The notes under the pieces were generated by a model that made no database searches, was not told the origin of the DNA, and worked only from the letters and a program-made list of their open reading frames with translations. From Mobula hypostoma (lineage: Eukaryota), in assembly GCF_963921235.1 (NCBI RefSeq), contig NC_086108.1:55430001-55494000 (forward strand): a stretch of DNA of 64,000 bases, read 5' to 3'. Positions within the stretch are counted from its first letter, which is position 1. The number at the start of each line of letters is the position of its first letter. Positions 1 to 64,000 of the stretch are shown one piece after another. The translations under genes were made by a program, and so were the position numbers.

Positions 1-263
1 GGTTTTAGCTGGCACCAAATAGTCTCTTTCGTTATAAGTTTCCGATTCTGTGGCACACTGTTAAATGTTTTATTGGCATAATTAATTGTCATTCTGGATT
101 AGCTAGACTTAATGACGGCCAAGTCTACCAAAGCATCTACATTTGTTTAGCTTCCCCCTTGGGCATTTCTCCATCTTTCATGGAGTATGTGTATCATTCA
201 TTTTCTCCTGTATTTATTCAGAAGTGAGGCAAGGCGGACACAGCTTCATTGACCTGATACAAT

Positions 264-1835
264 TTGCAGGTGTTTGTTGTCTTGAGGCAATTCGGGGTGG
301 ATAAATCCCCAGGGCCTGACAAGGCATTCCCCCAGACCCTGCAGGAGGCAAGTGCAGAAATTGCCAGGACCCTAGCAGAGATGTTTAAATTATCCTTCCT
401 GACTGGTAAGATACCAGAGGATTGGAGGATAGCTAATATTGTTTCGCTGTTTAAGAAAGGCTCTAAAAATAAACCAGGAAACTATTGGCTGGTGACCCTG
501 ACATCAGTAGTGGGAAAGTTAATGGAAGGTATTCTAAGGGACCAGATAAATAACTATTTGAATAGACATAGACTGATTAGGGATTGTCAGCATGGCTTCA
601 TGTGTGGTTGGTCATGTCTTACCAACCTTAGAGTTTATTTTTGGGAACTACCAGGAATGTGGATGAAGGCAAGGCAGTGGATGTGGTCTACGTGAACTTG
701 ACAAGACATATGACGAGGTCCCATATTGGGATGTTGGTCAAGAAGGTTCAGTCACTCAGGATTCAAGCTGAAGTAGTAAAAGGGATTAGGCATTGACTTT
801 GTGGGAGAGGCTGAGAGTGATGGTGAATGGTTGCTTCTCTGACTGGAGGCATGTGACTAGTGGAGTGCCACAGGGTCCGTGGTTGTTGATATAGATGACA
901 GTGTTGTTAACTGGATCAGCAAATTTGTGGATGTCACCAAGGTTTGAGACAGTAAGGAGGGTATCATAACTTGCAGCAGGAGTCTGGACCAGCTGGAAAA
1001 ATGGGTTGAAAATGGCAGATGGAATTTAATGCAGACGCATACGAGGTGTTGCATTTTTGTAGGACCAACCAGGGAAGGTTTTGCACAGTGAACGGCAGGG
1101 TACAGGGGAGTGTGGTAGAACAAAGGGAACTGGGAATACAGGTCCATAGTTCATTGAAAATGTTGTCACATATAAATAGGGTCATAAAGAATCCTTTTGG
1201 CACAATAGCCTTCATAAATCAAGGTACTGAATGTAGGAGATGGTATGTTGAATTTGTATAAGACATTAGCGAGGACTAATTGGAGTATTGTGTGCAGGTT
1301 TGGTCCCCTACCGACAGGAAAGATATCAACAAGATAGAAAGAATAGAGAGAAGATTTACAAGAATGTTGCATGGTCTGGAGAACCTGAGGTAAGGAAAAA
1401 TTGAATAGGTTAGGGCATTATTCTTTGGAATGTAGAAGATTGAGAGGAGATTTGATAGAGATGTACAAAATTATCGTTTGTATGAGGGGTATAGATAGGG
1501 TGTCAATGCAAGCAGGCTTTTTCCACTGAGGTTGGGTGGGACTACAACCAGATGTCATGGGTTAAGGATGAAAGGTGAAAAGTTTAAGGGGAACATGGGG
1601 GAAACTTCTTCACTCAGTGGGTCATGAAAATGTGGAATGAGCTGCCAGCACAAGTGTGCATGCGAGCTCGATTTCAACATTCAAGAAAAGTTCGGCTAGG
1701 TACATGGATGGTCGCGGTATGAAGGGCTGTGATCCAGGTGGAGGTCAATGGAAGTCGGCAGTTTAACTATTCAGCACGGACTGGATGGGCTGAAGGTCTT
1801 GGTTCTGTGCTGTACTTTTTTAAAATGATTCTATA
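264..1835 (+). mobile_element. CR1-clade LINE, 5'-truncated, decayed ORF2 (RT) plus 3' UTR
   Basis: ORF 264-695 (DKSPGPD…IPEDWRIANIVSLFKKGSK…QHGF…SCLTNL) and 1019-1261 (MEFNADAYEVLHF) are CR1 RT motifs. Frameshifts and stops lie between them, and a CR1-type tail ends near 1835. Confidence 0.93.
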
Positions 1836-1849
1836 ACATATATAAAAAA

Positions 1850-2265
1850 TGTAACCAGGCGTTTGCTACTCAGCTTCATGAGTTGTTTCATTATTTAACC
1901 GTGGCTCATTTACTTGAGTTATTCCCTTGATTCCTTTTAAATTGAACAATCAATCGATCTTGGTTTTGGATGAAACCAGTGACTGAGCTTCTACAAGTTC
2001 TTTAGGCTGAGAAATCCAAAGATTCAATACCATTTGAAAGAATTTCTCATCATTTCAGTCTTCAGTGACCTAACACTTTGATAGTTCTCAACTCCTCTGC
2101 CAAGGAGCACATCCTCAACTTAATTACCCTGTCCAGTCTTAGTGTATTAGTGTATTATTAGTGTATTTCAATGAAGTCACTGTTTATTCTTTAAACCTCT
2201 TTTCTCTAAGGCTTTCCAACTCGATCTCTCCTCACCTGACAGGTCCTCCATAGCAGAAACAGATC
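1850..2265 (-). mobile_element. Old CR1 3'-end remnant
   Basis: Degenerate match to the minus-strand CR1 3' pattern seen elsewhere in the window (…gagaaatccaaagattcaatac…gaatttctcatcatttcagtc…). Confidence 0.55.
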
Positions 2266-2769
2266 ATCAACCTTGAATTCTGTTAGATTTGACTTAAGAT
2301 TTTAGATTGAATGATATTAACTGCCTTTTTAAAACAGACATTATAGTGTCCTTTCTTTTGTAATCAACACCTATAAATTGTAGGATAATTTTTATTTGTG
2401 GACACATACTGAGATAAAATCCTGCTAATTGAAGCTATAACAACCACTTTGGTTGTGAATGAAGGGTTAGAATCTTTGTGAAGCTAAGTTTTTTTTTAAA
2501 GTTTAGTAATCATGCATAAACTTACCAATAACAGAATGTACTCACGAATATAAAATGAAGAACAAATGCTGAAAACTTACAATAAGAATGCAAAAATATG
2601 AAGTGGTTATTAGCATCTAAATTCAGAACTCAGAAATCTTTGGTTGCAACTAGAAGTTCATTTTAAGGAGTGTAAAATCAATGTATTTGCTACCTCTAGT
2701 GGTAATATTGGATGCTGCAAGTTAGAACAAGCCTTTTCCAGGTGTCCTTTGAAATGTCTTTTTGTTTCC

Positions 2770-3340
2770 CCTTTAATCATGCCTTCCCCTCTACCATAAT
2801 TGCCTGGGCTTCTGGTGATGCTTCTGCTTTTGAATCCTTTCTTACTAACCAGAATAAGGATAGGGCCCTCTTCACCCCGCGCAAGATGAATCAGAAGGTT
2901 GTTATATGGTATTCATACTTTGATAATAAATGTACTTTGTACTTTGAGCTCACTGGCTTCTTCACTCTATAATGTTAGCAATCCCCAAGTGTTTCCCTTT
3001 CCTATTGCAAAGTAATTGTTACTTTCTCAATCACTTGGTTTGTCCTTCCATTTTTACAAACCACTTTCCTTCTCATCATTTTTTTTTTATCCAGCTGCTG
3101 TCAATGTAGCATCTGTCTTTTGAGCTTTTCCTTTCCCACAGTCCAGGGATCCAGGCAGTCAATCTGAGTGAAATATCACTTTTTCCAGTGTAATGTAGTT
3201 TATTTAGTGTTCAGTGTCATTTACAAAAAAACAAATGCAGATCGTGCCAGGTTTGCAGCGCACCCCCATTCCCCCATTCAATATGCAAGGGTAATGTGTA
3301 CTTCTAGCCACTCGTCAATTTAATGATCCACCCCCGTTCC
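2770..3340 (+). mobile_element. Highly decayed Penelope-like fragment, interrupted by a short Rex-type tail (~2890-2947)
   Basis: Patchy similarity to the young PLE at 30988-32375. The inserted 'tactttgataataaatgtactttgtactttga' matches the Rex tail at 24063-24090 (reverse complement). Confidence 0.45.
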
Positions 3341-3404
3341 CACCCCGTCCATAAAATGACCAAGCCATTTATCGTAGATTATCAACCCACGGTCATCCTA
3401 TACC

Positions 3405-4290
3405 TCTGAGCTGTCAGAAAAATAGCAATGAAAGGAAAATCCAGTTTCAGTCCATGACATTATGTGTAATATTGTCCATTTTGTGTTACTAGTTGGGAAT
3501 ATAGTGTAGGGAAGTGTATGGTCATGCACTTTGGCAGAAGGAGTAAAGGTGTAGACTATTTTCTGAATTTTTCTCCCCATTTAGAAATCTGAAGAGCAGA
3601 GGACTTGTGCAGGATTCCCTAAAGGTTGACTTGTTGGTTGAGTCAGTGGTAAGGAAGGCAAATGCACTGTTAGCATACATTTCGAGAGGATTAGAATGTA
3701 AAAACAAACAGAGGCTTTATAAGGCATCGGTCAGACTCTACTCGGAGTATTGTGATCAGTATTGGGGCCCTTGAAAAGATGTGCTGACATTGGAGAGGGT
3801 CCAGAGGAAGTTCAATTGATTAATTCTGGGTGTGAAAGGGTTAACGTCTAAGGAGCATATGATAGCTCTGCACCTCTACTCGCTGGAGTTTAGAAGAACG
3901 AGGAGGGGGTTCTGATTGAGCTCCACTGAAGATTGAAAGGGCAAGAAAGAGTGGATGTGGAGAGGATGTTTCCTATAGTGGGAAAGTCTAGACCCTGAGG
4001 GCATGGCCTCAAAATAGAGGGACATCCACATTACAGAGTTCTGGTGGAATTTCTTTAGCTAGATGGTGGTGAATTTGTGGAATTCATTATCATTGACTGC
4101 TGTGGAGGCCAAGAAATTAAATATACTTAAAGTGGGTGTTGATAAGTACTTGATTATTGGGATATCAAAGGTTACTGAGAGAAGGCAAGAGAGTGAGGTT
4201 CAGAGGAATAATAAATCGGCTATGATGGAATAATGGAACAGACTTTGTGGACCAAATAGCCTAATTTGCTTCTATGTCTTGCGGTCTTAT
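3405..4290 (+). mobile_element. CR1 LINE 3' fragment
   Basis: Contains 'aaggcaaatgcactgttagcatacatttcgagagga' and has a tail ending 'tctatgtcttgcggtcttat'. Same family as 6262-7331. Confidence 0.88.
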
Positions 4291-5031
4291 TCATGGTAGA
4301 TAAAGTAAAACTGTTGCTGTAGTTTAATTTGAGATTAATGTAGCAATTGTAATTACTTTATTACTTTCCAATGATATTTAAATAACTAATGTTAAATTAA
4401 TAATTAAAAGATAAGCCAAAATAATGATACTTTATTTCCTTTAGTTGTTGTTGAAAGCTAGAAATTCACAATTGAGGCATCTTTGAGACATCTGGTGTCT
4501 GCCAACTTTAAAATTAAAATTATATTTTCTTTCCTGAAGTACGGTATTTTTGTTCCCGCTTGAGTTGAATGGGACTGGTTGATAACATTTCCTTACTGGC
4601 TTTGAGTGAATAATGTAGTATATTCTACCAATTATTTGCCACTTTGCAGAGTTTTTAAAAAATTGTAGGTCTAATAAGGATCTGAGTGAAGATGTTCTGT
4701 AGTTTACTTTTCTCAAGTATTTTTTAAAGGAAACAAACATAATGTACAGGAACTAATTCTCATTAGTTTCTATGCATGGGGCAAGCTATCACATGATGTT
4801 TTTAGCAACAGATGCACAAAGCAAGCATAAGTGCAGTAGTTGAATCTCCAGCTTTCTCTCAAAGTTTCAGTGACTTACATTGATGAGGTGTAGCTACACA
4901 GATATACTGTTTCTTACTCGTATTCAGCCCACGTTTCCTATACAAACCTGGTCTGTAAATAATGGGAGTTCCACTTGGCAGTGAAGCTCTGCTGCATCTG
5001 TCAGACTATTTTAGTCGCTAGATTGGTCCAC

Positions 5032-5831
5032 AGCAGCACACACAGAATGCTGGAGGAACTCAGAAAGTCACTCAGCATCTGTGAAGATAAATAAACAGTT
5101 GATGCATCAGGCTGAGGCGCTTCACTAGGATTGGAAAGGGAGGGTGGTAGACACCAGAATAAAAAGGTGAGGAGAAGGGAATGAGGTCAAGCTAGAAGGT
5201 GATAGGTGAAGTCAGGTGGGTGGGACTGGTAAAGAGCTGGAGAAGACAGAATCTGATGGGAGAGCAAGGTGTACCATGGGAGAAAGAAGAGAAGGAGGGG
5301 CATCGGGAGAGGTGATGAACAGGTGAGGAAAAGAGTTAAGAGGCCATAGTGGGGAATAGGAGAGGGAAGGGAGGGGAAAGGGAAGAAAGAAAAAGTATTA
5401 CCAGAAGGAGAGATGAATGTTTATGCCATTGTGTTGGAGGGTATCCAGATGGAATATGAGGCATTCAGTTTACTATACCACTGCTCCTTACATTGGTAAG
5501 ACCTGATGTAAATTGGGGGACCGCTTTGTCAAGCACCTCTGCTCTATCCCTCAAAAGTGGAATCTCCCGGTGGCCAACCAGTTTAATTCCTGTTTCAACA
5601 TGTCAGTCCTTGGCCACTTCTTTTTCTACAATGAGGCCACACACAGGGTGGAGGAGCATCCTTCCGTAAACTACCCACGTGGCTTCACCTGTCACTTTCC
5701 AGCAGCTTCTTTCCCTTTCCCTGTCATTTCACTCTGGCACCTTTCCCCTTCCTGTCCAGTCTTAGCCAAAACATTGAATGTTTATTCATTTCCATAGATG
5801 CTGCCTGACCTGCTGAGTTCCTCCAGCACTT

Positions 5832-5863
<32 letters not shown>

Positions 5864-5902
5864 ATGCTCTGGATTTCCAACATCTGCAGAATCTCTGGTG
5901 TT
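5032..5902. mobile_element. Penelope-like element with inverted terminal arms (fold-back), decayed
   Basis: The left arm (cacacagaatgctggaggaactcag…) is the reverse complement of the right arm (…ctgagttcctccagcactttgcgtgtg). An internal GIY-YIG remnant reads YIGKT…GDRFVKHL. TAGATTGG flanks both sides (5019-5026, 5903-5910). Confidence 0.85.
5835..5863. repeat. (GT)n microsatellite
   Basis: About 14 GT units, expanded from the GTGTGT tract of the PLE arm. Confidence 0.95.
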
Positions 5903-6059
5903 TAGATTGGCCTTCATTTGATTTTGATGCTACAAATAACTTGATTATTGTGATACATGGAATATTCATGACAGATCAACTCACAAATGTAGCAAAAAAA
6001 ATCTTGTTTCCGATTCTGTTGGAACATTTTTACAAATCCTGAGTCTATCTTTACTACGT

Positions 6060-8765
6060 TTATCTGTGTTGATCACGGACTTGTTGCAATTAGTGTAAGA
6101 AGGCAGCGGGCTGCAATTAGTGCGAGAGGTGGTTTATTTGTGTCACAGTGCGAGGTTTAAAAAGAGCTCTAGGCTTTCGGTCTTTACAGCAGATTGCAAT
6201 CAGTGTGAGAGGGTGTTTCTTGGTGACGTAGCGTGAGGTTTAATAAGAACTCCAGAGCTTTTGACTCGGTATTGGCTGATTGGTAGGAGGCAGTGAGTGG
6301 GAATAAAAGGATCCTTTTCTGGTTGGCTGCCAGTGACTAGTAGTGTTCTGCAGGGGTCAGTGTTGGGACTGCTTTTTATACTGTATATCAATGATTTTGA
6401 TGATAGTATAGATGGCTTTGTTGCCAATGTTGTGGATGATATGAGGATTGGTAGAGGGGCAGGTAGTGTTCAGGAGATGAGTGGGATGCAGAAGGACTTA
6501 GACTGATTAGGAGAATGGGCAAGAAAGATGCAAATGAAATACAACGTTGGAAAATGCATGGTCATGCACTTTGGTAATAGAAATAAATGTGCTGACTAAC
6601 TTCTAAACGGGGATAATATCCGAAAACCTGAGATGTAAAGGGACTTGGAAGTCCTTGTGCAGAACATCCTGAAGGTTAACTTGCAAGTTGAGTCAGTGGT
6701 GAGGAAGGCAAATGCAATGTTAGCATTCATTTCAAGAGGTCTAGAATACAAGAGCAGGGATGTGATGCTGAGGCTTTATAAGGCACTGGTGAGGCTGCAG
6801 CTTAACTATTGTGAACAGTTTTGGGCTCCTCATCTAAGAAAAGATGTGCTGGCATTAGAGGGAGTCCAGAGGTGGTTCACAAAGATGATTCCAGGAATGA
6901 ACAGCTTATTATAAGAGGAGTGCGTGGCTCTGGGTCTGTACTTGCTGGAATTTAGAAGAATGGAGGGGGGGATCTCATTGAAAACTTTTGAATGTTCAAA
7001 GGCCTAGACAGAGTAGATGTAAAAAGGATGTTTCCCATGGTGAGGACAAGAGGGCACAGCCTCAGGATAGAGGGGCATCTGTTTAAACAGAGATGTGGAG
7101 AAATTTCTTTAGCCACAGGGTGGTGAACTTGTGGAATTTGTTACCACAGGTAGCTGTGGAGGCCAGGTTGTTGGGTGTATTTAAGGCAGAGCTTGATAGG
7201 TTCTTGTTTGGACGCGGCATCAAATGTTACAGGCAGAAGGTCAGGGAATGAGGTAGAGAAGGGGAAAAATAAGGATCAGCCATGATTGAATAGCAGAGCA
7301 GACCTAATTCTGCTCCTATGTCTTATGGTCTTGGGGTTCCTTTTGGTAGACTGCATTCAATGCAGGGCCAATAGGAAGAAGAGAGGTGTAAGCAGAGCAG
7401 TGGGAGCGGGCCAGTGTTAGTGTGGCCAGGCACTGGCAAGCATGGGCAAAGGTTCTAAGTGAATAAGTTCCTTGTAGGTTTTTATTTCTGTTAATGCATT
7501 GCTAATCCATTTTGAACTGTTTTGGAGGTAGAGGAATTTTCTCTTTGTGAGATGTGGGAACTCTCCCTGATGACTGCATCTGTATGAAGTGCATTGAGGT
7601 GCAGCTCCTTAGAGACTGTTAAGGAACTGGACCTGCAGCTAGCTGACCTTTGGCTCATTCAGGAAAATGAGATGATAGATGGGAGTTACAGGGAGGTAAT
7701 CACCCCTAAGTTGCAGGAGGCAGGTACCTGGGTGACCGTCAGGGGAGGGAAAGGGAATAGGCAGCCGGTGTAGGGTGTCCGATTTCTGGATCATTGGGAT
7801 CTCTTTTGGGGAAGGTATGACCTGTACAAAAAGGACAGGTTGCACCTGAACCTGAGTTTGCAGATGATACGAAGATAGGTGGAGGTACAGATAGTGTTGA
7901 GGAAACAGGGTGTCTGCAGATTCCCCTCCTCTTGGTCAGACTGGAAGAAGGGGCAAAGAAGTGGAAGATGGAATATTGCATAGGGAAGTGCATGGTCATG
8001 CATTTTGGTAGAAGGATTAAAGGTGTGGACGATTTTCTAAATGGGTAGAAAATTCAAAACGCAGAGGTACAAAGGGACTTGAGAGTCCTTGTGCAGGATT
8101 CTCTGAAGGTTAACTTGAAGGTTAAGTTGGTGGTAAGGAAGGCACATGAAATGTTAGCATTAATTTTTAGAGAACTAGAATACAAAAGCAAGGATGTAAT
8201 GCTGAGGCTTTATAAGGCATTGCCCAGACTACAATTGGGGTATTGCGAGCAGTTTTGGGCCCTTTATCTAAGAAACGATGTGCTGGCATTGGTAAGGGTC
8301 CAGAGATGGTTCATGGGAATGATTCCAGGAATGAAAGGGTTAACACATGAGCATTTGATAGCTCTGGGCCTGTACTCATTGGAGTTCAGAAGAATGAGGG
8401 AGGAACTCATTGCAGTTTATCAAATATTGAAAGGTCTAGATAAAGTAGATGTGGAGAAGATGTTCCCAATAGTAGGGAAGTCCAGGACCAAAGGGCACTG
8501 CTTCAGAATTGAGGAACATCCATTTTAAACTGAGATGAGGAAAGATTTCTTTAGCCAGAGAGTGGTGAATAGGTGGAATTCACTGCACAGACAGTTGTGC
8601 TGGCTAAGGTGGAAGTTGATTAATCACAGAATCAAATGTTACTGGGAGAAGGCAGGAGAATGGGGTTTAGAGGGAAAATAAATCAGCCTGGAATGGAATG
8701 GCTGAGCAGACTCGATAGGCTAAATGGCCTAATTCTGCTGTATGTCTTAGGATGTTATGGTCTTA
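6060..8765 (+). mobile_element. Internally deleted CR1 retaining probable 5' UTR, ORF1 pieces and ORF2 3' end; interrupted by CR1 at 6262-7331
   Basis: 7545-7770 reads CEMWE…PDDCICMKCIEVQLLRD (ORF1 Cys motif). 7780-7852 reads FLDHWDLFWGRYDLYKKDRLHLN (esterase-like). 7857 onward reads FADDTKIGG (RT), followed by ORF 8079-8528 and a tail near 8765. The 5' UTR assignment of 6060-6260 is weaker. Confidence 0.75.
6262..7331 (+). mobile_element. CR1 LINE 3' fragment
   Basis: ORFs 6297-6506 (VTSSVLQGSVLGLLFILYIND) and 6645-6914. Tail 'aattctgctcctatgtcttatggtctt'. Confidence 0.92.
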
Positions 8766-8853
8766 CTGTCCTGTTCAGCATGCATTGCTAGTCATTGTCT
8801 GTAGGTGGCAGCAATTGTTTTTCTCGAAGCAGGCAGGCATTTCTTGGAAGCAG

Positions 8854-9068
8854 CAACATTCAAAATGCTGGAGGAACTCAGCAAGTCGGGCAGAATCTAT
8901 GGAGGGGAATAAACTATCAATGTTTTGGACCGAGACCTTCATCGGAACAGGATCTTGGCCTGAAATGATGACTGCTCATTTCCCACTGTAAATGCTGCCT
9001 GACTTGCTGAGTTCTAGCATTTTGTGTGTGGTGCTTATGATTTTCAGCATCTGAAGAATCTCATGTTT
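8854..9068. mobile_element. Miniature fold-back Penelope derivative (two inverted pLTR ends)
   Basis: Inverted arms meet at decayed hammerhead motifs (~8915-8975). Flanking near-direct repeat ATTTCTTGGAAGCAG / ATTTCTTCGAAGAAG (8839-8853, 9069-9083). Confidence 0.82.
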
Positions 9069-9524
9069 ATTTCTTCGAAGAAGGTTTGGAAAGTGTCAAT
9101 CGTCTAAGAAGGGTTGTTACAGGACTTCCACCTACTCTCCTGACTTCACTGTTATCCAGTCATGGTGACCACTCAGTAAAAACTTGAAAAACAAGTCAGA
9201 GCCCATTGCTGACCAGGTGAGGGTGAGTGTTCATGTTGTGGCAAAATATTAGATTAGGTGGAGGAGACCCCATGGTCTTCATAGTTGTATTATATTATTA
9301 ATTTATATTGCACTAGAGTTTTGATGTTGAGGGCCATGAGATTGTTTTTAATGTTCTGGCATATGAAGAGGCAAATTAACTTGTAGTCTTATTGGATGAA
9401 TGCTTCTCCTATGCCAGTAACTTTTTTCCTAATCAATTGCTTGCACACCATCAAAGACTCCTTATCCTAAATTTTTGTAGCCTCAGCTCTTGCATTCCCA
9501 AATTTATTTCATTTCACTGAAGCT

Positions 9525-10083
9525 GGTGTGACCATACATGGAGTATTGTATTCAGTTATGTTCACCCTATATTAGGAAGCATGTGATTAAACTGGAAAGA
9601 ATGCAGAAAAGATTTACACTGATGTTACCAGGATTGGAAGACTAAGTTATAGCGAAAGGTTAGATAGGCTATCCTTTACTCATTGGATTATAAGAGGTTG
9701 AGCAGTCATCTCATGTAGGTATATAAAATCATGAGGGGCATAGATAGTGAGTGGTCTTCTTTCCAGTGTTGGGAATTCTAAAACTAGAGAACATACATTT
9801 AAGGTTAGAGGTGAAAGGTTTATTAAGAATCTGAGGGGCAATTTTTTCTTTACACAGCTTGCAGTGGTTAGATAGAACAAGCTGCTCAAAGAATTGCTTG
9901 TGACAGGTGCATTAGATACATTTAAGAAGAATCTAGACAGCTAGATGGATGACAAGGGTGTAGGCAGATAAGGGGCAAGTGCTGAGAATGGGATTATCTT
10001 GAATGTTGATCGTGGTTGACAAGGATGTGTATGGATTGAAGGGCCTTTTCCCATGTTGTACAACTCGAACTCTGTGACTCTAA
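9525..10083 (+). mobile_element. CR1 LINE 3' fragment, decayed
   Basis: Contains 'ggagtattgtattcagtt…aggaagcatgtgattaaactggaaagaatgcagaaaagatttac' and a CR1-type tail. Confidence 0.85.
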
Positions 10084-10292
10084 GTTAAAGATTACAACAT
10101 CTGGTTTTCAGAAATGGTGGGCAAGCCTTACATCTGAATGAGATGGATTTTTTTTGTTACCGTATACTGCAATTTCATTAATGATTGTAAGCTACTTCTG
10201 TAAAGATAGATGACTAGAAATCAGACTTCAATCTTTCTGGCAGGTGAGTTACACTACCTCCCACTTGGACCTCACACAAAGATGAGCCAAAG

Positions 10293-10514
10293 CCATAAGA
10301 CATAGGAGCAGAATTAGGCCATTTGGCCTATGAAGTCTGGTCTGCCTTCAATCATGGCCGATCCTTGTCTCCCCATCTCAGCCCCACTCCCAAGCCTGCT
10401 CCCCATAACCTTTGATGCCTTGTCCAATCAAGAACCTATCAAGCTCTGCCTTAAATACCTCCAACGACCTGGCCTCCACAGCTGCCTGTAGTAATAAATT
10501 CCACAAATTCACCA
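10293..10514 (-). mobile_element. CR1 3' terminal fragment
   Basis: 'ccataagacataggagcagaattaggccatt' is the reverse complement of the tail at 7305-7331. Confidence 0.88.
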
Positions 10515-12254
10515 TGTTTGAAACTGTTGTAGTTAACACCCAGAGTAAAGAGCCAAAGAGGCTCCTTTGTGGTTCCCATTGAGTTTAATGCACCTGGTGG
10601 TACTCCGATGTGCTCCAATCTGCGGAAGGTTTATCAGCCCTTGGCTGTCATTTCCCCAGTAAGATAACAGCAGCATACCACTACGACTTAAAACAGTTGG
10701 AGCCAGCTACTTCAGTAAATCGATCAGGATTTATTCAAGTGTTAGGAACTATGCAGCAGCCTGCAAAAGAGGATGTGAGGGTTGAGTGTGTTCTCCAGAC
10801 TAATTATTAATGAAGCATTCAGTAATATCGTTTGGAATGTGAAGAAGTTAAAAATGGGGTCTGTGGTTTAGCACATTTCTGTAGGGAACTTCTTTATTGT
10901 CTGTGCCATTGCCTCTCCCCTCTGCTCTGCTGAGCAATAAGACCATGGTGTTCTTCTACACCTATCTCTTAAGCAGCCTTAGGCATCGACTTTTTTAAAA
11001 TTTGTTCTTGGTATTCTTCAGCCTTTTCCCATTTCACTCAGCTCTGGATTAGTGTTCAGCTTTTCCTCTGACACCAGCAGCTGCTTTTGGAGATCTAGAT
11101 TATGCTGCAAAGGTATTCTTCCCCATCTGCAGTGTGCTTCCAGACCGATGCGTATACTGGAATTTCATCTGCAATATACCTGTGGTGTTTTCACAAACAT
11201 TCTGTCATGCTTGACTCTTGTATCAGTGGTGAGCAACGGTGCCATGGCCACCAATTGGAGTGATGAGCATGAGAAATAGCGGGAAGCCCTGGCTCTCCAG
11301 GCTGATGCTCCGGGTAGTGCTAGCCACAGAAAATCTGTTAGTTTAGTCTTTGAGGATAAATACATTATGTGGTCTTCCCACAAATGAACATTTACCTTGC
11401 ATAAATTCTTCTGTGATCCATATCAACATGTAAATTATAGGAATGGAAACTTTTCTTGTTCTTCAATTGCAGCAAAGTATTACGGCTGAGTGTGGCCACA
11501 AGACTCAGGGGATTTGCTGCCTGCAGTCCTAAGAAACCAGCAATAAAGGCTAGACCAGGGACTATGATGCCATCTAATGTTCATTGAAACAGAAGTGCAG
11601 TAAAACTCCAATAGTCACTATATAATTATTCAGAACGTTTGGCATTTGTGTCGTCAGGTGATATTTGCCATGACTCTCTTTAGATTCATCTGAATCTGTC
11701 GGCTGCACTGTCATTAGACAAAGGGGTAGAAATAATTTTATTGTGTTAACACAGCAATATAGACCATCTAAGTACTGTATGTTCAATTTCAATGTTAATA
11801 AAACTGCAGTGCTGGGTTTCCCTGTGTAATGCTACAGTGAATCTGACATTGTCAGTGCAATGTTCCTTTTAGTTATATGTCACATTCATGCTACTCTCAG
11901 AATAACTTAGTAGGTGAGAAGATATAAAAGAGCAATGAAATCTTAGCAGCGAAAATGTCTGTAATCTTTTCTTCAAGATTCTAAACCATTTTTGTTACTT
12001 TCATGCACATTTTTTGTTAATAAAACACTTATATACAGTACACATTGAACTGTTCTGTGTATATCACTCATTCATAAATAATGTCCAAACATTTTTGGCT
12101 GGGATTCTCATTTATGGTCCCTGTGGCATATTCAGCCAAGGAGGGGTTTCATTATTTCACTGCCCTATTTTCTTCTGCTACCAGAAACCTTCTCCATTTG
12201 TCATATTGGTGTTGTTACCATGATCTTTAGATGATTTCTTTTGTTCTGCCTCAT

Positions 12255-12450
12255 GCAGAGGCTGGCTATGCGAAAAGAGAAAGCAGGGGAAGTTGTTGAC
12301 TCAGGTATGATAACATTTTATAAGTACATAGATAGAAAGTGTTTTGAGGAATATGGGAAATACGTGGGCATGTGGGACTAACATGATGTGCACTATGGTC
12401 ACCGCGAATGAATTGAATCAAAGGCCTATCTCCAAGCTTTGCTATTCTGA
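12255..12450 (+). mobile_element. Old CR1 3' tail remnant
   Basis: Weak similarity to CR1 3' UTRs (acattttataagtacatagatag…aaggcctatctcc). Confidence 0.5.
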
Positions 12451-12852
12451 TATGATGACACTATCATTTCCTTGGAATGCTACGTATAAAGATTTAATAC
12501 ATTTTAGAACTTGGTGGTAAATTTTCAATGTACAATAGCATCCTTGCCTTGTGTGGGTCTTAACAGAAGTCCTGAGTATCATAATAAAATCAGCATGCTT
12601 TGCTAATTGATGCAATAATGGTTACTTGTTTACACATGATATAAAGTTTGCATTTATCTCTCTTCAATCTCATTAGATAGTTGATTACCGACTAGAATAA
12701 AATAGATTTACATCGGATAAAAGTAACTCTTTAGCTTTTGAAAGAAAATGGGAGAAAAGCAAATTCTGCTCCTGTTGTCGGAACTAACAAATGAGAGTTA
12801 TCTTCGAATTGCAGATTGTTGATTAGACCACACTTAAATGTGAACCTCTATT

Positions 12853-15800
12853 CTTTTTTTTTGTAATTTATTTTTTTATTGAATTTCATCATCAAAGAAA
12901 CATTTCCATAAGATGTATTTCAGATACTGTAATATATATTATATAATCATATTTGTCACAAATCTCCACATAATATTTTTCTGAGTATACACTTATAGAA
13001 AGGGGAGGAAAGAAAGAACAATCGAAAGAAGGAAACTATGTACAGGATAGGGTTACAACATATTCATTGACTTGTGAGAATAAAATCAAGCCTATGAGGC
13101 GTTATGTAGTTAAACCATTTTTCCCAGTATGAATAAAATTGTTCCAACATGATTAACAGATGCTGTTGTCTTCTCCATTTTGTAAATGTCCATTGTAATT
13201 TCCATCCATACATTTAAAGTCAGGCTCTCCTGTGATAACCATTTCCTGGTAAGGGTTTTTTACCAGCCACCAGCAGTACATTCATTAAATATTTACTGTA
13301 TATCTTTTCAACCATTCTTGAGGTATATACCCAAAATATATGGTCTTACTCTCTGAGGGTGTTTCACATTTAAAGATGTCTTGTAGGGCATTATGTATCC
13401 CACTCCAATAGTCTTTGATAACGGGGCATTCCCAGAAAATATGGTAATGGTTTGCATTTTGATTTCCACAATTTCTCCAGCAAACAGGGGGGTTACTATC
13501 ATAATGGGATTTCTGAGAGGGTGTAATAAAATATCTTATCAAGTTTTTCCACCCGAACTCCCTCCATTTCTGTGAACTGGTATACTTCCATTGATACCTC
13601 CATATTATTGTCCAGTCTTCCTCAGATATTATTATCCCTCCTTTCTTCTCCCATTTTGTTTTAATGTATGAAGTCGAATGTGTTTTAAGATTTGACAAAC
13701 CCTCAAACATGCTTGAAATGATTTTACTACCGTTGTCTGAATTATATGCTTTTCTAAATAGTTCTATCAGACATGTACCTGCCTTGGTTACATTTTTTAC
13801 CATCCTATTAACATACTGTCGCATCTGTAAATACCAGTAAAAGTCTTGTTTTTATAATAAGTGTTTCTCTTTCAGCATTTCAAAACTGAACAGTGTTCCT
13901 TCTTTCATTATATTGCAAATAAATGTAATTCCTTTAGCTGTCCAGTCCTTAAATCTAGCATCAAGTTTATTCGGCATAAAATCGGAGTCATATGCACACC
14001 ATTTAAGAATTGCAATGTCTCTCTCTAGTTTATATTCTTTTATAACAGTGTTCCATATTTTAAGAGTCCATTTCACCCACGGGTTGTCAATATTATTTAT
14101 GTAACTCTGTAGGTTGTTATCAGCCAAAATTGCCTGTATGGGGATGGAAAGTATCCTCTCCTCAATGTTTTTCCATTGAGGGCCATATGATAGGTTGCAC
14201 CAGCATATCACGGCTCTCAAATGTGCTGCAAAATAATAATCTCTAAGAGAAGGTAGGCCCCATCCCCCCTTTTCCTTGGCCAATTGCAAAGTTTTGAGAT
14301 GAACCCTAGGCCTTTTACCTTGCCATATATATCTTGATAGCATCTTGTTCCATTCATTGAATTGATTTTGGTTAATCTCTATTTGTAGGGTCTGAAAGAG
14401 ATATAATAGTCTGGGCAGTATATTCATTTTAATAGATTCAATCCTTGAACTGAGACCAAGAAAAGGAATTAGATTCCATCTTGTTATATCTTCCTTAAAT
14501 TTTTATATATATAGGCTGATAATTGAATTCTGATAATTTTGCCAAATCTTGTGGCATAATGATGCCCAAATATTTGATGGACTCTGTTTGCCATGCCCAA
14601 GGATATCTACTTTCAATTTCTCTTGGTGGGCTATAGTTTTATGAAAGTGGTTGGGTTGCATCTATGTTGATCTTGTATCCTGATAATTGGCCATATTGTT
14701 CAAAGGATTGCATCAGTTTAGGTAAAGAGTATGTTGGTTGCCCTAGGTAGATCAAAATGTCATCCGCGTAACAGGCCAATTTATGCTCTGTCCCTTTAAT
14801 AGTAATTCCCCTGATATCTTCATTTTGTCTGATGTATTGAGCTAATGGTTCCAGATATAATACGAAGAGTAGCGGTGACCATGCACAACCCTGTCTCGTG
14901 CCCCTTTCTAGGGTAAAACTATTAGATAGGTATCCATTGATTTTAATCCTAGCAGTAGGGTTGTCGTATAGTGCCTGTTTAGTTTTAATAATTGTGTCAT
15001 GTAGACTAAATCTATGTAAAACTCTGTAAAGAAAATTCCAATTAACCAAATCAAATGCCTTTTCAGCATCCATGCTGATCACTATTGCTTCAATTTCATT
15101 TTTTATATGATCCATAATGGACAGTGTCCTTCATATATTGTCTTGTTGTATAAAACCTATCTGATCATTATATATCAGTGTGGGTAGAAACTCCCCTCAT
15201 CATTTGGCCATGATGGAGGTAAATATCTATAATTCACATTAAGGACAGATATTGGTCTAAATGACCCGCATTCCATTTTATCCTTGCCTTCTTTCGGTAT
15301 AGCTGAGATTATCGCCTCCTTCCAGCTGGGTGGCATTTGTGCCTTTCTTAGGGCCCAGTTCAGTGTGAGGAGTAAAACAGGAATTAACTCACTTCTAAAC
15401 TCTTTATACCACTCTGCCGTATATCCATCTGATCCTGATGACTTGCTTAATTTAAGCCTACTAATTGCAGTTTTTAGTTCAATTTCAGTTATGTTAGCAG
15501 TCATCGTTCTATTTTGTTCTTTGCTTAAAGTGGGTAACTCTGGAGAATTCAGGAAGGTGTCAATTTGGGTTATGCTTCCCCCTGGAACTTTGGAATATAG
15601 AGTTTTGTAAAACATTTCAAAAGCTTCTTGAATTTCACTTAGCTTATTTTTTAATCACTTTTGTTCTCGGATCCCTAATTCTATGAATTGAATTTTCTGC
15701 TATCTTTTTTTTCAGTTTCCATGCCAGTATTTTCATAGATTTAGATCCACTTTCATAATGTCTCTGTTTCAGAAATATTAAATATTTTCTGATTTCTTGT

Positions 15801-16423
15801 GTAGCCAAACTTTTAATTTCATTCCTTTTTTTCTGGCATGTGCCTGCGTGCGTCCGAGTCTGTGCGTGCATGCGCGTCTGCGTGTCCGTGCGTGCGTTCG
15901 TGATGATGTCTTTTTCATGGATTTTACAAGGCGTGGAGTGAGAGAGAGAGACAGTGTGACGCACCACTCCTCAGACACACATTTTCGCAGTATTTTCCCT
16001 TTGTTTTATGAGGTCGAGTTGCGATCTCGACACTCAACCTGGCATGGATGGAAAGCGTACTCGGGGTTGGACCCGACTAGTTTTGAACCCGGGAACCTCC
16101 GCTCCCGGGTCCGGCGTCGATGTTGTTGCACCACTAGCCGGCCCATTTAATTTCATTCCTAATTTTTTAAATTTCCTCTAGTGTATCCTGTACCAAACTC
16201 AATTTGTGTTTTTTTTCTAGTTCCTTCAGTTTATTTTGTAATTCCTCAAATGTTTTATTCCTTATTTTTTTCTTATATGAAGATATCACTATAATTTTCC
16301 CTCTTAAGTCAGCCTTCAGAGTATCCCATAGAATGGGAGGTGAAACCTCTCCATTATCATTGAATTCTAAGTAAAGACCAATTTCTTTTTAAATTTGTTC
16401 CATAAAATCGGGATCATTGAGTA
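12853..16423 (-). mobile_element. L1-clade LINE, ORF2 from post-endonuclease linker to C-terminus, with A-rich tail
   Basis: ORFs 15175-15615, 14639-15115 (SMDAEKAFD, RQGCAWSPLLF, YADD), 13852-14427 and 13285-13824 (CWRNC…HIFWEC). T-rich tract with TTTATT at 12853-12880. Few disruptions. Confidence 0.95.
15827..16145 (-). mobile_element. tRNA-derived SINE inserted into the L1
   Basis: Perfect 15-bp TSD TTTAATTTCATTCCT (15812-15826, 16146-16160). On the minus strand it has an A-box-like GGCTAGTGG, a B-box GGTTCAAAAC and a short oligo-A tail. CpG-rich. Confidence 0.88.
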
Positions 16424-17138
16424 CCAGGTTTGCCCTGCCATCCGAAGGTAGAGTGCTCCTATGAAACGGTTCGTAAGCCGGAATGTCGTAAAGCGAAGAA
16501 GCAATTACCATTAATTTATATGAGAAAAATTTGTGAGCGTTCGCAGACCCAAAAATAACCTACCAAATCATGCCAAATAACACATAAAACCTAAAATAAC
16601 ACTGACATACAGTAAAAGCAGGAATGATATGATGAATACACAGCCTATGTAAAGTAGAAGTGCTTTTCCACAGTCATTGCTGCACTGTTCTCCGTAGCGA
16701 AAATCTCACGCAAGCGCTCTCAGCAGAAACACTGTGCAAGCGCTGTCCGCAAAAACACGGCGCAAGCGCTCTCCAGTAACCTTTAAGCTATGAAGCTGCC
16801 AAATCATACCAAATAACATGTAAAAATACACAGCGGATATAAAGTAGCAATAATGTATGTACAGTGTAGTATCACTTACCGGAATTGGGACAGTGCCGAG
16901 CACACTGATGATGGTGTGTTAGGCTGAGTCGTCAGAGGTTGGGGTGGTGCAGTGGCCCCCACCCTCTGGGCCATCGACCGGTACTGATCCGCGAAGCATG
17001 CAGGAGTACAGTGGAGGTCAGAATGCACTCAACACACCTTTAAGAAAAAAAAGCTGAAATAAACAAACTAATTAATTAGGTGCCGCCCGGCTCGTAAATG
17101 TTGGCCAGATCAGAGGTGACGCAATCGGCAAACTGTCT
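16424..17138. mobile_element. pogo/Tigger-like non-autonomous DNA transposon, one end only
   Basis: Begins after TA (16422-16423) with CCAGGTTTGCCCTGCCATCCGAAGG…TTCGTAAG…TCGTAAAGCGAA, a Tigger-like terminus. Internal GCAAGCGCT repeats at ~16710-16770. No matching right TIR found. Confidence 0.6.
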
Positions 17139-17140
17139 GT

Positions 17141-17845
17141 CAATCTGCCCATCTACCTTCTCCCTCACCTCCATTCAGGGCTCAAAAACAGTCCTTGCAC
17201 ATATGAATCTGTTGGGATTGTCTGTTGTATTGGTGCCTCTGATACGGTCTTTTCTACATTGTTGAGACCTGACATGAATTGGGGGACTGCTTTCTCGCGC
17301 ACCTCCATTCCGTCTGCCAAAAGGGGAATTTCCTGGTGGACAACTATTTTAATTTCTGTTCCCCCATTCCTATTCCAATATATCAGTCCGTGGTCTCCTC
17401 TTGTGCCACAATGAGACCTTTCTCAGGGTGGAAGAGCAACAACTCATATTCTGTCTCGATGCCCTCCAACCTAATGATATGAACATGGATTTCTCCTTCT
17501 GGAATTTTTTTCCCTTGTCCTTCCCTCTGCTTCTTTTTCCCACTTTGGCCTTTTCCCTCTTCTCCTCACCTGCCTATCACCTCCACCTGTTGTTTTTCTT
17601 CTTCCCTTTCTCCTATGCTACACGCTCCTTTCCTTTTAGGTTCCTTCTTCTCCGACCCTTGCTTTTCCTACACACAGCTTCCAGCTAGTCTTTCATTCCC
17701 TCTCCCCACCTTTGTATTCTGTCATCTTCCCCCTTCCTTTCCAGTGCTGAAGAAGTGTCTCTGCTTGAAACATCGACTGTTTATTCATTTCCATAGATGC
17801 TGCCTGACCTGCCGAGTTCTTCAAGTATTTAGTGTGTGTTGCTCA
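17141..17845 (+). mobile_element. Penelope-like element 3' fragment, decayed
   Basis: GIY-YIG remnant (GDCFLAHL; LRVEEQQLIFCL…QPNDMNMDFS), a pyrimidine-rich UTR and a degenerate hammerhead at 17742-17779. Confidence 0.88.
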
Positions 17846-18090
17846 GAGCATCTGAGTTCAGAGTTTAATTCCAGTGCTGTCTGGAAGAAACTTGTATGCT
17901 CTTCCCATGAATATGTGGATTTCCTCCAGGTGCTCTGGTTTCCTCCCACAGTCCAAAGACGTACTGGTTAGTGAGTTAATTGGTCATTGTAAATTGTACG
18001 GTAATTAGGCTAGGGTTAACTAGGTGGGTGGCTGGGCAGTGTGGCTTGTTGGGCTGGAAGGGCCCATTCTGAACTGTATCCCTAAATAAC
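17846..18090 (+). mobile_element. V-SINE (HE1-like) with CR1-type tail
   Basis: V-domain 'tttcctccaggtgctctggtttcctcccacagtccaaagac'. The 3' end 'gggctggaagggcccattctgaactgtat' resembles CR1 tails in this window. Confidence 0.8.
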
Positions 18091-19215
18091 ATTAATTTTA
18101 TTTCACAAGTCTTCTCAAAGCCACTGGTGACCTCCTTTCTCTGACAGACCATTTGACCCCCATTTCAGGCAGTGCAAGATCTTTTGCTGTAGACAATGTG
18201 TACGTTGCCAAGAGGCAAAATAACCAGACAGTCCAAGATCAGCTCTTGGATCTATATTTAGTTATCAGCATTTGTCTCTGACATGAAAAGATGAGCAAGT
18301 GTGTTTGCATAATATTTCCTGGTTCATATGCTGCCAAGGTCAAAGACCATTTTTGGATTGGTAGGGAAATCATTTGAGGCACTGGCCTCATTTCAGGGAA
18401 CAGCATAATCAGGGTTATGATCTGTGTAAATGGTGAATGGATGTGAATGCACTGGGGACTACTGTGATCCAAACACTACAGCTTTATCTACATTATTCAG
18501 CCGAGAGTATTTCTCTTTGCAGTCAATATTCTAGTTATTCACTTTAACAGCTTTTCAGAACCATCTTCCATTGAACAACATGGCACTGACATAATATATC
18601 AGCAGCCAAGTTAAACTTTAGCTCAACTGGGTGATGAACTAGTTCATCAGCAGACTGTGGCAACGTTAAAGCCTTTCAACGAGTTTCAGTCTATCTCTGC
18701 TTCATATTCACTTCACAACAACCAGCACAGCGGAGTGGAGAATTGCTAGATTTGGTAAGAGGTCATAATAATTTGATAATCCCAGATATGTCATCAGCTA
18801 AATTATGCTTTGGTAATTGCTTTTGCCTTGTGTCCTTTAGTACTGCTCTGTGTTAAAGTCTCATATTTTATTCACCAGACGAGTACTCTTCTCTTCCAAT
18901 AAAGGCTGTCTTCTTCACTCTGCTTAACACTTACAGATTCTGTAGGCATTCTCCTCTACAGACTCTCAGACAGGAAATTGTTCAAGTGCTAGTGACCCAA
19001 GGAATGTGCAGCAGCTATCCCTCATGGTTTTCTGAAAGATAACAGGTATAGAAAAGACTCTGAAAAATAGGTGGTTGTTTATAAACGAGCTGTAATGTAT
19101 GTGGACATTCATAGGCTACTTGGACTGAACCTCCAGCACTACCTGCTGATCTGTATAGCTCATAGTCGGTATGCTGAACAGCTGCCCTCCGGTCAACATT
19201 GTGAATAAGGATGGT

Positions 19216-19552
19216 GGTGAATATTAGTAGCTCAGGTTGAGGCATTTGATGTTGCGGTGTTCATTGAGCTTGGCAATTAGCTGACAGGTGTTTCGTCACC
19301 AGTCAGGGATATGTTTCGAAATAGATGCCACCTATAAATGCCTAAGAGCCAAGGAAACACAAGCCAATAGAATTTAAAAGCAACTGAAGGCAATCCAATC
19401 ATCACTGAGGCAAGCAAACGGGGGGGGGGGGGGCGCTATATAAACACGAGCACTCCCAAAGAGGCACCCACAACTGCGTACTGAGGATGTCACCCCAACT
19501 GGAAATGAAATGTCTGCAAACTAATTGACAAGCTTAGCTAACACCACAACAT
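19216..19552. mobile_element. Second-family Penelope-like fold-back remnant with hammerhead motif
   Basis: 19248-19304 is an inverted copy of ~19497-19552. The plus arm carries CTGAGGA-TGTCACC…GAAATGTC (19481-19514). Confidence 0.7.
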
Positions 19553-20249
19553 AATTGTAAATAAGTCTTCTATTCCAGAAATGCCATACTTTTGCAGGGA
19601 GATTTAATTAACTGTTGACTTGTATTCTGTGCAAATCATGATGGATTTGTTGCATTGACAAAGTTGATACACCCCAGAGTGCTAACAGGTTCAATTATTT
19701 TCTCTCTGGGAAGCCAGTGAATTTCATCCTCCAATTTTGGTTTCATTAAATATGCCTTATAAGGTGCTAAGCTGAAAAACCATGGTTCGGATTCTGCAGC
19801 ATTACTAATGATAATGGTTTTAAACTTTGTTTCACTATCACATCAGCATCACCAATGACTCAAATACTTTCACTTATATAGGTTTCAAGTTTATTTGTCT
19901 CCTTTAAAGTTCAGTGGTGATGTTTTCTGGCCACCCAGTGATATATTCAGCCTAGTTCATCAGTCTAGTGCTGTATTCAAACTCAGATGGAATTATTTAT
20001 TTTCATCGTAACTATCAATGGTTCAACTTTTGTAAATCAGTCTTTTTCATTAAACATTTAATGCTCCTTTGAATTAATTTTCACTTCCTTGACGTGAAAT
20101 AGTGGAAATAAGAAATTATGAGCTCCTTCAGTTTCTTTCTACTATTTAGTTTACATTTGTTGTGCAAGTTTTGGTGGTTTGAGAAGCCAAACTGTATAAT
20201 TAAAATGTTTCTTACCTGAGCCAGAATTCAGAATTCGTATGCTTATGGA

Positions 20250-20710
20250 CTCTTATGGATGCTGCTGAGTGATTCTTGTTCCTGGCCAATGTTTTTTTTT
20301 ACTTATTCTGCCAATTCTGTCGAGTGGGCTGAGATTGATAGTGCTCATTGATCCAAGGTATGCCGTGGTGTTGTAGGTTAATATTGATTCAACGAAACAT
20401 TTATAAAATGTCTGGAAAATGAATGGCTGGACCTGAAGTTTCTGCATCTTCCTAAGAAAAAATAGTCACTGTTGGCACTTGGAGAGTATCAACCCACCAT
20501 TGGTTTTGCAGGTAATTTTGTTATCTATAGTTGTGCCGAGGTACTTGTATTCTCCAACACGCCACTGGCCACTTATTTCCAGGGTTGGGACAGTGTACTG
20601 TTGTTTTCTAAAGTCCTGTACCATCTCCTTCATTTTACTGGGGTTCACTTCCAGATAGTTGTTTGTACACCATCCAGAAAATGTATTTATTTCTTCATTG
20701 ATACAACGCT
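20250..20710 (-). mobile_element. Rex1/Babar-like LINE fragment, old
   Basis: ORFs 20466-20648 (KMKEMVQDFRK…YKYLGTTID) and 20253-20447 (FYKCFVESILT). Confidence 0.8.
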
Positions 20711-20724
20711 GAGATTCACTTTCT

Positions 20725-21250
20725 TGTAGGCATCCTCAGCAAATCTATAGAATAATAACCATAACAGAATCAATGAAAGACCACCCAACTAGGGTGTTCG
20801 TCTAGAATGCAGGAGACAACAGACTGTACAAATACAAAAAGAAGGAACAATTATAAGTAAGTAAATAAATAATATTGAGGACATAAGAGGAAGAGTCCTT
20901 GAAAGTGAATCCATTGGTTGTGGGAACATTTCAATAATGAGGCGAGTGAAGTTATCCCCTTTGGTTCAAGAGCCTCATGTTTGAAGGGTAGTAACAGTTC
21001 CTGAATCTGATGGTCTGAGTCCTGATGCTCTTGTACCACCTTTCTCGTGGGAGCAGTGGGAGGAGCGTATGTCCTGGGTGGTGGAGATCCCTGATGATGC
21101 TGCTTTCCTGCATTTCACGTACTGTAGATGTGCACAATGGTTGGGAGGGCTTTACCTGTGTTGGACTAGGACATATCCACTATGCTTTGTAAGCATTTCC
21201 GTTCAAGGGCGTTATCATTTCCATTCCAGGCTTTGATGCAGACAGTCAAT
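20725..21250 (-). mobile_element. Rex1/Babar-like LINE 3' fragment
   Basis: ORF 20952-21137 (SIIRDLHHPGHTLLPLLP…YKSIRTQTIRFRNCYYP). Same 3' UTR as 24063-24600. Confidence 0.85.
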
Positions 21251-24062
21251 GTAGTATTAGGGGAATATATGAAAAGAGGATTAGCTAACCAACAGAAAAT
21301 ATTAATCTCAAGATTCAATCATGTCTAATCTTATTTGAACAATGGAACAGACGAAAGGAACCATATGGCCACTTCACTTTTCTTCTTTTATTATCCATAG
21401 GTGTAAAGGCATTTGTCTTTTCCACAAAATAGCCCTGGCTTCTCCCAGCAATGGAAAATCCCATTGTTCAATGTAAAACATGAAAGGTAAAATAAAATGA
21501 AGAAAATAACTATAATACTGAAATGATCAACCCACCTTTGTTGTCCTCCTGTGCCACAGCTGTTGAAATTTGGAGAGAATAAATTGTAGGTGGATTTTAT
21601 GATTTTTAACATTTTAATATTCCTTTATTTCTCTGTGTTTGGGTGGGTGAGGAGTTTAAAATTATTCATCAAGTATATGCTGATCGCAAAACTCAAACTG
21701 GGCTTAGGAAGTATTTTTGTGAGTTCGCCGGCCATTGTGCACCTGCAGCTCAAACACAAGTCTCATTATTGAATGATATTGAAACACGAAGGTCCACAAC
21801 ATACAATGGAACCTTCTACTCACTGTCGTGCTGGGTCCCAACTTGAACAATCTAAAACTAATACCGCTCCTTCTCTGTTCCAAATGTTGATGAAGTTTTC
21901 TTTCAGTAAGTGATTGGTCTTTGTGCCAACCACAAGAGGGGTTACAAAGTTTCTATTCGATAAACTATTCATGTGTCTTAATTTCTCCATCTAATTCTGG
22001 CTCTTAGTGTTAGTTTTCATTTGGCAATAGTTGGGATACTAGAAGTTGGTCTTTGATAAATTTGTCTTAAGCTGTTGCAAAATCAGTCAGCCTACTGTAC
22101 TCCTGATATCATTTACGTTAAATCAATGGAACCAAATGTTGATTCCACATAGTGTCTAATGCACGAGACCTCAAGTGTCTAATTCTTCAACATACAATTA
22201 GCACTAAAAGACAAAACACATTTCTGTTCCTTACTCACTTTTAACTGTTATGCTCATTTGAGTAAACAGCATGTTATAATCAAATTTGTCATTATTCTTT
22301 TTGTCTGTCTGCCCAGTATTTCGCCAATTAACATCACTAAACCAGATCACTTAAAGTTGCTGGTTATGGAATCTTGTTTTTGCATTTTCTACAAAACAAC
22401 AATGACTGTACTTAAACTATATCAGCCTAGAATTTGAAATGCATAGCAACCTATCATTAGGTACCACATGATCCAATTTTGATTTGGTACTGGAAATCAT
22501 TTCCCAGAGAAATTGCACCACTTGAGAAATTCAGCAGGGCATTAGGTGCAATCCACATTAATGTACGACATTTTCCTGGTGTTAGGCATGCTCCAAATGT
22601 TGAAGCTGACAACCTCATACTATAATTTTCACTGGAACTCAAAACATATTGCGCTAGATTTTTTTTCCCCCCTCTAAAGCATACTCTGCAGACATTGGTA
22701 GTCTTGATTGACAGTTTTAGAATTTACTACAGGATGTTTAACCATTTCCAAAGTCAACAGAGTAGACATAAACTGGAATTTTCTCTGTGGAGCATTTGGC
22801 TGCTGAGTCACTCATTCAGTGGAGATTTTGATGCCTCTCAGGGTGGATTGGGCTCCTTGGAGAAGGTGGCCCGTAGGCAAAGTGCTTTTTTTCCAGAATA
22901 TCTCCTAAGCAGCACATTGTCATCTGCAGATGTCGCACAGCCTTGCCAATCAAAAGAAGCAACTGGTGCTAGAAGAAGAAAAACAAGGTGACCTGGAACA
23001 CAAGGCTATGAAGTGGAAGCTAGAAAGCAGCATGTGAAAATGTCTACAGGATTTTAATCTTGTAGCAAGATTTCATACAAGATATTGCAGCAAATGTCAG
23101 CAAGATTTTGACTCTGCAAATGCGAATGGAAGTTTGCAGATCACACTGACGTACAGTATCTTGTGAGGATTGTAAAATTTCTTTCAGCTTCCTAGGTGGG
23201 GTTGGTGTTGTTATGGCCGCCCTGTTATACCTGACTTGCCTCCAGGAATGTATCTTGATATCTAGACATGCTTTTCTCTACATTCAATGTGGATGCTCAC
23301 TCCGCCTCACCTGCAGCCTTGTTCCTTGATGGCACCCAAAGTATGTGTTGCTGGTGTCTGGCGGCTAGTGAGGATTTTGCCTTAAAGGACTTTTCTGGTT
23401 GCCCTGCAGCAAAGTGTAGGCAGATGCACATTGTGTATAAGATGGTGTGTGATCCATCTGAAAATTGTGCAGATCCATTTTAGTGTGCGTTACTGAGTTC
23501 AAAACATCTTTCTGATGAAGCTCACTGTTTTGCGGTGGGCCATGTTGGGCATTATTGCAAAAAGCATTCATATCTTATTGTACTGAAAAACAGATGAAGT
23601 GGAATTTCTACACATTCATTTGCTTATAACTTGGTAGTCTTAATTTGTTTCCTTCAAATTCTGTTGCCTTTATCTTGGTTTAATATACAAAGATATATTA
23701 GTTGGTACAATAAACAGTTAAACATTGGGGAGTTATGAATGTAGTTTACACCAGCACTTCTTCCAGTGTCTACACTCAGTCTGGTCCAAAATTTATCAAA
23801 TATACTTGAGGAATTTATAACATTTCTTTTGCTTAACAAATTCCCTGAACATTTAATGTCCTCAAACTATAACACAGTCTATTTTAAATGAAAGTATAAA
23901 TCAGTTTTTCTTTCAAGAGTACTCACAATGCATCATAACGACTTTACCTCCTTGCTCACGAGCAATGCAATCTGTTGAGTCAAAATTGACATTTCCATCT
24001 TATTAGACAAGACAGCGATGAAAAATGGGAAAAAGTTGGGTATTGAAGTGAGCTTCATCCCA

Positions 24063-24600
24063 GTTCAAAGTAAATTTATTACCAAAGTACGTATATGTCA
24101 CTATGTATTAACCTGAGATTCATTTGCTTGTGGGCATTCATGATAAAAACAAAGAAACACAATAGAATCAGTGAACAGACTACACAAGAGCAAAGATGGA
24201 CAAAAACCAATGTGCAAAAGCCAACAAGTTGTGCAAGTGCACAAAGAGAAACAAAATAATAAATATAATAGATAAATAAGTAATAAATAATATTGAGAAC
24301 AGGAGTCCTTGAAAGGGTGCCAATAGGTTGTGGAATCACTTGGGACCTTGGTGTTGGGGTGAGTGAAGTTGTTCACTGTGGTTTAGGAGCCTGATGGTCG
24401 AAGGGTAATTACTGTTCCTGAACCTGGTGATGTGGGACCCAAGTCTCCTCTACCTCCTTCCTGATGGCAGCAGCAAGAAGAGAGCATGGACTGAATGGCG
24501 TGTGTTCTTGTTGGATGACCCTGTCCTGCAACAGTACTGCTTGTACATGTGCTTGATGGTGAGAGGACTTTACCTGTGATGGACTGGGTTATGTCCACTA
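24063..24600 (-). mobile_element. Rex1/Babar-like LINE 3' end with tail
   Basis: Tail 'ttcaaagtaaatttattaccaaagtac'. ORF 24383-24598 begins MDITQSITGKVL. Confidence 0.85.
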
Positions 24601-25055
24601 CCTTGGGTAGCCTTCAACCTGATGTCATGAATATCGATTTTTCTAACTTTTTTAACCATGCCCCCTTCCCTCTTCTTCCAATTACCACTCTGGCTCCCCC
24701 TCTTACTTATTCCCTTCTCCTCTCCTTAGCTGCCTATCACCTTCCCCTGGTGCCCCTTCTCCTTCCTTTTCTCCCAAGGGCCACCCTCCTCTATCAGATT
24801 CCTTTTCTTCACCACTTTCCCATTTCCACCTACAGTATTTTCTCACTTCATCTGCCCACACTCCTGCCCCCCACAACCCTGTTGGTTTCACCTATCATCT
24901 TCTAGCTTGTATGACTACCTCTCTCACCAACTTCTTACATTGGCTTCGTCCACCTTCCTTCCCAGTCTTGATGAAGGGTCTCAGTCCAAGACATCGACTA
25001 ATTATTCCTTTCCACAGATGCTGCCTAACCTGTGGAGTTCCTCCAACATGTTATA
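24600..25055 (+). mobile_element. Penelope-like 3' fragment
   Basis: LGSLQPDVMNIDFSNF (PLE C-terminus), a pyrimidine-rich UTR and a degenerate hammerhead at 24963-25000. Confidence 0.88.
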
Positions 25056-25249
25056 TATGTTACCCTTTGTATCTTTTCTGGCCACACTTGAAGGGTCAGA
25101 TTGTCAATTTAACCCTCGTCTCTTTGCTTTTCTGTCATTCCAATATTCAGAACATTTTAACCGTTCTTTTGGTCATATTTCCTTGGTGAGTATTTCCTTG
25201 GTAACTTCCTTGGTGTCCACATTTCCGAGGATCTCACCTGGTCCCTGAA

Positions 25250-25859
25250 CTCCTCCATCCTGATCAAAAAGGTGCAACAGTGCCTTTATTTCCTGCGGAG
25301 CATGAAGAAAGCTCACCTCTGTACCAGGATACTGACAGACTTTTACTGCTGTACCATTGAGAGCATACTCACCAACTGCATCTCAGTGTGTTATGACAAT
25401 TGTCCCGTATCAGACCACAAAGCACTGCAGCGTGTGGTGAAAACTGCCCAGCGGATTATCAGCGCCCAATTACCCACCATTGAGAACATCTACCATAAAC
25501 GCTGCCTGGGCAGGGCGAAAAGCATTATCAGGGATGCATCTCACCCTAACCATGGACTTTTTACTCTCCTCCCATCCGGTAAGCTCTCCGCTCCCGCACC
25601 AGCAGGCACAAGAAGAGCTTCTTCCCTGAGGCTGTGACACTGCTGAACCTCTCATCACAGGGCTAAGCAGTATTGCATCCGTATTGTACTGTCTCAGTAC
25701 TTTTATATTTGTGTGCTGTAGCACTTTTTTATTTGCAATTATTTTGTAAATAACACTATTCTTTGCATTTCTGGTCAGATACTAAATGCATTTCATTGGC
25801 TTTGTATCTGTACTCAGCATAATGACAATGAAGTTGAATCTAATCTAATCTAATCTAAT
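25250..25859 (+). mobile_element. Rex1/Babar-like LINE 3' end with (AATCT)n tail
   Basis: ORF 25272-25637 (QQCLYFLR…FYCCTIESILTNCISVCY…SHPNHGLFTLLPSG). Tail 'gaatctaatctaatctaatctaa'. Confidence 0.92.
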
Positions 25860-26555
25860 ATAATATACTCTATTTCCTTCATTCTTGCTGTGTATGAGTA
25901 ATCTAATTTGCAAGTTGCTGTATAGATGAACTTCGAGTATTGCTTTTAAAATGAAAGTAATATCAAATGCCCCTCCTATAAATATCATTGAATTTAGAAC
26001 TTATTTCATACAAATTATACTTTTGACTAGGTCCCATGTGGTAGGCTGGTCCAGAAAGTTAAGGCACAAGGGATCTGTGGCGTGGTGGTGAACTGGATTC
26101 AAAAATTGGCTTTAGTGGATGGTTGTTTTTTCTGACTGGAAATCCATAACAAACAAAGTTCTGTGGGAAAGGCACTGGGTCCCTTGTTGTTTATACTGTA
26201 TATAAATGAATTGGGAAAGGAGAGGATATAATTAGTAAGTTCACAGACAACAGAAAAGTTGGTGGAGTGGTAGCTAATGTAGAAGGTTGTTTAAAGACAC
26301 AGTGGGATATAGATCAAATTGAAAATTGGTAGAGTGGTAGTAGATTGAACAAGATCAAGACAAGAGTGAGGTAATACATTTTAGGAGGCCAAATTCTGCT
26401 AGGATATACAAATTAAATAATAGGGTGCTTGGGGACATTGTCACGCAGAGAGAACTTGGGTTCAATTCCATAGCTCTCTGAAAATAATGACACAGGTGAT
26501 AGGACAATGAGAAAAGGTGTTTGGTATGCTTGCCTTTAAAGGCAATGGAATGACT

Positions 26556-26912
26556 ACAAGTTCAAGTTCAGTTTGTTGTCATTCAACTGTACACATGTAT
26601 ACTGCCAAAGAAAACACTATTTCTCCAGACCAAGGTGTACAACACAATGCACATAACTCATACACACCATGCAGCAAGTAAAATTATCACTAGTAAATTA
26701 ACAAATAATAAGATGCATTTACAACACAAGTTTAAAAGGTAAACAGTATGGTGCTACTGGCGTTTCATGCATGATGAGACCTCAGTGGTGACAGGGAGTT
26801 CAGTAGTCTTGCAGCATGGGGGAAGAAGTTGTTTTCCATCGTAACCATTCTTGCCCTAATGCTATGGTACTTACTGCCTAATGGTAGGGGGTCAAAGAGA
26901 TTAGTGGTCGAA
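26556..26912 (-). mobile_element. Rex1/Babar-like 3' fragment
   Basis: LFDPLPLGSKYHSIRAR…NNFFPHAARLLNS. Tail 'caagttcaagttcagtttgttgtc'. Confidence 0.85.
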
Positions 26913-29102
26913 CAAGAACCATAGAAACCATAGAAACTACAGCACAGAAACAGGCCTTTTGGCCCTTCTTGGCTGTGCCGAACCATTTTCTGCTTAGTCC
27001 CACTGACCTGCACACAGACCACATCCCTCCATACACCTCCCATCCATGTATCTGTCCAATTTATTCTTAAATGTTAATAAAGAACCCGCATTTACCACGT
27101 CATCTGGCAGCTCATTCCATACTCCCACCACTCTCTGTGTGAAGAAGCCCCCCGCTAATGTTCCCTCTAAACTTTTCCCCCCTCATCCTAAACCCAAGTC
27201 CTCTGGTTTTTTTCTCCCCTTGCCTCAGTGGAAACAGCCTGCTTGCATTCACTCTATCTATACCCATCATAATTTTATATACCTCTATCAAATCTCCCCT
27301 CATTCTTCTACACTCCAGGGAATAAAGTCCTAACCTATTCAACCTTTCTCTGTAACTGAGTTTCTCAAGTCCCGGCAACATCCTTGTAAACCTTCTCTGC
27401 ATTCTTTCAACCTTATTTATATCCTTCCTATAATTTGATGACCAAAACTGAACACAATACTCCAGATTCAGCCTCACCAATGCCTTATACAACCTCATCA
27501 TAACATTCCAGCTCTTATACTCAATACTTTGATTAATAAAGGCCAATGTACCAAAAGCTCTCTTTACGACCCTATCTACTTGTCACGCCACTTTTAGGGA
27601 ATTTTGTATCTGTATTCCCAGATCCCTCTGTTCTACTGCACTCCTCAGTGCCTTACCATTAACCCTGAATGTTCTACTTTGGTTTGTCCTTCCAATGTGC
27701 AATACCTCACACTTGTCTGTATTAAACTCCATCTGCCATTTCTCAGCCCATTTTTCCAGCTGGTCCAAGTCCCTCTGCAGGCTCTGAAAACCTTCCTCAC
27801 TATCTACTACACCTCCAATCTTTGTATCATCAGCAAACTTGCTGATCCAATTTACCACATTATCATCCAGATCATTGATATAGATGACAAATAACAATGG
27901 ACCCAGCACTGATCCCTGTGGCACACCACTAGTCACAGGCCTCCACTCAGAGAAGCAATTCTCTACCACCACTCTTTGGCTTCTTCCATTGAGCCAATGT
28001 CTAATCCAATTTACCACCTCTCCATGTATACCTAGCGACTGAATTTTCCTAACTAACCTCCCATGCGGGACCTTGTCAAAGGCCTTACTGAAATCCATGT
28101 AGACAATATCCACTGCCTTCCCTTCATCCACTTTCCTGGTAACCTCCTCGAAAAACTCCAATAGATTGGTCAAACATGACATACCACGAACAAAGCCATG
28201 TTGATGCTCCCTAATAAGTCCCTGTCCATCCAAATGCTTGTAGATTCTGTCTCTTAGTACTCCCTCCAATAATTTACCTACTACTGACATTAAACTCACC
28301 GGCCTATAACTTCCTGGATTACTTTTCGATCCTTTTTTAAACAACGGAACAACATGAGCCACTCTCCAATCCTCCGGCACCTCACCCATAGACAATGACA
28401 TTTTAAATATTTCTGCCAGTGCCCCCGCAATTTCAACACTAGTCTCCTACAAGGTCCGAGGGAGCACCCTGTCAGGTCCCGGGGATTTATCCACTTTAAT
28501 TTTCCTCAAGACAGCAAGCACCTCCTCCTTTTCAATCTGCACAGTCTCCATGATCTCACTACTTGATTCCCTCAATTCCATAGACTTCATGCCAGTTTCT
28601 TTAGTAAATACAGACACAAAAAACCTATTTAAGATCTCCCCCATTTCCTTTGGTTCCGCACATAGCCGACCACTCTGATCTTCAAGAGGACCAATTTTAT
28701 CCCTTACAATCCTTTTGCTCTTAATATACCTGTAAAAGCTCTTTGGATTATCCTTCACTTTGACTGCCAAGGCAACCTCATGTCTTCTTTTAGCCTTCCT
28801 GATTACTTTCTTAAGTATTTTCTTGCACTTCTTATACTCCTCAAGCACCTGATTTACTCCCTGTTTCCTATACATTTCATACCACTCCCTCTTCTTCTTT
28901 ATCAGAGTTGCAATATCCCTTGAGAACCAAGGTTCCTTATTCCTATTCAATTTGCCTTTAATCCTGACAGGAACATACAAACTCTGCACTCTCAAAATTT
29001 CCCCTTTGAAGGCTTCCCACTCACATCTTTGCCAGAGAACAACCTGTCCCAATCCACGCTTTTTAGATCCTAACCTGTCCCAATCCACGCTTTTTAGATC
29101 CT
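26913..29102 (-). mobile_element. Young CR1 LINE, 5'-truncated ORF2 with complete RT domain
   Basis: ORFs 28447-29088, 27583-28401 (YMDFSKAFD, PQGSVLGP, FADD) and 27112-27546 share one frame and are separated only by single stops. Tail (TTTCTATGG)2. Confidence 0.97.
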
Positions 29103-29589
29103 AAAAGAGTTGGGATGCCATTTGCACCTGTATGAAACATTAGTCAGTCTGTACTTGGAGTATTATGCACTGTACTGGTTGCAGCATTGCAAAAAGAATG
29201 TGGCAGCAGTAGAGAGAGACTGCGTGAGAGACTCACCTTGATGGTGTATGGGACGGAGGGAGGGTTGTGGTTGTACAGAGAGATTGGATAGCTAGATTTA
29301 TTCTTACTGTAACTTCATGTGTAGAAGACAGGAATTTTAAGGTTAGAGGATGGAAGTAGAAAGGCAACATCAGAAGCAAGTTTTTTTATGCAGTGCGGTG
29401 GGTCACTGGGGTAGTGAAAGCAGACAGTTTGGTAGAGTTTAAGAAGCTTTTAGATAGACGCGTGAATATGAAGGGAATGGAAGGATATGGATAATACACA
29501 GGAGAAGGACATTTAATATAAGTTGGCATCAAGATTGGCACAATGTTGTGGCAGATTGGTCTTTCCAGTGCTGTATTGTTCTATGTTCT

Positions 29590-29960
29590 AACTAAGGCTA
29601 AGTGGCAACCTTATGGATGTTTACAAAGTTATGAGGGGCATTAATATGACCAGATTCATTCTTCATGGCAGGGGACTCTCAAATTAGAGTGCACAAGTTT
29701 AAGGCTGAAAGGGAGAACTTTCCACACAATTTTTCCATGCTGGAAAATACTGGTAAATACTTGGAATGAACGGCTGGAGGTGGTGATAGAGGCAGATACA
29801 ATTACAATGTTTAAACAGCATTTGGACAAGTGCTTGGACAAGAAAGGAGTTGAGAGGTATGAGCCTAATGCAGGCAAATGGGATGATCTTGGATGGGCAT
29901 TATGATTGACATGGATGAAGTTAGCCACATAGGCCTGTTTCTTTGCTGTATGTTTCTATA
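29590..29960 (+). mobile_element. CR1 3' fragment, decayed
   Basis: Contains 'aaagttatgaggggcatt…ggcctgtttctttgctgtatgtttctat'. Confidence 0.75.
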
Positions 29961-30987
29961 ATTAGAGTCATAAAGCTATAAATGATGAAAAGCAGGCCCT
30001 CAAGCCCTCAACCTCTCAACCTAACTCATCCATACTGACCATTGCCTCACTAAGCTTGTTCCATTTGCCTTCATTTGGCCCAAATCCTTTCAAACATTTC
30101 CTTTCATGCACTCTCTTAAATGCTGTATTTTACTTTATCGCTTCTAGCAGCTTGTTCCATTTTTGGGCCACCCTCTGTGTGTGTTGATTGGAGAGGTGGG
30201 AAGATACCCCATAGGGCTTTTTTTATCTTAAATCTTTCCCCCTCACTTTAAACAAATGTCCTCTAGTTTGGGACATCTTTGCCTTGGTTATTCACCTTAT
30301 CTCATTGTTTTGTAAGCCTCTATAAAGTCACACATTAGCCTTCCATGCTCCAAGGAAAAAAAATCCTAGCCCATCCAGCCTCTTTTTATAACTAATCCCC
30401 TCCAGTCCTGTTCACATCCTTGTAAATAATGTTTTCACCCTTTCCAGATTAAATCCATCTTTTCTATAGCAGGGTAGCCAGATCTATGTACATTACTCTA
30501 AATGTGACATTGCCATTATACAGATCTCCAAGGTATTCCAACTCTTGTACTCAATATCCTAACCGGTGAAGGGAAGAATGGTAAATGCCCTCTGCATCAC
30601 TCTGTCTACCTGTGTCATCACCCTCAAGTAATTATTAACTTGCATCTGTTGATCTTTATGTTCTATGGCAGTGCTCAGGTCCCTAGTTTTTACCGTGAAA
30701 GTCCTATCCTGGTTTGTCTTGCCAAAGTGAGCACCTTGCGTTTATTTGAATTAAGCTTCATCTGCCAATCCATGACTCACTGGCTGTTAGAAACATAGAA
30801 ACTGGATAACCTCTCTCTTCACCATACCACCAAAGTTAGTGTCATCCATAAATGTATTAAGCATGCCAGTTGCATTCGCATCAAAATCAGTAATATAAAT
30901 GCTGAACAATGGTGTACCCAAAACCTGTCCCTGACCATACCGCTCATTATGGGCCTTTAATCTAATAACCAGTCTTCTACTATCACT

Positions 30988-32375
30988 CAACACACATCAA
31001 AGTTGCTGGTGAACGCAGCAGGCCAGGCAGCATCTATAGGAAGAGGCGCAGTCGACGTTTCAGGCCGAGACCCTTCGTCAGGACTAACTGAAGGAAGAGT
31101 GAGTAAGGGATTTGAAAGCTGGAGGGGGAGGGGGAGATCCAAAATGATAGGAGAAGACAGGAGGGGGAGGGATGGAGCCGAGAGCTGGACAGGTGATAGG
31201 CAGAAGGGGATACGAGAGGATCATGGGACAGGAGGTCCGGGAAGAAAGACGGGGGGGGGGGTGACCCAGAGGATGGGCAAGAGGTATATTCAGAGGGACA
31301 GAAGGAGAAAAAGGAGAGTGAGAGAAAGAATGTGTGCATTAAAAAGAGTAACAGATGGGGTACGAGGGGGAGGTGGGGCCTAGCGGAAGTTAGAGAAGTC
31401 AATGTTCATGCCATCAGGTTGGAGGCTACCCATACGGAATATAAGGTGTTGTTCCTCCAACCTGAGTGTGGCTTCATCTTTACAGTAGAGGAGGCCGTGG
31501 ATAGACATGTCAGAATGGGAATGGGATGTGGAATTAAAATGTGTGGCCACTGGGAGATCCTGCTTTCTCTGGCGGACAGAGCGTAGATGTTCAGCAAAGC
31601 GGTCTCCCAGTCTGCGTCGGGTATCACCAATATATAAAAGGCCACATCGGGAGCACCGGACGCAGTATATCACCCCAGTCGACTCACAGGTGAAGTGATG
31701 CCTCACCTGGAAGGACTGTTTGGGGCCCTGAATGGTGGTAAGGGAGGAAGTGTAAGGGCATGTGTAGCACTTGTTCCGCTTACACGGATAAGTGCCAGGA
31801 GGGAGATCAGTGGGGAGGGATGGGGGGGACGAATGGACAAGGGAGTTGTGTAGGGAGCGATCCCTGCGGAATGCAGAGAGAGGGGGGGAGGGAAAGATAT
31901 GCTTAGTGGTGGGATCCCGTTGGAGGTGGCGGAAGTTGCGGAGAATAATATGTTGGACCCGGAGGCTGGTGGGGTGGTAGGTGAGGACCAGGGGAACCCT
32001 ATTCCTAGTGGGGTGATGGGAGGATGGAGTGAGAGCAGATGTACGTGAAATGGGGGAGATGCGTTTAAGAGCAGAGTTGATAGTGGAGGAAGGGAAGCCC
32101 CTTTCTTTAAAAAATGAAGACATCTCCCTCGTCCTAGAATGAAAAGCCTCATCCTGAGAGCAGATGCGGCGGAGACGGAGGAATTGCGAGAAGGGGATGG
32201 CGTTTTTGCAAGAGACAGGGTGAGAAGAGGAATAGTCCAGATAGTTGTGAGAGTCAGTAGGCTTATAGTAGACATCAGTGGATAAGCTGTCTCCAGAGAC
32301 AGAGACAGAAAGATCTAGAAAGGGGAGGGAGGTGTCAGAAATGGACCAGGTAAACTCGAGGGCAGGGTGGAAGTT
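30988..32375 (-). mobile_element. Young Penelope-like element: C-terminal RT/thumb, GIY-YIG endonuclease and pLTR
   Basis: Open frame within ORF 31380-32405: NFHPALEFT…LPFLD…YYKPTDSHNYL…CKRNKCYTC…GVIYCVRCSRCGLLYIGDT…RFAEH. 5'-truncated, lacking the catalytic RT core. Confidence 0.96.
31049..31086 (-). ncRNA. Minimal type I hammerhead ribozyme motif (PLE-borne)
   Basis: Minus strand UAGUC-CUGACGA-AGG(GUCUCGG)CCU-GAAAC-GUC-GACUG. Core intact; stem I AGUC/GACU. Confidence 0.82.
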
Positions 32376-32946
32376 CTCCAACTGCCAAGCCAATGTTGTA
32401 TCCAATTGGCTAGTTTGCCTTGAATCCCATGTGATTTAATTGTCTAGACCCGGCCTACCATATAGTACCTCATCAAAGCTAACATGTCAGCTGCTTTGCA
32501 CTCATCCATCTTCTTGGTCATCTCTTCAAGCAACTCTTAATCAAATTTATGAAACACTATTACTTGTATGAGGTAGGCGGTGTTGACTATTCATATTAAT
32601 TGGTCCTTTCCTTTCTAAATACGTATAGATGCTTTCTCTCAGTATTCTCTCTAATAATTTATCTACCACTGATCTTGGGCTCACCAGTCTAAATCTGAGG
32701 GTTTACTTCTGCAGAGAGTTGTGGACACAGCTCAGCGCATCATGGAAACCAGCCTCCTATACATGGACTCTGCCGATACTTCTTGCTGCCTCAGTAAGGC
32801 AGTCAGCATAATGAAAGACCTTGCCCACCATCAGACCCATCTCCCATCAGGCAGAAGATACAAAATCTTTCAAGGCCAGCTTCTATCTTGCTGTTTTCAG
32901 CCTATTGAATGGTTCTCTGGTATATTAAGATGTACTCTTGACTTCA

Positions 32947-33786
32947 AGCAACACACATCAAAGTTGCTGGTGAACGCAGCAGGCCAGGCAGCATCTCTAG
33001 GAAGAGGTACAGTCAACGTTTCAGGCCGAGACCCTTCGTCAGGGAGAAGGAAAAGTGGGGGAGGGGAAAAACCCAGAGGATGGGCAAGGGGTACAGTGAG
33101 AGGGACAGAGGGAGAAAAAGGAGAGTGAGAGAAAGAATGTGTGTATAAAAATAAATAGCGGATGGGGTACGAGGGGGAGGTAGGGCATTAGCGGAAGTTA
33201 GAGAAGTCAATGTTCATGCCATCAGGTTGGAGGCTACCCAGATGGAATATAAGGTGTTGTTCCTCCAACCTGAGTGTGGCTTCATCTTTACAGTAGAGGA
33301 GGCTGTGGATAGACATGTCAGAATGGGAATGGGATGTGGAATTAAGATGTGTGGCCACTGGGAGATCCTGCTTTCTCTGGCAGACAGAGCGTAGGTGTTC
33401 AGCAAAACGGTCTCCCAGTCTGCGTTGGGTCTCGCCAATATATAGAAGGCCACATCGGGAGCACCGAATGCAGTATATCACCCCAGCCGACTCACAGGTG
33501 AAGGCCTCCTGTCCCATGATCCTCTCATATCCCCTTTGCCAATCACCTGTCCAGCTCTTGGCTCCATCCCTCCCCCTCCTGTCTTCTCCTATCATTTTGG
33601 ATCTCCTCCTCCCCCTCCCACTTCCAAATCTCTTACTAACTCTTCCTTCATTTAGTCCTGACGAAGGGTCTCGGCCTGAAACGTCGACTGTACCTTTTCC
33701 TAGAGACGCTGCCTGGCCTGCTGCATTCACCAGCAACTTTGATGTGTGTTGCTTGAATTTCCAGTATCTGCAGAATTCCTCTTGTT
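32947..33786. mobile_element. Young fold-back Penelope-like element with inverted arms and 14-bp TSD
   Basis: Perfect TSD TACTCTTGACTTCA (32933-32946, 33787-33800). The minus arm (32947-~33502) carries the GIY-YIG C-terminus; the plus arm (~33503-33786) carries the pLTR and a 3' extension. Confidence 0.95.
33653..33690 (+). ncRNA. Minimal type I hammerhead ribozyme motif (PLE-borne)
   Basis: UAGUC-CUGACGA-AGG(GUCUCGG)CCU-GAAAC-GUC-GACUG. Core intact and identical to the 31049-31086 motif. Confidence 0.82.
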
Positions 33787-34040
33787 TACTCTTGACTTCA
33801 GTCTAGCTTATGATCTGGCACCTTATTGTTCACCTGCACAGCATTTTCTCTGTCGCTATTACTTTATTCTGCATTCTGTTATTGTTTTATCTTGTACTAC
33901 CTCAATGCAATTCAAGCTTTTCACTGTACCTAAGTAGACATGACATTCGGAACAAATTTAAATTCCAATTAATCTTGATGCCTTTCTTATATAAGGGTAC
34001 AGCAGTCTTCAGTCACCTTGCATGCAGCTAGCTATGATAC

Positions 34041-35376
34041 AGATTAGATTAGATTGTGGGGACACACAGTCCTCTTTTATTGTCATTTAGTAATGCATGC
34101 ATTAAGAAATGATACAATATTCCTCCGGTGTGATATCACAGAAACACAGGACAGACCGAGACCGAAGTCTAACAAAAACCACATAATTATAACATATAGT
34201 TACAACAGTGCAACAATACCATAATTTGATGAAGAACAGGCCATGGGCACAAGAAAAAAGTTCAAAGTCTCTCGAAAGTCTCACATCTCAGGCAGATGGG
34301 AGAAGGAAGAAAATTCTCCCTGCCATACCCGACCACAGTCCGACTCTGAGTCGTCCGAAAACTTTGAGCCTCCGATCCGCCCTCTGACACCGAGTACCAA
34401 GCACCATCTCTGCCAAGCGCTTCGACCCCAGCCTCAGTCGCTAGCAGCAGGCAAAGCTGGGAATTTTGGGGCCTTCCCTCCGGAGATTCTCGATTGCACA
34501 TGTAGCCCCCCCGGCCACTCTCAGGGTCGCTTGGCTCGCTGTTGTCTAAGGAAACAGCCTCGGCCCCGCCAAACTGGGTAATTCGTTTGTGTGGATGCTG
34601 TGTGAGGTACCCCACCCCGCCCAAATAACAGACAATACACCAGATGCAATTAAATGATTTACAGTTTATAGATATTACTGGAACTATATAATTAATAGAG
34701 AATAAAATATAAAAGGAAAATAAAAGGTGCAACATTTATCAAAGTTCAATCTCTTCGTGCACAACAACCGTTGGAGCTCAAGGACCTTCTTCTTCACCCT
34801 GCGACCCCCTCGGACCACCTTGACCGGCCGCCTGGGATCAACAACGGTGGTCGACCAGACGCTCCACACCAGTCCGTCTCCGTCTCCTTGCCGAACGTCC
34901 CGCTCGGGGTCCGACCCCGTTAGCGGAATCACAGCACCTCGTCCATCCTCAGTCTCGATCTCCCGCCTTCTGCCCCAAAACCCTGCGCATACAGTATCTT
35001 CAAATACACCAAAACCATAACAACTATCCCAATTGGTTAATAGCACTCTCTTATCACACACTAAAGCAAAAACAAACTGTTAGCGCAAACTTTCTCAGTG
35101 TTTAACACAACAAAGCCGCATTCCCCAGATTAACATAACAAAGACGCCATTTTAATTAGCCTCCGCAGTAACATAAAAGTCGAAACCCCCTTACACACAG
35201 TAGCAGCGGCGGCGAACTGGGCATTTCAGAAATTTCCCCAGATGTTCCTCTATGCTTCTCATGTCTGTCTCCATCAAATCAGAATTGTGCACGGCATCCT
35301 ACTTACAAATATGATATAATTTCACCGGAGAGCAGCGCGTGCTGCGTCGCACTGCCATCTTCTCCTCCCGCCATCT
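34041..35376 (-). mobile_element. Non-coding ~635-bp non-autonomous retroposon with (AATCT)n tail, split by a solo LTR
   Basis: The minus strand starts AGATGGCGGGAGGAGAAGATGGCAG and ends AATAAAAGAGG…CAATCTAATCTAATCT. CpG-rich, with no recognisable protein domain. Confidence 0.7.
34501..35195 (-). mobile_element. Solo LTR (Gypsy-like), 695 bp
   Basis: TGTA…TACA termini and a 4-bp TSD CACA (34497-34500, 35196-35199). Strand is tentative. Confidence 0.85.
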
Positions 35377-36454
35377 GGCAGATCAATAGATATTTACTTT
35401 CCACCATGTCATATGATATACTTGATCAGGTCCAAGGGATTGATCTACCTGTCTCTGTGTTTTAAGACCTCCAGCACAATCTCTTGGACAATGAGTACTC
35501 TCTTCAAGACACCACTGTAAACCTCCATTGTCTTTCTCGATGGTAAATTCTATGAAAAGCCTACATGTTAAATTATTGACATATATTACATTAAAAGCAA
35601 TGTCTTTATGTCATCGTGATTTAAAGTTTAAAACTTAAGAAGGTGATTTTGATCTTGCTACTCTCCATCAAGAATAGTAAAATCAAATTCACTAAAATTA
35701 AGTAGTCACTTTCTTTCCAATGCAGGAAATATAATGTTGATGTGCTTTGGTTTTAGTGCAAACTCAAAGACCCCTACTATCTAATTTTAAATGCATGTCT
35801 ATGTCTTCAGTCTAATCATATCAATAATTGAAAAGCTTTACCTTCCAGATTGTTGTTTATTTGCAAATTGATGGAAATTGATGCTGGTTGAGTGAATTGA
35901 AACTTAGAGTATATATTTAAAGAAAGAATGTACATGTACATTTGCTAAATGTGTAACTGTGGTGAAGGACCAAATTAATGATCTGAATCTCTTCTAACAT
36001 TGACAAATGTAAGATGTTATTTTTAAACCTGATGGAACCAGTTACTGTAACTTTTAACTACACACTACATAAATAGCAAAGTTTCTCCTCTCTTTCTACC
36101 AAACTAGTAGTTGTTTCCTTTTTTAAAATTCAGGAAATCGTGCCAAGTGTTTTTGAGGTTTGACAGCATAATGTGCTTGACAGCATATTGTGTTTGAAAT
36201 ACTTTCACCAGTTTTACAGAGGCTTAAAATAGTCTGTGTTTTTAATCCAAGTGAATACCTCCATCAACTGTAACACAGTTGCTGATTTACGAAGTAAATT
36301 GAAACATTTCCAGTTTACATTACTGTTAAACAGATAATTCAGATTAACTAATTCTGCTTTCTCCATTTATATCAATTTATTCAGCTCAAAGAGGAGAATT
36401 TATGTTAGGTACCAGGCTACTTTTGGTGGGGGGAGGGTGTGGTTGAAGGGGGCT

Positions 36455-36672
36455 TCTAGACTTGTTGACTGGCAGACCTCAATTTGTCAGAATTGATCAT
36501 AAAAACTTCATCCACCCTAACCTAACTCTTAACACTGGTAGTCCCGAGGGTTGTATGCTCAACACTTTGCAGTGCTTCCTGTGTGGTCAAATATACCACC
36601 AGCTCAATCTTCAAGTTCATTATATAGGCCAGATTGACAACAATGATGAAACAGTACAGGAAAGAAGTCACT
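36455..36672 (+). mobile_element. Rex1/Babar-like RT fragment, old
   Basis: LTGRPQFVRI…LTLNTGSPEGCML (ORF 36462-36674). Confidence 0.7.
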
Positions 36673-36689
36673 AACTCAAAAACCTGATG

Positions 36690-38010
36690 TTTAAGCAGCA
36701 TCTATGGATGAAGGGTATTAATCTGAAAAGTCATCTGCACATTTCCTTCCATAAATGCTACCTGACCTGGTGAGTTCTTCCTACCTTTTCAGGTTTTGTG
36801 ACATCTTCAAGATCAAAGATATCCATATCACCAGCAACTTTCATACGGTTATGGTGATTCTGGTAAACTGATCACCATCTGTCCCTTTCCCCTCTTCGCC
36901 TGGCCCATGTCACACATTCTTCAAACACTCCCCAAAGTTCTTCCTTCAGTCCTGACGAACGGTTTCAGCCCGAAACGCCGACTAATCTTTTCAACTGATG
37001 CTGACTGACCTGCTGAGTTCCTCCAGCGCATTGTGAGTATCTCTTCCCCTTCTCAACTTTGTCATCAGCCCATTACTCATATGCTTCTCCACTAATTCCC
37101 TTCCCCAGCTCCTTCCCTTTATTCCATGTTCCACCTTCCTCTCCTATTAGATTGCATAATATTCAGTCCTTTGACACTTCAACTGCAGCTTCTGATGCAA
37201 TTCCCACTCTCCGCTCAACATACATGCTGTCAGTTGTAGGCCACCCATGTACAATATAAGACTACGGACACATGTGTTGGTTTGGGAATGAGTAGAAGAA
37301 ATAGAATGGCTAGCAACTGGGAGATCTGGATGGCTGGGTGAATGGAGCACAAAAACTCAATGAAGAAGACTCCCTTCCTTTGGTCTCACTGACATAGAGG
37401 AGGTCACTTTAGAAACAATGGATGCAATTAAAGAAGGCTAGAGGAAGCTATACGAAAGACTGCCTCACCTGCGTGTTTGTGAGAGATGAGGTACAGGGAT
37501 AATGTTACATTTCTTACTGTTAGAGAGGAGGGATCACTCTCTCTCCATGACTCTCTGGTCTGGAGGGATGAGCGAAAGATGTGGCTTGCAATAGGATCAC
37601 TTTGTAGCTGGTGCAAGTTGCAAAGAATGATATGCTGAATATACAGACCGTTGGGGCTGATAGGTGAGGACCAGGTGGACTCCGACATCTACACCTCCTC
37701 CCACGCTGTCACTCATAAGGTGCTGTTCCTTTTTCTTTCTCCGTCTTTGTTACATCTACACTCGATATGAGGCCTTCCACTCCAGTGCAATTTTTAGAAA
37801 ATGGGATTTCCTCTCCTTCGCCTGTTATAGATTGAGACCTCCCCCACATATTCTCTATTTCCTGCACTTCTACTTTTACTTACTAATGCTCTGACCCCAT
37901 TTCCTCACCCACCTCCCTAGAAAGAACAGGAGTACTTTATATCCCTCCATTGATGCTGCCTTAACCACTGAGTTCTCCCAGATGCCAGCTTCTGCAGTCT
38001 TTTGTGTCTC
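36690..38010. mobile_element. Cluster of decayed Penelope-like fragments in both orientations, including a short hammerhead-bearing unit (~36930-37040)
   Basis: IQHIILCNLHQLQSDP (ORF 37428-37688) and PDLPVASH…THSQT. CAGTC-CTGACGA…GAAAC-GCC-GACT at 36947-36984 has a mutated cleavage triplet. Confidence 0.75.
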
Positions 38011-38059
38011 CTTGGAAGGCAGTGTTGATCAGGCACACTCAACATGACTTTGGTAGGAG

Positions 38060-38760
38060 GTCTTGTCTGACTAAATTGATCACTTTTTTGACAAAGTGAC
38101 AAAATATATTGGTATGCAGTTGTTAAGGAATATATCAAATGAATTTTAATCCAGATGTGTGCAAGCTGGTGTATTCTGTGAGTTCTAGTAAGGGTAGAAT
38201 ATATAACCATGCATCGTAGCCCCATGGGCAGTTCTGAGGAGCAGGGGGACCCTGCTATATATCCATATATCCAGCATAGGTAGACAACATGAAGAAAGCA
38301 TTTGAGATGTTGGCCCTTATTGGCTGGTGTGTGGAATGTAAGAGCATGGTGATCATATTACAGTAAAACTTTCATTAGACCTTAGCTGGAATACTGTGAG
38401 AATTTCTAGTCACCACAATGTAGGAAGAACTTGATTGGATTCCATCAGGATGTTGCCTAGGGTGGAAGGATTGGATAGTTTGGTTTTGTTTTATTGGAGA
38501 ACAAAGTGTAAAATTATGAGGGGCATAGAAAGGTTGTAGAGTGAGGAAGCTTTTCCCTTAAAAGAAGCATCTAAAACCAGAGGGCAGAGATCGCAGGTTG
38601 GGTGCCAGAGGGTTAGAGGAGATCCGAGGAATTGACTTAATATAGTTCCGATTTGGAATGTATTGCCTGAGAAAACACTTTTTTTTTAAACTATCTAGAT
38701 GAGCTTTTGAAAGGCAAGACATGGATTGCCTCTAGCCAATTTTTGGTAACTGGGATTATC
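38060..38760 (+). mobile_element. CR1 3' fragment, old
   Basis: Contains 'agctggaatactgtgagaatttctagtcaccaca…aaaattatgaggggcataga'. Confidence 0.75.
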
Positions 38761-41328
38761 CCTCCATTTAACAAGGCTACATTAGTCTTTCAGATTATTT
38801 TCATTTCTCTACATTTCTGAACTTCCACTTCCTCAGCATTTGAGTTTATTTTTAAAAAAAATTGAATTCACCTTTTTCTTGGTTCACTGCCCACTCACCC
38901 TGTGCTGAAAGCCATTTGTCATGGTTTTGCTTATTCATTCTGTGAATGTCCCTTTGTAATTTTATTCTGTGTAATTATTTGCTGCTATCTACAATATTTA
39001 TCTGTCTCAGCAATCAGAGACAGCTATGCAGAGTTGATCGTATGGCTCTCTATTTTGTTATATAGGTCCTTAATGAGTGTGGTGAATAGTTGGGGCCTGA
39101 ACACAATCTTTATGGTATATCATCATTCATTTCCTTCCATTTCAAATGTACATTCAATTCCTAGTGCCTTCCCTATCTCTTAACCCTCCCAATAATTTCC
39201 TTTATTCTTGTAATTTTGGAGCTGTTAATTTCTTATGTGGGCCCCTATTAACACTATGTTGTCTTTTGGAGATGCACAAAAACTGGTCTCCTGTTCAGTT
39301 AGGTTAGAGATAGTTTATTGCACAAATCCACGTTGAGTTGCAAGTAAGAAATAATTGGCATACCAGCTTTGTCGAGTTGCTACAAGTCCTGTGGATTATG
39401 CACAACACAGCAGTAAAGAAGGGAATGAAAACTCAGGACAGGCAAAGTTTGCTACTTTCTTTGGTTGGTGTTCAGCTTTCTGAACATTATACCCAACCAG
39501 AAAAGTACTGAGTATTTTATCAAGCTGTAGATTTAAGCTTTGCAGATGGAGCACAGGCCTGAAGGTGCTTTAAAATGCACCACACAATGTCCAGTAACCA
39601 GACGGTGTTATTCTGGTAACTGGGGAATTAATGTATTTGGTTCAATTAAGTTTTAAGCTTCTAGCCAGCTGTAATCCAAAGATATAAGCAGCAAGTGTTG
39701 CAGTTGTAATTGCATCATTAAAGGTAAGGTAAAGTGTCAAAGAGCTACTGAATGTGAGAATGGAAGTGGCGTGCCTCATTTGCCTTTTATGCAGCATTTC
39801 TGTTGCCCTTGTGCATGAGCTCAAAACCACTGCAAGTACTCTCTGTTGCAATTTAGGCACTCTCGAGGGGGCAAGGATATTTTGTTTTTGAAGGATACTT
39901 TGACTACACCTGTGAATCTTTTCTTCTGCCTGCTTGGAAATCTCTTCCCACTGGCGGAGATCAGAACTGATTGTTTATTCTGGGAGTCTACCATCAGCAT
40001 TTCTCTGGTTTTCTCAGCAGAGGTCCTGAAGTCTGCATTAGCATGGGTTTAACCCCATAGTGGCACCTTGACTATGCTGCCAGCTGTGCCTCTGGTGCAG
40101 AGGTGAACTCTTTGTGGAGTCTAACAAGACGGTGAGAACTTGTGCATATTTCCCAGCTTTGGGAAACCTTTCATTTGCGCAAGTCTGGAATAAGAACAGC
40201 AAGCCCTGAGAAATCAATAGGTAGAAATGGCTGCTGGCAAAACATTAATTAGACCACCACCTTCGATTTTGATTCAGTTACTTCAAATATTTTTAAAAGC
40301 ATGTGCTTTCCCTTACTGTTTTGATTCCTGCATGTGCCAGTGATTTCAACAAGCTAAAAAGACATTCATTTTCAAAAATACTGTAATTTTCCTTGAAGTT
40401 ATTCAAGTTTTTTTAAAGTGGCAGGTCAGATTAGTTTTAATATAATTTATATAGGCTTTTAAAACTTTTGCAAAGTATCATTAGTTAAAGATAAATCAGG
40501 AAACCATCTCTGCCTTGAAAAGATACATAACTTTCTAGTCTAATCTAATCTAATCTAACTTCTGCATACTAGCACGTATATTTCAGCCAAGTAGAATGAT
40601 ATCTTGTGACAGCTTCTTGGCTTTAATGTATTCTTTGAAGAAATAGATTATTTTTACTGAAGTAGGAAAGTTTATTTTTTTTTGCAATTAAACCACTTAA
40701 TGTTGAAAAAGGACACCCTATTTAGCTCTCACGGGTTGTTAATCTTTTTCATAAACTATTGGGGTGAAGTAAATCTGAATGAAAATTTCAACTCGATCTT
40801 GAATGCTTGTTCTGTATCATGCATCATCATTACCGAACCAATTGAATGTTTTGTGGTTGATGATAAATAAATGATAAGAATTTTGTAACAGTTCTTTCCA
40901 AAACAGTATTCAACAAATTACTTGGTTTTTATTTTGAAGCATTAACATTTTACTTGGGTGATGCCTTGAGCTGAATGAATTTCATGCAGTTCATTGTGTG
41001 CTTCAGAGGCCTGCTTCATCCACTAGGCGGCTTCTGACATAAATGATCACACACTGACTAATATTCAAGACATCTATCAGTACTGCTGGAGCTCTTGTAA
41101 AAAGCAGCTGGCCATCATTACGTGTGGCAAGATAGTCTGGACAAGTCTAAGGTTTACAGGGGTTTCTTTTTATTGAAATTGTTTATTTAAATTTTTGCTT
41201 TAAGAGCAAAATATTTTTAACAGCTGCTTAATGTTGTTGTGCTGAAACCTTTTCCTACCAGCAAGAATATCTGAATGCAACACGGGACAAGAATTTTCAA
41301 TGGCACAAATTTGTTGAACATGAACAAA

Positions 41329-41567
41329 ATGACAACAAAGGACGTTTTTCGTTGTGAGCTCACGGCTCCTGAAGAGGATTCTTGCATTAGGATTTTTAAA
41401 GAGCATATGCATTTGGAACTGGAACCGTCCAAATTAACAGAAAAGAGAGCCACCTCTCCTAAAATCTCTCCTCGGAGCTCCCCAAGAAATTCTCCACGTC
41501 TGTTTAGAAAGTTGTTGGTGAATAAAAGCATTCGTCAACGCCGACGGTTTACTGTTGCACATACATG
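41329..41567 (+). CDS. PDE4B: Isoform-specific first coding exon of long-form cAMP phosphodiesterase 4B (PDE4B3-type N-terminus)
   Basis: Encodes MTTKDVFRCELTAPEEDSCIRIFKEHMHLELEPSKLTEKRATSPKISPRSSPRNSPRLFRKLLVNKSIRQRRRFTVAHT, matching the PDE4B3 N-terminus as I recall it (MTAKD…CIKTFKEQMHLELE…TSPKISPRSSPRNSP…RKLLVNKSIRQRRRFTVAHTC). Ends TG|GTAAGA, a phase-2 donor that completes Cys in the next exon. The ATG has A at -3. In-frame upstream ATGs lie at 41275 and 41320. Confidence 0.93.
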
Positions 41568-42929
41568 GTAAGAGCTTAATTACAGGAATATGTATTTTTA
41601 AATTTTAGATAAAATGGGTCATGGGGGACATTCTAATAAAAATTATCAGCAAAATGAATAGAATTAGAGGAATTGCATTAGATTAATAATATACCTTGTT
41701 ATCTATTGTGTAAGAAATAAATTCATTGTACTTTTTCTGCAAGGCAAACTGGGAAGCATGACCCATTGATAACAAGCTTAGCATGTTTACTATTGAAAAT
41801 GTCTTGTTGAGAGCTTGCAATGCAGTGATGGTTAGCAATGATTGCAGTTGCACCTGCAGAACAGCTGTATCAGCAGCACAGTGAATAAGCCCCTTTATCA
41901 TGTCATTGCAAAGTGTGTGGTTCTAAATTGTATCCCTTTGTAATTGAAGGACACTGATAAAGATCTCTTCAAGGGCCAAGTATTGATACCATCACTGCTT
42001 TGCTTTCAGGATTATTCACAGGAATACAGCAGTGTTACTAAATTTAAAAAAAACAGTTGTAAATACGATTCTATTGGCTGGTGTGAAATATCTGCAGTGT
42101 AGGAGCCACTTGTGTTATAATTTAACTCTGAAGCAGGTCCCATGCTATCATTTTAACTAAAAATAATTTCTGGCAGATAGTTATTATTGGGTTAAGTGAG
42201 AGAGCCAAATTTAAAATTCTCTGTGTGTTTTCCTGTTGAAGGTATAGTGTTCCTCCCTCAGCTGTTAATGAACTGCTCCATTGATGACATCGTGGTCTGA
42301 CTCTGATGCTGCTCTCAATTTGTTCAGCCCATGATATCATCCAATAGAACGGCTCATAGATCAGAATGGGGTGCTTCGTAACTTTGGCATTTATATTTTA
42401 AGGTGTACACATGAGTTTATAATTAATTATTCAGATAAAATTGTCATTCTATTTATTGCTAGCAGAATTTTTAAAGTCATTTGTTATTACATAAACCTCA
42501 AAGTTCGTCACAGCCTCTGTTGTGGCAACACAGTGGTACTCATGATATCATTTGGAACCACTCACCACCCACTTCTTATTCTCCCATTGCACTTAGCAAT
42601 CTTGTTGCTCTAAATACCTCTGGTCTTCCTCCTCCGTGTGTGAAATGCTAGCAGCACTGGTATTCAGTTTCTCTCTTCTTCTCCTAGTTGATTAAGAGCA
42701 AACATTAATATCAGAAAGGTTACCCAACAATAGCAGAGTGACTGAAAGAGATACATTATAGAAAATAACACCCATGTTGCCTGGCTGCAGAGTGTGGCAC
42801 AATGGAGGTTTCTTCTCGAAGGTGCACCTCTTTGAATACAGTTCATGACAAAATGTAACCAGTGTTCTGCTAACTGGGCAGAGGGTCTTTTATTCAGTAG
42901 TTATGAGTTTTGATTTTGCTTTCAAGCTA

Positions 42930-43262
42930 TTCCATGTTAATCCAGAGATTCAGGTTCAAATCTCATCACAGCAGTTAGAGAATTTAATTTCAGTTAATTA
43001 AATGTCTGGAATGAAAGGTCAGCATCCGGACTGATGACTGTGAATCTAACAAATTGACGTGAAAATACATCCAGTTCAATAATGCCTTAAGGGAAAGAAA
43101 TCTCTCCCTGTCTGGACAGTATATGACTCCAGTCCCCAGGCAATGTGATTTACTGGTAACGTCTTTCTGAAGTGACCTAGGAAACCACTCAGTTGGAAGG
43201 CAATTGGGAATGGGCACAAAATGTTGATCCTGTCAGTAGCGACCATGTTCGGTGAATTAAAA
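42930..43262 (+). mobile_element. Old tRNA-derived SINE of elasmobranch type
   Basis: B-box-like GGTTCAAAT (42953-42961). The body 'gggaaagaaatct…tgactccag…ccactcagttggaaggcaattgggaatgggc' resembles a common shark/ray SINE (recalled, not searched). Confidence 0.6.
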
Positions 43263-43542
43263 TATAGTTTCAGCAGATTGGAATTTTGCTAACAGGTTAG
43301 TGCTTACGATAGTTTAAATTTACTTTATCTATTAATCTATTTCCTTTTCAACACATTCATTTACCTGTTTGCAGATGCTTGCTCCACTTGCAATTAATAT
43401 GTGAAAAGAGTAAGTTTAAAACTAGCATTAAAGAGATCAATAAAGTCCAGCTGCATACCAAATTATTCTGAATTCGCCTTGCTAAATTGCATCAAATCAG
43501 CGAGGGCTTTTATATTTGTTTTCCTTGAACCATAAAAAGTCA

Positions 43543-44715
43543 GTCATACAGCATAGAAAAGGACCCATTAGCCCAACCAGTCTATGCCAATCAAAATGCC
43601 TATCTAAGCTAGTAATTAGCATGTGTTTGCCCTGCATCCCTCTATCTGTACATGTCCCAGTGCATTTTAAATGTTGTTTAATGCACCTGCCTTTGCTGCA
43701 TCTTCTGGCAGCACATTCCACATACGAACCACTCACTGGGGTAAAATGTTGCCTCTCAATTGCTTATTAAATCTCTCCCCTCTCACCTTAAAAGTATGCC
43801 CTCTGTTTCTTTACCTAGCCTTGGTGGGGTTGGGCGGTGGGGGGGGGGTGAACTATGCTTTCACTTTTACCTATGCCTTTTATGATTTTGTACATCTCTA
43901 TCAAACAACTCCCCCCCCCCATTCTTCTACATTCCTAGCCTGCTCAACCTCTCTCTACAACTTAATCCCTCAAAACCTGGCAACATTCTCAAATCTCTTC
44001 TGCACTGTTTTCAGCTTAAAGGCATCTCTCCTATAGCAGAATGAACTGGACACAATATCCTCAATGCAGCCTCACCACCATCTTGTACAAAAGCATCGTA
44101 CTATCCCAATTTTTATAATCCGTGCACTGACAGATGAAAGCCAGCATATCAAAAGCCCCCTTCACCATCCTATCCACCTGCAATGTCACTTCTAGGGAAC
44201 TATGAACTCCTAGGCTCCACTGTCCTACAAGACTAGCCAGGCCCTACTGTTCACTGTAAAGTCTGACTCTTATTTTTCGTCCCAAAATGCAACAGTTCAC
44301 ACTTATCAGAATGAAACTTCACTTGCCATTCCTCAGTCTGCTTATCCAGCTGATCAAGATTCTGCTGTAATCTTTGATAAAGCCATCTTCACTCTTTGAC
44401 ACCACATATGTTGATGCCATCTGCATATTTACTAGCCATGTCCTTATTCATTCTTATCCAAATCATTGATATAATTTGCTAACAACAATGGACCTAGCAC
44501 CAACCCTTGAAGCACACAACTACTCATAGGCCTCTGGAAACAACCTTCCACCATCATCCTCAGTTTCCTACCATTAATATAATTATGTATCCAATTATCT
44601 AGGTCTCCCTGGATCCAATGCAAAATAACTTTCTATAGCATTGTATCATATGGAACCTTATCAAAGTCCAAATGGATTACATCTACCTCCCTGCCTTTAT
44701 CTTCTTGATTACTTC
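43543..44715 (-). mobile_element. CR1 LINE 3' portion, decayed
   Basis: Tail 'gtcatacagcatagaaaaggaccc' followed by reverse-complement RT sequence. Confidence 0.85.
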
Positions 44716-44739
44716 CTCTAACAGTTCATTCAGGTACTC

Positions 44740-45315
44740 ACTATACTCTCTGTAAAGTTATTGCTGAAGTCTCTGTGTAAAATCTTTGTATCCTCTAGGT
44801 TTAGACTCTGGAACACTGGGGAATAGACTATGACTGTCCACCTTATCCACACCCTTTACAGTTTTCTAAACCTTTTTGAGGTCACCCCTTATCCTTCTGT
44901 GCTTCAGGGATTACAGATCCAGCGCGGCCAGCCTCTCCCTATAACTCAGGCTCTCGAGTCTAGACGTTAACATAGTGTATCTCTTCTGTAACCTCCCTAG
45001 CTTGACATCTTTCCTATAATAGTGACCAAAACTGTACTCCAAGTGAAGCATCACAGATGACTTGTATAACTGGAATGTAATATCCCTACTCCTAAACTTG
45101 ATGCCCTGACTGATGAAGGCCAGCATGCTAGGCACCATCTTCACCTCCTTGTCAACCTGTGTAGATGTTTTCAGTGAACTGTGCACTTGTACTTCCTGGT
45201 CCCTCTGCTCCACACTCTTATTCGTATCCTGTCATTCATTATGTAAGTCTCACGCAAGTTTGACTGTCGAAATGCATCATTTCACACTTATCTAAGTGGA
45301 AGTCCATTTGCCATT
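44740..45315 (-). mobile_element. CR1 fragment
   Basis: ORF 44911-45213 (VQVHSSLK…MLAFISQGI…HLEYS). Confidence 0.85.
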
Positions 45316-47870
45316 AGACTCATAGAGCACTGCAGCACAGAAAGAGGCTGTTTGACCATCCTAATCAATGTTGAATTGTTATTCTGCCTATTCCCATCAA
45401 CCCATCCCAGGACCATTGCTCTCCATACTCCCTTCCATTCACGTACTTAATCAAACCCCTTAAATGTCGGAATAGAGCCCATATCCACCACTTCTGCTGG
45501 CAGATTATTCACTCTCACCACCCTCTGGGTGAAGAATTTCCCCCTCAAGTTCTCATTAAATATTTCAATCTTTATCCTTAACCTATGAATTCCAGTTCTA
45601 GTCTCACCCAACCTCGGGGGGGGGGGTGCGGGGGGAAGCCCCCTCATAATTTTGTATAACTCTATCAAATCTCCCGTCAGTTTCCTGCACTCCAGGGAAT
45701 CAAGTTCTAACCTATTCAACTTTTCCCGATAACTCAGGTCCTCAAATCCCAGCAACATCCTTGTAAATTTTCTCTGTACTCTTTCAATCTTAATCACATC
45801 CTTCCAGTAGCTATGTGACCAGACTGTGCACAATACTCCAAATTAGGCCTTACCAAGGTCTTAAACAGATCCAACATAACATCCCAACTCCTATACTTAA
45901 TAATTTGATTTATGAAGGCCAATGTGCCAAAAGCACTTTTTACAACCCTATCTATTTGTGACGCTACTTTCAAGGAATTAAGGATCTGTATTCACAGATC
46001 CCTCTGTTCTACCGCAGTCTTCAGTGTGCTATCATTCACGATGTGAGCCCTGCCCTGGTTTGCCCTGTCATAGTCCCTCGCCTCACACTTGTCTGCATTA
46101 ACTTACATTTGCCATTTTTCAGCCCACTTTTCCAAGTGGTGCAGATCCTGCTCCAAACTTTTATAGCCTTCCTCGCTGTCCATTACAGCCCCAATCTCGT
46201 ATCTTCCACAAATTGCTGATCTAGTTTACCACATGAATATCCAGATTGTTGACATGGATGACAAATACAACTGACCCAGCAGCTCAGCACATGTTACGGG
46301 CCTCCAATCAGAGGACCAACCATTTACTACCACTCTTTGGTTTCTCATGTGAAGCCAATGTCTAATCCAATTTACTAACTCATCCTGAATATCAAGAGAC
46401 TGATCCTTCTTGACTAACCTCCCATGTGGGAGTTTGTCAAAGGCCTTGCTAAAGTTCATGTAGACAACAACCACTGCAGTTCCTTCATTAACTTTCCTGA
46501 TAAGCTCTTCGAAAAACTCTATGATTGGTTAGACATGACTCACCATGCATAGCCATATTGACAATCTCGAATCAGTTCCAGTCTGTCCTAATACTTAAGT
46601 ATCCATTCCCTCAGATATGGATATAATTTCAATAATTTTCAATGATTTGCAATAATTTACTCACTACTGACAGCAAGATCATTTGACTATAATTTTATGG
46701 CTTATTGTTCAGAATCTGAATCATCACTGGTATGTTGTGAAATGTGTTGTTTTGCAGCAACAGTACAGTGCAAATTACAATTATTTTATATATACGTATA
46801 TAGCAAAAAGAGAGCAAAAAAGAAAAAAACAGTAGTGAAATAGTGTTCATGAATTCATTCTCCCTCAGAAATCTTATGGCAGAGGGGAAAAAACTGTTCT
46901 TAAAAACACTGGATATGTGTCTTCAGGCTCCCCTACCACCACCTTGATGGTAGCAATAAAATGAGGGCATGTCCTGGGTGATGGGGGCCTTCATGATGGA
47001 TGCTATCTTTCTAAGTCTTCACCTTTTGAAGACGTCCTGGATGTTGTGGAGTGTCCATGAAGGAACTGACTGAGTTTACAACCTTGTGCAACTTTTTCTG
47101 TTCCTGTGCGGTGCTTATCCACACCAGATGGTGATGCAATCAGTTAGAATGCTCTCTACAGTAAATCTGTAGACATTTCTTAGATCTTGGTGGTATACAA
47201 AGTCTCCTCAAAATCCTCATGAAATGTAGCTGCTGTCGCGCATTCTTTGTAATTGTGTCATTATGTTGAGCCCAGGTAGATCTTTAGATACGTTGGCACC
47301 TGGGAACTTGAAACTGTTCACCCTTTCCACTGCTGATACCTCAATGAGGACTGAAGCGTGTTCCCTTAACTCCTTTTCCTGAAATCCACAATGAATTCCT
47401 TGGTCTTACTGATGTTGAGTGCAAGGGTGTTTTTGTGACACCATTTAACTAGCTGATTTATCTCACTCCCGTACACCTCTTCATCACCATTTGAAATACT
47501 GCCAACTATAGTTGTGTCATTAACAAATTTATAGTAGGCACCTGAGCTGTGCCGAGCCACAAAACTCAAGGGGGTAGAGAGAGTACAGCAGTAAACTAAG
47601 CACACATTCTTGAAGTGTGCCTTAGAGCCTTTACTGGACATCAGAACAATAGTAGCCATCATCCAGTCATCTGACACCTCACCCAGAGTGGCTAAGGATG
47701 TGTTAATTATCTCTGTCAGGGCCTCTTCAGTTTCTGTACTGGCCTCCCATGAGGTCTGAGGGGACTTCTTGTCATTCCCTGGGGATTTATCCATCCTAGT
47801 TTTCCACATGACTGCAGGCACCTTCTATAATCCATATGTGGTCCATGACCTCACTGCTGCTTTACCTCTC
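45316..47870 (-). mobile_element. CR1 LINE split by a Rex insertion (parts 45316-~46710 and ~47616-47870)
   Basis: ORFs 45447-45833, 46226-46474 (VYMNFSKAFDK) and the N-terminal half of 47366-47821 (DKSPG…DDWMMATIV). Confidence 0.88.
46711..47615 (-). mobile_element. Rex1/Babar-like LINE 3' portion
   Basis: YKFVNDTTIVGSISNGDEEVY…LNISKTKEFIVDFRK. Tail 'agaatctgaatc'. Confidence 0.85.
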
Positions 47871-47874
47871 TTCT

Positions 47875-49660
47875 CTTTACAATGCGTTGCAACTTGCATC
47901 ACTATCAACAGGACCTCTAATTCAGTATAACCTGCTAATTATGTCGTGTATCAGAATCAAATTATTTATCTGAATAATAAACAACAGTTGCCAATACCTA
48001 TCCCTGGGGCACGCCACTGGTCACAAGCTTCCAGTCAGAATCATCCTTCAACCGTAACTCTCTGCTTCCTATCATCAAGCCAATTCTGAATCTATCTCAC
48101 GATTTGTCAGATAGGATTTTCCACATACAAAACCATTCTGACTATTCCTAATTTAGCCTTGACTATCGAAGTAGTGGTATAACTTGTCCTTCAGAATTCC
48201 CTCCAATAATTTCCCTACAACTGAAGTCGGGCTTGTTGGCCAAGATTTCCCTGGCCTATCCTTGCTCACCTTCTTGAACAATGGAACAACAGTAACCACC
48301 CTTTAGTTCTCTGGAATTTACCAGCAGCTAATGATGAAGCAAATATCTCTACAAGGGCCTCTGTGATTTCTTCAGTGATCTTCCGTAAGGTCCTATGTGT
48401 ACTTATTCAGGCCCTGGAAATCTGCTCACTTAAATAATCTTCAAGGCTGTAAATACCTCCTTCCTTATAATATACATATGAAGCAAGACCCCACTATTTA
48501 TTATCTACATTTCTTTGGCATCCACAATATTCTCATTAGTAAAAGTCAGCCATCTCCTGTGGGTTCATACAAAGAGGGACCAAATGATAATTAACTGTAT
48601 CTGGTCATCCTTTTACAGGTCTGTAGTTCCCAAGTTTATCTTTGCTCCTTTTCTGAGATGGTTCTCTGGCACCTCACCTGTGGCGAATGATGATGCATAT
48701 TTCTCAGCCAGGTCTCCCAGAATTTCTCCTTTAGCTTCTCACAGTGTTCTAGGATATATCTGAACATGCCCCAGAGATTTATCTGCCTTCATGTATAATA
48801 ACATGGCTAGCAGCACCTCTGCTGTAATATGGAATATTTGCAAGACATCACCATTAACCAATTTAAGTTCCATAGTCTTCATGTATTTCTCCATAGTAAA
48901 AACAGTAGAAATGTTTATTGATTACCTTGCCCATTTTCTCTGGCTCCAAACAGCAATGTCCACTTTGGTCTTTTGCTAGTTACTTTCTCCCATATAATTA
49001 TATATTTCATATAATTATGAAATGTCTTTGGGTTTTCCTTGGTGTTCTCTGCTGAAATTACATTATTATTTTCATTTTTGCTCTTCTGATTGCCTTATTA
49101 AATATGGTCCCACATCCACTGTTCTGTTCCAGGGATTCCCTTGATCCCAGCTACTTTTAATGACCCAGCTCTCTTCATTTTCTTTATCATTTCCTCAGTA
49201 TCCCTCATCATTCAAAGTTTCCCATGCCTGCCTGCCTTGCCCTTCACTCTGAAAGAAATATGCAAACGTTGAGCTCTCATTTGCTGAAGATCCCTTTTCA
49301 TACAAACAACCTATTTAAATTAACTTTTGCAAGTTCCTGTCTAATACCATTTAAAATTTGCCTTGTCACAGTTTTGGCCTTTAATTTGTGGACCCAATCT
49401 GCCCCTTTGTATAACTAACTTAAATCTAATAGATCTATGATCACTGGTCCCAAAGTGCTCCCGTACTGACACCTCAATCGCTAGTCCTGCCTTATTCCCC
49501 AAGCGTAGATCAAGTTTTGCCCTCTCCTTAGTAGCACCTTCTATATATTGCCTAAGCAAACGTTCCTGAACACACTTAACAAATTCCCCCACATCTTAGC
49601 CTTAGCACTATGACAGTCCCAGTCTACATTAGGCAGTTTAAAATCTCCTATAATTATAAG
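47875..49660 (-). mobile_element. Two adjacent decayed CR1 ORF2 fragments (RT region, then linker/endonuclease C-terminus)
   Basis: ORF 49341-49592 (FVKCVQE…LDLRLGN…EHFGTSDHRSIRF) matches the CR1 AP-endonuclease end. 47875-48570 resembles reverse-complement RT. Confidence 0.8.
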
Positions 49661-50019
49661 CATGTTTTAGCATGTTTGACTTAATTTTTCTCAAGTAACA
49701 TTGTCCTTGGTCTTTGAAGCTATTGAATTAGCATTGTGATAATTAATATTATGCAGAGATAATTTGTCTTTTCTCATGTTTCCTGCACAGTGACCACTAT
49801 TAGAACATGATTAAAAAAAAGAAAGCTGGGTCTAATTCTCTGGGAAAACCATCAATAGTGCCATGACTATGACTAAGGACTGAGTTATCCTTTATTTTTT
49901 CCTTCATGGGCTAAAGGAGTGAACACCAGCTATAGGAATCCTCTGGTTGTTTTAAACAACATTTATCCAGGGTAAATTAGAAAATAATGATGGGATTTCA
50001 ATAAAAATATTGCCATAAT

Positions 50020-50250
50020 AGCACATGTATTTAAGGTAGGAGAGTGATGTTTAAAGGAGATGTGTAGGGCAGTTTTAATTTGTACAGTGTGGCAGGTGAG
50101 TGGAAGTTGTAATTGCAGCAGTCACAATAGTGGTGTTTAACAGGCTATGAGATGCACATGAGGGGAATGGAGGATCATGGATTACTTACAGGCAGAAGAA
50201 AGTTGGTTGAATTCAAGGGCCTGCTCCTTGCAGTAATGTTCTATGTTATA
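50020..50250 (+). mobile_element. CR1 3' tail remnant
   Basis: Contains 'tttaaaggagatgtgtagggc…aagggcctgctccttgcagtaatgttctatgtt'. Confidence 0.7.
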
Positions 50251-50729
50251 TTGTTTATTGCCCTTGTGTGGAGGAGAGCTTTCACCTAGTTTCACAGCTC
50301 AATTTACTGTGATCACCGTAGCTTTCATTATTCAGACATAACCTTGATTTGAAATAGCAACATTAGAACAGGCCACTTTGCTGTCTGTTTTTGTGTTTAT
50401 CTTTCACAAGAACCTATGTGATTTCCTACTCTAGTTTTCGTTTTATTTTCTCTTCTTTGAAAGACTTGAACCACTTTAAAATTATGACCATCTCTGCTTC
50501 AATCACTAACTCCTTCAGAGTATTCAGAATACCTATTTAATTTTCTGTTAGATATCCTCAATGCATTGGAAATATTGAAAACATCATAGTTTTTCATAAC
50601 TGACATCATTATAGTAATTTGTGCTTATAGATTGCCTATATTTATTGAACACATTTCTATAATTCTGTGCCCAAAATTGCACACTATGTTCTAACTGTAG
50701 CCAAAATTTTTTGTGAAAGTTTGTCATTG

Positions 50730-52550
50730 GTTCTTTACTGTTTGGAATTCTTGAAGAGGAAGTGCAAAGAGGGTGTTTGTGGTTGAAGAAGAAATCAGAG
50801 AACAGTGGAGGCAAAACAGATCCTCAGAGGAGACAAACTTGGTTTGGGTGTGAGGAATGATAATATAGTTACTGCCCAGGCAGATGTAGCAGAAAGTGTT
50901 GGAGATCTACCATTTATCCTCTCTGGTTAATACGTTATTTCACTAAACAACTAAACAACCATGACATTGAACTTAGTTGGTTTAATGACAATGTTAAACA
51001 GTATTTTGTGATCAAAGATCCAAAAGAAGCAGATGAAAGGGTCCAAAAATAATATGTGGGTATGCAAGTCAAAGGTTGCCAATGGATCAAGGACAGAGAC
51101 AGAAAAGTTATCTACTTTCAGTCATTAGTGACTTTAGTAATTATTAGGTAGTATGACAAAACAGACATCTAATTGAATCATGATTGGAGAGCTTCAGCTA
51201 TGGAGTTCTGAGAAAGATAATTTGGTATTGACATGTTCAAGGATTGGGGAGAAGAGACTGTAATTTGTAATGACTAAGGGGAAAAGTTTTTTTTGAATGA
51301 GCATGTAATGACAAATTTTAAAGAGAGTCTGAGGTGAAAGAACCATTACAATATTGTTTATGTGGGTGAGAAGATAGGAAGTTGGAGTTAACAGATTAGT
51401 TGATTGCCAGGAAGCAAAAGCTGGCTCCCATGTACAACATGGGTTTGGAGGAGGACAAGAACTGAGATGGAGATGAGATTAGAGGAAAAATAGATGTGCA
51501 TTCAGAGGTAAGTGGAAAATTAAGTTAGTTAAGGTATTTGATCAGATGATGTCAACCATTAGTGACAGTGGCCCATGAGATCCACATGACCTTGTTAGAT
51601 GTGAGTAAAAAACATAGAAACATAGAAAATATGTGCAGGAGTAGGCCATTCGGCCCTTCGAGCCTGCACTGCCATTCAGTATGATCATGGCTGATCATCC
51701 AACTCAGAACCCTGTACCAGCCTTCCCTCCATATCCCCTGATCCCTTTAGCCACAAGGGCCATATCTAACTCCCTCTTAAATATAGCCAATGAACTGGCC
51801 TCAACTGTTTCCTGTGGCAGAGAATTCCACAGATTAACCACTCTCTGTGTGAAGAAGGTTTTCCTAATCTCTGTCCTAAAAGGCTTCCTCTTTATCCTCA
51901 AACTGTGACTCCTCGTTCTGGACTTCCCCAACATCGGGAACAATCTTCCTGCATCTAGCCTGTCCAATCCCTTTAGGATTTTATACGTTTCAATCATTTC
52001 CCCCCTCAATCTTCTAAATTCCAACGAGTATAAGCCTAGTTCATCCAGTCTTTCATCATATGAAAGTCCTGCCATCCCAGGAATCAATCTGGTGAACCTT
52101 CTTTGTACTCCCTCTATGGCAAGGATGTCTTTCCTCAGATTAGGGAACCAAAACTTCACACTATACTCCAGGTGTGGTCTCACCAAGGCCTTGTACAACT
52201 GCAGTAGTACCTCTGAGTACTACTGAGTAGAGATTGGACAAATCAGATGGATTTAAAAAGTTAGTTTCCCTTCGGTAATATAGTGTTTGGATATCTCTGA
52301 ACTTCAGGATAGTCTTGGAATAAAGAGCAGTTTTGGGAGAGGAGAACATTATTTCAGAGCACTTCATAGAGTTCAGCCAGATCTCTTTCCATATATTAAA
52401 CCAGTTGTGCACATGAACATTCAAGTGTGTCCTTTTGAGCTACGTAGCTGAGCATGAGGGCTGTCACAAGAGAGACATCTGACTGAGAGAATCAGTGATT
52501 TTGATTAAGATGATGGGATAAAAAATAGTGGATTGGGTGTGGTCTCTATC
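50730..52550 (-). mobile_element. Very old L2-like LINE remnant, interrupted by CR1 at 51608-52212
   Basis: Purine-rich plus strand with patchy resemblance to reverse-complement L2 RT (e.g. 51120-51410). No ORF remains. Confidence 0.45.
51608..52212 (-). mobile_element. Young CR1 3' fragment
   Basis: Uninterrupted ORF 51704-52198 (LYKALVRPHLEY…FFTQRVVNLWNSLP). Tail (AACATAGA)2; TGAGTA on both flanks. Confidence 0.95.
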
Positions 52551-53944
52551 CAGAGGACTTGTCCCATTTCAGTTTAACTTCAACAACCTGGTTACAATAA
52601 AATCCACCAGTCTGTTCAAACCATTGTGAACAGCTGATTAATTGTTAACAATTTTTTTAAGTATAGTAGCTTCATAAAAATTGCAGTTGCTTTTTAAATA
52701 ACTAATTTTCCACTGTAGGCAACATTAAGTATTCCCTTTTGCTCACTTCTGTTGCTTTGAGAAGAGCATGAAAATATCATCTGAAGATCCTGTGGTGATG
52801 GTGCTTGCCAGGCGATGGTGGGGAATTTCTATTCTTGTTCTTCAGGATTAATGATAAAATTAATAGCACTGAGGGCTGAACTACTAATGTATACAAAGTA
52901 TCAAATAATCTCTTCCTTAAACGCCAACTGATCATAGAACTAACTAAGTTAGTAGGTTTAAGCTGTTTGGAATGAAGACACCAGATGGAGGTGACCAGGG
53001 ATAATACAGAGCATCATTCTTTTGAGACAGCAAACTTATCGTGCCAGTCTGGTAGTAGTTATGCGCATTTCATTAGTCTCAACCTACAAATTAACAAATT
53101 CTCAAGTATCATTATTTAGCATTGTATGATTTGGACTCAGCTTCTAGATTGCTTGTTCATTACCTCAAGTCACGAAGACTTCTTAAATATTGGCCTCTTT
53201 ATTGAAAACAAATAATGTGCTGCATGCATCATGTGAACAAGCAAAGTTTTAGATACATACCCCTTCTGAATATTTGCATATGACCAGTGCAGTGTAACCT
53301 TAAACTCTAAGCCAATGAGTTCTCAAATCACAGATTAGAATTGGAAGCTGTAACCACTTAAACTTAAGATGAAAGCGCTCACAACTGAGCGAGTTGATAA
53401 TACACTGACCTGGAAAATGGAGAACTGCCGGCAAGGTGTCCTTCACATGTCAGTTTATCTCCAGCTCTTTACCCATACATTGTAATACTATCATCAGACA
53501 AGCTATAGGTCAGATGCTGGCTAATCAGAGCTCCCACTTAGTCATTGAATGTATTCAATTTATACCCAGCCCTTCAACTCTGCATCAACATAGCAGGAAT
53601 AGGAACAGAGTTGTCAAACTGGAAACTCTACTATTGCTTAAAATTGCTAATTATTTTGGTTAGCGTTTGTGTCCACTGGAGATCAATTAATTTATGACCT
53701 GCAATTTTATATTTACTGATGTAGAAATGACATTGTGAGAAAGCATCAAAGGAAAAAAATATAATTGACCAATTCATTCTTCTCCAGTGCTATTTTAAAC
53801 TACAAATGTAAAAATTCTGCATAGATTCTCCCCGGCCCATAATCATAACGCTCTTTCAATCACCATTCTAATTGAGCCTGGAGGCTTCAATAGAAAAATC
53901 GTTTTTACTATTGCCTCAACCAGAAAACCATTGGATCGTAGACA

Positions 53945-55340
53945 ATAAAACATAGAAATATAATTAGGCCATTTGGCCCAACAAGTGCGCTCTGCCATTC
54001 CATCATGGCAGAGTTATTATCCCTCTTAAGCCCATTCCCCTACTGTCTTGCTGTAACCTTTGACCCCCTTACTAATCAAGAACCCACCAGTCTCTGTTTT
54101 AAATATATGCAATGACTTGGCCTCCGTAGCCATCTGTGGCAATGAATTCCACAGATTTAGCACCTTCTGGCGAAAGAAATCCCCCTTCATATCTGTTCTA
54201 AAGGGACATTCCTCTACACTGAGGCTGTGACGTATGTCCAAGACTCCCCCCTATAGTAATCATCCTACCCATGTCCACTCTATCTAGGCCTTTCAATATT
54301 CATTGGGTTTTAATGAGATACCCCCTTATTCTTCTATAGTCCAGCAAATCAGGCCAAGAGCCATCAAATGCTTCACATAAGTTAACTCTTTCATTCCCAG
54401 GATCATTCTTGGGAACCTCCTTTGGAACCTCTCCATTGCTAGCACATCTTTGTTTAAATAAGGGGCCCAAAACTGCTCCCAATACTCCAAGTGGTGTCTG
54501 GCCAATGCATTATAAAGCCTCAGCATTACATCTTTGCTTTTATATCCTAGTTCTCTAGAAATGAATGCTAACATTGCATTTATTTTCTTTACCACTGACT
54601 CAACCTGCAAGTTAACCTTGAGGGAATCCTGCATTAGGACTCCCAAGTCCATTTGCACCTCTGATTTCTGAATTTCCTTCCTGTTTAAAAAATAGTCTAA
54701 AGTGTAGGCCGTTCGGTTTCCAACTTGTTGTCCATGGACCCCTCTGTTAATGGTAGGGTCCATGGCATAAAAAAGGTTGGGAACCCTGGTCTACATCTTT
54801 TCCTTCTACCAAAGTGTATGACCATACGCTTCTCTACACTATATTTCATCTGCCACTCATTTGTCCATTCTCCTGATCTGTTTAAGTCCTTCTGCAGACT
54901 TCCTGCTTCTTCAACATTACCTGCCCCTCCAACTGTCTTTGTATCTTCTGCAAACTTGGTCACAAGGCCATCAATTCCATCATGCAGATCATTGACCTAT
55001 AATCTGAAAAGAAGCGGTCACAGTACCAACCCTGACAGAACACTACATATCACCACCAGCCAACCAGCCAACCAACCAGTAAAAGCCCCATTTATCCGCA
55101 ATCTTTGCCCCCTGCCAGTCAGGCGACCTTCTTTCCTCTAATACTATGGCTGTTATCATGTTTAGCAGCATCATGTGTGGCACCATATCAAAGGCCTTCT
55201 GAAAATCCGAGTATCAAAATTCATTCATTCTCCTTTGTCTATCTTGCTTGTTATTTCCTCACCTCAAAGAATTCTAACAGATTTCTCAGGCAAAATTTCC
55301 CCTCAAGGAAATCATGCTGACTTTGGCCTATTGTATCATG
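53945..55340 (-). mobile_element. CR1 LINE 3' portion
   Basis: ORFs 54697-54963 (KFAEDTK), 54326-54763 and 54026-54241. Confidence 0.9.
54714..54788. mobile_element. Small hAT/Charlie-like MITE inside CR1
   Basis: Imperfect TIRs GGTTTCCAAC…GTTGGGAACCCTG, an internal inverted repeat CCATGGACCC/GGGTCCATGG, and a duplicated GTCTA-containing target. Confidence 0.65.
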
Positions 55341-55493
55341 TGTCTCCTGTGCCCCAATTGATCATTTGTCTCTGACATATCTGCAATTTCCTAGTGTCAT
55401 TGCAAAATACACATTTATTCAATACCAATCTCCTCTTAACAATCTATCCTCCTCTAGGAAATGAAACACTAGTATAATTGATTGAGTAACATG

Positions 55494-55627
55494 GTCCTGA
55501 TGAAGGATCTCAGCCCAAAATGTCTGCTGTTTATTCCCTTCTGTAGACGCTATCTGTCTTGCTGACATCCTTCAGCATTTTGTGCGTATTGTTCAAGATT
55601 TCCAGCATCTGCAGAAACTCTTTTGTC
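55494..55627 (+). mobile_element. Solo PLE terminal unit beginning at the hammerhead motif (degenerate)
   Basis: GTC-CTGATGA-AGGATCTCAGCCC-AAAATGTC, followed by the pLTR end and tail. Confidence 0.8.
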
Positions 55628-55730
55628 TATAATTGGTTAAATTCTTCAGTTCTACAGCAAAGTGCAGGTAGAATGTATTATTAATATTTTATTATAGTTA
55701 AATTATTTCTCAAGCTTCTGCCCCCTCCCA

Positions 55731-56000
55731 TGGTGGCATAGTAGCACAGTGGTTAGTGTAACACTATCAGAGCACCAGCAATCAGTAATGCTGTCTGTAC
55801 ATTCTCCCCAGTACAATGTGGGTTTCCTCCCACATTCCAAAGATGTAAGGGTTAGGGTTAATAAGTTGAGGGCATGCTATTTTGGTGTGGGAAGCATGAC
55901 GACACTTGCAGGCTGTCTCCAGCATATCTTCAGCCTGTGGTTGTTGATGCATTTCAGTGTATGTTTCAGTGTTTTGATGGACATATGACAAATAAAGCTA
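55731..56000 (+). mobile_element. V-SINE variant with non-CR1 tail
   Basis: tRNA-like head (tagcacagtggttag), partial V-domain (gggtttcctcccacattccaaagat) and tail 'atgacaaataaagcta'. Confidence 0.72.
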
Positions 56001-56784
56001 TTTTTTAAATTAAATTTACTAACCAGCCAGAGAAAAAAATTCCAAGGAATCTTTCATTGTGGCATAGTGGCACAACAAGTAGAGCTATTCCCTCTAGACT
56101 TCTGTGATCTTTCTCGTGCCGTCTACGAACAGGTTTAGGTTTCTCTGTTTCTGCATTGATTCTTTTGGGTATATTGATGTCTTTCCACATCACAAGCGTG
56201 GTTCAGTGCAATAATTGCCCTAGTTTGTAGCTGCGAAGAGCTGATGGTGGAGTTGTATGGAGACGAGGATATAGAACAATTGTAGCGGAACAGTGTTGCT
56301 GAAGAGCTGACAAAATTAATTTGCTGAAATACTGTCTTGTACAGTAGATTGTAAGAAAATATGGAAATGCCTACTGTCATGCTGAACAGAATGATTTGTT
56401 GAGATTTCAGCAAACATGATTGCATTAAGCTCACTAGTCCTTCATTGGGCGACAAGACTATCAATTAAGTTTGAACATATAGCCAAATATAGAGGTGTAT
56501 TTTCAAACACATCAAGGAAAACAAATTATAGGTTGTCTATGCAGAATAATCAGCAACAATGCTCAGTGTAAAGCAGAGCATTTTCTTAGGCTAGTGAGTG
56601 ACATATAACCGTCTATCCAACTCCAGTCTGTTGTCTTAAACTTGCTGTCAGCTGGTACACGTCTCAAGCTAGGATGAGTGGCAAAGTAATAACACATTCA
56701 AAAGAAGCTATAAAGGTTCACTGAAAATCTTCCTATTTTCACTTGTTAATTTTGAAAGTGGTTGACTGTTTTGTTTTCATTGCT

Positions 56785-57235
56785 CTCCTTATCACTTGGG
56801 TAAAAAATGGTGAGACCCTCCTGTAAAACCACCATGCTCCCTCAGCTGGAGGTACTTCCACAGTGTTATTGGGTAGGGAACCACGATTTTCAGCCAGATG
56901 TAATGAATAAACAATGATATGTTTCCAAGTTGGGACGTTGTATACCCTGAAGACCTTTCATGTAGTTTGGTTTCCATGCACCTTCAATGCATGACTGTGG
57001 ATGGTTGTGCATTTAGGAAGTGCTGTTGGTGTGCTGTGTGTTTAATAAGGTGCAGACTGCAGCCAGAATGTGGTGATGTCAGGAAATGTTTAGGATTATG
57101 GGTTCAGTGCTAACCGACTGGGCTGTTTTGTCCTAGATGCTCGATTTCATGAATGGTACTGAAACTGCATTCACCCTGACAAGTAGAGTATGGAGATCAT
57201 ATTTCTGATTTAGGCTTTGTCGAGGAAGGCTGAGC
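56785..57235 (-). mobile_element. Old L2/CR1-group LINE 3' fragment
   Basis: Resembles a reverse-complement LINE 3' region (cacagtgttattgggtaggga…atatgtttccaagttggga…gggctgttttgtcctagatg). Confidence 0.55.
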
Positions 57236-60114
57236 TTGTTATTGACATGTATCTTTCTTATTGTGATTGTTAGGAAGCGTGTATCTTTTAAGTGACTGTT
57301 ACCTGAAACTAAAGCTGTCCAAATTTACCTTTTAGAAACTTTTATTTGTGAGTTCAGATGCAAAGTAAAGTAGTGTTTGCCTGCAAAGATTTAGATTTAT
57401 TTCTGTTTTTCTGTGTAAATGTATTTATCATTGAGTACAACGTTCTGCCAAAAACGTTTGTCTAATTTGGGAGTATGAGATTTAAAATTAGTGCTTCGTA
57501 ACAATAACCAATAGCAAAAAGACAATTCAAACTTGTTTTTTTACTGAGTAGTACAATGGTATTGAAATGGCTTTCATTCTGTGACATAACTAATTTTTAC
57601 ACACCTATAACAAAATAACTTGTTCTAGTCAGAATATAACCTAAGGCTTGCTATTCCTTTTATTATTCAAGCATAGAATGGAACACTAAAAAATCCTTGT
57701 TGAATGAGGTGCTTTATATGTCATGACTATTGCATTGATGTATCGGTCTTCTAAGACCAGCCTGTATCACGGCTTTCACTCTTTTAAGAGAAATACAGGT
57801 ACCCTCGGTATAGTGGGGGTATTGCGTTTCTAAAGAAATGGTCTGTATCATAATCTTTCAAAGCAAAAAGTAGCATCATACGTACACGTGTAAAGAAATG
57901 GAAGTTGAAAAAATTAATTCTGTAGTTACTTTTTTTCCCCACTTGAAATCTGTAAGAGCATTCTTTTCTGTATCTCAAATTTTGGGCAGTGATTTGTGAA
58001 TTTAGTAAGGTTGAATTTCCATAACCTGAATGGCCATAACATGGGGATCATACGTTTCAGCCTGTCAATTTAATTTCACTTGCCTTTGTAACATCCAAGA
58101 CTCAAGCCACCTTTCCAGGTGCAGCAGTAATTTATTTTCCAATTTAGCTTTCAATTTAGTTTATTGCATTCAGTGGACTTTGAATAGATGAAATCAAATG
58201 CAAATCAAGTAATCTCTTTGCAAAACACATCTATTCAGTCTTCAAATTTGACCCCATGTTATCAGTTGTCTGTAAATTTAATTTTAAATCCTACTCCAAA
58301 TCTGGTTGCTGGTTTTGACCTGCACTGTTCCAATGAATATGCGAATGAGGAAGAGGATTTGGCTACTCGGCACTTCAAGCTTACTACTCATTTAAAAAAG
58401 ATCATGGCTTATCTGATAATATTCTCAACACTGGATTACCCTTAAACCCTTACTTATCAAGTATCAATCTAGCAGTGCTTTAAAAATTGAAGACAGTGCT
58501 TCCACTCCTTTTTTGACAGAGAGTTCCAAAGACCCTTCTGACTGAAATCATTTTGCCTCTTCTGTCTAAGATGGAAGTAATTTGTTTTGAAACAGTGACA
58601 CCTTGGTTACAGGTTCTCCAGCATCAGCTTAACATCAGTTTTGTTACAAACCTTTACCATTTACCTGTTTCAATTTTTTTTTCTCTAAATTGCTTGCAAT
58701 GCATTGACATCCTTCCCTGAAAAAAGATAATTGCGCTGTACGCGTACTTCAGTTGTGATCTCACTAATGGCCAAAATACTTAAAAATATAATCTCCCCTA
58801 GTAATAAACAATGACAGTATTAGCTTTCTCAATTCTCTGCTATTACTGAATACTAGCCTTTTATGCATTATGCTTTAGAACACCCAGTGTATATGAAGGT
58901 TATAAATAGGGTCATACACTATATTGAATCCCATTCCATTTATGTGGCTGTGTTGTTCCTGCTCTGCTCATCTGACTTTCAGTTATTAAGTGATGAACCG
59001 TAAATTAATAAGCCCTCCAGAAACAAGTTTTCTTAAAAAACTTATTTTCTTTGAAACGCAGTTTTTGAGAACCAGACTTGTGCTGAAATAGTCCATTTAA
59101 TGAGTCATGCTGCTGTCTCATCCAGAAATGGAATAAAAGAATCCTCTTAAATACTCCATATGTTTATAAATATATTAAAAACCAATCTTGTTAAGCCCAT
59201 TTTTTAATTTTTGTAGGTAAAATATGTTGCTCTTAAAAACAAAGTATAAATAGGCTCAGATGATAATTGCACCGTCATGTGCACTGAGAAACTCAGGCTG
59301 ATAAGGTTTCTAAGTTCCATCCATGGTCTACAGTATACTAATCTGCACTTCAGCAGTAAACGTTGTCCATTTGGTTGACCTTGAGAAAGAAGGAGAATAT
59401 CAAGGAATCCTTTTCATGCTGTAATTTAAGTAAAGCTTGCAGAAATATGCATGAATGGTTGTTGTGGAAATAGTTCTGTATTTAAAAAACCTTCTGACTA
59501 AGTTTGCATACAGAATTTTCAACAATTATGACTCCACCACAGGTCAGTATCTGCAAAGGCAAATTGGGGAGGGAGGGTAGATTGAAAAAAAACAAAACTA
59601 TATTTGTTTTTTTCATGTTACTTGGTGCAGATGAATCCCATTCCATTCCTGTCCTGATGCCTTTTTTAAAGTCAAATAAAAGTATTGAAATCATTACTTA
59701 TTGAAGTTAATTATTACAGTCAATAACATTTTAACTGCATCAGTCAACCAGAAAAATAAGTTCACCTTAATGTTTGTACAACAACAAATCAATAAATAAT
59801 TTCAACATGATAAAAAGCCCAAGCAGTAGTGGGTGAAATAATCAAAACATTGAGTAGAAAATTAAAACTACAAAATGTTTGAAATGTTACTTTGTGCTAG
59901 ATTCCTACAAATTGAAATTTATTTTTTGTTCATTAAATGTATGTAAAATATACATAGAAATGTCCTACAGGTTAAAAAGAAGATCTCTCCAATATGGATC
60001 TCACATTGCATTGAATAATTACACTTTTTTAACTCTCAAAATTGTACAGTTTTGCTTCACAATTCAGGTGATAGTTACTCATGCTCCGAATGTTGCCATT
60101 TTAAAACATGGAAT

Positions 60115-60255
60115 AAAAACACAAAAATGCAAAACCCGCTGGTGCTGGGTATCAAATTTAAAAACAAATCCTGAAGATACTCATCAGGTCAGGCAGCATT
60201 GATAGAAAGAGAAAAAAGAGTTAACATTTCATGCTGGTGATGATCTCATCAGAAC
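60115..60255 (-). mobile_element. Solo PLE-type terminal unit (third family) with degenerate hammerhead
   Basis: Minus strand GTT-CTGATGA-…-GAAAT-GTT-AAC (60220-60255), followed by 'atgctgcctgacctgatgagtatcttcagg'. Confidence 0.65.
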
Positions 60256-60444
60256 AGCAGCCTGCACTGATAATGCACCCTTAATATGAAAACCTCTGAA
60301 AACATTTTGCTGGGTTTTCAGTAAATATCCTCTGACTAAAGAAGTAAGCTCTCAGAAAGGTAAATGAAAACTTGAAACGGAGCTTTTTTGTTTTGGAAAT
60401 ATACAGCACGTGTTGACAATTTGAGAGGGAAAAACAGCTAAGAG

Positions 60445-61243
60445 TTAAACCGAGGCAGGTGATCCACATAGATCAGGCTTCTGCTGTAGCTGGCAGGAAA
60501 ATCTCTGACAGCTACTTCGTGATACTGTTGCCTATGTGCAGGACAGAGGGGGTGGATGCCTTCCTGGTCAGCGTGAACCAGGAGCTGGCCTTCAACAGGA
60601 TATCATGTACATACATAATGGATGTTGTGCTCTCCAAAATGTATTTTGGGGAGGGAAGCAGAAACTAGATCCAACTGCTCTGCACTGATATCTATACATC
60701 CACTGATGTTCATATCAGTGAGCAGGAGACACAGTTCCCCTTCAAATCTGAAGTCGGGTAGCATTGTTTACTTTCCCATCTTGCGTGTATGCTATTTAGA
60801 GCCCTTTCCCAAATCCATCAGGAAGGACGGGCGCTTACGTTAGACAGGTGTCGTTGTCAGCACACTTGTCAAAACTACCCTGTACATGGATATGTCGCTG
60901 TCTTCTGCTCAGATCCATGGTCACTTTGCAGATTGGTCGGCAATTATGACCAGCTTAAGTTGGCATCAGGGGCCAGAGTCAACTCCAGGAAGTGCAAGGC
61001 CACTGTCTTTGGTAACTGACCCAACCGACCCTTCACAGTCAGACTCAACTACCTGAAACTGCTGGGGAACTGGCTCGGAGGGACGGAGGTATGTAACAAT
61101 AGTTGGCCGAAGATGATTGGGAAGGCAAAACAAAAATTGGGTCTCTGGAATGACATACTCTGTCAATAACTGCTTCTTCATTTGTGTACATTTTATACAC
61201 ATTTTTATCATGAATAAAGTTTAATTTTGAAATTGCAAAAAAG
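60445..61243 (+). mobile_element. Tx1-like (L1 group) RT fragment joined to an AATAAA/A-tail
   Basis: AVAGRKISDS…GVDAFLVSVNQELAFNRISCTYIMDV…FGEG and VAVFCSDP…LASGARVNSRKC (ORFs 60459-60668, 60789-61019). AATAAA at 61213, then oligo-A. Confidence 0.75.
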
Positions 61244-61267
61244 TCCACTGCATTTACCCCATTGTGT

Positions 61268-61305
61268 GGGTCCTGATGAAGGGTCTCAGCCCGAAACGTC
61301 GACTG
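61268..61305 (+). ncRNA. Minimal type I hammerhead ribozyme motif
   Basis: GGGUC-CUGAUGA-A-GGG(UCUCAG)CCC-GAAAC-GUC-GACUG. Core intact; stem I GUC/GAC plus a G·U pair. Confidence 0.78.
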
Positions 61306-61402
61306 TGCTTCTTCCTATGGATGCTGTCTGGCCTGCTGTGTTCCACCAGCATTTTGTGTGTGTGTGTTATTGAATTTCCGGCATCTGCAGATTTCCTCGT
61401 GT
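61272..61402 (+). mobile_element. Solo PLE terminal unit starting at the hammerhead, with 10-bp flanking direct repeat
   Basis: TTGTGTGGGT at 61262-61271 and 61403-61412. The body is the hammerhead, pLTR end and tail. Confidence 0.9.
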
Positions 61403-61439
61403 TTGTGTGGGTATAAGCCTCATTTCTCATGGGATACTT

Positions 61440-63016
61440 GGTTTCTCAGCTCTGCCATGCCATTTCTATTTCTATGGTATTTTAGAGAAATAACATTCAT
61501 TCCTGTTATGAACTTCTGGACCTTGGCCTTTTATGACCTTAAATAACTTAGGCTACCTAATATCTGACTCCTGTAAGAAAGTTAGTTCATTATCTTTGAA
61601 ATGTTATTCAAACTCATTTTTTGGAATGACTGAAACAACCAAACAAGTGTCCAATTCCATTTTATTTTATGTTCCTTTCACTTCTCGTGTAAGCCATATT
61701 GTTCACCTATTGTTGGTTTTCACATCACAAATCTCAAGGCCAACCAGTCCTGTGTCTCTCTCATCATTATCAGATTTTTCATCAGCAGCATGCAGATTAG
61801 TGCTGTTTTTGAAACTGCAACTTTTTATCTTTTTCTCTCCCCTGTGCAGTTTCCTTTATTTTTGTCTGTCTGACATGCTCTTTATATGTTTCCTACTGTG
61901 TTGTATTTTCTGCAAATTTCAACTTTAACCCTGCATTGGTCTGGTGTATGTGAGCCCCTGCTACACGGTAACACAATTTGTTCAGCTTGGCGGGTTTCTG
62001 TTTAGAGATTGTAATTTTGTTCACATGCACGTTCATTCCTGACTACAACTCAATTGTGTCTCTGTTTCAATTGATACAGCGATAGCAACTGCTATTTTAA
62101 ATTTGAGTTGTGCTTCAGTTTGGAGCTATTTTTGAATGCTTTATAAGAAAATTCCACAAACTAAACTATTTCTCAGTGTATCATTAAGCCTATCAATTGA
62201 CAATGCTCAGACAATTGTTTTCAATTCAGCCTTGTACACGGAAATGGACTCCCCTTCCTTTTGATCCTGCTTATGGAACCTAGAGTATTCTGCAATCAAT
62301 AATGGCTTTGGTTCTAAATGTTCCTGCATTATATTCACAACATCAGCAAAACCCATCTTAATTGCTTTGATTGGTGCAGAGAAACTTTGAAGCAAATATA
62401 TGCTTTTCCACTAATAGTCAGCAATTGCATTCAGTAAAACTGGCACCCATTTCTCATTGGCTATTCCCTTTGCTTTAAAATACTGCTCAATTCGCTCAGT
62501 TTACAATATCCAGTTATTTCTTATGCAATTGAACCCATCTATCTTTCCAATCTAGCCAGCCATTTCTGCTTTTTTCTTAAATTTATGGTTATTATCACCC
62601 TGTATTCACTCTTTTTGAACCTGTGAATTTGCCCCTTTTCTTTTTTTAACTCAGTTGACTCTGTCCCTTCTTGAAGCACAAGCTGCATTTTTTTTATAAC
62701 TTCGATGTCTTGTTGCACTTCACTCGTCAGTAGTTGTCTCAGGTTCATTTAAAACTTCCTCATCGCCAGTGTTATGTTTAGTAACCCCAAGACATAAAGC
62801 TGATTGAAAGGAAAACACAGAACTGGGAGATGCATTTCTTTGTTTCATTTTTGCTTTAGCAAGGTGCACACGTATGGCATGGTGACATGATGACTTGTGC
62901 CATTCATGTAATTTTACATAAAACCCATAATGAATTATATAAAAATGAAGAATGCCTAGTCAAACAATATATTTATAATATTATTCATATATTACTGAAA
63001 TATTAAATACATGTCA
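61440..63016 (-). mobile_element. Gypsy LTR retrotransposon 5' part: LTR (62770-63016), PBS, decayed gag-protease
   Basis: On the minus strand the LTR ends …CATAACA, then PBS-like CTGGCGATGAGG (62758-62769). Gag ORF 62207-62395 (HLEPKPLLIAE…FHKQDQKEGESISVY…LK). Protease motif MELDTC near 61640-61660. Confidence 0.88.
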
Positions 63017-63333
63017 CCCATCAGTGGAAATAATATCCATTAATATTAATATTGTGAAATTAATTAGAACCTTGGGAATAGGTGCAGTATAAATTAGGAT
63101 ATTGTTTTTTGTCACTTGATTTACACTGAGATATTAATTACCATCTTGTATAGTAAACATGGTTAGCAAGTTTTGGTTACTAAGAATTAGATTTTTACGT
63201 AGCCTGCAAAACCTCAGAAATATAGTCACAGACCCATTTCCCATTCTACTGGCATCTATTTTAGGTGCATTTGATACATCTCTGAAATTAGGAACAAGTA
63301 TATTGTTTGTAAGGTCCTGAAGTGGGATTCATC

Positions 63334-63426
63334 GTCCTGAATTAGGGTCTCAGCTTGAAATGTCAGCAGTTTATTCTTTTCTATAGATGCTGCCTGGTCT
63401 GCTAAATTCCTCCAGCATTTTGTGTG
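63334..63426 (+). mobile_element. Solo PLE terminal unit beginning at a degenerate hammerhead
   Basis: GTCCTGAATTAGGGTCTCAGCTTGAAATGTC…ATAGATGCTGCCTG…CTCCAGCATTTTGTGTG. Confidence 0.75.
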
Positions 63427-64000
63427 GATATTTTTGTAGGTCTCTTGACAACTTGCTGTTTACATAACCCAATCATTAATGTCTCTTGCTAGTGCCTTTG
63501 TTGATAGAAGTTAGTTTGGATATTGGTTAGACTACCTTGAGCGGAACACCTGCAAAATATGTGAAAAAATATAATATGGTTCTCAGATATACAAACATGG
63601 AGTTATCTACGAATCATTTAAGTGGATGCAAGTCTAACCCAAAAACATTAATGTTTTAAAAACTTTGAAACAGCATCCACAAAGCTCCTCCCCTTAACTT
63701 TTATCTAAAACTGGCTAAACACTGTGATTTTAATTTACCTAATTATCATAATTGTAGTCTGACAGTGATAAAGCTCACCTAGATGTGCTCCGATCCTGAC
63801 TCAGCTAATGGCTGGTATATGTAACAGAATTGCAAATGAGAAAGGCCATTTTGTCATCTTGCATAAACACCCTACAGTCCACTGACTACTAAAACTATTT
63901 TTCTTGAATACTTCAGTTGTCCATGTCCATTTTACCTGGAAAAGGTATTTCAGGTGTTTGTCATTTTTTTTGGATAAAGAAATTCTTTCTGACACCCATC

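Follow-up and report, generated by a model that had tools for sequence, protein, structure and literature searches.

Can a hammerhead motif that leaves no loop for helix III be a genuine ribozyme, and do such motifs do anything at this locus? The window analysed here, the whole stretch of 64,000 nucleotides from Mobula hypostoma contig NC_086108.1 (positions 55,430,001 to 55,494,000), holds three intact copies of such a motif, designated A, B, and C, together with a number of damaged relatives (Table 1). The initial annotation assigned them to the minimal type I hammerheads found in the pLTRs of Penelope-like elements (PLEs), and proposed that they act as dimers. The answer comes in parts of different strength: the motif is almost certainly a PLE minimal hammerhead; cleavage in vivo by the parent element's motif seems to us rather likely; and the copies within the window very probably do nothing.

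Table 1. Motif copies and associated features; coordinates are window positions
Feature	Coordinates	Strand	Remarks
Copy A, intact minimal type I hammerhead motif	33653-33690	+	ACGU at 33681-33684
Copy B, intact motif	31049-31086	-	38/38 nt same as copy A
Copy C, intact motif, older subfamily	61268-61305	+	outer stem I 5'-arm bases are part of the target-site duplication
Copy D	33011-33046	-	core and ACGU intact; N17=U; stem I 5' arm lost
Mini-copy E, decayed motif	55494-55628	+	similarity starts at stem I
Copy F, older, 5'-truncated	17146-17841	+	decayed motif 17743-17778; 61% to element B over 786 nt
Copy G, decayed motif	36948-36983	+	alignment to motif
Mini-copy H, decayed motif	63334-63426	+	similarity starts at stem I
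Copy I, older	24604-25060	+	decayed motif 24964-24999; similarity to element B
Head-to-head pair J/L, joined inside motif	8846-9068	J -, L +	absent from the initial annotation
Head-to-head pair K/M, older subfamily	5027-5902	K -, M +	absent from the initial annotation
5'-truncated Penelope-like ORF: RT/thumb end, CX4CxxC linker, GIY-YIG endonuclease	31380-32380	-	
Element B 3' end, short form	30988-31048	-	~71 nt after predicted cut; loose ends at 30988 in runs X1, X9, X13
Direct arm of A/D insertion: 3' UTR part, motif A, tail	33505-33786	+	end ~102 nt after predicted cut
Inverted arm of A/D insertion: GIY-YIG-coding end, 3' UTR, motif D, short 3' end	32947-33503	-	
14-bp target-site duplication, left	32933-32946	+	
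14-bp target-site duplication, right	33787-33800	+	
Mini-insertion C, ~130 nt	61262-61412	+	10-bp duplications 61262-61271, 61403-61412

The motif and its copies

Copy A reads, in order: the stem I 5' arm, (U)AGUC (33653/4-33657); CUGACGA (33658-33664); an extra A (33665); stem II, GGGU-CUCG-GCCU (33666-33677); GAAA (33678-33681); C-G-U (33682-33684); C17 (33685); and the stem I 3' arm, GACU(G) (33686-33689/90). GAAAC runs directly into GUC with no loop for helix III, as originally described, and the predicted cut after GUC (33685|33686) is correctly positioned. Copy C differs from A and B at N7 (here U), in loop 2, at position 11.1, and in the outer stem I bases; it has a GGG/CCC stem II and a GGUC 5' arm. 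Helix I comprises 5 bp in A and B, one of them U-G, and 4 bp in C.

All three motifs first reported as intact pass a full descriptor (core, stem I of at least 3 bp, and stem II of at least 3 bp), which finds exactly these sites in the window and none in 100 shuffles. The core pattern has four matches, against a mean of 0.00 and a maximum of 0 in 100 dinucleotide shuffles. Copies A, B, C, and D each retain 11 of 11 core letters (CUGANGA ... GAAA ... UH), with N17 being C, C, C, and U, respectively; each lacks loop 3 and carries the palindromic ACGU. The palindrome is gone in 7 of 11 copies, in five of these through CG to TG/CA alone. Over the 11 aligned copies, which were selected for possessing the whole motif, 79.5% of stem I cells are paired.

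A profile built from these copies identifies 16 places in the window at E<=0.0011, seven beyond the initial list; the training copies among them match by construction. The six sites initially described as decayed (17742, 24963, 33010, 36947, 55494, and 63334) all align to the motif, with E values from 4e-27 to 3e-6. For two of them the description fits only in part. The copy at 33010 is a family member, but its core and ACGU are intact, the damage being loss of the stem I 5' arm; the copy at 17742 has lost the palindrome but keeps all 11 core letters. In a further copy, N (36695-36790), the sequence starts close to G5, and a short inverted piece of tail adjoins it head-to-head. Also, a partial repeat of the motif start (GTCCTGAA) is present at 63312-63333, 21 nt upstream of copy H.

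Two registers had been drawn for stem II: AGG/CCU, and an extra A followed by GGG/CCC. Both can indeed be drawn, but they are unequal, since 90.7% of stem II is paired over the 11 copies in the extra-A register versus 75.0% in the other. The extra A between positions 9 and 10.1 is present in all 11 copies, and helix II starts with G10.1. As a general register AGG/CCU was rejected; its outer pair fails in 5 of the 11. The young family has G-U instead of G-C at 10.1-11.1. C or U stands at position 11.1 with G or A after it, as would be expected had an older CCCG decayed at its CpG. This suggests that the older parent likely had G10.1-C11.1, and that G-U was fixed in the young family.

Might the motif merely resemble a hammerhead by chance, within the tail of an ordinary repeat? 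An Rfam search of the window yields no match at E<=1, and loop 3, which a canonical type I hammerhead has in addition to contacts between loops 1 and 2, is likewise absent. The stems are short (4-5 and 4 bp), and covariation among the 11 window copies is not significant (a single pair changed on both sides; the score was reached in 153 of 500 shuffles). Moreover, core-plus-anchor patterns arise by chance in large collections: the core-plus-tail pattern occurs at 22 loci in metagenome and one in viral contigs, and stem II is at most 2 bp in 20 of these 23. Neither blastn against element B nor tblastn with six PLE proteins gave a match at any of the 23. Against such a coincidence stands the joint occurrence of both stems, the full core, the extra A, and the palindrome at the location reported for PLE hammerheads (PMC4209133); a look-alike is extremely improbable. 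(Three of the metagenome loci, L012, L013, and L019, combine the core and ACGU with a stem II of 6-8 bp and, by simple count, a weak stem I; they are possibly unrelated minimal hammerheads.)

Conservation speaks less directly to function. Young copy B matches older copies F, I, and K at 30, 28, and 25 of 36 motif positions, and at 13, 7, and 14 of the 36 positions upstream, a contrast that is inflated because the upstream UTR is a pyrimidine tract and hard to align. Subfamilies have likewise kept the downstream tail (34, 29, and 28 of 45 identical in the same comparisons), so conservation of the motif need not reflect catalysis. Among 40 of the 201 contig differences listed for element B, too partial a sample to weigh, none falls inside the 36-nt motif.

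The parent element and the anatomy of its insertions

Copy B lies near the end of the element that best reveals the parent. The minus-strand frame 31380-32435 specifies 351 aa, of which the first ~18 residues precede the aligned part, and motif B follows the stop of this RT-thumb/GIY-YIG frame by ~295 nt, which is the pLTR location. Within the fragment, the CX4CxxC linker occupies residues 218-226, with the GIY-YIG region after it. The GIY-YIG match falls below the Pfam cut-off in this frame (E 6e-4) and above it in frame 33188-33802 (E 4e-5). By tblastn, the fragment corresponds to residues 476-800 of an 806-aa RT/GIY-YIG protein (50% over 329 aa). There are 62 longer homologs, most with RVT_1; the best is ~50% identical over 93% of the query, and another, labelled Chiloscyllium punctatum, shares 66% identity across half of it, which points to a cartilaginous fish as the likely host. 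The RT core is absent from the window. Judged by its predicted protein, the element is an endonuclease-bearing PLE with a Neptune/Nematis-type linker. Its family is very large, because 121,029 contigs of run X1 match element B, covering 801 nt of it at 85% identity or more.

One insertion carries both A and D, which form its outward-facing ends in a head-to-head arrangement; a 14-bp target-site duplication flanks it, and none of 2000 random window pairs reaches 14. The direct arm and the 31235-30983 part of element B share 92.5% identity. The inverted arm has an internal 3' UTR deletion of ~160 nt that ends at stem I, and the A and D arms form a 101-nt inverted repeat (96%). The start of the D deletion (~element position 31240) nearly coincides with the start of A (~31238), and a GGCC palindrome (~33504-33507) marks the junction of the two arms, a twin-priming-like geometry plus a jump from stem I. 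Near the endonuclease-coding end there is a perfect 12-bp inverted repeat (33222-33273), with a depth peak at the matching part of B.

Duplications at other copies are shorter: at C, where the chance of at least 10 bp is 0.0035; at K/M, 8 bp (chance 0.036); and at J/L, 7 bp, which is not significant (chance 0.09). A search for significant target-site duplications at B, F, G, and H found none. Two 3' ends occur ~30 nt apart, at 71-72 nt after the predicted cut in B and D and at 102-104 nt in A and C; the extra 3' end of A and C is the optional PLE tail of 30-40 bp. The anatomy of a PLE is therefore present: a 5'-truncated inverted partner, a target-site duplication, and an optional tail. In the tail at 33705-33760 and its equivalents, GAUGCUG has two possible partners, ~30 and ~65 nt downstream, near the two 3' ends; this pairing, noted by eye, may be an RT start structure.

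Breakpoints at the edge of stem I

If cleavage shaped these copies, where do they begin? Inspection of 16 copies by eye shows no start at the predicted cut site; the nearest begins ~5-6 nt after it. Five of 11 copies break instead at the stem I edge. In four of these (C, E, H, and J) the upstream DNA is no more PLE-like than random window DNA (scores 0.51-0.83), and the fifth is D, by way of its internal deletion. Copy C's start is set at 61270-61272 by its duplication; copy E has 13 unexplained bases between duplication and stem I. In the sequencing runs, loose contig ends pile up at 31085 (412 contigs in X1, 49 in X13, and 9 in X19).

These breakpoints allow another reading, in which the motif derives from a hammerhead but is now mainly uncut, and either marks the 5' boundary of the template RNA, where transcription would start or RT would stop, or binds the element's protein. 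The first A of stem I stands in a YYAGTCC context that resembles an initiator, although the pyrimidine tract and the sequence of stem I would by themselves largely produce such a resemblance. A precedent for uncut RNA exists in the Anolis carolinensis element PAc, where RT used mainly uncleaved RNA and began at an internal position, in the tail (Frangieh et al. 2024, PMC11167929). The loose ends at 31085 agree poorly (0.38-0.62), and their majority letters resemble the upstream tract of the older subfamily, so that the pile-up partly reflects subfamily divergence. Moreover, the 11 copies in which breakpoints were counted had been chosen for the whole motif, and the young family (A, B, and D) has kept the 11 core letters and the palindrome. 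On balance this boundary role is doubtful.

A specific version of it would run as follows. The transcript would start, or RT would halt, at the first base of stem I; RT primed at the tail, 70-100 nt downstream, would copy uncut RNA to that base, mass-producing hammerhead-plus-tail mini-insertions of 110-140 nt and template jumps such as the D deletion; and the fold would be mainly a template 5' boundary or docking site. Such a start or stop combined with internal tail priming, as in PAc, would explain the stem I breakpoints, and we regard it as rather unlikely. If it were true, this hyper-amplified family would form a natural data set on the role of PLE hammerheads.

A splice acceptor at stem I was also considered and rejected. 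Copy A has TACTAAC, pyrimidines, and AG at 33634-33655 (compare the D. virilis intron that ends at helix I). The perfect branch motif occurs only in A; the GG before copy C's GUC is target-site DNA; and none of the 15 joints listed, from 406, combines an end at 31084 with intron-like termini. Some 20 nt past the cut site, copy A has another AG preceded by pyrimidines.

Dimer folding, activity, and published hammerheads

How would a hammerhead without loop 3 fold? In hammerhead geometry, C17 must join helix III to helix I. Because of this, and because there is no loop 3, a dimer with a stem I swap is required: two copies would pair ACGU:ACGU as helix III and exchange stem I strands, and each core would cleave the GUC of its partner. 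In a folding model the swapped dimer is a nested structure. The arrangement in which both stems I are intramolecular and only ACGU is intermolecular was rejected, as it contains 32 crossing pairs and does not place C17 between helices III and I. The initial proposal, helix III formed through ACGU:ACGU of two copies, is thus possible but insufficient, since helix I must form between the copies as well. It had also been stated that the monomer cannot fold; it can, and its predicted fold is an inactive rod in which the core GACG is paired to CGUC.

Nearest-neighbour energies, from a model that ignores core contacts and Mg2+, give copy A an active dimer of -11.1 kcal/mol. Two monomer rods together reach -22.0, a dimer held by GUCGAC reaches -15.3, and the most stable dimer reaches -30.3; for copy C, the active dimer is -16.3 versus -21.8 kcal/mol. 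The model hence favours inactive folds over the active dimer, which fits the low or protein-dependent activity of published PLE hammerheads. The six-base palindrome GUCGAC (33683-33688) overlaps the cut site, and its predicted duplex energy is -7.5 kcal/mol, versus -1.7 for ACGU:ACGU.

The arrangement of copies in the window offers little scope for such dimers. The intact same-strand copies A and C lie 27.6 kb apart on the plus strand, no intact pair being closer on one strand; the sole near same-strand neighbour of B is D, which has no 5' arm; and A and D form an inverted repeat. For these reasons the window copies are likely inert. One could still imagine that some copies act within host transcripts, B for instance cleaving the GUU of D in a half-active dimer: D's GUU site is 1,961 nt upstream of B on the same strand, B's AGUC can pair with D's GACU, D keeps ACGU, and family sequence occurs in sequencing runs guessed to be RNA. 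But the A/D inverted repeat would trap either motif in double-stranded RNA, and the predicted energies disfavour the dimer. None of the runs listed is recorded as RNA. In addition, no host gene was found among the 150 of 153 frames of at least 75 aa that were scanned with Pfam, a scan that short exons would escape. Host-transcript activity is thus very improbable. (The other Pfam matches in these frames are two RVT_1, one ALKBH8_N, and one below cut-off. Fragments of other, LINE-type retroelements lie at 27112-29100 (-), 13285-15654 (-), 25161-25637 (+), and 51704-52219 (-), with RVT_1 at 27586-28446 and 14642-15130 and ALKBH8_N at 25161-25634.) Contigs from four runs, aligned to element B, contain no site with many molecule ends and are uninformative on cleavage.

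We therefore favour, with considerable confidence, a reading in which the motif is the published minimal hammerhead at a PLE 3' end, the parent likely cuts only as a double hammerhead, probably with the help of protein, and the window copies are likely inert. In an active parent, the element RNA would be cut after GUC only by a double hammerhead of two copies. Going by the literature, a tandem transcript would supply these copies as its 5' and 3' pLTRs, with the fold chaperoned by the element's protein.

How does this double-hammerhead reading relate to known systems? The initial annotation left open whether the family had been described. The form had: loopless, palindromic, dimer-type minimal hammerheads were defined by Cervera & De la Pena in 2014 (PMC4209133), and the dimer action that the annotation invoked is the model published there. 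ACGU is the commonest version, in 29 of 56 aligned motifs, with ACGUC in 13 of 56 (our count, from extracted text in which the GAAA column was separated). The window copies hence add to a kind of motif, and to a dimer model, already in print; the assignment to the PLE pLTR class holds in location, core, stems, and palindrome. For this family itself, a literature search found no chondrichthyan description, although Repbase or the supplements of Lunse et al. or of a 2026 preprint may include it. The gain is one more host lineage, the cartilaginous fish, for a class described in 2014, and little is changed by it. The in vivo role of PLE hammerheads is an open question (PMC8557442), and a family this abundant, whose 5' breakpoints fall sharply at stem I rather than at the cut site, is material for probing it.

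The likeness to the 2014 class is detailed. Its published consensus has an extra nucleotide after A9, G10.1, and a palindromic 15.2-16.2; shared with the window are the type I form, no loop 3, a palindromic 15.1-16.1, the extra nucleotide after A9, and G10.1 (PMC4209133). So are a helix I of 4-5 bp, a pyrimidine- or U-rich 5' flank, a place in the pLTR of mostly 5'-truncated copies, and, in at least seven rows by our count, the G10.1-U11.1 of the window's young family. Helix II differs, being 3 pairs plus U-G here and 7-8 bp in the Schistosoma mansoni families, with 3-4 in some rows, and no chondrichthyan is among the 56 rows. One S. mansoni minimal hammerhead was inactive as a monomer and weakly active as a dimer or trimer (PMC4209133). 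Cleavage as a dimer is also reported for PLE hammerheads with a palindromic, very short stem III; of nine Xenopus dimers, eight showed no cleavage and one was active (bioRxiv 10.64898/2026.07.22.740005). The same preprint reports, in one chondrichthyan genome, non-LTR retrozymes derived from PLEs. These too are units with a PLE-derived type I hammerhead, but they form tandem arrays, in contrast to the dispersed or head-to-head copies here.

Among PLEs, a CX2-5CxxC linker marks Neptune and Nematis (Craig et al. 2021, PMC8557442). The window element resembles these EN+ PLEs in its C-terminal GIY-YIG with CCHH-type residues and in that linker, and also in its inverted 5'-truncated partner, 30-40 bp tail, and hammerhead near the 3' end. 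PAc, by contrast, is a Poseidon element, whose ORF starts in stem II; the window copies do not include the element's 5' end. The PAc hammerhead cleaved only when the element's protein was present, its mutants left insertion in vitro unchanged, and no reads ended at the cut site (PMC11167929). In PAc the hammerhead lies upstream of two RT starts that define the optional tail, an arrangement matched here by the two 3' ends ~30 nt apart.

Follow-up and report, generated by a model that had tools for sequence, protein, structure and literature searches.

The closest described systems are the 5'-truncated insertions and solo pLTRs of EN+ Penelope-like elements (PLEs) of the Neptune and Nematis types. 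In the available portions of their descriptions, these elements carry an ORF with RT and GIY-YIG-type parts joined by a Cys linker, form partial tandems and head-to-head inverted partners, and bear an optional tail of 30-40 nt on one end (PMC8557442, PMC3846280). Short target-site duplications (TSDs) and microhomology at the 5' junction are also described there, and both were found at the locus reported here. The same portions mention frequent 5' truncation and no preferred 5' end (PMC8557442, PMC3846280), whereas about 14% of the ends sampled here fall within 5 nt. In the Anolis Poseidon element PAc, according to the main text of its biochemical study, the RT can start internally at two sites that lie downstream of the hammerhead with about 40 nt between them, cleavage is dispensable and there are no RNA ends at the cut site (PMC11167929), and the element studied here appears alike in these respects. 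The two differ in the ORF start, which lies inside the hammerhead in PAc, while the first ATG is located about 170 nt downstream here; the 5' junction is not addressed in that main text. The minimal metazoan PLE hammerheads of Cervera and De la Pena were, in the sections available, mostly single motifs from truncated PLEs with a type I core, an extra nucleotide before stem II and palindromic 15.2-16.2 positions, all of which apply here as well, and monomers of this type were without cleavage (PMC4209133). Stem II has 3-4 bp here and 7-8 in the Schistosoma motifs (PMC4209133), and cleavage here is only predicted. Non-LTR retrozymes, reported in one chondrichthyan genome, are likewise non-coding, pLTR-derived and provided with a type I hammerhead, but in the accessible text they are tandem arrays of at least two hammerhead units (bioRxiv 10.64898/2026.07.22.740005), whereas the units here are dispersed monomers that track their parent PLE families. 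The element type, tail, TSD and minimal hammerhead have thus already been described, while a preferred or fixed 5' start at the foot of stem I was not reported in the literature searched, which left aside most subscription journals and the Repbase and Dfam notes.

The unit at 61262-61412 of the window (the whole stretch of 64,000 nt that was analysed) comprises the hammerhead and tail from the end of a Neptune-type PLE that is abundant and was recently active. Throughout, +1 denotes the G at window position 61270, the first stem I base owned by the element here, and -1 the preceding base in long copies. The unit is flanked by a direct repeat of 10 bp (Table 1), which is a true TSD because the empty site is present in a contig of a related species (organism C). 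In contig 26 of run X9 (373 nt), 61121-61261 is joined directly to 61403-61634 without a contig gap, 141 letters being aligned to the left and 232 letters to the right of the empty site. Only one copy of the 10-bp duplication is found there, which corresponds to a net insertion of 141 bp. The unit is therefore a real insertion, and this check of the orthologous site upholds the initial annotation, which had read the locus as a unit mobilised by a PLE with its own TSD. Organism B seems to share the 141-bp insert, its contigs spanning the left junction by 27 letters against a threshold of 31 letters. TSD and element share 2 nt on the 5' side and about 6 nt on the 3' side, which amounts to microhomology at both junctions. 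The 61270 unit has 97% identity to a long copy of its own subfamily and was placed inside family A in the tree. A pile-up of loose ends and joints at 61270 in the organism alignments was attributed to the reference switching to host DNA and was given no weight.

Table 1 Features of the window and of the composite copies at three other loci (literature layouts and start sites are from the available parts of the papers)
Feature	Position	Strand	Evidence or remark
TSD, left copy	61262..61271	+	Last 2 nt are element +1 and +2; single copy at the organism C empty site
Minimal type I hammerhead motif	61270..61304	+	Sequence, fold, layout as in PMC4209133
Stem I, 5' strand	61270-61272
Hammerhead core	61273-61279
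Stem II	61281-61292
GAAA	61293-61296
Stem III, palindromic, 4 nt, no loop	61296-61299
Predicted cut	61300/61301
Stem I, 3' strand	61301-61304
Rest of repeat to first GU-rich 3' terminus (~+94), putative first RT start site	61305..61365	+	3'-end clusters; PMC11167929
Optional ~40-nt tail to second 3' terminus (~+134)	61366..61408	+	Final ~6 nt common to TSD
TSD, right copy	61403..61412	+	Sequence and organism C empty site
Older copy starting at +1 (55494)	55473..55638	+	Tailed, broken core
Older family-B copy starting at +1	63334..63426	+	Untailed; core broken; candidate duplication decayed
Decayed copy of a more distant family	60130..60255	-	Core retained, stem II degraded
5'-truncated young PLE of the parent lineage	30990..32380	-
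Head-to-head PLE pair of the parent lineage	32951..33787	.	One arm tailed, other untailed
Other LINE-type ORF fragments	13285-15654; 27112-29100	-; -	RT-like frames
PDE4-type alternative first coding exon of host gene	41275..41570	+	Motif scan
Composite copies	L151:2239-3036; L014:1-306; L006:1282-1634		ORF-5'-half joined to A(-1)

An intact open frame of 1043 codons (1016 aa from the first Met) was found at 6 of the 116 loci listed for the parent protein. Regular-expression searches located the DKG and YIDD RT motifs and an IY..YIG end, with a C-x4-C-x2-C linker at aa 883. In Pfam, RVT_1 was matched below the cut-off (E = 3-4e-5) and GIY-YIG was not matched, and a PDB search with the protein gave no informative match. 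Since a Cys linker between RT and EN marks Neptune and Nematis in the portions available (PMC8557442, PMC3846280), the protein points to an EN+ PLE of the Neptune/Nematis type. In full-length copies, a pyrimidine-rich spacer of 300 nt is followed by the hammerhead, then by the termini at +94 and +134, and finally by the ORF's first ATG at about +170, toward which the tail sequence continues. All six are preceded by tandem sequence, and the partial tandems begin at scattered points from -183 to -3337. At L053:3779-3783, at least four joints in run X1 return to -1..+4 from +34, +36, +38 and +90, which corresponds to short head-to-tail repeats of the hammerhead region. Matches to PLE ends numbered 376 in 160 evenly spaced 10-kb stretches, or about 8x10^5 when extrapolated to the genome. 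The 3' ends of the copies gather in two regions, around +90..+105 and +125..+135, whose spacing of about 40 nt matches that of the two internal RT start sites of PAc. Because exactly one arm was tailed in 48 of 52 head-to-head pairs (P = 1e-10; loci L002-L250 and the window, including some selected loci), it is suggested that each end of the target DNA is served by one of the two RT start sites. One very young family (L051-L056, e.g. L053:3178-7425) has intact 1043-codon frames and 99% identity among its copies, and is probably still active.

The initial annotation had described the 61270 unit as a solo copy made of an intact hammerhead, a pLTR end and a tail between TSDs. All of these parts were located, and the word intact holds in the sense of a minimal motif lacking a stem-III loop. 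The conserved core boxes are present, and stem I and stem II have 3-4 bp each by sequence and fold. The 61270 copy shows the complete minimal type I set (core, stems I and II and loopless palindromic stem III), and the copies at 55494 and 63334 do not. Its ribozyme is a loopless motif of the dimer type by sequence, and any self-cleavage would be expected of a dimer or with protein assistance. No Rfam family matched the window at the gathering threshold. The predicted cut lies 31 nt into the unit, so the start lies upstream of it.

To obtain the distribution of 5' ends, a position-blind sample of 160 x 10 kb (1.6 Mb) was used. The 376 matches were reduced to 367 by de-duplication and to 243 by filters applied with family-specific references (an identity of 82% or more, 40 or more aligned nt, and a 3' end at or past +85), the 124 excluded copies being too old, short or 3'-incomplete. 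The 30 best-scoring matches, being selected by score, were left out of the histogram and included in the tree and base tallies. The histogram is not smooth: 35 of the 243 ends fall at -3..+2, where 10.3 were expected from the flanking stop rate (P = 1.3e-9, or 1.2e-7 after a 90-fold correction). The mode is at -1, the A before the motif (14 ends), followed by +1 (10), -2 (5), +2 (4) and -3 (2). The stop rate per nt is 5.5% at the site, against 1.3-2.1% at +3..+20 and 1.4-1.7% at -4..-20. The excess is present both where an inverted arm is lacking (18 ends vs 5.7 expected, P = 3e-5; 16 when two pyrimidine-rich flanks are subtracted) and where there is one (17 vs 4.5 expected). For the solos it gave P = 0.003-0.013 against the steeper rate at +3..+10. 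All four families contribute (A 9, B 12, C 10, D 4). The initial annotation's view that starts at stem I exceed random truncation is thus borne out.

The shared start at the hammerhead is real but partial. Starts outside the peak make up 86% of the sampled copies, and the hammerhead-start ends are about 14% (about one in seven), or roughly 4-8x10^4 by extrapolation to the genome. A reference-free method gave a broad hump only (66 of 331 ends in -10..+10), and among arms of the 61270 subfamily picked by their 3' pattern only 3 of 24 start at -3..+2. A TSD of at least 8 nt directly next to the start was seen in 5 of the 22 solos from the peak and also in 8 of the 60 remaining short solos, so the TSD is not special to the hammerhead-start class. 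Self-cleavage as the source of the 5' ends was rejected, as it had been in the initial annotation, because only 5 of the 243 ends lie at +30..+34 and no peak is seen at the cut site. The structure-defined RT stop offered there fared less well. A stop at the ribozyme fold is unlikely from geometry, because an RT moving 3' to 5' would meet stem I at +36 first and would have melted it by +1, and the fold of the unit is not better than that of shuffled sequences (z = 0.55). A template end at -1 fits better than such a stop.

The other suggestion of the initial annotation was a retrozyme- or SINE-like non-autonomous unit, i.e., a separate family (SINE-like or monomeric retrozyme) amplifying from short masters or circles. 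The share of about 14% of sampled ends at one site is in line with this, as are a few joints, among the DNA-contig joints listed, that return to -1..+4 as head-to-tail repeats would. It was contradicted by the tree (157 copies, 92 columns, weakly resolved), in which the 43 hammerhead-starting copies are interspersed with long copies and need 33 label changes. A single origin of the short-start copies occurred in 0% of 200 bootstrap trees, and at least six origins are forced by well-supported branches. Slight clustering of short starts, which would favour a separate family, was seen (12 of 500 shuffles as low), and it arises because loci L002-L069 were picked selectively. Hammerhead-starting copies occur in all four resolved families (A-D), in each with that family's own sequence, and both 3' ends are used. 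No selection for intact cores is apparent, these being found in 9 of 34 hammerhead-starting copies vs 24 of 85 long copies. A clade of their own with diagnostic changes and a fixed 5' end, as in a SINE-like family, was not found, and the 61262 copy is a single unit between TSDs rather than a tandem array of at least two hammerhead units, as in non-LTR retrozymes. Solo units mixed with long copies are what the initial annotation had named as evidence against its own suggestion. The unit is not a member of a separate retrozyme or SINE family but a 5'-truncated product of a known PLE type, and the chance that such a family underlies the stubs is considered minimal.

A flat stop rate with a single spike would suggest that a subset of templates ends at one base. 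The origin that we favour, as slightly more likely than not, is that the stub was made by an RT that was primed internally at the tail site and then ran off an RNA 5' end predicted at A(-1). Following the biochemistry of the Anolis PLE in the text available (PMC11167929), the endonuclease would nick the target and the RT would start inside the RNA at one of two sites, hammerhead cleavage not being required. In the simplest case, a Pol II initiator-like site some 170 nt ahead of the ATG would give rise to some PLE RNAs starting at A(-1), which would carry the repeat +1..+134 at both ends. Priming in the first repeat copy would then give a strong-stop-like cDNA of 95-135 nt, which could be joined to the target via 2-6 nt of microhomology. 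Of the cDNAs reaching +2, about a sixth would stop there above background, and the rest would continue into the spacer.

The RNA end at A(-1) is predicted from genomic ends and contigs, and evidence was found on both sides. The motif YYAGTCC occurs at the site in all four family consensuses and fits the vertebrate initiator consensus, with the A as the start. In family D, A(-1) is kept in 8 of 8 long copies, in three of which its stem-I partner is mismatched. A G at -2, which would be cap-like, was found in 7 of 13 solos vs 29% in the control (P = 0.05, one-sided, post hoc), and overall in only 8 of 22. Three composite copies (3 of 12 same-strand junctions) consist of sequence from the 5' half of the ORF, 4-8 unmatched A-rich nt and a unit starting exactly at -1, and ORF-5'-half sequence amounts to only 2,118 bp in the 1.6 Mb. 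For R2 RT, untemplated addition followed by template jumping has been described, as far as the available text goes (PMC8857657). The composites weakly back an RNA end at A(-1); the enrichment of jumps at the site is not significant (2/24 vs 2/70, P = 0.27, with L006 scored at -7). Against a start site, none of the six full-length copies starts at -1, and the YAG at the site is also largely explained by stem-I pairing.

The same run-off could take place on an RNA end left by decay. On read-through or intronic PLE RNA, a 5'-to-3' exonuclease would digest the pyrimidine spacer, which is unstructured, and stall at the folded or protein-bound hammerhead, stem I beginning at -2. This would explain why the peak lies at the 5' foot of stem I in each of four families that have diverged, and PLE protein aids hammerhead activity in vitro (PMC11167929, available text). 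Decay would need no promoter and fits the scattered upstream starts of the full-length copies. The position fits less well, as the mode lies inside stem I, at -1/+1, while a stalled exonuclease should stop a few nt short of the helix. The monomer fold is also not unusually stable, and the slight surplus of G at -2 may point to a cap. An end produced by decay is regarded as unlikely.

It is also conceivable that no RNA end is involved and that the cDNA preferentially stops or is joined at the site. A protein on the acceptor-like pyrimidine tract and YAG might block the RT there, or microhomology joining might be steered by a 4-nt inverted repeat at about +2/+3. The pyrimidine tract with YAG at -2..+1 is present in all four families, the same spot is an intron end in D. 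virilis (PMC4209133, sections available), and 17 of the 35 peak copies adjoin an inverted arm. The excess is nevertheless also seen in solos, which have no second arm, and the start points of paired arms are uncorrelated (rho 0.14, P = 0.32). A block at the acceptor should, moreover, stop the RT at or downstream of +1 and not at -1. We regard a stop or joining preference of this kind as rather unlikely. In the minus-strand arm at 32951-33500 of the head-to-head pair in the window, as read by eye, about 170 nt of the spacer are deleted and the sequence is rejoined at +3, apparently via 4 nt of microhomology.

The acceptor-like motif raises the further reading that the stubs are copies of spliced PLE RNA whose first exon was joined to +2. 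There is a precedent in the D. virilis Penelope, which starts 46 nt before a 75-nt intron (PMC2377424). Because the 3' end of that intron maps to helix I in the text available (PMC4209133), the homologous position in D. virilis is a splice acceptor and not a start. Here, neither spacer nor ORF-end sequence was found as a shared upstream first exon in any of 29 family-A copies starting at -5..+3, and none of the three ORF joins ends at a GT donor. The abutting TSDs of at least 8 nt in 5 of the 22 peak solos leave no room for such an exon, as the empty site shows for the 61262 copy. Among the 15 of 162 joints listed (from one DNA run and three putative-RNA runs), no GT..AG joint into +2 was seen, though this does not show that such joints are absent. 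Copying of spliced RNA is considered very improbable as the source of the stubs, while a 5'-UTR intron in the PLE as in the D. virilis Penelope is possible on sequence grounds. In family A, a branch-point-like motif lies about 16-20 nt upstream, and there is another AG at -5 (L053:3755-3781 and consensuses). RNA-contig depth was lower over the spacer and, contig depth being no measure, was given no weight.

If the run-off reading is extended, vertebrate Neptune-type PLEs may make terminally redundant RNA starting at hammerhead stem I, the strong-stop cDNA of which either integrates as a 95-135-bp stub or jumps template in a retrovirus-like manner. Jumps into the 3' repeat could build the partial tandems that define PLEs, with one start site for each end of the target DNA. 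This general scheme is tentative and, taken as a whole, on the doubtful side. The RNA start, the formation of tandems and inverted pairs and the role of the ribozyme all belong to the PLE replication cycle. With an active PLE family whose ORFs are intact, and with tens of thousands of junctions pointing to one nucleotide, this genome makes the question of the PLE start testable.

The initial annotation had listed copies at 55494, 63334 and 60255 as also beginning in stem I. The first two do start at +1 and have non-element DNA directly upstream of it; the 55494 copy shows a 10/11 duplication (55473-55483 and 55628-55638) with 10 extra nt ahead of +1. The start at 60255 is putative, since the sequence resolved for its family leaves out the part upstream. 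The four named copies belong to different, diverged families, and only the one at 61270 is intact. Four such starts in 8 kb had been taken as beyond random truncation. At the genome-wide rate, +1-type starts in all four named copies have P = 4e-4, and the genome-wide excess is real; among the roughly 13 copies counted by hand in the whole window, the same four starts have P = 0.11, so the local cluster is partly luck. The young PLE at 30990 has an RT end, Cys linker, GIY-YIG-type end, the 300-nt pyrimidine-rich spacer and a hammerhead without tail. The sequence just upstream of the 61262 unit (60480-61215, plus strand) is LINE-like and decayed, and contains a polyadenylation signal and a short A run. 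The stretch adjoining the 55494 copy (55730-56010, plus strand) is presumably a tRNA-headed SINE-like repeat.

The 61262 copy was said to be sense within an intron of PDE4B. It is indeed sense to the PDE4-type exon in the window and to PDE4_UCR exons located about 326-352 kb downstream on the same strand. A PDB search with the exon gave no useful match. The host gene is a PDE4 gene, presumably PDE4B, and the exon is presumably PDE4B3-like. No effect on the host pre-mRNA is indicated, and the copy is probably inert in the host intron.
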